Part shown: one piece after another, positions 1 through 10,104 of the stretch | How the letters are laid out: every line of letters begins with the position of its first letter | How positions within the stretch are numbered: the stretch's first letter is position 1 | DNA from: a virus | Taxonomy: Duplodnaviria > Heunggongvirae > Uroviricota > Caudoviricetes | IMG/VR virus record: IMGVR_UViG_2728369184_000010 | Span: 1-10,104 of that record | Length of the DNA stretch: 10,104 nucleotides | Strand: one strand, 5' to 3' | Program-made: the position numbers and the translations under genes | Notes under the pieces: generated by a model | What the model saw: only the letters and a program-made list of their open reading frames with translations | Database searches by the model: none | What the model was told of the DNA's origin: nothing

Positions 1-279
1 ATGGCTGCGCTTGGGCAGTCAATCGGTGGTATATTTCCTTCTGATGAAATAGTCAAAGGCTCTATTAGCGGATATGTCTTCGAGCAATTTGAAATCGCCT
101 GTTACACCTCACTCTTAGCAGCAGCAAAAAATGCCGGTGATACAGCTTCAATTCCAACCATCGAAGCGATTTTAAATGAGGAAAAGCAAATGGCCGACTG
201 GCTGATTCAGCATATTCCGCAAACAACTGAGAAATTTTTAATTCGCTCTGAAACTGATGGCGTAGAAGCGAAGAAATAA
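1..279 (+). CDS. yciE: 3' part of a host gene for a YciE-like (DUF892, ferritin-like) protein; the 5' end lies outside the window
   Basis: Frame is open from base 1 to TAA at 277-279. The translation (...MAALGQSIGGIFPSDEIVKGSISGYVFEQFEIACYTSLLAAAKNAGD...) matches my recollection of the YciE C-terminus. It lies convergent to an ompW 3' remnant, as ompW and yciE do in E. coli K-12. The initial Met is probably internal. Confidence 0.55.
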   Translation: MAALGQSIGGIFPSDEIVKGSISGYVFEQFEIACYTSLLAAAKNAGDTASIPTIEAILNEEKQMADWLIQHIPQTTEKFLIRSETDGVEAKK

Positions 280-302
280 TACCCTTTATACCATGTCCTT
301 AT

Positions 303-330
303 TGACCCCGTATATTACGGGGTCGTTTTT
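303..330. terminator. Terminator hairpin between the convergent yciE and ompW 3' ends, probably bidirectional
   Basis: Perfect 9-bp stem GACCCCGTA / TACGGGGTC with a 3-nt loop, followed by GTTTTT on the + strand and preceded by an A-run on the other side. It sits 24 nt after the yciE stop. Confidence 0.6.
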
Positions 331-338
331 GTGCGGAA

Positions 339-455
339 TTAAAAACGATATCCTGCTGAGAACATAAACACCCACGGATCGAGGCGTACGCTATCGTGTT
401 GCTGTGCACCGCCCAGTTTATAATTGGCGGTGGTATCGATATCCATGTACCACAC
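339..455 (-). pseudogene. ompW: Promoterless 3' fragment of ompW (last ~38 codons), displaced by prophage integration
   Basis: Hand translation of the - strand gives VWYMDIDTTANYKLGGAQQHDSVRLDPWVFMFSAGYRF followed by TAA (stop at + 339-341), which matches the OmpW C-terminus as I recall it. There is an in-frame stop just upstream at 465-467 and no start codon, and similarity to OmpW is lost upstream of about 455-465. It is absent from the supplied ORF track because it has no start. Confidence 0.75.
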
Positions 456-465
456 TGGTAGGTTT

Positions 466-626
466 CAAAAAACACAATAACCAATTGTATTTGAAGCAAA
501 AAACAAGACTTTGAGATGCTTTTTTGTACCTTTTTTTTATGTTTTTAACTGTCTGATTTTATTGAAATCTTTTTTAGTTTTGCAGAAGGGATTTTTTACT
601 TGATTGTAACTTTTTCGTTTTTTTGG
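466..626. other. AT-rich, T-tract-rich non-coding segment at the host/prophage boundary; candidate phage arm of the attachment site
   Basis: Many T5-T8 runs between 520 and 624 and no plausible ORF. It sits immediately next to the point where ompW similarity ends. Lambda-type att arms are AT-rich and carry IHF and Int arm sites, but I could not pick out individual sites by eye. Confidence 0.35.
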
Positions 627-663
627 GGCTAATTGACGCGCAATGCTGGGCGGGGAGCGCACA
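627..663. repeat. Copy A of a 37-bp direct repeat (GGCTAATTGACGCGCAATGCTGGGCGGGGAGCGCACA); the second copy is at 2456-2492
   Basis: Hand alignment: 18 identical bases, a 5-nt block with 2 mismatches, then 14 identical bases. Weaker similarity continues about 28 bp further (about 17 of 28). Both copies follow a T-rich run. Confidence 0.8.
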
Positions 664-767
664 GCCAAAAAAACCGAAATTGACCGCTAATTACTGCCAA
701 TCATCATCGCTCTGATTGAGCGTAAATCATTCAGGTTATTCAGTTCTTCCTTCTGCTCTCGCTGACG

Positions 768-938
768 TCAATAAATCCCATCATTGCGATCAACCTCATC
801 CTTAACCATTGATGCGAGCAGTTCTTCCAGTTTCTGCGCTGACAGCTTTACCTGGTGATCTTCAGCATCTTCCCGGGCTATTGTGGTTCGCGCAGTGGCT
901 GATTTTGCTGACATCACCACAGGGGGCAGACGGACCAT
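768..938 (-). CDS. Small hypothetical protein (56 aa from the internal ATG at 936-938), immediately downstream of the tfa-like gene
   Basis: The ORF-track entry 768-1049 starts at a TTG that lies inside the duplicated tfa-downstream hairpin region. The internal ATG at 936-938 is preceded by GGAGG about 10 nt upstream. The predicted protein is charged and helical (MVRLPPVVMSAKSATARTTIAREDAEDHQVKLSAQKLEELLASMVKDEVDRNDGIY) and I do not recognise it. Confidence 0.3.
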   Translation of the reverse strand: MVRLPPVVMSAKSATARTTIAREDAEDHQVKLSAQKLEELLASMVKDEVDRNDGIY

Positions 939-1000
939 TGAACCAGGGCCTCCGGAACAAATAAGGGCAAAAATAACAACCACTATCGAAAGCTCACAAA

Positions 1001-1172
1001 CTAACCGCAGCACGTTCCTGCATACGACGTGTCTGCGGCATAATCCCAATGATTACTCCCTGACAGGATTTGCAGGCCACTCAATATCAGGTGCAGTTGA
1101 TGTATCAACACGATTCAACAATACCCGATATTTATTCCATGCCTCCAGCAACGATCTTTCTTCCTCCGTTGC
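1001..1172. repeat. Copy 1 of a ~172-bp direct repeat covering the 3' end of tfa plus its downstream hairpin; copy 2 is at 2051-2221
   Basis: Hand alignment of 1001-1172 against 2051-2221 gives roughly 90% identity with one 1-nt indel. The plus-strand shadow ORFs 883-1233 and 2079-2456 share the same peptide ([27 protein letters not shown]). Confidence 0.8.
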
Positions 1173-1322
1173 GATTTCCAGATCTACAGCATCCTGCAGT
1201 GGCGCAATATACTCACTGAATTCCTGGATGTAGAACTGTGTGGTGACGGTCTTCCAGCCATTCGGCTCCTGCTGTATCGAAGCATACCAGGCTATTTCAA
1301 TATCGCTATGCTGCGGCAGCAT
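1053..1322 (-). CDS. tfa: Short tail-fibre-assembly-like protein (89 aa): lambda Tfa C-terminal domain preceded by an unrelated short N-terminus
   Basis: The C-terminal ~50 aa ([51 protein letters not shown]) are near-identical to the lambda Tfa C-terminus as I recall it. The N-terminal ~35 aa have no lambda counterpart. The ATG is at 1320-1322 and the TAA at 1053-1055. Lambda Tfa is about 194 aa, so this is a truncated or chimeric version. Confidence 0.7.
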
Positions 1323-1330
1323 TTAACCCC

Positions 1331-1359
1331 TTGTAATTCATCGCCATAATTGATTTAAT
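1331..1359 (+). promoter_or_regulatory. Candidate sigma-70 promoter for the methyltransferase gene (-35 TTGTAA, 17-nt spacer, -10 TTTAAT)
   Basis: Hexamers read by eye in the 56-bp AT-rich divergent intergenic region between tfa-like (-) and the methyltransferase (+). There is no experimental support, and AT-rich DNA gives many near-matches. Confidence 0.3.
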
Positions 1360-1378
1360 TCACAAATAAAACTATAAC

Positions 1379-2047
1379 ATGGTGAAATTAATGAAAAAAA
1401 ACACAGATGATGGGGCTAAAATTTACACACCACTTACCCTAAAGCTTTATGACTGGTGGGTTTTGGGAGTATCAAATCGGCTTGCATGGGGATGTCCTAC
1501 AAAGGAACACCTTCTTCCACACTTTCTGGAACATTTAGGTAACAACCATCTGGATATTGGTGTTGGAACTGGGTTTTACCTTACTCACGTACCTGAGAGT
1601 AGTCTGATATCTTTAATGGATTTGAACGAAGCTAGCCTGAACGCGGCATCTACAAGGGCTGGGGAATCAAAAATTAAACATAAAATTAGCCATGATGTTT
1701 TTGAACCTTATCCCGCGACGTTACATGGTCAATTTGATTCCATTTCCATGTTTTACCTTCTTCACTGCCTGCCTGGAAATATATCTACAAAAAGCTGTGT
1801 AATACGCAATGCGGCGCAGGCCTTAACTGACGATGGAACTCTATACGGAGCCACAATTCTTGGCGATGGAGTTGTGCACAATAGCTTCGGTCAAAAACTG
1901 ATGCGCATTTACAATCAGAAAGGCATCTTTTCAAACACAAAAGATTCCGAAGAAGGCTTAACACATATACTCTCAGAGCATTTCGAGAATGTTAAAACCA
2001 AGGTTCAAGGTACTGTAGTAATGTTTTCCGCTTCAGGGAAAAAATAG
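1379..2047 (+). CDS. Class I (Rossmann-fold) SAM-dependent methyltransferase, substrate unknown; accessory (moron) gene on the strand opposite to the phage late genes
   Basis: 222-aa ORF with a glycine-rich SAM motif I (HLDIGVGTGFYL), an acidic post-I motif (SLMDLNEAS) and a hydrophobic motif III-like stretch (FDSISMFYLLHCLP). No DPPY/NPPY or PCQ motif typical of DNA methyltransferases. Composition is AT-richer than flanking phage genes (by eye ~40% GC versus over 50%). An alternative start at ATG 1391 (MKKNTDD) has a slightly better upstream GGTG. Confidence 0.75.
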   Translation: MVKLMKKNTDDGAKIYTPLTLKLYDWWVLGVSNRLAWGCPTKEHLLPHFLEHLGNNHLDIGVGTGFYLTHVPESSLISLMDLNEASLNAASTRAGESKIKHKISHDVFEPYPATLHGQFDSISMFYLLHCLPGNISTKSCVIRNAAQALTDDGTLYGATILGDGVVHNSFGQKLMRIYNQKGIFSNTKDSEEGLTHILSEHFENVKTKVQGTVVMFSASGKK

Positions 2048-2050
2048 CAT

Positions 2051-2221
2051 CCAACCGCAGCACGTTCTTGCTTAAGACGTGCTGCGGCATAATCCCAATG
2101 ATTACTCCCTGACAGGGTTCACAGGCCACTCAATATCAGGTGCAGTTGATGTATCAACACGGTTCAGCAACACCCGATACTTTTTCCAGGCTTCCAGCAA
2201 CGAGGTTTCTTCCTCCGTTGC
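2051..2221. repeat. Copy 2 of the ~172-bp tfa 3'-end direct repeat
   Basis: See copy 1 at 1001-1172. This copy begins 4 nt after the methyltransferase stop codon. Confidence 0.8.
2055..2087. terminator. Conserved hairpin downstream of the tfa 3' segments, abutting the methyltransferase stop; possible terminator
   Basis: Perfect 11-bp stem CCGCAGCACGT / ACGTGCTGCGG with an 11-nt loop. The paralogous copy at about 1005-1040 is imperfect (1-nt insertion). There is no U-run directly after the stem on either strand; on the - strand TTTTTT follows after 10 nt. Terminator function is therefore uncertain. Confidence 0.35.
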
Positions 2222-2230
2222 ATATACAGC
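2102..2230 (-). pseudogene. tfa: 3' remnant of a second tfa gene (last ~42 codons, no start codon)
   Basis: Hand translation of the - strand gives [42 protein letters not shown] followed by TAA (stop at + 2102-2104). An in-frame TGA lies immediately upstream and there is no ATG. It matches the lambda Tfa C-terminus. Confidence 0.6.
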
Positions 2231-2240
2231 TCACCTTTTT

Positions 2241-2381
2241 TCACCCACGATTAACCAACAGCCAGACCAGCAGACACGCCACCACCGGCACAGCAAAATC
2301 CATCAGGCTTGCCACATCCCACGCGCGCGGATCAAAACCGCCCCACCACGGCATATTCATTCGCTTGCCATGTCCGAACAT
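2241..2381 (-). CDS. Possible small membrane protein (46 aa), below the ORF-track length cut-off
   Basis: ATG at 2379-2381 and TGA at 2241-2243. The translation MFGHGKRMNMPWWGGFDPRAWDVASLMDFAVPVVACLLVWLLVNRG has a C-terminal hydrophobic stretch compatible with one transmembrane helix. The RBS is weak and the region is GC-rich with open frames on several phases, so this may be spurious. Confidence 0.2.
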   Translation of the reverse strand: MFGHGKRMNMPWWGGFDPRAWDVASLMDFAVPVVACLLVWLLVNRG

Positions 2382-2455
2382 TTCAATCCAGCGATATTAT
2401 GCCTGGGGTGTTCAAGCGCAATGAAGTACGTATTGTATCTTCGCGATTTTTTATA

Positions 2456-2492
2456 GGCTAATTGACGCGCAATTCTGAGCGGGGAGCGCACA
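2456..2492. repeat. Copy B of the 37-bp direct repeat (GGCTAATTGACGCGCAATTCTGAGCGGGGAGCGCACA), about 65 bp downstream of the stf-like stop
   Basis: See copy A at 627-663. Confidence 0.8.
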
Positions 2493-2557
2493 ATCAAACA
2501 GCACAGAATGGATCGCTGATATTTATCCTTTTGTCGGTTTATCAAACAACAAGAGAG

Positions 2558-4387
2558 TCAATAGCGGATTGTCCCTACATCCATTTCTGGCGAATCCACT
2601 AACCAGAAATTATCTGGCTTTACAGCCAGAATGATCCAGGCAGTGTTTGTTGTTGATGGCCAGGAAGGCAGCACATCGTATGCCAGGTTATCGCAAGAAT
2701 CACGATAACCGTACTCATTAAAAAGTGGAGCCATTGCTGCCACAAGATTCACCGCATTCAGCTCATTACCCAGCTTGCGCTCAAAAAGTGCCACACCTGC
2801 CGTTCCTTCCACCCACACGCCACGGCTGTGACCACTATAACCATAATCAGGGTGGTACGGTGTGTAACCCGTGGTTTCCCTCGTACCAAATAAAAAACGC
2901 CCCATATATTTTCGGCACTTAGCCGCTTTCTCAGCATCAATATTGGCAACAAACAATCCGCCCCAGGAAGACTGATCCAGCGCCGCTGCGTTGTCATAGT
3001 GGGTTGAATGAACCCCCTGTCGAAATCGGCCTTCATCTTCCACCCACAGACCTCTGATGATACTCTTTGCCAGCCTGTCAGCCCGCTCACTGAAACCGTC
3101 AAATCCCAGCCGTCCCATCAGTTCAAACAAAAACCAGATATCAACGTTATGCTCCAGTGCGCACCATTCGGCGACGAAAGTTTCATCAAAATTGCCGTCC
3201 ACATAACGCCCCTGCCCCCCTTTATACAGGCCTTCACGCAGGTCGCCTGGTGTGCTCACCAGAAAAGTATCCAGCCAGGCAATGCCTGCCAATAGCTTTT
3301 CTCTGACCCGCGCAGTCTGAGTACCGTCCGGATACTTCTCCAGATAGAAAGCAAGAGCATAATAAACCCATGCCGCATTGCCCAAGCGGTAATAGGTACG
3401 CGGTGACATGGCAGACAGCCTGTTAACAAAAAACTTTACTCCACCGTTTTCATCAACAAGCGCACACAAGCCCGCAACGTATCTTTCTACAGCCTCATGT
3501 CGCTGAACCATCAACGCCAGTGCTGCCAGCGCCTGGTCATACGTGTAACACCGATCTTTCATCACCCTGATCACTTCGGGGTCTGCGTCCTCCGGCATCC
3601 AGTAGCTACGAATGAGCAGTGGAAACTCCAGCGTTGTGATCCACGCATTATCCTCAATCCGAATAAGACGAAACTGTTTTGCTCCCGTCCAGCAACGTCT
3701 GAAATAGAAAGTTCCGTCACTATTCAAATTAGCGTCGCCGTTAAAATACTCTCCGGTTGTATAAGCATACATTTCGACTTTATACTTTTCTGGTTCAGAA
3801 ATATCGCAATATCCGTTAACTGCACCGACATAATTAAAATCGATATTTTCTTTTATTTTTAAAGATATTGATGTATCAACAACCTCGGGTTGTTCCAGTT
3901 TTAACATTGCAGTAGTGCAACGACTCACGATGTCGTCAAAGTTCTCAAAGCGCAAACCGGGAAAACTATCGGCTATTCCCTGCATTTCAGACAGTAACGC
4001 TTCTGCCCTTTTTGTCGCTGATATTGCCACATCTGCACTTCGTCGCGCCTGACTTGTCAAATCTTCAAATCGTTTCACCACATCTGGCTTCAGGTCGCCT
4101 TCGTCGGGGGCAGTCAGAAAATCATTCAGCGTACCTGGTCTGGAACCTTCATAAACGGTAATGGTCCCGGCATGTGAAGGCGGAAAACCTTCAACCAGCA
4201 GGGTGACGCTGTACTGACCATACTCAACATCCATGCTGTAACGTCCAGCTTCATCCGGATTTTCTGAGGCCACCGTGTTCACCACAACCGTTGTGCTGTT
4301 ACGTTTTGCCTTCAGTTGAATAGTGCAGTTCTGTATTGGTTTTCCCGCACCATCTTTCAGCACACCTGAGATTTTTACTGCTGCCAT
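2558..4387 (-). CDS. stf: Side-tail-fibre-like protein: lambda Stf N-terminal tail-attachment domain fused to a divergent ~520-aa C-terminal globular domain (putative receptor-binding or polysaccharide-degrading module)
   Basis: The N-terminal ~90 aa (MAAVKISGVLKDGAGKPIQNCTIQLKAKRNSTTVVVNT...GTITVYEGSRPGTLNDFL) closely match the lambda Stf N-terminus as I recall it. The rest lacks the Ala/Ser/Thr-rich fibre repeats of lambda Stf and is instead rich in aromatic, helix-like segments (TYDQALAALALMV, NAAWVYYALAFYLEKY, WCALEHNVDIWFLFELMGRLG, DNAAALDQSSWGGLF). The position after lom matches lambda stf. The ORF-track start is a GTG at 4393; the ATG at 4385-4387 is preceded by GGGGTGGA and aligns with the lambda start. 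Confidence 0.8.
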   Translation of the reverse strand: MAAVKISGVLKDGAGKPIQNCTIQLKAKRNSTTVVVNTVASENPDEAGRYSMDVEYGQYSVTLLVEGFPPSHAGTITVYEGSRPGTLNDFLTAPDEGDLKPDVVKRFEDLTSQARRSADVAISATKRAEALLSEMQGIADSFPGLRFENFDDIVSRCTTAMLKLEQPEVVDTSISLKIKENIDFNYVGAVNGYCDISEPEKYKVEMYAYTTGEYFNGDANLNSDGTFYFRRCWTGAKQFRLIRIEDNAWITTLEFPLLIRSYWMPEDADPEVIRVMKDRCYTYDQALAALALMVQRHEAVERYVAGLCALVDENGGVKFFVNRLSAMSPRTYYRLGNAAWVYYALAFYLEKYPDGTQTARVREKLLAGIAWLDTFLVSTPGDLREGLYKGGQGRYVDGNFDETFVAEWCALEHNVDIWFLFELMGRLGFDGFSERADRLAKSIIRGLWVEDEGRFRQGVHSTHYDNAAALDQSSWGGLFVANIDAEKAAKCRKYMGRFLFGTRETTGYTPYHPDYGYSGHSRGVWVEGTAGVALFERKLGNELNAVNLVAAMAPLFNEYGYRDSCDNLAYDVLPSWPSTTNTAWIILAVKPDNFWLVDSPEMDVGTIRY

Positions 4388-4397
4388 ATCCACCCCA

Positions 4398-4425
4398 CAA
4401 AAAAGCCCGCCAGAATATGCGGGCT
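4398..4425 (-). terminator. Rho-independent terminator downstream of lom, between lom and the stf-like gene
   Basis: On the - strand: 7-bp GC-rich stem AGCCCGC / GCGGGCT with an 8-nt loop, followed directly by TTTTTT, starting about 16 nt after the lom stop. Confidence 0.55.
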
Positions 4426-4441
4426 GTCATAACACTGCTAA

Positions 4442-5041
4442 TCAGAATTTATAACCGACACCCACGATAAAACCGTCAGTGCGCCAGTCACCACTGCCGG
4501 AGCCTTCATAAGCAATATCAATGGCCACGGATTCGGTCGGGTTAAACTGCACGCCAGCCCCCCACGCCAGAGACGTGTTACTGTGGCGACCATCATCACT
4601 TGCGGTCAGCACATCGTGCGTTTTCCCCTTGTTGTCAGTTACGCGGAGATAATCCCCGGAGAAAGTCGAAACACGGCTGTAAGCCACACCCGCCATCGCA
4701 TATGCGCTGAACCACTCATTCACGCGCACAGATGGCCCCGCCATCATGCTGAACCAGCGGTTACGCACTGAATCTTCATGCCAGCGGGTATCACTGTAAC
4801 GGGTAATCTGGCGATTCTTGTCTCCAGCATAACTGAATGACGTCACCAGCCCCAGCGTGTCCGTAAATTCATAACGGTATTTCACGTTAATGCCCTTCAG
4901 GTCATCGTTGCCGGGCATATCAGTATGGGACTGAATATACCCGGAGCTTAGTGTGGACTGATGCTCTGCTGCACTCGCTGGCGTACCAGCGGCAACCAGC
5001 CAGACTACTGCGGACAGAATAACAGCACATAATTTACGCAT
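4442..5041 (-). CDS. lom: Lom/Ail/PagC-family outer-membrane beta-barrel protein
   Basis: 199-aa ORF with a signal peptide ([24 protein letters not shown]). The C-terminus [23 protein letters not shown] is identical to lambda Lom as I recall it. It sits immediately downstream of J as in lambda. The - strand has GAGAGG upstream of the ATG. Confidence 0.9.
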
Positions 5042-5065
5042 AATTACCTCTCGCTTTTCTGCAAT

Positions 5066-5089
5066 AAAAAAGGCGCCATTTCTGGCGCC
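5066..5089 (-). terminator. Rho-independent terminator between J and lom
   Basis: On the - strand: 7-bp stem GGCGCCA / TGGCGCC with a 4-nt loop, followed by TTTTTT. It lies in the 67-bp J-lom spacer. Confidence 0.6.
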
Positions 5090-5108
5090 CGTATCTGGGT
5101 TATAAAAT

Positions 5109-8100
5109 TCAGCTAATCGTGATGCCTGCAGTGGCTTTCTTCATCACCACAACCAGCAAATCGCTGATACTTGCTGTGGGATACCAACCATTTACCCACC
5201 ATGCTGATACAGAAAACTCCAGTGTCATTACGCCACTGCCTGCAGGCATATCAATAACACCCGTGTATATCAGCGTATTATCCAGAGCCGTTCGGTTATA
5301 AATTTCAGCCCCGTTTTTCTTCACTATCAGGCGGCATGACGAATAAGTATCGCTATTCTCCCGCTCATGTCTGGCACCGCTGAAAGCCACCGCAGGAATA
5401 ACAATTTGCCGGTCAAACGGCTGATCGTCATAAACCCTGACGGTAATGGTCCCTGATGGCCACCGCTCCGGTGCACGGGAGTCCCGGGGGAAAGCTTTGC
5501 CCACTGTTTTAACGAGATCGCCTTCAATCTGGTTCGCGGACAGTTTTCCCAGAACCCGACAGTTCTCGTTAATCGTGACGTTGTTGAGCGTCCCTGAATT
5601 TGCATTCACATTACCGCTGATATCCGCATTTTTAGCGGTCAGCTTTCCGTCCGGTGTCAGGGAAAATGCCGGCGGATTTCCACCGCTGGTAATGGTGGGA
5701 GCCGTCAGGCGTTTCAGGAACACGTCGTTCATGAATATCTGGTTGCCCTGCGCCACAAACATCGGCGTTTCATTCCCGTTTGCCGGGTCAATAAACGCGA
5801 TACGATTGGCGGCAACCAGAAACTGGCTCAGCTTGCCTTCCTCCGTGTCCTCCATGCTGAGGCCAATACCCGCGACATAATGTTTGCCGTCTTTGGTCTG
5901 CTCAATTTTGACGCCCCACATAGCATTCCATTTATCGTTAGCGTCCTTCCACTCTTTCGAAAACTCATCCAGTCTGCTGGCGTTATCCTCCGTCAGGTCG
6001 ACTTTTTTCAGCAGCTCTTTACCGAGATGGGATTCGGTTATCTTGCCTTTGAAAAAATCCAGGTAACCTTCCGCATCATCGCTCGCCCGACCGACGGCCT
6101 CCACGAATGCCGATTTGCCAACGGTGTTCACACTGCGGATATAAAAGTAATAATCATGGCCCGGTTTGATATTGATACTGGCGGCTATCCAGTACAGCCC
6201 CGTGCCAAGGTAGCGGGCTGTGGTTTCAACCTGCCTGATATCGGTAATCCGCGTTTCCGAGAACCAGAACTCAAACTGTACCGTCGGATCATAAACCGCA
6301 AGATGCGGCGTGGCAGTTATCTGAAAATAGCCCGGCGTCAGCTCAATCCGCGACGGCGCTGCCGGGGCGGCAATCCGGAACGATACCGATGCCGGATCGC
6401 CCTGCTGCCCCCAGGCATTTGCCGCCCGGACTGTCAGCCTGTAGTTTCCCAGCGCCAGTTGCGTGAAGCGGTATGTGGTTTCCGTCGTCCGGGCCGTGCT
6501 GACCAGCCGCTCACTGCCGTCATCCGCTGCCACGGTCAGGCGAAGCATAAAGCTCACACCCTTCACCACCTTCGGCGTATCCCAGCGCGCCAGCACCTGG
6601 TATTCCCCGCTGTCTGCGGTGACTTCGGCAGTCAGATGCTGCACTGCTGGCGGTGTGACCCCGTTCACCGTGCCGCTCTGGTCGCCGTCAAAGTGCGCCC
6701 CGTTATCCACGATGGCCTCTTTTTCCGGTACATGCTGCACGGCGGTGATGGCATACGTGCCGTTGTCGTTCTCACGGATACTCACGCAGCGGAACAGGCG
6801 CTGGCGCAGCGTCGGCAGCTTCAGCCCCCACACGCTGTATTCAGCAACGCCGTCAGGAACACGGCTCACTTTTACCTTCACGCCGTCGGTGACGGACTGG
6901 ATCTCCACGCTGACCGGATTGCCACTTCCGTCAACCAGGCTTATCAGCGTGGTACCGGAGGATGGCAGCGTGATTTCACGGTCGAGCGTCAGCGTCCGGG
7001 TCTGGCTGTTCACCGCCAGCACACGACCACCGGTGCTGATACCGGCATAGTCATCATCACAGATTTCAATGACATCGCCCGGCACATGGCGAAGCCCTTC
7101 GGCACCCACGCTGAAGTCCACGGTCTGCGTTTCCAGCAGTTCCGTTTTAATCAGCCACAGCCCGGCTCTGTGTGCCTGCCCCCGACTGGTACAGCCAAAA
7201 GCATCCATCTTCGTGACGTTACGACCGTAACGGGCAATGGCCTGCGTGTCCTCCACAAGCTCTGTCGCCGTCTCCCAGCCATTATTCGGGTCAATCCAGT
7301 TCACCTCAACGGCATTATGGCGGTCCTTCAGGGCGCTGAAGCTGTAGCGGAACGGCGCGCCATCATCCGGCATCACCACATTACTGCGGTTATAGGTCCA
7401 CACCTTATCCGACCGTCGGTCCTGCACGAACGTCAGCGTCTGCCCGTTCCATACCGGCATACAGCGCATCGCCGAGCAGAAATCACTGAGCACATCCCAC
7501 GCCTTGCGCTGCGTGGTCATGTACGCATTACAGGTGATGCGCGGCTCCGTGCCACCAAAGCCATCCGGCACCGACTGGTCGCAATTCTGGCCGATGACAT
7601 ACAGCGCCCATTTATCCACATCCGCCGCACCAAGACGTTTCCCCATGCCGTAGCGCGGATGGGTCAGCATATCCCACAGACACCAGGCCATGTTGTTGCT
7701 GTATGCTGGCTTAAACGTTCCGTCCCAGATACCGCTGTATTGCCGCGTCTGCGGGTTATAGTTCGACGGCACCTGCAGAATACGCCCGCGAAGATGATAA
7801 TTACGGCTCACCTGCTGACTGCCGAACTGTTCCGACTCCACCTGCACGCCGACCAGTGCCGTGTTCGGGTAGCACTGTTTCACATCGATGATTTCGGTGT
7901 ATGACGACCAGAGCGTTTTGTTCTGCAGCTGGTCTGTGGTGCTGTCCGGCGTCATCCTGCGCATCCGGATATTAAACGGGCGCGGCGGCAGGTTATCCAC
8001 CACTACCGATGCCAGATACTGCGAGGTGGTTTTGCCCTTAATGGTGATGTCTTTTTCCGTCACCCAGCCACCGTTACGTTGTATCTGAACCAGCAGGCGG

Positions 8101-8504
8101 ACTTCCGATGGATTCCGGTCCCCTTTTGAGGTGGTTTCCACCAGAGCCTGCACACCGAAGGTAAAACGCAGACGGTCGATGTTTGCAGACGTGATGGTCC
8201 GGATGATCGGCGTGTCGTATTTCACTTCCGTACCCAGCACCTTCTCGGAGCCGGAGGATTCAAATCCCTCCGGCGGAGTCTGCTCCTGCTCACCAGCCAG
8301 GAACACCACCGTGACACCGGCGATGTTGGTATTCCCCTCACTGTCCAGCACCGGCGTACTGTTCAGCAGCACGCTTTTTAATCCATCCACCGGACCTTCA
8401 ACCGGCCCTTCACTGATGGCATCAATCACACTCAGCAACTGCGTGGATTTCAGGTTGTCCTTCGCTTCGCGCGGGGTATGCCCCTTACTGCTGCCTTTAC
8501 CCAT
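5109..8504 (-). CDS. J: Tail tip / host-specificity protein J (central tail fibre); lambda-like except for the C-terminal ~140 aa
   Basis: 1131-aa ORF. The N-terminus [34 protein letters not shown]... and most of the length match lambda gpJ as I recall it. The - strand has GGAG upstream of the ATG. Gene order is L-K-I-J-lom. Confidence 0.95.
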
Positions 8505-8526
8505 TCGTCACGCTCCATAAACGACA

Positions 8527-8546
8527 AAACCGCCCGCAGGCGGTTT
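8527..8546 (-). other. Stem-loop in the I-J intergenic spacer
   Basis: 8-bp stem AAACCGCC / GGCGGTTT with loop CGCA (+ strand reading), followed on the - strand by a short T-rich run just upstream of the J ribosome-binding site. Confidence 0.3.
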
Positions 8547-8564
8547 CACATAAAATGTTTTGCA

Positions 8565-9197
8565 TCAGCGACCAATCACCACAACCTGACCACCATCCCC
8601 TTCGTCTGCCGTGCTGATCTCCTGAGAAACCACGCGAGACCCCACGCGCATTTCCCCGTACAGAACAGGCAGAACATTGCCCTGGGCAACCATGTTATCC
8701 AGTGAGGAGAAATAGGTGTTCTGCTTACCGTTATCCGTTGTCTGTGTACGGGGAGTTCTGGCTTTCGGTGCCAGCATCTGCGCCACANNNNNNNNNNNNN
8801 NNNNNNNNNNNGCTGCCCCCCATGCTGCAAGGGTGGCTCCGGCGGTAAAGAATGATCCGGCAATGGCGGCAGCCCCCAGGACAATCTGGAATACGCCACC
8901 TGACTTGGCCCCGGCGACTCTGGGAACAATATGAATCACAGCGCCATCAGGCAGAGTCTCATGTAACTGCGCCGTTAACCCGGACGTGCTGACGTCCCGC
9001 CCGGCAATCCGTACCTGATACCAGCCGTCGCTCAGTTTCTGACGAAACGCCGGGAGCTGTGTGGCCAGTGCCCGGATGGCTTCAGCCCCCGTTTTCACAC
9101 GAAGGTCGATGCGGCGACCAAATCGTTGTAAATCCCCGTAAAGGCAGATGCGCGCCATGCCCGGTGACGCCAGAGGGAGTGTGTGCGTCGCTGCCAT
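8565..9197 (-). CDS. I: Tail assembly protein I; coding sequence interrupted by a 24-N gap
   Basis: MAATHTLPLASPGMARICLYGDLQRFGRRIDLRVKTGAEAIRALATQ... matches lambda gpI. It overlaps the 3' end of K by 103 nt in another frame, as in lambda, and the 60-nt I-J spacer is lambda-like. The N-run falls in the Gly/Ala-rich region. Confidence 0.9.
   Translation of the reverse strand: MAATHTLPLASPGMARICLYGDLQRFGRRIDLRVKTGAEAIRALATQLPAFRQKLSDGWYQVRIAGRDVSTSGLTAQLHETLPDGAVIHIVPRVAGAKSGGVFQIVLGAAAIAGSFFTAGATLAAWGAXXXXXXXXXVAQMLAPKARTPRTQTTDNGKQNTYFSSLDNMVAQGNVLPVLYGEMRVGSRVVSQEISTADEGDGGQVVVIGR
8788..8811. other. Run of 24 N (assembly gap or masked bases) inside gene I
   Basis: Seen directly. Lambda gpI has about 22 residues where this window shows about 9 X, so the N-run probably under-represents the true length. 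Confidence 0.95.
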
Positions 9198-9838
9198 TTG
9201 TCGGTGTACCTCTCTCGTTTGCTCAGTTGTTCAGGAATATGGTGCAGCAGCTCGCCGTCGCCGCAGTAAATTGCGGCGTGATTCGGCACTGATGAACCAA
9301 AACAGCACAGCAGCACATCGCCCGGCTGTGCCGCTGACAACGGCACCTGATACAGCCCCGTCGCCTCCAGATTATCCAGATAGAGATTCTGGCCGTTACG
9401 CCACCAGTCATCCTCACGATAAAAGTCCGGCATCTCAATCCCCGCCAGATGATAAGCATCCCGGAACAGTGTGTAACAGTCCGTCACACCGTGCTCAAAG
9501 CGCCGCCCGGTGAGATGCGGCACACAGCGGAACTTATGAATCGTCCCCCGGCAGACCAGCCACCACGGCAAATCACTCTGCACCTGCAGCCGCCGGTCGG
9601 CCTCACTCAGCCAGGGCAGACCACCGGGGTGGCTGTGGACCAGCGCCACAATCTCACCCTGCATTTCTGCCTGCAGCCAGTCTTCCGGCGACATACGGAA
9701 ATACGCCTCCGGCTCACCGGAGATATTCACGCAGGGGAAATATCTTTCCCCCTCCGGCGTGCTTACCACGAAGCCGCACGACTCCGCTGGCGCACATCGC
9801 CGGGCGTGCGCCAGAATCGCTGATTCTGTCTGTGTCAT
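9095..9838 (-). CDS. K: Tail tip assembly protein K with an N-terminal MPN/JAMM motif and a C-terminal NlpC/P60-like Cys/His region
   Basis: 247-aa ORF starting 6 nt after the L stop. JAMM motif HSHPGGLPWLSEAD (H-x-H-x7-S-x2-D). NlpC/P60-like Cys (VTDCYTLF) and His residues (NHAAIYCG...LLHH). The classical lambda annotation may begin at the internal Met49 (MSPEDWLQ, about 199 aa), but the upstream segment is needed for a complete MPN domain. Confidence 0.9.
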   Translation of the reverse strand: MTQTESAILAHARRCAPAESCGFVVSTPEGERYFPCVNISGEPEAYFRMSPEDWLQAEMQGEIVALVHSHPGGLPWLSEADRRLQVQSDLPWWLVCRGTIHKFRCVPHLTGRRFEHGVTDCYTLFRDAYHLAGIEMPDFYREDDWWRNGQNLYLDNLEATGLYQVPLSAAQPGDVLLCCFGSSVPNHAAIYCGDGELLHHIPEQLSKRERYTDKWQRRTHSLWRHRAWRASAFTGIYNDLVAASTFV

Positions 9839-9843
9839 GGGAT

Positions 9844-10104
9844 TTACTGCGAAAGTTTGTTAATGGAAAGGAAGCCGCCAAAGTTGCCGACGTTATTGCG
9901 GAACTTACAACCGCTCAGGCATTTGCTGCATTTATCCTTCGTGATATCGGACGTTGGCTGGTCATATTCATCCGCGACAGCAGGACCGCTATAACCGCAC
10001 TCGTCACCGCGATAGGTCCAGGTGCAGGTGTTGGCCAGCATGATTCGTCCCGGAAAAACAGCGCCGTCCGTTTCCGTCGGCGTGGACAGTACAAAAGAGG
10101 CACT
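9844..10104 (-). CDS. L: Tail tip protein L, C-terminal part; the 5' end lies beyond the window
   Basis: Frame is open to the window edge and ends ...CSKCLSGCKFRNNVGNFGGFLSINKLSQ followed by TAA at 9844-9846. It sits immediately upstream of K as in lambda. The Cys-rich C-terminus is typical of gpL. Confidence 0.85.
   Translation of the reverse strand, partial: SASFVLSTPTETDGAVFPGRIMLANTCTWTYRGDECGYSGPAVADEYDQPTSDITKDKCSKCLSGCKFRNNVGNFGGFLSINKLSQ

Follow-up and report, generated by a model that had tools for sequence, protein, structure and literature searches.

The startless ompW fragment beside yciE marks the attR of a lambda-like PPompW prophage in Escherichia coli

INTRODUCTION

What does a startless piece of ompW, lying next to yciE at the edge of a viral sequence, represent? 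The question arises from a stretch of 10,104 nucleotides, positions 1 to 10,104 of the IMG/VR tailed-phage record IMGVR_UViG_2728369184_000010, which we refer to in its entirety as the window. A first-pass annotation, made from the letters alone, read the first 466 bases as the junction between host DNA and a prophage integrated in the 3′ end of ompW. It also predicted that the other end of the prophage would carry the 5′ part of ompW fused to a 3′ end supplied by the phage, next to an integrase gene.

Phages that integrate into the 3′ ends of genes are well known from tRNA genes, P4 and P22 being examples. The attP of such a phage carries a copy of the gene end, which restores the target gene at attL, beside int, and a fragment of the original gene remains at attR. 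In lambda-type prophages, the tail end is the end opposite to int.

Many STEC genome papers list ompW as a prophage or Stx-phage insertion site, and the site and a group of prophages that occupy it, PPompW, are described by Nakamura et al. (PMC8112680), where the attL and attR of the ompW prophage are given as 121 bp. Here, we follow the junction to the base, locate the opposite end of the prophage in finished genomes, and consider what integration does to OmpW.

RESULTS

Host sequence ends at base 457

The left end of the window is colinear with the ompW–yciE region of K-12, as the first-pass annotation held. Positions 1–457 match MG1655 (locus coordinates 2997–2541) at 99.1% identity, with four mismatches and no gaps. 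In a set of 5,426 complete E. coli genomes, the match to unoccupied sites covers exactly bases 1–457, at 97–99.8%. Host identity thus stops at base 457, within the interval of about 455–465 that had been estimated, and the prophage boundary is 457/458. Beyond it the sequence is unrelated to the host locus and, as anticipated, AT-rich, with a GC content of 25.9% over 458–600 versus 44% over 1–457. The features of the host flank are as follows.

1–279, plus strand: 3′ part of yciE, the last 92 codons and stop; flanking chromosome, outside the prophage (Pfam DUF892, E = 1.8e-19)
303–325, plus strand: GC-rich hairpin of 10 pairs with a T-run, tail TTTTTGTG, between the convergent yciE and ompW
339–455, minus strand: the host's own ompW 3′ end, displaced, with 38 codons and stop, identified by translation (119/119 nt aligned to K-12 ompW, 99.2%)

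The YciE fragment corresponds to residues 77–168 of the K-12 protein, with one substitution. In both MS 21-1 (see below) and the prophage-free strain E22, yciE is annotated as a pseudogene with a frameshift and an internal stop, at locus coordinates 48696–49201 and 1274–1779, respectively; the defect lies upstream of window base 1 and has no relation to the prophage. The hairpin at 303–325 has the same sequence in K-12 and E22. This predicted terminator is native to the host locus and is kept beside the displaced ompW fragment.

The ompW fragment itself is as short as first described. Read on the minus strand it gives VWYMDIDTTANYKLGGAQQHDSVRLDPWVFMFSAGYRF and then a stop, matching OmpW over its 38 C-terminal residues. 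The fragment lacks a start codon, and its frame is closed by a stop three codons upstream. In the RefSeq annotations of E275a and MS 21-1 it appears as a pseudogene, partial and of the 'OmpW family'. It is a dead remnant. No second ompW-like stretch was found in the window beyond chance 12-mers, and an Rfam scan of the whole window at gathering thresholds returned no matches.

The other end carries a full-length chimeric ompW and the integrase

E. coli MS 21-1, isolated from a human colon, has a finished chromosome to which the window is 99.99% identical (one mismatch in 8,787 bases and one in 1,293). The annotated order there is yciC, ompW (212 aa), integrase, excisionase, about 45 kb of phage genes, the ompW fragment and yciE; E275a has the same layout. 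The ompW at the far junction of MS 21-1 has a 5′ part of host DNA, and its last ~90 bases are of a phage type, unlike the host version. The distance from the end of the integrase gene to the ompW stop codon is 56 bases. Thus both parts of the prediction for the other end held: a full-length chimeric ompW lies 45.8 kb away, and the integrase and excisionase genes directly adjoin it. Two observations had been named in advance as fatal to the proposal, namely lack of a match between the fragment and ompW, and an intact ompW immediately adjacent with no second junction elsewhere. The fragment does match ompW, and the intact gene stands at a second junction.

A truncated ompW could also arise by deletion or be an artefact of draft assembly, and the window does contain a run of 24 N (8788–8811). 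This run lies in a tail assembly gene and replaces 63 bases of finished MS 21-1, which suggests that a draft assembly, with a gap in its scaffold, was the source of the window. It is, however, 8 kb from the junction, which the finished MS 21-1 chromosome reproduces exactly; moreover, window 1–1400 is matched over 80% or more of its length in at least 487 complete genomes. The finished chromosome and these hundreds of other genomes refute the deletion or artefact explanation, to which we give next to no credence.

The integrase (376 aa) contains an arm-binding domain (Arm-DNA-bind_1, PF09003, E = 7.1e-22) and a catalytic domain (Phage_integrase, PF00589, E = 1.3e-16), and the adjacent gene encodes an excisionase of the Exc family (PF07825, E = 1.3e-7, 31.9 bits against a cut-off of 23). 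The following features of a lambda-type Int/Xis module are present: a tyrosine recombinase with an arm domain at the junction, an adjacent excisionase gene, a repeated core and an attP in a phage genome (see below). According to PMC8112680, PPompW prophages are defined by an integrase with >90% identity over >90% of its length, the named reference being EC112648_1574. Our comparison was made instead with IntE of PPompW_132418 (LC567822), to which the integrase is identical at 376/376 positions. The insertion is also of the PPompW kind, with ompW and yciE split, a 121-bp duplication at attL and attR, and ompW and its remnant 45.8 kb apart in MS 21-1.

Anatomy of the attachment site

The junction comprises the following elements.

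337–457: 121-bp imperfect duplication, host version at attR and phage version at attL (blastn against MS 21-1 locus 2816–2696, 82%)
430–457: exact 28-bp common core, GTGGTATCGATATCCATGTACCACACTG, the sole stretch identical in attB, attP, attL and attR
458–590: phage P arm of attR, AT-rich (26% GC), contiguous with the phage-type ompW end in the attP of phage 204576
578–588: candidate arm-type integrase site, TTTTGCAGAAG, which closes the P arm

Window 337–457 coincides with a 121-bp repeat_region in GenBank LC567822, labelled 'duplication due to insertion'. The two versions of this segment are unevenly alike.

337–384: host and phage copies identical at 45/48 positions
385–429: identical at 23/45
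430–457: identical at 28/28

A core common to both junctions had been expected, and the 28-bp stretch, which contains the dyad GTGGTA...TACCAC, has that distribution. It occurs as a direct repeat in MS 21-1 (locus coordinates 2696 and 48518, 45,822 bp apart) and in E275a (1430 and 49681), and once each in the unoccupied loci of K-12 and E22.

We aligned four sites: attR from the window, attL from MS 21-1, attB from K-12 and E22, and attP from Escherichia phage 204576 (CP025907). This phage, a separate record of 31.5 kb, contiguously covers a synthetic attP, built by joining the two phage-side halves at the core (554/554 nt, 97.5%), and matches window 337–2222 at 98.3%. On the left side of the core, attR agrees with attB and attL with attP; on the right side the pairing is reversed, attR agreeing with attP and attL with attB. 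Because the core is the only stretch identical in all four sites, and because the pattern is reciprocal on its two sides, the crossover is placed inside 430–457.

The divergent phage of DG342-2 may allow this interval to be narrowed. At positions 435 and 453, its attL reads G and C, its attR A and G. Given a K-12-like host allele (A, C), these markers would place the exchange within 436–452. This mapping comes from one lysogen and is no more than suggestive, because position 453 is polymorphic (C/G) and G is also found there at both junctions of strain 463, whose attR remnant is of a different type. We tried strain 463 for the same purpose and set it aside, as its alleles cannot be assigned: the remnant is of a longer type and the locus lacks yciEFG. 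In this strain (NZ_CP183105.1, locus coordinates 27400–27640), the ompW remnant directly abuts trpA, with yciE, yciF and yciG missing, and its loop-coding part is 15 bases longer. The history of the ompW locus is different between lineages.

Could the phage have entered by homologous recombination over its ompW-like 121-bp segment, instead of by integrase at a defined core? The blocks of similarity at 337–384 (45/48) and 430–457 (28/28) are long enough in principle for a rare RecA-dependent exchange. Yet five independent lysogens (the window, E275a, RM8352, DG342-2 and P-EibA) have an attR remnant that is host-type as far as the core, so that exchange occurred at the core end in each and never in the 337–384 block; this pattern fits exchange at the core better than at any other part of the 121-bp homology. 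Genes for a lambda-type integrase and excisionase adjoin attL, and divergent phages have conserved arms on either side of the core but differ elsewhere. We regard entry by homologous recombination as very improbable; both it and the artefact explanation are effectively excluded.

Arms and candidate integrase sites

The attR arms of O121 strain RM8352, DG342-2 and P-EibA resemble that of the window from the core to about 590, after which similarity is lost. In this alignment of the window with three otherwise unrelated ompW prophages, GTTTTGCAG is invariant.

On the int side, the interval between the int stop and the stop of the phage-borne ompW contains a hairpin, CTGGTCAT-TTG-ATGACCAG, and tandem copies of the 11-bp sequence TTTTGCAGAGG. 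Four copies lie next to int in the attL of MS 21-1 (locus coordinates 2817–2862), and three are found in phage 204576, PPompW_132418, E. albertii and strains 119, 463 and AZ162. One copy with a single mismatch, oriented alike, lies at 578–588, at a distance of 120 bases from the core. In the whole window, this is the one TTTTGCAGAGG-like match, against 0.2 expected by chance. The pattern of conservation points to the TTTTGCAGAGG repeats as putative arm-type Int sites, with the copy at 578–588 the outermost, and the functional attR probably extends to about 590. The junction as first described, 1–466, is correct to a few bases, and only its extent needs adjusting: the duplicated att segment is 337–457, the core 430–457, and attR probably reaches ~590. 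No exact match to the IHF consensus WATCAANNNNTTR occurs in window 400–760 or in attL (exact matches only).

Phage genes beyond the junction

Past the junction, the window holds the tail end of a lambda-like prophage, in reverse order.

687–1322, minus strand: decayed DUF4376 gene and tail-fibre assembly gene
1379–2047, plus strand: SAM-dependent methyltransferase; phrog_2132, function unknown
after the methyltransferase: second tail-fibre assembly fragment
2558–4393, minus strand: tail fibre of 611 aa, an uninterrupted ORF matching phrog_4128 end to end
4442–5041: Lom
5109–8504: J tail-tip protein
after J: tail assembly proteins

The C-terminal ~470 aa of the tail fibre have no Pfam domain, and at its place RefSeq shows, in MS 21-1 and E275a, only an N-terminal pseudogene of 139 codons. 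Two pairs of direct repeats are present in this region. One pair (1033–1172 and 2082–2221, 91% identical) consists of 3′ fragments of tail-fibre assembly genes and brackets the methyltransferase gene; the other (603–691 and 2432–2520, 75% identical) is an 89-base non-coding element downstream of two tail-fibre-type genes. The methyltransferase gene looks like cargo inserted by recombination between tail-fibre cassettes.

The state of this end bears on a second alternative, in which the junction is real but belongs to a fixed, non-excisable cryptic remnant, and 337–590 is a scar that no longer has a function. The interval from 687 to 2230 does hold pseudogenes and duplicated pieces of genes, this end of the prophage carries decayed genes (a DUF4376 pseudogene and truncated tail-fibre assembly fragments), RefSeq lists several 'partial' features there, and the junction is inherited in many lineages. 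Against this, int, xis and the replication, lysis, and complete head and tail gene sets of MS 21-1 are annotated as intact. Furthermore, a near-identical attP exists in the separate 31.5-kb record of phage 204576, and this phage matches 337–2222 at 98.3%, so that the 'decayed' end region travels with the phage. Finally, attP PCR products are reported for the ompW prophage of an O145:H28 strain, 12E129, in PMC8112680. We infer from sequence that the MS 21-1 prophage itself may be able to excise, and we consider the cryptic-remnant explanation unlikely.

The phage rewrites a segment near the end of OmpW

Compared with K-12, the reconstituted OmpW of MS 21-1 has seven changes in the part encoded by the phage: N185K, L188S, G190V, A191T, Q192T, Q193V and H194K. 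All fall within residues 185–194. A further difference, F20Y, is in the host-encoded signal peptide. Five versions of the segment are listed here.

Host (K-12, E22): NYKLGGAQQHDS
MS 21-1 and strains 119, 463 and AZ162: KYKSGVTTVKDS
E275a: KYKSGVNTVKDS
DG342-2: SYKFNGTPVKDA
FHI_NMBU_10: KYKSDGRKLAKGSYSDN, 5 residues longer

Phage 204576 and E. albertii NBRC 107761 have DNA for the KYKSGVTTVKDS version as well. Among the at least four versions supplied by phages, variation is confined to the segment between the last two beta-strands, and the neighbouring strands are invariant. We searched for DNA encoding AKYKSGVTTVKDSV in one genome per species, covering 185,579 species, and the sole match was E. 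albertii NBRC 107761; there it adjoins the PPompW-type integrase and is not in the native ompW.

In this E. albertii genome (locus coordinates 2344–3700), the integrase is identical at 376/377 positions, stop included, and alongside it are three arm repeats, the core and an ompW end of the phage type. ompW is absent past the core, where weak similarity extends over only ~12 residues. The location is perhaps a secondary site, or else a prophage-in-prophage site such as PMC8112680 describes.

In eight-stranded barrels, both termini face the periplasm, so the connection between strands 7 and 8 should be a surface loop, the fourth, and this is where the phage-rewritten segment would lie. Colicin S4 uses OmpW, which is such a barrel, as its primary receptor (PMC2649078). 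Integration might then not be neutral for OmpW, but a form of lysogenic conversion that alters recognition by colicin S4 or by OmpW-dependent phages; we put this forward as a speculation with poor odds. It may also be that the variation is neutral change in an unconstrained segment. We found no discussion in the literature of seven OmpW residues being rewritten by a phage end.

Occupancy of the site

Among the 5,426 complete E. coli genomes, the ompW site is uninterrupted in 3,440. An int–ompW junction, scored at ≥80% of a 321-base attL query, is present in 1,729 (~32%), and the window-type attR with its adjacent cargo, scored at ≥80% of window 1–1400, in 487. Any match at all to the K-12 attB query is seen in 4,738 genomes, and about 690 have none. 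These counts are approximate, and the site categories do not sum exactly.

DISCUSSION

The junction at the left end of the window is an ordinary attR of a PPompW prophage, of a kind already described. More specifically, positions 337–590 are almost certainly the attR of a 45.8-kb lambda-like prophage, and comparison of the four att sites indicates that it was made by integrase from attP and an attB in the 3′ end of ompW. The attP of the phage reads, in order, int, a hairpin, three or four tandem copies of TTTTGCAGAGG, a phage version of the terminal ~117 bases of ompW, the 28-bp core and an arm rich in AT. At attL, exchange within the core joins host ompW codons 1 to ~174 to the phage-supplied 3′ end, so that a full 212-aa OmpW is still encoded there. 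The host's own 38 codons, its native terminator and yciE are left at attR, beside the tail-fibre end of the prophage. The phage hairpin is probably a terminator for both ompW and int.

Among the closest known systems is PPompW of STEC and EPEC (PMC8112680; LC567818–LC567841), which has the same target gene and the same 121-bp att duplication. PPompW_132418 has the same attL sequence as MS 21-1, except that MS 21-1 has one extra 11-bp repeat. PPompW and the window prophage are alike in having a lambda-like genome, with the tail-fibre end on the yciE side. Several differences are also evident. The host of PPompW is O145:H28, whereas MS 21-1 is a commensal-type strain from the human colon. The O145 PPompW records match only the int-side half of the attP query, which indicates that their P arm is more divergent. 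On the attR side, the cargo is a type III effector locus in PPompW and a SAM-methyltransferase gene here. The 21-bp 'attB-in-prophage' site, as given in PMC8112680, is absent from the window, with up to three mismatches allowed.

P-EibA of E. coli ECOR-9 (AF151091) is another relative. Its record ends in the same junction of yciE, ompW remnant and core, and it has in common with the window a conserved P-arm block up to TTTTGCAG. Beyond ~130 bp from the core its phage DNA is unrelated, and it carries the immunoglobulin-binding gene eibA. We found no literature linking P-EibA to ompW.

The likeness to lambda includes a tyrosine integrase with an arm-binding domain, an Exc-family excisionase, int at attL with the tail-fibre or b-region end at attR, tandem repeats on the int side (compare P′1–P′3) with a lone copy ~120 bp out on the other arm (compare P1/P2), and a short identical core with dyad symmetry. 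In other respects the systems differ. The candidate arm motif TTTTGCAGAGG is unrelated to the arm motif of lambda, and no exact IHF consensus is found here. Lambda targets the gal–bio intergenic region, whereas the target here is inside the protein-coding gene ompW, and as a consequence the phage carries a gene-end replacement of ~90 bases between the core and the arm repeats. The arrangement recalls the tRNA-gene integrators, with the difference that the restored part is protein-coding and the copy is unfaithful: seven OmpW residues are changed or, in one lineage, five are added.

These results fix one end of a 45.8-kb prophage to the base, and they account for the pseudogene beside yciE that annotation pipelines call a 'partial OmpW family protein'. 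In such lysogens, ompW is a host–phage chimera and not a disrupted gene. More generally, ompW is a common point of lambdoid insertion in E. coli, occupied in about one-third of complete genomes; and in pathogenic lineages, according to PMC8112680, the prophages at this site themselves receive Shiga-toxin phages.

Follow-up and report, generated by a model that had tools for sequence, protein, structure and literature searches.

The window, a 10,104-nt stretch of DNA that includes one end of a lambdoid prophage integrated at ompW, contains two copies of a short direct repeat. Both are probably non-functional remnants of a Mu-like attR (right end), from a phage family that remains active in E. 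coli, and transposition followed by deletion would have left them in place. The two copies (fossils A and A′) probably mark where the lambdoid prophage took tail-fibre genes from Mu-like phages. The 1.8 kb between them is leftover lambdoid distal DNA together with older debris, and is not a unit that the repeats delivered or bracket.

The 37-mer GGCTAATTGACGCGCAATGCTGGGCGGGGAGCGCACA occupies positions 627–663 and recurs at 2456–2492. The initial annotation, which had noticed this pair, was near the mark in giving an identity of 34/37, although the computed count is 35/37 (two mismatches); no match arose in 200 dinucleotide shuffles. The 37-mers are embedded in a longer ungapped repeat (603–691 versus 2432–2520, 75% identical over 89 nt). 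Counted from the terminal TG described below, the copies span 605–691 (A) and 2434–2520 (A′), both on the plus strand, and are about 75–77% identical. The first copy lies ∼140 nt inside the ompW att junction, with A′ at a distance of 2 kb from the att core; the spacing of 65 nt between the second 37-mer and the stop codon of the side tail fibre gene stf (2558–2560), also given earlier, is borne out by the coordinates. Both copies have the same orientation, and each is situated just downstream of a tail-fibre-type gene of the ompW prophage.

The same ∼88 nt constitute the extreme right end of intact Mu-like prophages of 36–37 kb that occupy scattered E. coli genes; three of these prophages, TUM9812 (araJ), Ec55 (ypdF), and OkiPb01703 (fliH), were examined end to end. 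The intact prophages encode a Mu-type transposase (Pfam HTH_Tnp_Mu_1, rve, and Mu-transpos_C), a MuB-like AAA ATPase, and Mor and, by annotation, GemA, a gpT-type head protein, and tail sheath and baseplate genes; no integrase is annotated in their left-end regions or in the full TUM9812 listing. The live right end extends ∼88 nt from the terminal 5′-TG to the point where the last gene, a tail-fibre gene, has its stop codon, and a PF08400 stf-like gene adjoins the right end in these Mu-like phages. The termini read 5′-TGTAAC at the host junction and …CCCCACA-3′ at the other end, and 4-bp target duplications are found in all three intact prophages (ATTT, AGCG, and ATTG), two of them confirmed against the uninterrupted K-12 genes. 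The motif TTCTGGGCG stands at position 18 from both termini. Repeats of this type, which from their sequence and placement are presumably transposase-binding sites, are found at positions 18, 40 (direct), and 67 (inverted) of the right end and at positions 18, 92, and 143 of the left end, and the 37-mer is the region around the middle right-end repeat, the position of R2 in Mu.

Right ends at least 90% identical to that of TUM9812 are present in 46 genomes at many different loci, with eutC, mhpT, and aslB among the truncated host genes at the listed junctions. These loci, together with araJ, ypdF, fliH, and one site inside another prophage, are unrelated to each other; in strain 08-00022, a member of the family resides inside an e14/lambdoid-type prophage. 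In these relatives, the sequence has the attributes of a Mu-like attR, namely a prophage terminus accompanied by transposase and ATPase genes, TG…CA ends, shared subterminal repeats, target duplication, and occurrence at many loci. The transposase is less than 50% identical to that of any phage in the collection searched, and neither this family nor relics of Mu ends within lambdoid prophages turned up in a literature search of incomplete coverage. We flag an active and apparently undescribed Mu-like family of E. coli, distinguished by its 4-bp target duplications and its TTCTGGGCG end repeat.

The window becomes homologous to the live ends precisely at the terminal TG, at position 605 for A (TG at 605–606, boundary at 604/605) and position 2434 for A′ (TG at 2434–2435). 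A is 87% identical to the TUM9812 end, and A′, from the first base onward, matches the terminal 88 nt of the TUM9812 prophage at 83–84% identity. At A, the homology covers 347 nt and reaches into the DUF4376 gene, just as it does in the live phage; window positions 604–950 align at 76% identity with positions 496–839 of L009, which contain the right end and DUF4376 gene of an intact Mu-like prophage. Among the flanks examined, at least six unrelated sequences join the same TG (TGTA), and three of these are lambdoid (the flanks of A and A′ in the window and that of SerU-LTIIb); the independent fossil junctions observed number at least three. All three subterminal repeats are mutated in both copies: those of A lie at 622–630 (TTTGGGGCT), 644–652 (TGCTGGGCG), and, inverted, 671–679 (AAACCGAAA), and those of A′ at 2451–2459 (TTATAGGCT), 2473–2481 (TTCTGAGCG), and, inverted, 2500–2508 (AGCACAGAA). 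A search of the window for the left-end sequence returned none, both copies being right ends only, and the paired left and right ends with intact repeats that characterize a live element are likewise absent from it. Because the window also contains no transposase gene, the copies are relics. Judged by sequence identity, A and A′ are independent fossils, since each is closer to the live ends (87% and 83%, respectively) than to the other (77%). The initial annotation was thus correct in viewing the repeats as recombination or insertion scars at module boundaries. It did not recognize that both are terminal right ends of a Mu-like transposable phage; as two right ends in direct orientation, they do not bracket a mobile unit.

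Inspection of the locus from the host side outward shows what the repeats separate. The ompW 3′ fragment (339–464, minus strand) makes up the host part of the lambdoid prophage's attR, according to the PGAP annotation of the 100% identical MS 21-1 locus; the other prophage end carries an intact ompW, an integrase, and an excisionase. Between the att core and fossil A lies AT-rich lambdoid DNA (465–604), a putative P arm or distal b region that has no homology to Mu-like prophages and would be the target-side flank of the older insertion. Fossil A is followed by the remnant of a DUF4376 tail-fibre gene (687–956, minus strand), which consists of the C-terminal part with an internal stop, is annotated by PGAP as a pseudogene, and has an intact homologue that is matched by Pfam DUF4376. 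Next is a C-terminal fragment of tfa with its 3′ flank (1003–1322, minus strand; ORF 1053–1322; Pfam Caudo_TAP, 6e-25). A second tfa C-terminal fragment with its 3′ flank is located at 2053–2221 (minus strand; fragment 2102–2221), and the two contain the copies of a nested direct repeat of 170 nt (1003–1172 versus 2053–2221, 90% identical). The only Rfam matches, to IS009 and below threshold, fall on these tfa fragments. Between them, on the opposite strand, is a moron-like gene for a class I SAM-dependent methyltransferase (1379–2047, plus strand; Pfam Methyltransf_12 and others; phrog_2132; PGAP). The truncated gene for a 97-aa protein (phrog_1443; 2241–2432, minus strand), the target of the younger insertion, retains codons 35–97 with a frameshift and abuts A′, beyond which is stf (2558–4393, minus strand; 611 aa; Pfam phage_tail_N [PF08400] at residues 5–130). 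Codons 1–93 of stf-611 correspond to the common lambdoid PF08400 N-terminus, and the cassette that makes up the C-terminal remainder (codons ∼94 to 611; 2558–4115) is rare and linked to A′. The pseudogenes that fill the stf–att interval are accordingly layered debris and not a mobile accessory island.

The junction at A′ can be compared with its uninterrupted target. The 97-aa gene is intact in EC931, and the alignment with the window breaks at 2432/2433; a single base, T2433, stands between the last base common with the intact gene and the terminal TG. Every sampled match to the 97-aa gene elsewhere stops at window position 2432, and a query with the truncated gene matched in some part in 2221 genomes. 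The A′ junction of the window is also present in the phage phiSTEC1575-Stx2k. For the older junction no empty target site emerged, as none of the sampled matches to the 465–604 flank lacked A. A query of this flank plus A was covered to at least 80% in 571 genomes, and a further copy, 77% identical, is found in a prophage at prfC; one fossil junction is present in ∼11% of complete E. coli genomes, including listed O157, O111, O103, and O104 strains. The repeat itself occurs in 649 of 5426 complete E. coli genomes (median one copy, maximum four), and every copy whose flanks were read adjoins a phage tail-fibre region. These counts dispose of the reading of the 37-mer as a scattered REP/BIME-like element, which the initial annotation had named as the finding that would overturn its proposal.

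We propose that a Mu-like phage would have transposed, in the same orientation, into the lambdoid region distal to the tail-fibre genes, and that homologous recombination between the PF08400 N-terminal domains of the two phages would then have deleted the intervening DNA. The product would be a tail-fibre gene of mixed lambdoid and Mu-like origin, with the Mu-like right end behind it joined to the DNA beyond the insertion point. An older event of this kind may have left the DUF4376 remnant, which would be the last gene of its Mu-like donor, and A beside the att-proximal flank; a younger event would have cut the 97-aa gene and left stf-611 and A′. The left halves that the model supposes deleted are absent, and target duplications are readable in the intact prophages only, not at A or A′. 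The upstream boundary of the stf cassette, 4115/4116, falls inside PF08400, and the next-ranked lambdoid stf matches among those listed all begin at window position 4116, while the full stf query is covered to at least 80% in 22 genomes only. A Mu-like stf-like gene is 79% identical to window positions 4065–4163, and N-terminal tail-fibre homology between lambdoid and Mu-like phages amounts to 79–86%. Support for the model also comes from the family member residing in the e14/lambdoid-type prophage of strain 08-00022 and from a different Mu-like phage located inside an Stx2c phage.

No Mu-like prophage with the stf-611 C-terminal domain as its last gene was found among phages, E. coli genomes, or GTDB, and the donor in the younger event is therefore hypothetical. 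A tblastn search of phages with the stf-611 cassette returned only phiSTEC1575 and a jumbo phage, neither in a Mu-like context; a query composed of the truncated 97-aa gene, A′, and the 3′ end of stf was covered to at least 80% in 35 E. coli genomes, none with a Mu-like context; and a scan of GTDB for the cassette yielded one lambdoid Citrobacter locus without a Mu-like end. Whether capture of tail-fibre genes by lambdoid phages through Mu-like transposition and deletion forms a recurrent, general route of host-range exchange across unrelated phage families, with the relic and PF08400 perhaps still acting as a two-armed homology cassette in further exchanges with live Mu-like phages, is a more tentative matter, and we regard this extension as possible but doubtful.

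The right ends might instead have been acquired by recombination with a Mu-like prophage residing in the chromosome, homologous within the tail-fibre gene and illegitimate elsewhere, with no transposition into the lambdoid prophage. The N-terminal homology between the phage types would permit such an exchange, and in strain B1172 the double fossil and a live-type end occur together. This origin is nonetheless unlikely, as an illegitimate crossover would not hit the terminal TG in three independent lambdoid contexts, and the flank of A′ is a lambdoid gene rather than DNA from a chromosomal Mu-like insertion site. It is similarly improbable that the fossils are still in use, either as the downstream homology arm for cassette exchange or as binding sites for the transposase or repressor of a co-resident Mu-like phage. 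All three repeats have decayed in both copies, the sole apparent alternative cargo beside A′ (at locus L031) proved to be an IS66-like insertion, and no exchange product was observed; to be set against these points are the better preservation of the 37-bp core (35/37) than of the flanking repeat sequence, the presence of fossil-bearing and live elements together in some genomes, and the fact that the two phages share PF08400 as well as the right end, which are the arms that a double crossover would require.

Two readings raised by the initial annotation fare considerably worse. A conserved end-of-late-operon element of lambdoid phages, such as a terminator or 3′ UTR, would account for the fact that, on the late-gene strand, both copies closely follow a gene of the tail-fibre type. 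A promoter and terminator scan detected no terminator-like site at either copy, however, predicted folding on both strands is no better than that of shuffled sequences (z from −0.03 to −0.84), no Rfam family matches either copy (E ≤ 1), and most lambdoid prophages are without the repeat, given its presence in 649 of the 5426 genomes. Since the repeat is the physical terminus of transposase-encoding prophages, we consider this explanation refuted for practical purposes. Duplication of the copies in situ, upon insertion or tandem duplication of the 1.8 kb segment, is equally hard to sustain: the copies do flank the segment in direct orientation, but the 77% identity between them falls short of the 83–87% that they share with external live ends, a difference that also speaks against any single event having delivered or duplicated the segment. 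The outer flanks of the copies are unrelated, and their distributions are separate: phiSTEC1575-Stx2k and the potB locus have A′ but lack A, and hundreds of genomes have A but lack A′. Decayed right ends deposited by two separate transposition and deletion events are thus the reading that we favor.

The ends of Mu itself reportedly carry the MuA-binding sites R1–R3 and L1–L3. The family described here resembles Mu in its 5′-TG…CA-3′ termini (attR and attL), in the three subterminal repeats per end, with short spacing and an inverted third repeat at the right end, in a right end just beyond the tail-fibre region, and in its MuA-type transposase, MuB-type ATPase, Mor, and annotated GemA. Repeats 1 and 2 of its left end are 74 nt apart (start to start), and Mu attL has a 74-bp L1–L2 spacer (PMC3820752, strain table). 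The family differs from Mu in its end motif, TTCTGGGCG versus a CGAAA-type consensus, and in its target duplication, 4 bp (three of three cases) versus 5 bp; the window copies differ further from Mu ends in being decayed, unpaired right ends in a lambdoid prophage, not functional ends. Mu-like E. coli prophages such as Sakai Sp18 and Phi804-3 are transposable and occupy strain-specific sites (PMC7430833), as does the present family. The Mu-like insert of LC727881 is a Mu-like prophage within a lambdoid Stx prophage and in this respect parallels the relics in the window; the transposase of this insert, the one compared here, is 44.5% identical to that of the family. In cases of the LC727881 or Sp18 type the whole prophage is present, whereas the window holds an 88-nt relic.

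Tail fibres are known as mosaics across lambda, Mu, P1, and P2, and their physical movement has mostly been inferred from homology; the mosaicism is reported to involve lambda stf/tfa, Mu S/U, P1, P2, and e14, as deduced from protein and DNA homology. The lambdoid stf described here conforms to this pattern in that distal parts and a downstream DUF4376 gene are also found in Mu-like phages. It departs from earlier cases in that the transposon terminus itself is kept next to the gene that was exchanged, an arrangement suggesting that delivery occurred by transposition. At two places in this prophage, and at one in an LT-II toxin prophage, the last base of a transposable phage has been retained alongside an exchanged tail-fibre gene, and this preservation suggests a testable route, namely transposition into a resident prophage and subsequent deletion between homologous tail-fibre domains. 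Lambdoid mosaics are also said to contain boundary sequences between modules, proposed as sites of homologous exchange. The repeat resembles these in being a short conserved sequence at the junction of exchangeable modules; unlike them, it can be traced to a transposon end, and the joint at its outer edge would have been made by a transposase.

Two further interpretations of the repeat were set aside. An att-arm or lambda-type attP site is inconsistent with the 2 kb that separate A′ from the att core, with the location of the repeat beside different att sites (ompW, tRNA-Ser, and prfC), and with its position at the ends of transposase-encoding prophages that lack an annotated integrase in the regions examined and lie in unrelated genes. 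A coding function was likewise rejected, as the ORFs that overlap A (537–668) and A′ (2357–2545) are alike only through the similarity of the underlying DNA. In phiSTEC1575, read-through of the fossil supplies the start of the annotated ORF, in place of the true N-terminus that the 97-aa gene encodes; this explains one annotated ‘hypothetical protein’ of this Stx2k phage as a chimeric ORF.

E. coli MS 21-1 matches the window with 100% identity. After yciE and a 3′ fragment of ompW (339-464), the window enters the tail end of a complete lambdoid prophage, whose opposite end, ~45 kb away, carries an intact ompW, an integrase and an excisionase. Read along the minus strand, J and lom are followed by the 611-aa side tail fibre gene stf-611 (2558-4393), A′ (2434-2520), a truncated small gene, a tfa fragment, a class I SAM methyltransferase on the opposite strand (1379-2047), a second tfa fragment, a DUF4376 remnant, A (605-691) and, ahead of the att junction, 140 nt of AT-rich DNA; A and A′ are the stretches that hold the 37-bp direct repeat described in the initial annotation. 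That repeat is real: 627-663 recurs at 2456-2492 with 2 mismatches, none of 200 shuffles matched the 37-mer, and its distances from the stf stop codon (2558) and the att junction agree with the description. It lies within an ungapped repeat of 89 nt (603-691 versus 2432-2520, 75%). The two tfa 3′ fragments flanking the methyltransferase form a nested direct repeat (1003-1172 versus 2053-2221; 170 nt, 90%).

The copies are neither a terminator nor an RNA element: the terminator scan found no terminator-like site at A or A′, both strands folded no better than shuffles (z-scores of -0.03 to -0.84), and an Rfam search returned no match at either copy. Nor is the repeat a scattered REP-like element, the case the initial annotation had set against its own reading: in a census of 5426 complete E. 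coli genomes, 649 carry it, at a median of one copy. A and A′ are not copies of one another. They are 77% identical to each other, as against 87% (A) and 83% (A′) to the right end of the intact Mu-like prophage in TUM9812, and because each is nearer to that end than to the other copy, the two are independent relics.

Weaker matches to the repeat fall at the exact edge of prophages within ordinary genes, namely araJ (TUM9812), ypdF (Ec55) and fliH (OkiPb01703). The TUM9812 prophage, listed in full, is 37.3 kb long and encodes a repressor-like HTH protein, a transposase, an AAA ATPase, GemA, Mor, a gpT-type head protein, sheath, baseplate and tail-fibre proteins, a PF08400 stf-like protein and a DUF4376 protein. 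Pfam places the Mu DNA-binding domain, an rve core and Mu-transpos_C in the transposase, a TniB/AAA fold in the ATPase and phage_tail_N in the stf-like gene, and also identifies Mor. The prophages of Ec55 (35.8 kb) and OkiPb01703, covered in their two end regions each, have transposase, ATPase and tail-fibre genes arranged as in TUM9812. All three elements read 5′-TGTAAC...CCCCACA-3′ and are flanked by 4-bp target duplications (ATTT, AGCG and ATTG; TUM9812 locus L009 at 497/37756, and the intact-prophage loci L007+L038 and L041+L044), those at araJ and ypdF having been compared with the uninterrupted K-12 genes. TUM9812 holds two prophage copies of the family with identical right ends.

A TTCTGGGCG motif stands at position 18 counted from either terminus; it recurs at the right end at 40, direct like the first, and at 67, inverted, and at the left end at 92 and 143. 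The 37-mer corresponds to the surroundings of the middle repeat of the right end. This layout parallels that of Mu, at the right end that of its sites R1-R3. The target duplication differs, being 4 bp in this family and 5 bp in Mu. At the other end of Mu, attL, a 74-bp spacer separates L1 and L2 (PMC3820752). In 46 genomes, at many different loci, a right end matches the live TUM9812 end at 90% identity or more, so the family is active; among the host genes truncated at the junctions listed are eutC (EPEC E2348/69), mhpT and aslB. No phage in the collection searched reaches 50% identity to the family transposase. The two copies of the repeat are relics of an element of known type, the end of a Mu-type transposon, from an apparently uncharacterised family.

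Similarity to the live ends starts at the terminal TG, at 605 for A and 2434 for A′, and among the flanks examined at least six unrelated ones join this same TG, three of them lambdoid (A, A′ and SerU-LTIIb near tRNA-Ser). On the A side homology runs 347 nt (76%) into the DUF4376 gene, the live phage's last gene. The gene next to A′ (phrog_1443, 97 aa) has an intact counterpart in EC931, with which the alignment breaks off at 2432/2433; elsewhere, all sampled matches to this gene end at 2432. The A′ junction thus amounts to a comparison of empty and filled sites, in which the break coincides with the transposon terminus, one base (T2433) being unassigned. All three repeats are mutated in A and likewise in A′, and the window contains no left end of a Mu-like element. 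The complete Stx2k phage phiSTEC1575 has the same A′ junction; its gene 81 (L003 1717-2016), annotated as a 99-aa 'hypothetical protein', is a chimeric ORF in which the fossil Mu-like end is read through into the truncated 97-aa gene, and the window equivalent is a frameshifted PGAP pseudogene (2241-2491). Strain B1172 (NZ_CP120549.1) carries the double fossil, 99.5% identical to 280-2600, and, within a gene for an FAD-dependent oxidoreductase, a right end of the live type (96.5%); donor-type and fossil-bearing elements therefore coexist.

The initial annotation had taken the pair as a module boundary or recombination scar bracketing a 1.8-kb segment. That reading is supported in part: the relics do stand at junctions, but the segment is not an inserted unit, since A and A′ also occur singly: A without A′ in hundreds of genomes, A′ without A in phiSTEC1575 and at the potB locus. 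The 1.8 kb is lambdoid DNA that separated one insertion point from the next, along with older debris. The A junction, the older one, is old; a 77%-identical copy of flank and A lies in a prophage at prfC, and no empty site was found among the matches sampled.

As far as the junctions go, capture of tail-fibre genes by a lambdoid phage via Mu-like transposition is well supported. In the Mu-like phages a PF08400 stf-like gene lies close to the right end, and its DNA is 79-86% identical to that of lambdoid stf N-termini. The stf-611 cassette is limited downstream by the TG at 2434 and upstream at 4115/4116, inside PF08400; 22 genomes span 80% or more of the stf query, the next-ranked matches listed all start at 4116, and the linked A′/stf 3′ end is present in 35 genomes. 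The simplest path would be that a Mu-like phage transposed into the lambdoid distal region, oriented as the late genes, and that the two PF08400 segments then recombined with deletion of all DNA between them, so that a hybrid stf remained, with the right end behind it joined to the target's far side. Such a path would explain why the joints fall exactly at the termini, why both relics are in direct orientation and lie immediately downstream of tail-fibre genes, and why the 97-aa gene lacks its 5′ part. Transposition into such prophages has direct precedents: in strain 08-00022 a whole prophage of the family cuts short an HTH gene within an e14/lambdoid-type early region (L047 3762-4088), and the annotation of an Stx2c phage contains a different, whole Mu-like phage (LC727881 35677-75644). 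The deletion is inferred and the stf-611 donor hypothetical; searches of phages, E. coli genomes and GTDB turned up no Mu-like context for the cassette.

The C-terminal domain of this stf (2558-4115, codons ~94-611) is rare in E. coli; distant homologues occur among the minor tail proteins of phages of Microbacterium and Thermus. The gene is not followed by one for a tfa chaperone. Between lom and stf, a weak Rfam match to Trp_leader (4397-4495, minus strand; 26.9 bits, E = 0.046) is probably due to chance. In one IMG/VR contig (L031, ~283 onward) an IS66-family-like element with a GTAAGCG... end and ORFs of 141, 116 and 537 aa has inserted a few bases right of the A′ relic. In strain F8111-1SC3 the same block of methyltransferase between tfa fragments adjoins potB (L008). 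Rfam IS009 (RF02111) matches 1096-1299 and 2145-2243 on the minus strand, scoring 112.5 bits, just under the gathering score of 117, and 71.6 bits; because both matches fall on tfa gene fragments, this 'sRNA candidate' family may be tfa-derived sequence.

Follow-up and report, generated by a model that had tools for sequence, protein, structure and literature searches.

In the window, as we call the whole stretch of 10,104 nt analysed here, a methyltransferase gene stands between two direct copies of the 3' end of the phage gene tfa. We consider it probable that these repeats are conserved tfa 3' ends with terminator-like hairpins bracketing a ybcY moron, and that they represent an inherited scar of recombination, not a device. 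The window represents the cargo-rich right end of a lambdoid prophage integrated at ompW of E. coli, and the arrangement is ordinary phage mosaicism. The anatomy of the repeats, the joints of the inserted cassette, the relatives representing each state of the arrangement and its prevalence were all observed directly.

Two direct copies of the tfa 3' end

Local alignment paired positions 1003-1184 with 2053-2232 (162/180 identical, 90%, two 1-nt gaps). The alignment score was 260, far above the scores obtained with 300 shuffles (19.1 ± 2.2, maximum 28). The direct similarity of about 90% that had been noted earlier from the sequence is thus real, and the possibility that the two segments are not similar was refuted. 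A repeat search found direct repeats at 1033-1172/2082-2221 (91%) and 1003-1031/2053-2081 (90%), with a spacing of 1049-1050 nt. Both tfa 3' ends are on the minus strand, and the methyltransferase gene lies between them, as originally described, on the plus strand.

Copy 1 (1003-1218, minus strand) consists of Tfa codons 141-194, the stop codon and a hairpin with its 3' flank. The part aligning with copy 2 is 1003-1184, but the tfa-derived DNA reaches to approximately 1218, past the stretch it has in common with the cut-down copy 2. Over 996-1229 copy 1 is 84% identical to the 3' end of lambda tfa. Copy 2 (2053-2221, minus strand) contains Tfa codons 156-194 (the coding remnant, 2102-2221), the stop codon and the hairpin. 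The earlier estimate of about 40 tfa codons per copy was correct for copy 2 (39 codons plus stop) but not for copy 1, which has 54. Similarly, copy 2 was rightly placed close behind the methyltransferase gene, the distance between the stop codon of the latter (TAG, 2045-2047) and position 2053 being, however, 5 nt (CATCC) and not about 4.

The ORF at 1053-1322 matches positions 75-130 of the 131-position Pfam profile Caudo_TAP (PF02413) with 88.3 bits, and 2102-2221 matches positions 95-130 with 63.5 bits, both above the gathering cut-off of 22.1. Together with the hairpins found in both copies, these matches bear out the view that each copy is a tfa 3' end followed by a hairpin. Judged by profile coverage and start codon, neither copy is a complete Tfa, which has about 190 aa and two domains, the N-terminal one specific for the fibre and the C-terminal one conserved. 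Copy 2 has no start codon and is preceded by an in-frame stop just upstream. From their sequences, copy 2 appears to be a non-coding relic, and both copies are fragments predicted to be non-functional as members of the Tfa family.

The hairpins of both copies sit directly after the tfa stop codon. On the tfa strand GUUAGUUUGU comes after the terminator-like hairpin of copy 1 (1005-1038, minus strand), which is identical to a second hairpin in the b region of lambda (lambda 24162-24195). The hairpin of copy 2 (2055-2087, minus strand) lies 7 nt past the ybcY stop codon, and the cassette ends at its outer base, which is the right joint. Read on the tfa strand, the segments 985-1060 (76 nt) and 2030-2110 (81 nt) fold with -29.6 kcal/mol (z -3.9) and -35.5 kcal/mol (z -5.3), respectively. 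The hairpin past the ybcY stop lacks a U-run when read on the ybcY strand; it is predicted that in the lysogen it probably shields ybcY from convergent late transcription. We also considered a small RNA at the repeats. The Rfam candidate sRNA IS009 (RF02111) scored 112.5 bits at 1096-1299 and 71.6 bits at 2145-2243, both below the gathering score of 117, and there was a weak CssrB match on the second hairpin. The IS009 model appears to describe the tfaX/tfa sequence itself; both models seem to have been built on this same sequence, and are uninformative here.

A chimeric reading frame at the left joint

The 89-aa ORF running into copy 1 (1053-1322, minus strand, phrog_2341, tfaX-like) had been interpreted as a partial tfa. 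It is really a chimera, in which 35 residues unrelated to Tfa (orfX aa 1-35) are joined in frame to Tfa aa 141-194. In tblastn searches aa 27-89 alone matched the tfa genes of lambda, P2, P1 and Mu, and the N-terminus matched the 79-aa orfX of Citrobacter and phrog_3893. The orfX gene is a genuine gene of the phage b region, divergent from dinI in HK225. For annotation this means that ORFs of the tfaX type (phrog_2341) should be taken as orfX-tfa chimeras and not as tail fibre chaperones, and that the 39-codon tfa piece should be labelled as a relic.

The ybcY cassette and its product

The cassette (1219-2052, plus strand) has a G+C content of 41%, as compared to 48-56% in its surroundings, and comprises the 5' end of orfX (minus strand), a divergent promoter spacer and ybcY. 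The ybcY gene (1379-2047, plus strand) matches the Pfam families Methyltransf_12, 23, 25 and 11 as well as phrog_2132; the homologue in phage PhiR26_1 is named YbcY. The phrog_2132 alignment begins at YbcY residue 5, and the true start is likely the ATG at 1391, giving a protein of 218 aa. YbcY is predicted to be a class I SAM-dependent methyltransferase: its model (pLDDT 90) has a Rossmann-type fold, and the glycine-rich SAM motif DIGVGTG is invariant across 23 homologues. The solved folds closest to the model are those of PE N-methyltransferase, phosphoethanolamine methyltransferase and JHAMT, i.e. small-molecule or lipid methyltransferases, and at the sequence level characterised enzymes match marginally (E about 1e-3). 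A role as DNA methyltransferase or in anti-restriction was considered and rejected, the listed sequence and fold matches being all to small-molecule, lipid or natural-product methyltransferases.

Homologues of YbcY with 55-69% identity are encoded in chromosomal, non-phage contexts in Salmonella, Enterobacter and Yersinia, which argues for ybcY being captured cargo. This part of the original prediction is also in line with the low G+C content and with the promoter-like site (TTAACC-16-CATAAT, 1323-1350) in the spacer between orfX/tfaX and ybcY (1323-1378). The corresponding ybcY/tfaX spacer of K-12 binds RpoD holoenzyme (TTGATT-17-TATAAC) and also H-NS (PMC3946193), and promoter mapping at ybcY/tfaX and tfaX/appY has been reported in the literature. 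From the sequence it can be predicted that ybcY is probably transcribed in the lysogen from its own sigma-70 promoter. Among the listed matches of a full-text search for ybcY/tfaX (20 of 29) there was no dedicated study of ybcY or of the duplication.

The joints and the origin of the repeat

At the left joint (approximately 1214-1222) orfX codon 35 is joined in frame to Tfa codon 141. At the right joint the hairpin base, with ACCGCA at 2054-2059, abuts the ybcY 3' end. Both joints are non-homologous, with a few bases in common at most, and these microhomologies are so short that they could be coincidental. The original prediction was that the methyltransferase gene had been captured by recombination between tfa 3' ends, leaving a partial tfa on each side. 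A single homologous event of this kind would agree with the two 90% identical direct tfa 3' ends flanking the gene, and the C-terminal sequence of tfa, conserved in lambda, P2, P1 and Mu-like phages, could support such an exchange, but the positions of the joints contradict it, and there are two further observations which make it very unlikely. One is phage Ayreon, which carries a tfa remnant, the hairpin, the 3' 41 nt of ybcY and orfX aa 1-51, ybcY being deleted between 1353 and 2011. It possesses the right joint and a longer stretch of orfX than the window, but no second (downstream) tfa copy, thus the duplication was probably a later and separate event.

The other observation concerns the upstream copy, which is a complete tfa of 187-194 aa in PhiR26_1, in K-12 and in 37 of 85 further loci carrying the exact 30-mer of the left junction (80 IMG/VR viral contigs and 5 GTDB genome records). 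In the rest of the 85 loci it is a remnant (29), absent (12) or not assessable (7). A partial tfa on each side is therefore not the product of the capture, and the truncation of the upstream copy, of which 39 codons are left upstream of ybcY in this window, where a full-length tfa is missing, must have been a separate later event. The left-junction 30-mer occurs as an exact match in E. coli, E. albertii and 106 IMG/VR contigs.

Another conceivable origin is a tandem duplication that affected the tfa 3' region within one phage, with the cassette entering between the two copies afterwards; a direct repeat of about 216 nt would be compatible with it. Such a history is nevertheless highly improbable: the left joint fuses tfa to another gene, orfX, and is not a duplication boundary, Ayreon lacks the second copy, and the two copies differ by 10-14%, whereas the intervening cassette shows 97.8-99.8% identity from one E. 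coli instance to another. This difference fits two parental tfa alleles. Origin from different parents is, however, not the only reading of the divergence, because copy 1 of K-12 carries a patch that looks like exchange with another tfa allele, and later exchanges of this patchy kind could also account for the 10% divergence.

On a functional reading, the tfa ends could serve as portable homology arms, with RecA or Red recombination letting the cassette enter or leave phages with a lambda-type tfa, and the repeat being maintained in this way. The near-clonal cassette (97.8-99.8%) lies in flanks that vary between 87 and 99% from genome to genome, with different fibre modules upstream and different cargo downstream (ompT/hydrolase, appY, DUF4376), in prophages located at different sites (potB, argU, ompW), and 3,844 of 5,426 complete genomes of E. 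coli (about 70%) carry it, with up to four copies in one genome. The same pattern would, however, be produced by single crossovers in either flank swapping whole arms; the left joint is identical everywhere, which indicates that the unit spread from one origin; and the cassette was found in lambdoid phages only, not in the P2, Mu and P1 types, which have the same tfa C-terminus. We regard this explanation as unlikely, and equally doubtful is its concrete form, which builds on the conservation of the tfa C-terminal segment and hairpin in lambdoid phages: a double crossover, one in each arm, would insert ybcY into a phage with a lambda-type tfa, and arm-by-arm recombination would delete it cleanly, restoring an intact tfa. 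If true, ybcY would be recombination-mobilised cargo. This would account both for a nearly clonal gene in such varied surroundings and for its occurrence in about 70% of E. coli genomes, and would offer cargo a simple way of spreading from one temperate phage to another.

Layers at the right end of the prophage

The prophage/chromosome boundary is marked by a 3' fragment of ompW (339-464, minus strand), which adjoins yciE (1-279). The layer closest to the prophage end is the 3' remnant of a DUF4376 or 'stf2'-type tail-fibre accessory gene (687-956, minus strand, PGAP); SerU-LTIIb stf2 matches 604-940 at 75.7%. On the other side of the cassette, copy 2 is followed by the 3' remnant of a small membrane-protein gene (2222-2431, minus strand, phrog_1443), delimited by junctions at 2221/2222 and 2431/2432. 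The membrane protein has 97 aa in phage ev243, and PGAP calls the version in the window frameshifted. The ev243 genome matches window 1098-2432 at 97.6% and diverges after this point. The current side tail fibre gene (2558-4393, minus strand) encodes 611 aa with phage_tail_N and a non-Pfam C-terminal domain, matches phrog_4128 and phrog_13714 over its full length, and has no intact tfa downstream.

There is a second direct repeat pair: 603-691, near the prophage end and just downstream of the DUF4376 remnant, is 75% identical to 2432-2520, just downstream of the current stf. Homology breaks at the latter copy in many genomes. The idea that this repeat is a bidirectional terminator was dropped, as the two copies fold no better than shuffles (z -0.5 and -1.5).

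Duplicated tfa is typical of invertible host-range segments, and related phages have invertases near orfX, which could suggest a programmed switch, in which an invertible or alternative chaperone segment would behave like those of Gin, Cin or Pin, or else a transposable element that duplicated its target. There is practically no chance of this being correct. The repeats are direct, not inverted, and between the prophage end and stf (465-2557) there is no invertase or transposase ORF and no invertase annotation. Terminal inverted repeats are absent from the cassette, and the duplicated stretch of approximately 170-216 nt is far longer than a target-site duplication, which also speaks against an insertion sequence or MITE.

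A possible history

The history that we favour would involve two illegitimate joins and a subsequent module exchange. As a first step, a methyltransferase gene of an enterobacterial chromosome would have entered the spacer between orfX and dinI in the b region of a phage. The corresponding state is seen in Citrobacter: loci of C. freundii match only window 1236-2059 (91.8%), and the discrete cassette found in Citrobacter has an intact 79-aa orfX and no tfa flanks, although the Citrobacter arrangement could be derived, not ancestral. In the second step the ybcY 3' end may have been joined illegitimately, with about 6 nt (ACCGCA) in common, to the hairpin base following a full-length tfa, as in Ayreon. 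The third step would be another illegitimate join, by which orfX codon 35 came in frame with Tfa codon 141 of a second phage genome that had a different tfa allele; the right arm would thereby have been swapped and the direct repeat formed, the state of PhiR26_1 and of the K-12 prophage DLP12. Finally, the upstream stf-tfa host-range module may have been replaced by tfa-independent fibres, reducing copy 2 to 39 codons (junction 2221/2222, as in ev243), and a further replacement would have left the junction at 2432. We infer the order of the events and the origin from two parents; in particular, the proposed order of the second and third steps comes from the sequence of Ayreon, a single phage which is itself rearranged.

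On this reading, the window is a worked example of how the end of a lambdoid prophage grows: bacterial cargo is added at the tfa terminator through illegitimate joins, successive swaps of host-range modules leave layered, 5'-truncated relics, and the conserved tfa 3' end remains an exchange zone.

Comparison with known systems

The tfaD-ybcY-tfaX arrangement is common and already known. It is annotated in the cryptic DLP12 prophage of the K-12 reference and occurs in most E. coli genomes (both junctions are present in about 60% of the 5,426), thus the observation in itself is of small weight. The window matches the DLP12-type module in having a ybcY orthologue, the orfX35/Tfa141 left joint and the right joint at the hairpin base, and the same architecture is found at 97-99.8% identity in DLP12 and in viable phages. 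In DLP12 (tfaD - ybcY - tfaX - appY - ompT) the cassette is 99.0% identical over window 1236-2059, and the left joint (the orfX-tfa chimera, tfaX), the right joint at the hairpin and the orientation are the same. The two loci differ in the upstream copy, which is 187 aa long in K-12 (tfaD, full length at the C-terminal part) and 39 codons in the window, in ybcY, a pseudogene in K-12 but intact in the window, and in the downstream copy: tfaX of K-12 has a premature stop and its 3' end is broken towards appY, whereas the window retains the complete tfa 3' end with the hairpin.

Phages PhiR26_1, ev243 (Nesevirus) and 2G7b have the order stf - tfa - ybcY (reverse) - chimeric tfa', with a cassette 99.8% identical, and ev243 also has the 2221/2222 truncation junction. 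In contrast to the window, their chimera breaks after ...NRVDTS into a hydrolase-ompT-int module, giving a 101-aa ORF, and PhiR26_1 keeps a full 194-aa tfa upstream. The tfa (orf-194) - ea47 region of lambda resembles the window in the tfa 3' end with its hairpin (84% identical to copy 1), in having a reverse-oriented cargo gene, ea47, after tfa, and in carrying beyond ea47 a second direct hairpin identical to the copy 1 hairpin plus 22 nt of flank. Lambda differs by lacking ybcY, orfX and a tfa coding remnant before the second hairpin, i.e. there the hairpin alone is duplicated. Lambda ea47 raised the idea that cargo genes at this position always lie between two tfa hairpins in direct orientation. 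This is contradicted by a locus of O157:H7, where a yciGFE-catalase block lies between tfa and a single hairpin.

Morons, in the sense of Hendrix and Juhala, are autonomous genes of low G+C content with their own promoter, located between the late genes and the attachment site and variably present; comparable cargo loci follow the tail fibre genes of lambdoid prophages. The ybcY gene, of low G+C content, present in PhiR26_1 and ev243 and absent from lambda, has both the deviant base composition and the variable presence among related phages that are expected of a moron. It differs from the classical case in having no terminator of its own, the cassette ending 5-12 nt past the stop codon and abutting the tfa hairpin, and in that the cassette carries an orfX fragment fused to tfa.

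Organization of the prophage end

The window is 100% identical to the chromosome of E. coli MS 21-1. It contains the right end of a lambdoid prophage that is integrated at ompW and adjoins trp-yciGFE. The order on the minus strand is L, K, I, J, lom, the side tail fibre gene stf (611 aa), a frameshifted small gene, a tfa remnant (copy 2), the methyltransferase gene on the opposite strand, another tfa remnant (copy 1), a DUF4376 remnant and an ompW 3' fragment, which marks the end of the prophage. The side tail fibre ORF (2558-4393, minus strand) is intact, and no intact tfa follows it. Residues 5-130 of the fibre are the phage_tail_N domain; residues 138-611, for which Pfam and NCBIfam gave no match, belong to the PHROG tail-fibre families phrog_13714 and phrog_4128. 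For the identical genome, the PGAP annotation covers no more than the N-terminal 139 codons, which it calls a partial pseudogene, and leaves about 1.4 kb unannotated. Within the gene for tail assembly protein I (8565-9197, minus strand), 24 consecutive bases (8788-8811) are given as N, being masked or unknown. The weak Rfam Trp_leader match at 4397-4495 on the minus strand (26.9 bits, E 0.02, gathering score 41), which spans the stf start, the lom-stf spacer and the lom 3' end, is probably due to chance.

The direct repeat

Local alignment of 1003-1184 (copy 1) with 2053-2232 (copy 2) gave 162 identities in 180 positions (90%) with two single-base gaps, and a score of 260 vs 19.1 +/- 2.2 (maximum 28) in 300 shuffles, a similarity beyond chance. 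The pair was also recovered, in direct orientation, by the repeat search (pieces D1 and D5). Read on the minus strand, each copy is the 3' end of a tail fibre assembly (tfa) gene: the ORF of copy 1 (1053-1322, minus strand) matches positions 75-130 of the 131 of Pfam Caudo_TAP, the tfa stretch of copy 2 (2102-2221, minus strand) positions 95-130. In each copy the tfa stop is followed by a strong minus-strand hairpin, located at 1005-1038 in copy 1 (985-1060 folds on the tfa strand with z -3.9) and at 2055-2087 in copy 2 (2030-2110, z -5.3). The methyltransferase stop codon occupies 2045-2047, and copy 2 starts 5 nt further on (4 nt in the original prediction). Alignment, tfa identity, hairpins and this spacing show that the locus had been described correctly as a methyltransferase gene between two similar, directly oriented tfa 3' ends with their hairpins.

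The hairpin looks like the terminator of tfa, i.e. of the late operon. A U-rich tail lies 3' of the copy 1 hairpin, and on the ybcY strand the hairpin has no U-run. An invertible segment was rejected, the repeats being direct and 465-2557 showing neither an ORF nor an annotation for an invertase. An sRNA locus was likewise rejected: the matches to Rfam IS009 (RF02111, a candidate E. coli sRNA) at 1096-1299 (112.5 bits) and 2145-2243 (71.6 bits), both on the minus strand, are below the gathering score of 117. The IS009 family itself seems to have been modelled on the tfaX region.

The cargo gene

The methyltransferase is YbcY. Homologues with 55-69% identity are found in Salmonella, Enterobacter and Yersinia, where their neighbourhoods are ordinary chromosomal ones and not phage, which identifies ybcY as bacterial cargo. 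The protein is modelled with confidence (pLDDT 90) and has the Rossmann fold of class I methyltransferases; the solved structures closest to it in fold are methyltransferases acting on small molecules or lipids, with no DNA methyltransferase among the listed matches.

A sigma-70-like promoter is predicted upstream of ybcY in the 1323-1378 spacer. In K-12 the ybcY/tfaX spacer is bound by RpoD holoenzyme in both directions and by H-NS, and its promoter is TTGATT-17-TATAAC (PMC3946193). ATG 1379, where ybcY starts in the annotation, overlaps with the -10 element (TATAAC) of this promoter. This, together with the 218 aa length of the homologues and the alignment of phrog_2132 from residue 5, suggests that ATG 1391 is likelier to be the true start.

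Joints and order of events

The cassette (1219-2052, comprising the 5' end of the phage gene orfX, the spacer and ybcY) has 41% G+C vs 48-56% in its surroundings. Terminal inverted repeats were looked for at its ends and none was found, hence a transposable element was rejected. Loci of Citrobacter freundii match the window only over 1236-2059 (91.8%), and their flanks are not tfa; there ybcY is placed between dinI and an intact orfX of 79 aa (phrog_3893), the ORF that diverges from it. Relatives of orfX occur in the b region of HK225, where orfX is divergent from dinI, and of HK140, mEp390 and Klebsiella and Erwinia phages. The 89-aa 'tfa' ORF of the window is a chimera of orfX aa 1-35 in frame with Tfa aa 141-194, and has its own PHROGs family (phrog_2341). 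At this left joint (about 1214-1222) the parents have only a few bases in common. The right joint is ACCGCA (2054-2059), which coincides exactly with the hairpin base; beyond the hairpin, native tfa (lambda, copy 1) continues into TTAGTT and copy 2 into the 3' end of ybcY.

In phage Ayreon there is a single tfa remnant with the hairpin, 41 nt from the 3' end of ybcY, and orfX aa 1-51; the deletion in ybcY runs between positions corresponding to 1353 and 2011, and the downstream tfa copy is absent. As Ayreon has the right joint, yet more of orfX than the window, it is not derivable from the two-copy form, which argues that the right joint is older than the orfX-tfa fusion through which the repeat would have arisen. 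The original prediction, capture of the gene by recombination between tfa 3' ends, thus holds for the captured cargo, given the non-phage homologues, but neither for homologous recombination, since the joints share few bases, nor for a single step.

Among E. coli instances the cassette is 97.8-99.8% identical, whereas the two tfa copies diverge from each other by 10-14%. Judged from these sequences, this fits two different parental tfa alleles, which would have been joined by unequal, illegitimate exchange between two phage genomes; intragenomic duplication fits less well. Later patchy exchange does occur, as seen in a copy-2-like tract in K-12 copy 1. The near-clonal cassette amid diverse flanks could also mean that the two tfa arms mobilise it through homologous recombination, which we consider unlikely.

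Later changes at the prophage end

We surveyed 85 further loci with the exact left-junction 30-mer (80 IMG/VR contigs and five GTDB records). Upstream of ybcY, a full tfa of 187-194 aa is present in PhiR26_1, K-12 and 37 of the 85; this copy is reduced to a remnant in 29, absent in 12 and not assessable in seven. Phage ev243 has the 2221/2222 cut in common with the window; its stf-tfa has been replaced by two small genes and a tail protein that does not depend on tfa. The window parts from ev243 at 2432, where a different 611-aa fibre module (phrog_4128, phrog_13714) begins with repeat D2b. Copy 1 retains its whole 3' end in the window and in 59 of the 85 loci; in ev243/PhiR26_1, K-12 and GYB01 it breaks off at three other points, and other cargo (hydrolase-ompT, appY) comes next. 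With these truncations, replacements and broken ends, the prophage end reads as a stack of remnants, presumably from successive arm exchanges.

Of the two copies of the D2 repeat (direct, 89 nt, 75% identical), the one at 2432-2520 lies shortly after the current stf, and the one at 603-691, close to the prophage end, shortly after the DUF4376 remnant; the repeat folds no better than shuffled sequences. In many E. coli genomes homology to the window stops exactly at 2432. The SerU-LTIIb phage has a D2-like stretch 3' of stf2, by the tRNA-Ser att site.

Comparison with known loci

The cassette is present in 3,844 of 5,426 complete E. coli genomes, in up to four copies per genome; the left- and right-joint probes matched in 3,442 and 3,119 of the 5,426, respectively. 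The left-joint 30-mer has exact matches in 106 IMG/VR contigs and, among GTDB species representatives, only in E. coli, E. albertii and two metagenome-assembled genomes labelled Bacillus and Planococcaceae, which we take to be contaminated bins. Isolated phages with the tfa-ybcY-tfa' unit are PhiR26_1, PhiR29/30/49/68, ev243, 2G7b, Turner, Kati and 204576.

Phage lambda has two direct copies of the tfa hairpin, at lambda 22573-22606 (after tfa) and 24162-24195 (between ea47 and ea31), i.e. 3674-3707 and 5263-5296 of the extracted locus, so the reverse-oriented ea47 is bracketed too. The second is identical to the copy-1 hairpin, with 22 nt of common flank (window 981-1039), and no tfa coding remnant precedes it.

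E. coli O157:H7 strain 2149 carries yciG-, yciF- and yciE-like genes together with a manganese catalase gene as one block (locus 3576-6980), with a full-length tfa on one side and the ybcY hairpin on the other. The block is oriented to the tail fibre genes in the way that the chromosomal yciGFE is beside the prophage of the window. It may be host DNA acquired by aberrant excision of an ompW-site prophage.

The K-12 cryptic prophage DLP12, annotated as tfaD - ybcY (pseudogene) - tfaX - appY - ompT, is 97% identical to window 1076-2221. The locus is a tfaD-ybcY-tfaX module of the DLP12 type, a moron situated in the cargo zone that follows the tail fibre genes.

What the first reader, a model, noticed from the sequence alone, without database searches (positions are those of the whole stretch)
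2558..4387. Side tail fibre with lambda Stf anchor fused to a non-fibrous, possibly enzymatic C-terminal domain
Only the first ~90 aa resemble lambda Stf. The following ~520 aa lack the Ala/Ser/Thr-rich fibre region and instead look like a compact helical domain with aromatic-rich motifs. Such motifs are reminiscent of alpha/alpha-toroid carbohydrate-active enzymes, but this is a guess from sequence texture. A receptor-binding protein with a polysaccharide-modifying domain on a lambda-type tail would set host range by a different route from canonical Stf, and no intact tfa chaperone gene follows it.
Basis: partly seen in the sequence, partly recalled or inferred. Interest (0 to 1): 0.8.

Follow-up and report, generated by a model that had tools for sequence, protein, structure and literature searches.

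The report
Lambda side fibre carrying glycosidase-like barrel
An E. coli lambda-type prophage has replaced the usual long side tail fibre with a short stalk that carries a barrel-shaped domain built like sugar-cutting enzymes, so the phage probably grips or cuts a host surface polysaccharide rather than binding a porin; the enzyme family itself is uncharacterised.

The parts
2558..4387 (-). Whole gene: 609-aa side-tail 'fibre' variant (Stf anchor + stalk + beta-sandwich + (alpha/alpha)6 barrel), stop codon included
   Evidence: ORF list. 99.2% identical over its full length to the phiSTEC1575-Stx2k 'tail protein'. Whole-gene dN/dS 0.11-0.13.
4103..4387 (-). Residues 1-95: lambda StfN collar (virion attachment) domain
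   Evidence: PF08400 E 6.6e-62. PDB 9e7m_Ta E 8.9e-49, 89% identity, TM 0.86. The Ur-lambda structure shows 12 copies of StfN 1-94 forming a collar at the gpV/gpM junction (PMC12617516).
3953..4102 (-). Residues 96-145: rest of the Stf-homologous region and a long amphipathic helix (101-141), probably the trimeric coiled-coil stalk. The module joint lies near residue 135.
   Evidence: Helix 101-141 in the model, with low monomer pLDDT of ~53. Hydrophobic a/d stripe V-F-L-A-S-A-A-A-L-M-I. PF08400 and lambda similarity end at 128-129. PHROG 13714 and the other-anchor homologues begin at ~136.
3602..3952 (-). Residues 146-262: neck helix plus beta-sandwich that travels with the barrel
   Evidence: Strands 175-254 with pLDDT 86-97. 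Conserved in homologues behind all anchors. Nearly identical to the STEC005 allele (dS 0.013) while the adjoining barrel has dS 1.08, which marks a recombination joint at ~262.
2561..3601 (-). Residues 263-609: predicted (alpha/alpha)6 barrel, a glycoside-hydrolase-like putative catalytic or receptor-binding domain. Candidate active-site codons: Y283 3539-3541, D284 3536-3538, R334 3386-3388, E412 3152-3154, H413 3149-3151, D416 3140-3142, D465 2993-2995, D471 2975-2977, W475 2963-2965, W525 2813-2815, E527 2807-2809, W584 2636-2638.
2241..2381 (-). Small downstream ORF of 46 aa with a hydrophobic C-terminus, conserved downstream of the gene in phiSTEC1575-Stx2k. Role unknown; whether it belongs to the system is uncertain.
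   Evidence: Sequence and alignment with the phage. RefSeq calls the region a frameshifted hypothetical protein.
2102..2221 (-). tfa (tail fibre assembly chaperone) 3' remnant, copy 1
   Evidence: RefSeq partial 'tail fiber assembly protein, missing N-terminus'. 140-nt direct repeat with 1033-1172 at 91% identity.
1053..1322 (-). tfa 3' remnant, copy 2 (only the C-terminal ~56 aa match the chaperone family)
   Evidence: PF02413 match to profile positions 75-130 of 131 only. RefSeq partial pseudogene.
4442..5041 (-). lom (Ail/Lom outer-membrane protein), immediately upstream as in lambda
   Evidence: PF06316 E 2.2e-120.
5109..8504 (-). J, the central tail-tip attachment protein, which still provides the primary receptor binding
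   Evidence: RefSeq gpJ annotation of the 100%-identical record.

Best explanation
The gene encodes the side-tail appendage of a lambda-type siphovirus. The Stf N-terminal collar domain mounts the protein on the tail tip exactly as in Ur-lambda, by homology as four trimers. A short coiled-coil stalk replaces the long fibre. Each chain ends in a beta-sandwich plus an (alpha/alpha)6 barrel from a previously uncharacterised glycoside-hydrolase-like family. The barrel most likely binds a host surface polysaccharide in its central acidic, aromatic pocket and cleaves it. Candidate substrates are O-antigen, capsule, LPS core and a common exopolysaccharide. Candidate catalytic residues are D284, E412, D471 and E527. 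This would give reversible first-contact adsorption and local clearing of the glycan layer, so that J can reach its outer-membrane receptor. Being a self-folding globular enzyme rather than a gp37-like fibre tip, it needs no Tfa chaperone. That explains why only tfa remnants, or none at all, follow it. Shown here: gene integrity, anchor homology, the predicted fold, conservation, purifying selection, and module shuffling between tail types. Inferred: trimer state, copy number, catalysis and substrate.
Against: No enzymatic activity has been measured for any member, and every homologue is 'hypothetical' or 'tail protein'. No sequence-level link exists to any CAZy-type Pfam family or solved structure. 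There are only sub-threshold hints to GH63-like, GH94, GH37 and GH88 in a few distant members. I could not superpose coordinates, so equivalence of the conserved carboxylates with known catalytic acid/base pairs is not shown. A profile comparison with E. coli YgjK gave no signal. The same fold also houses sugar epimerases/isomerases and terpene cyclases. Nearly identical barrels (at least 99.4% at the nucleotide level) occur in lysogens of O18, O27 and O169, plus a truncated remnant in O6, so the target is not obviously the lysogen's O-antigen and remains unknown. The model is a monomer, so the trimer is inferred.
Confidence: 0.6

Rival explanations
1. The barrel is a non-catalytic, lectin-like receptor-binding domain. 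It uses the ancestral sugar pocket only to hold a glycan, as an adhesin does, without cutting it.
For: Lambda's own side fibres only bind (PMC12617516). No activity is known for any member. Fold similarity alone cannot separate binding from catalysis.
Against: The full carboxylate/His constellation is retained at 94-99% across phage and non-phage members, including this protein. Carbohydrate-binding derivatives of enzymes usually lose catalytic residues. Very low dN/dS (0.06-0.08) is more enzyme-like than typical of a binding tip under arms-race pressure.
Confidence: 0.2
2. The barrel is an enzyme of another chemistry on the same scaffold, either a polysaccharide lyase or a sugar epimerase/isomerase-type modifier, rather than a hydrolase.
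Confidence: 0.1
3. The gene is a decaying remnant of a defective prophage and has no current function, as RefSeq's pseudogene call would suggest.
For: PGAP annotates only the first 139 codons, as 'incomplete; missing C-terminus'. The surrounding region holds tfa, DUF4376, ompW and yciE fragments. Truncated copies fused to a portal fragment exist in O6:H16 strains.
Against: The 609-codon ORF is uninterrupted. It is 99.2% identical to the gene of an induced phage. The same ORF is annotated full-length in other genomes. It evolves under strong purifying selection. The pseudogene call recurs on another intact allele, STEC005, so it is an annotation artefact.
Confidence: 0.03
4. It is an ordinary fibrous or beta-helical Stf variant that was merely divergent in sequence.
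For: Public names ('tail fiber protein', PHROGs 13714, 4128 and 7032).
Against: The model has no fibre repeat and no beta-helix; the distal 340 aa are all-helical. The best neighbours are (alpha/alpha)6 enzymes.
Confidence: 0.02

Closest known systems
Bacteriophage lambda (Ur-lambda) side tail fibre Stf with its chaperone Tfa
   Same: Same gene position after J and lom. The N-terminal ~129 aa are homologous (72% identity; 89% over the solved 1-94 collar domain). It is therefore presumably mounted at the gpV/gpM junction in the same way.
   Different: No long shaft and no T4 gp37-like OmpC-binding tip. No Tfa gene, only remnants. The distal part is a beta-sandwich plus an (alpha/alpha)6 barrel.
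GH15-type (alpha/alpha)6 glycosidases (dextran dextrinase 9ju0, glucodextranase 1ulv, GH15-related 5z3a) and mycobacterial MmpH (7qsj)
   Different: 9-13% identity. No HMM-level relationship to any Pfam GH family or PDB sequence. Catalytic-residue equivalence not demonstrated. Substrate unknown. Attached to a virion.
Phage tailspike or depolymerase receptor-binding proteins, including the rare 'alpha/alpha toroid' class counted in computational surveys
   Same: Modular design: an exchangeable N-terminal anchor plus a C-terminal carbohydrate-active-like domain, shuffled among tail types. DepoScope reports alpha/alpha toroids as 11 of 984 predicted phage depolymerases (PMC11326577). A Klebsiella prophage survey found 29, less than 1% (PMC12491483).
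   Different: It is not the usual right-handed beta-helix or beta-propeller. I found no experimentally characterised member of this sequence family. It sits on the lambda side-fibre anchor rather than on a podovirus or myovirus baseplate adaptor.
Glycanases encoded in exopolysaccharide-synthase operons (for example BcsZ and Listeria PssZ, both (alpha/alpha)6)
   Different: Different sequence family. Only one operon was examined, and the polymer made by that operon is unknown.

Membership tests
Lambda Stf side tail fibre family | N-terminal collar/attachment domain (PF08400, gpStfN) | tested here: met
   PF08400 E 6.6e-62 over residues 3-128. PDB 9e7m_Ta E 8.9e-49, 89% identity.
Lambda Stf side tail fibre family | Gene located after J and lom in a lambda-type tail module | tested here: met
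   Gene order K(C40)-I-J-lom-this gene.
Lambda Stf side tail fibre family | Long fibrous shaft and gp37-like distal receptor-binding tip | tested here: not met
   Similarity to lambda and other Stf proteins stops at ~129. The model shows a helix, a beta-sandwich and an (alpha/alpha)6 barrel.
Lambda Stf side tail fibre family | Cognate Tfa assembly chaperone gene immediately downstream | tested here: not met
   Only two C-terminal tfa fragments are present here. There is none at all in phiSTEC1575-Stx2k.
(alpha/alpha)6-barrel glycoside hydrolases (GH15/MmpH-like) | (alpha/alpha)6 barrel fold | tested here: met
   [not shown]
(alpha/alpha)6-barrel glycoside hydrolases (GH15/MmpH-like) | Sequence membership in a curated GH family model | tested here: not met
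   No Pfam or NCBIfam hit even at E up to 10 for this protein. Only sub-threshold hits in a few distant relatives. No PDB sequence hit with single sequence or profiles. CAZy/dbCAN itself was not available.
(alpha/alpha)6-barrel glycoside hydrolases (GH15/MmpH-like) | Catalytic acid/base carboxylates in the central pocket | tested here: inconclusive
   D284, E412, D416, D465, D471 and E527 are 94-99% conserved and lie at the N-termini of alternate helices. No coordinate superposition on known catalytic residues was possible. hhalign against YgjK was uninformative.
(alpha/alpha)6-barrel glycoside hydrolases (GH15/MmpH-like) | Measured glycosidic-bond cleavage | not testable with these tools
   Needs biochemistry.
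Phage tailspike/depolymerase receptor-binding proteins | Exchangeable virion anchor plus distal carbohydrate-active-type domain, shuffled among phages | tested here: met
   The same module sits behind five recognised anchors or none. It occurs in myovirus, siphovirus, P22-like and plasmid-borne contexts. Recombination joints lie at ~135 and ~262.
Phage tailspike/depolymerase receptor-binding proteins | Degradation of host capsule, O-antigen or EPS (haloes, product release) | not testable with these tools
   No experimental report found for this family.
AGE-superfamily sugar epimerases/isomerases | Pair of conserved catalytic histidines in the barrel pocket (established knowledge of the family) | tested here: not met
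   [not shown]

The most novel reading that the evidence does not exclude
The barrel defines a new, unclassified glycoside-hydrolase family. Bacteria would use it as a secreted glycanase associated with exopolysaccharide operons. Phages of Gram-negative, Gram-positive and Thermus hosts would use it as a portable receptor-destroying module. On a lambda tail it would turn the four side fibres into twelve-barrel enzymatic 'side spikes'. Near-identical barrels occur in lysogens of several O-serogroups, so the target could be a conserved enterobacterial glycan such as LPS core, ECA or a matrix polysaccharide, rather than a serotype-specific O-antigen. That would be an unusual host-range logic for a depolymerase-type receptor-binding protein.
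Probability: 0.25. Interest if true: 0.65.

Novelty: new variant of a known kind. Interest (0 to 1): 0.48.

Why it matters
Receptor-binding proteins decide which bacteria a phage can reach. This module rides on Shiga-toxin (Stx2k) converting and ETEC/APEC prophages, so it bears on how toxin genes spread. Almost all characterised phage glycanases are beta-helices or beta-propellers. Alpha/alpha-toroid types were seen only as ~1% of predictions in surveys and were dropped from the training of one depolymerase-prediction tool (DepoScope) for lack of examples. A biochemically defined member would add a new enzyme family of 732 clusters at 50% identity, all currently 'hypothetical'. It would also provide a Tfa-independent, self-folding distal module that can be bolted onto the well-understood lambda Stf anchor for phage engineering, and it would correct a recurrent RefSeq pseudogene miscall.

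Tried and rejected
1. Sequence-family assignment of the C-terminal domain failed. Pfam at E up to 10, NCBIfam, phmmer against PDB, and two profiles (A1, A4) against PDB gave nothing beyond noise such as RAD14 and an orange carotenoid-binding protein. Scanning 28 relatives individually gave only sub-threshold GH63-like, GH94, GH37 and GH88 hints.
3. I first read the 'phage tail protein | phage portal protein' hits in O6:H16 strains as another anchor type. Inspection showed deletion remnants of the same cassette, so that reading was rejected.
4. Literature searches for an experimentally characterised alpha/alpha-toroid phage receptor-binding protein, or for a lambdoid Stf with a hydrolase domain, found only computational counts.
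5. Source names of standalone homologues were uninformative; all were 'hypothetical protein'.
6. Inferring the substrate from lysogen serotypes pointed to no single O-antigen, so no substrate is claimed.
7. Plus-strand ORFs overlapping the gene (for example 3497-3862 and 3008-3295) were treated as shadow ORFs, given the strong coding signal on the minus strand.

Full report
WHAT IS THERE. The window is an E. coli chromosome segment, 100% identical to strain MS 21-1. It holds the right end of a lambda-type prophage next to yciE and an ompW fragment. On the minus strand the gene order is K (C40 peptidase), I, J (5109-8504), lom (4442-5041), and then the ORF in question at 2558-4387, which is 609 codons and uninterrupted.

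ANCHOR. Residues 3-128 match Pfam PF08400 'prophage tail fibre N-terminal' at E 6.6e-62. Residues 3-93 are 89% identical to the solved N-terminal domain of Ur-lambda Stf (9e7m). tblastn to lambda and its relatives covers residues 3-129 at ~72% identity and then stops. In Ur-lambda, twelve copies of StfN 1-94 form a collar at the gpV/gpM junction (PMC12617516). By homology this protein is mounted the same way. The Stf-like part is therefore ~130 aa, not ~90.

THE REST OF THE PROTEIN. No Pfam or NCBIfam model matches residues 130-609, even at E up to 10. Three PHROGs named only 'tail fiber protein' do match. An AlphaFold2 model built on 27 homologues has mean pLDDT 81.8 and pTM 0.73. It shows:
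- a long helix at 101-141, with low monomer confidence;
- a small neck and a seven-strand beta-sandwich at 175-254, pLDDT 86-97;
- eleven helices between 282 and 589, plus a short one at 270-276, mostly at pLDDT above 90.
The 101-141 helix has a clean a/d hydrophobic stripe, which fits a trimeric coiled-coil stalk. This is an inference.

Foldseek agrees. It is 14.4% aromatic.

IS THERE AN ENZYME-LIKE SITE? A profile search of 1.84 billion cluster representatives found 732 related clusters, 189 of them at E of 1e-30 or better. I aligned 141 of them to the family HMM. The following residues are 94-100% conserved and all are present in the window protein: Y283, D284, G336, G391, E412, H413, D416, D465, L470, D471, W475, G507, W525, E527, G528 and W584. 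R334 is 89% conserved. The polar and aromatic residues sit at or just before the N-termini of alternate helices H282, H335, H411, H469, H526 and H579. In (alpha/alpha)6 glycosidases the six inner helices are parallel, and the loops entering them build the catalytic funnel (established for GH15; MmpH's conserved acidic central cleft is described in PMC9883506). This is the pattern expected of a conserved glycosidase pocket. I could not superpose coordinates, so equivalence with known acid/base residues is not demonstrated. A sequence-profile attempt against E. coli YgjK failed.

SELECTION AND MOSAICISM. Against two alleles of ~85% nucleotide identity, the barrel has dN/dS 0.06-0.08 at dS ~1. 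This is strong purifying selection and excludes a decaying gene. Against STEC005, residues 136-262 are nearly identical (dS 0.013) while the barrel is saturated (dS 1.08). Against C012, the anchor is the divergent part. The gene is thus assembled from at least three exchangeable segments, with joints near residues 135 and 262.

DISTRIBUTION AND MODULARITY. The barrel DNA occurs in 41 of 5426 complete E. coli genomes. At protein level it occurs in only 16 of 50,697 phage records, so it is uncommon. In the large protein collection the module (from residue ~136) follows several anchors: PF08400, PF12571 (tail-collar fibre), PF18668 (tailspike N), PF03406 and PF25613, or no recognised anchor at all. 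Hosts include E. coli, Salmonella, Citrobacter and Yersinia. The contexts I checked are:
- a second fibre gene after fibre+Tfa in a P2/HP1-like myovirus;
- the last gene of a different siphovirus tail module;
- a P22-like immI/ant context just before the lysis genes;
- after a full lambda-like tail module on the 114-kb plasmid pSTEC388_1;
- a free-standing 494-aa protein among non-structural genes of the 348-kb jumbo phage ph0011;
- the last minor tail protein before lysin A in Microbacterium phages, at ~30% identity.
More distant members are fused to a T4 gp5-type spike and to a podovirus nozzle protein. The 'portal | tail protein' hits in O6:H16 ETEC are deletion remnants, not another anchor.

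NON-PHAGE RELATIVES. Many relatives at 27-33% identity are ~420-aa proteins with signal-peptide or lipoprotein-type N-termini, and all are named 'hypothetical'. One lies directly after a GT2 glycosyltransferase, a two-component pair and a large HEAT-repeat protein. That arrangement resembles exopolysaccharide-synthase operons that carry their own glycanase. This supports a glycan-processing enzyme as the family's ancestral role. It is an inference from one operon.

CHAPERONE. Downstream of the gene there are only a 46-aa hydrophobic ORF (2241-2381) and two 3' fragments of tfa (2102-2221 and 1053-1322). The two tfa fragments form a 140-nt direct repeat flanking a SAM-dependent methyltransferase gene. 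In phiSTEC1575-Stx2k the gene is 99.2% identical and is followed by the small ORF, dinI and int, with no tfa at all. phiStx2k is an induced long-tailed phage (reference 39 cited in PMC12029490). The protein therefore works without Tfa, as expected for a globular domain.

MECHANISM PROPOSED. Four trimers are mounted by the StfN collar. Each presents three barrels on a short coiled-coil stalk. The barrels bind and probably hydrolyse a surface polysaccharide, speeding adsorption and clearing a path for J. I put about 0.6 on the version with catalysis. The fold and the modular receptor-binding-protein role are much more secure. The main rival is a binding-only lectin-like domain (0.2). Other chemistries on the same scaffold come next (0.1). 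A dead pseudogene (0.03) and an ordinary fibre (0.02) are effectively excluded. The substrate is unknown. Barrels at least 99.4% identical at the nucleotide level occur in O18, O27 and O169 lysogens, plus a truncated copy in O6. This argues weakly against a single O-antigen as the target.

COMPARISON WITH THE KNOWN. It is a member of the Stf family only by its anchor and gene position. It fails the fibre and Tfa criteria. It works like a tailspike or depolymerase receptor-binding protein but lacks their usual beta-helix. Alpha/alpha-toroid depolymerase candidates have been counted in surveys at ~1% (PMC11326577; PMC12491483), and I found none characterised experimentally. It has the fold of GH15/MmpH-type enzymes but belongs to no curated sequence family available here.

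VERDICT. I rate it a new variant of a known kind: an enzymatic-type receptor-binding protein with a rare, uncharacterised (alpha/alpha)6 module on the lambda side-fibre anchor. Interest is moderate.

Noticed in passing
window 3971-4387 (also L016 1104-1520): RefSeq/PGAP annotates only the first 139 codons of this intact 609-codon gene, as a pseudogene 'missing C-terminus', in MS 21-1 and again in STEC005. Other genomes carry a full-length call. This is a systematic annotation artefact, probably because only the N-terminal domain has a model.
   Followed up: yes
window 1033-1172 and 2082-2221; methyltransferase gene 1379-2047 (+): A class I SAM-dependent methyltransferase gene on the opposite strand (PHROG 2132, function unknown) is flanked by a 140-nt direct repeat (91% identity) made of two tfa 3' ends. 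The same cassette follows the truncated copy at the potB site in O6:H16 strains (L015), so it travels with the fibre gene.
   Followed up: partly
window 2241-2381 (-): A 46-aa ORF (MFGHGKRMNMPWWGGFDPRAWDVASLMDFAVPVVACLLVWLLVNRG) with a hydrophobic C-terminal segment is conserved just downstream of the gene in phiSTEC1575-Stx2k. It was not seen after family members that carry other anchors. Its role is unknown.
   Followed up: partly
window 8788-8811: A run of 24 N lies inside the tail assembly protein I gene. The window is 39 bases shorter than the matching stretch of NZ_CP146670, so a short stretch appears masked or collapsed.
   Followed up: no
window 1-1000: Prophage-chromosome junction debris: the 3' part of yciE (the full gene is frameshifted in the source record), a 126-nt ompW fragment (~339-464) and a DUF4376 tail-fibre-related fragment (~687-956). 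This indicates integration at or in ompW, followed by decay.
   Followed up: no
window 2561-4387; L016, L017: The gene is mosaic. Against STEC005, residues 136-262 are almost identical (dS 0.013) but the barrel is saturated (dS 1.08). Against C012, the anchor is the most divergent part (dN 0.35). Recombination joints coincide with the predicted domain boundaries at ~135 and ~262.
   Followed up: yes
L017 1-2933 (E. coli C012_chr): At the same yciE/ompW site, an allele of this gene lies directly after P2-type genes ('tail protein X', 'late control protein'). This suggests a hybrid or rearranged prophage remnant.
   Followed up: no
L007 8605-10089 (Escherichia phage ph0011, Asteriusvirus, 348 kb): A free-standing 494-aa copy of the module (59% identity over the barrel) lies among small non-structural genes (methyltransferase, RNA ligase, PNK) rather than in a tail module. 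The domain may also be used as a soluble enzyme.
   Followed up: partly
L009 1-7269 (metagenome contig): A standalone bacterial homologue (P0240) overlaps the stop codon of a 1228-aa HEAT-repeat protein, downstream of a GT2 glycosyltransferase and a histidine kinase/response regulator pair. This looks like an exopolysaccharide operon.
   Followed up: partly
[not shown]
   Followed up: no

Follow-up and report, generated by a model that had tools for sequence, protein, structure and literature searches.

The central tail fibre protein J (gpJ) of phage lambda carries a C-terminal Ig-like receptor-binding domain (RBD), four bottom loops of which enter LamB, and this binding triggers the opening of the tail (PMC11101478). 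Phage 434 is the classical case in which a swap in J changed the receptor to OmpC (PMC3509688). Phage phi330 also needs OmpC, since its infectivity is lost upon deletion of ompC (Keio) and regained on complementation, and the hairpin E953-S962 of its J protein is predicted by AlphaFold3 to point into the OmpC barrel (PMC12502783). Brödel et al. (Nature 2024) took C-terminal parts of J genes from natural prophages and joined them to lambda J at residue 964 (PMC11338833). In cells deleted for lamB and ompC, one of these chimeras, 1A2, gave delivery only if ompC was provided; it used the OmpC of EDL933 but not that of MG1655, while the A8 chimera used both (PMC11338833). When a panel of OmpC variants was offered, 1A2 accepted 20 of 23, with 76-99% delivery at the highest MOI (98% for OmpC G17), and failed with G1, G2 and G40 (PMC11338833). 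Prophages integrated at the ompW site are known as PPompW (PMC8112680).

The stretch of viral DNA analysed here (10,104 nucleotides in full, hereafter the window) matches the chromosome of E. coli MS 21-1 (NZ_CP146670.1) at 100% identity and corresponds there to the right arm of a lambdoid prophage that sits in ompW, beside yciE-yciF-yciG-trpA. The junction between prophage and host lies within positions 1-700 of the window, with an ompW remnant at about 339-464 on the minus strand; the adjoining yciE carries a frameshift according to the annotation of the source genome. The minus strand carries K, I, J (5109-8504), lom (4442-5041) and a tail-fibre ORF of 611 amino acids. Gene J, encoding the tip attachment or central tail fibre protein, is an intact ORF of 1131 amino acids, with its stop codon at 5109-5111, and is labelled gpJ in RefSeq (WP_061307657.1). 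Six Pfam models matched it above their curated cut-offs and in the lambda order, namely Phage-tail_3, FNIII-A_GpJ, Ig_J, Ig_J_second, Phage_Tail_Tip and Ig_GpJ_C. The protein belongs to the lambda gpJ tip attachment family both by its set of domains (hub, FNIII-A, two Ig/FNIII domains, tail-tip fibre and C-terminal Ig RBD) and by the position of its gene in the L-K-I-J-lom-stf cluster, as seen from the RefSeq annotation of the source locus and the Pfam matches of neighbouring genes.

Comparison of the window J with lambda J (NC_001416, 15505-18903) by BLASTP revealed 1007 identities over 1131 positions with one gap, or 89% overall. An earlier note on this DNA had described J as lambda-like save for a divergent C-terminus, and the alignment bears this out: residues 1-978 are 96.5% identical to lambda J, while residues 979-1131 share 41% and are thus far from near-identical, the maximum-likelihood change-point falling after residue 978. 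Identity per 50 residues stays at 88-100% until residue 950 and then takes values of 74%, 46%, 40% and 28% over the final four windows. At the DNA level it falls from about 95% to 50-64% at approximately nucleotide 2940 of the gene, corresponding to window position 5567 or so. The first amino acid differences near the boundary occur at residues 965, 974 and 979, and a dense block of them begins at 983. In these alignments the identity step is too abrupt and too large for chance. The lambda-type backbone, residues 1-978 (5571-8504, minus strand, about 95% nucleotide identity), comprises the hub domains, the FNIII/Ig domains, the helical shaft and the beta-prism fibre. The divergent block, residues 979-1131 (5112-5570), is about 153 residues long, so that the extent given earlier, about 140 residues at 5109-5530, was right in substance but slightly too small. 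The protein string opening NVNANSG, which had been placed near 5530, actually starts at residue 965 (window position about 5610).

This block (minus strand) is the exchanged receptor-binding module, assigned by sequence identities and an AlphaFold model to a type, here termed class A, that is shared with 1A2, VT1-Sakai and PhiR47_1. The Pfam model PF12421 (Ig_GpJ_C, 'Tip attachment protein J, C-terminal receptor binding domain') covers residues 1001-1131 (5112-5504, E = 7e-37), and the remaining gpJ domains all match upstream of it. The module is 99% identical to that of PhiR47_1, 94% to that of 2G7b and 93% to that of VT1-Sakai, against 61-62% for phi330 and A8, 41-42% for 434 and WGPS6, and 41% for lambda. 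Among PDB sequences, the last 263 residues of J matched 'A8 gpJ 713' (9wca/9wcb, E = 7e-127) and lambda J (8xcj/8xck, 8iyk). The AlphaFold model of residues 962-1131 has a mean pLDDT of 77.9, with values above 80 in the beta-sandwich core. Its best structural matches are again 9wca/9wcb (A8, 62% identity) and 8xck/8xcj (lambda, 46%), with TM-scores of 0.69-0.75; Foldseek matched it to the A8 or phi330-type RBD (9wcb) with E = 7e-18 and a TM-score of 0.72, and the fold is shared. The module nevertheless falls outside the A8/phi330 allele class, which it resembles at only 61-62% identity and with indels in the loops.

Four loops of the modelled RBD, all on the minus strand, were related to described ones, the nomenclature of the lambda bottom loops being that of PMC11101478. 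The loop of residues 1008-1015 (DSRAPERW; 5460-5483), delimited by DSSP of the model, aligns with lambda QRESSVDW and with phi330 T918-Y921; it varies in length and sequence between module classes, and in the window it equals that of 1A2/Sakai exactly. The hairpin of residues 1045-1053 (RHERENSDT; 5346-5372) aligns with the phi330 hairpin E953-S962 mentioned above. The loop of residues 1087-1092 (PAGSGV; 5229-5246) belongs to the conserved motif DMPAGxGx and contains two differences from Sakai/1A2, while the hairpin of residues 1103-1111 (WVNGWYPTA; 5172-5198) aligns with phi330 A1015-P1020.

In order to place the module among those of other phages, the 153-residue sequence was compared by tblastn with 50,697 phage records, which fell into discrete groups. 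Class A, at least 92% identical to the window module, includes PhiR47_1 (99%), 2G7b (94%), VT1-Sakai, PPompW phages and many Stx2a phages. Class B (about 60%) includes 4A7, 1H12, Stx1a phages and phi330; class C (41%) lambda, DE3 and HK629; and class D (about 40%) 434, mEp460 and WGPS6. Backbones about 95% identical in DNA bear other modules in lambda, 434 and 4A7, and megablast found many J genes that are about 95% identical over nucleotides 1-2946 (434 type) or 1-3016/3020 (4A7/2H10 type) and unalignable thereafter. The converse is seen in Stx2a_1447, in which the backbone is 27-88% identical to that of the window per 50 residues (about 70% overall) and the module 87-96%. Relative to phi330, DNA identity is below 70% only in the module core (about 5200-5500), the flanks being 82-95% and lom 88-100% identical over most of the gene. 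The reciprocal profiles of lambda (96.5% backbone, 41% module) and Stx2a_1447 (the reverse) rule out gradual divergence in place of recombination, and they agree with the mosaic J that had been proposed earlier. Since backbone and module identities are reciprocal and the flanks are conserved relative to phi330, the module is, by these alignments, a cassette exchanged between conserved flanks and not a product of drift.

The downstream flank includes lom (4442-5041, minus strand), encoding an Ail/Lom outer-membrane protein of 199 amino acids (Pfam Ail_Lom, E = 2e-120). The block that diverges from lambda runs from about 5567 to about 4555, and so J module and lom were considered as a single co-moving cassette. 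This was ruled out by the Lom identities: the window Lom is 87% identical to the Lom proteins of 434, phi330 and WGPS6, carriers of three other J modules, and 47% identical to that of lambda. The divergent block extends through lom because the lambda Lom is itself the odd one; lambda stands apart from the other lambdoid phages in lom just as it does in the J module. Between J and lom, a hairpin resembling an intrinsic terminator was read from the sequence at 5066-5089 on the minus strand (GGCGCC-AGAAAT-GGCGCC followed by TTTTTT); in the phage 434 record a terminator is annotated at the same position after J. The most probable course of events is that the C-terminal Ig-like RBD of a lambda-type J (residues ~979-1131) was replaced via homologous recombination through conserved flanks, which on the upstream side are the beta-prism fibre and on the downstream side the final ~20 codons of J together with lom. 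The incoming module is the commonest one among E. coli lambdoid prophages.

Frequencies were obtained by BLAST against complete genomes, while a protein search with the module, which returned mostly fragmentary proteins, was used only for the structure alignment. Of 5426 complete E. coli genomes, 3350 carried the 452-nt window module at above 80% coverage, and the median copy number among these positive genomes was two. The lambda module was present in 98 of the 5426, always at 99% identity or more, and the genomes listed among these are of laboratory strains, e.g. DE3 lysogens. The swap is not unusual: among E. coli prophages the window module is common and that of lambda rare. In kind the finding is already known, being the textbook modularity of lambdoid J with the commonest module.

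It might still be argued that J is a relic of a defective prophage, that its receptor-binding role is lost and that the module has no current function. Such a reading would account for the tail-fibre-assembly gene fragments and pseudogenes in the right arm of the prophage and for the 13-residue in-frame deletion in gene I relative to lambda. It is very unlikely, as J is full-length with all its domains; K, I, L, lom and the 611-aa tail-fibre ORF are open as well; the identical 153-residue module occurs within a protein cluster of 466 member sequences; and modules 99% identical to it are found in the isolated phage PhiR47_1. It also concerns activity in strain MS 21-1 and not the identity of the module.

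Several other features of the prophage arm were recorded. Gene I (tail assembly protein, 8565-9197, minus strand) is otherwise almost identical to lambda I and lacks the 13 residues after lambda residue ~128, a Gly/Ala-rich hydrophobic segment (deletion near 8770-8812); the Gly/Ala-rich region of lambda I has been proposed to have a membrane-spanning capability (PMC11101478). From about 8600 to 10004 (the end of L, the whole of K and the 5' portion of I) the DNA matches lambda at 99-100% identity, against about 95% for J, and this difference suggests that a second boundary in the mosaic, of more recent origin, lies close to where I meets J. The 611-aa ORF at 2558-4393 (minus strand) is intact; its first ~110 residues form the N-terminal domain of a lambda-type side tail fibre (PF08400), and the remaining part has a full-length match to phrog_4128 ('tail fiber protein'; E = 3e-198). 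In RefSeq only a 417-nt N-terminal fragment is shown here, as a pseudogene, so that annotation may have missed a complete side fibre of non-lambda type in this prophage. On the opposite strand, among the tail-fibre-assembly gene fragments, positions 1379-2047 (plus strand) encode a class I SAM-dependent methyltransferase (phrog_2132, full length), which looks like a cargo gene ('moron') near the end of the prophage.

The swapped C-terminus had been taken in the earlier note to imply a different receptor, and the match to PF12421 together with 93% identity to VT1-Sakai, practically the OmpC-using 1A2 module, supports this; the note named no replacement, and the sequence relatives point to OmpC. 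DNA of gpJ-1A2 and gpJ-A8 was taken from the supplement of PMC11338833, a machine-read PDF with about five unreadable codons and a few reading errors, and was subjected to frameshift-tolerant translation. Over the readable positions the 1A2 module departs from the VT1-Sakai allele only once, and its identity to the window module is 91%, the clean figure being the 93% for Sakai. The translated A8 is 96% identical to phi330 and belongs to class B. Because its two nearest module relatives are experimental OmpC binders, one of them 93% identical, the receptor of the module is probably OmpC rather than LamB. The near-identity to the tested module is the ground on which this sub-allele most likely uses OmpC and on which the OmpC alleles that it would accept are judged.

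The fold and many framework residues, FPR, DDxxFDRQ, NG and DMPAG among them, are common to the window module and lambda (TM-score of 0.75 to 8xck), as might be expected if the module still used LamB and its divergence were neutral drift within a LamB-binding domain. That reading is extremely improbable. By sequence the module does not belong to the LamB-binding, lambda-type RBDs, with which it shares just 41% identity and from whose aligned loop segments its own differ, the reciprocal mosaic pattern excludes drift, and the near-identical 1A2 module is active in lamB-deleted cells and dependent on OmpC.

The OmpC of the host strain MS 21-1 (ompC at L013:31747-32850) aligns without gaps to that of EDL933 (719 bits), taken from PDB 9wcb, whose title describes A8 gpJ bound to 'OmpC G17 from E. 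coli EDL933'. The alignment with K-12 OmpC (688 bits) contains two 4-residue indels as well as several substitutions, located in surface loops. A host OmpC whose loop lengths resemble those of EDL933 is consistent, as circumstantial evidence, with a 1A2-like preference of the window module. As in lambda, the central fibre would end in three copies of the RBD, the bottom loops of which would enter a trimeric porin of the outer membrane, and porin binding would lead to tail opening; with the window module this porin would most likely be OmpC of the non-K-12, EDL933-like kind rather than LamB.

With 93% identity to VT1-Sakai, 94% to 2G7b and 91% to the readable part of 1A2, and no indels, the window module lies within class A as delimited by at least ~90% identity over the whole module and equal loop lengths. 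It differs from the Sakai/1A2 module at 11 of 149 positions (1045, 1048, 1050, 1051, 1053, 1062, 1081, 1090, 1092, 1103 and 1106), and nine of these are in or beside three modelled loops. The first five belong to the 1045-1053 hairpin; the loop 1087-1092 contains S1090H and V1092H, and the hairpin 1103-1111 W1103L and G1106N (window versus Sakai/1A2). Two of the three variable loops align with phi330 hairpins that are predicted to enter the OmpC barrel and touch its rim (PMC12502783). Of the putative contact loops, whose role is taken from the AlphaFold3 model of phi330 (PMC12502783), 1008-1015 is thus identical to that of 1A2/Sakai, while 1045-1053, 1090/1092 and 1103/1106 differ. Since two of the three variable loops are predicted contacts in phi330, fine specificity for OmpC alleles may not be that of 1A2, and acceptance of particular alleles, or even the choice of porin, could differ. 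It is conceivable, though rather doubtful, that the window sub-allele (RHERENSDT / AGSGV / AWWVNGW) recognises a different set of OmpC alleles, e.g. one tuned to the OmpC loops of MS 21-1; if so, an arms race between the tips of prophage tails and the surface loops of OmpC would be recorded in the variation within class A.

Less likely still is a complete move of the sub-allele to another porin. In general form, the proposal is that OmpC is not the receptor and that the module, with contact loops unlike those of 1A2, binds some other porin or outer-membrane protein, such as OmpF or one specific to the strain. It draws on the nine differences in or beside three loops, two of which are predicted OmpC contacts in phi330, and on reports that one or a few substitutions in J can shift lambda and phi21 between LamB, OmpC and OmpF (PMC11336670; PMC3509688). 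We consider it unlikely, because an OmpC-using allele shares 93% identity with the module, OmpC is used by the next class (61%) as well, the 20 of 23 variants tolerated by 1A2 indicate that the class is a broad OmpC binder, and the host OmpC is EDL933-like.

With OmpC as the preferred reading, the main gain is one of annotation: a J protein described as '89% lambda' should not be presumed to use LamB; its last ~150 residues decide the receptor, and the commonest module of E. coli prophages points to OmpC. This is relevant to host-range prediction for lambdoid prophages, including Stx-converting ones, and to the choice of J module in engineered lambda delivery particles. Current understanding is not challenged by the result.

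Among known systems, lambda J (P03749; 8xcj with LamB) shares with the window J the backbone, the domain architecture and the gene order, and presumably also the receptor-triggered mechanism of tail opening (PMC11101478); it differs in the RBD and its aligned loop segments, and binds LamB. The J gene of phage 434, an OmpC phage, is 95.3% identical to the window J over the first 2946 nt, but its module is of another class, 42% identical and with longer loops. The J proteins of A8 and phi330, both proven OmpC binders (9wca/9wcb; PMC12502783), represent the nearest other class and have the same fold and almost identical last ~20 residues; their first loop is four residues shorter and their hairpin five residues longer than in the window module. 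The A8 chimera also uses K-12 OmpC, which 1A2 does not.

The J gene of phage PhiR47_1 (PV340566) is 95.6% identical to that of the window in DNA over its whole length, and 38 of 1131 residues differ, only two of them in the module. The gene order J-lom-stf is shared as well, while the side tail fibre matches that of the window over the first ~110 residues only. A literature search for PhiR phages, including PhiR47_1, found no relevant paper and no receptor data; the listed class-A PhiR phages were propagated on ECOR13 or E. coli C and none on K-12, which is a weak hint only. The gpJ-1A2 chimera (PMC11338833), which carries the J allele of VT1-Sakai and PPompW prophages, agrees with the window J in module class, length and loop lengths, in its lambda-type backbone and in the junction, placed at lambda residue 964 in 1A2 and followed by the first difference at residue 965 in the window. 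It differs by the 11 substitutions, nine of which are in or beside loops 1045-1053, 1090/1092 and 1103/1106, and in origin, 1A2 being an engineered fusion and the window J a natural mosaic.
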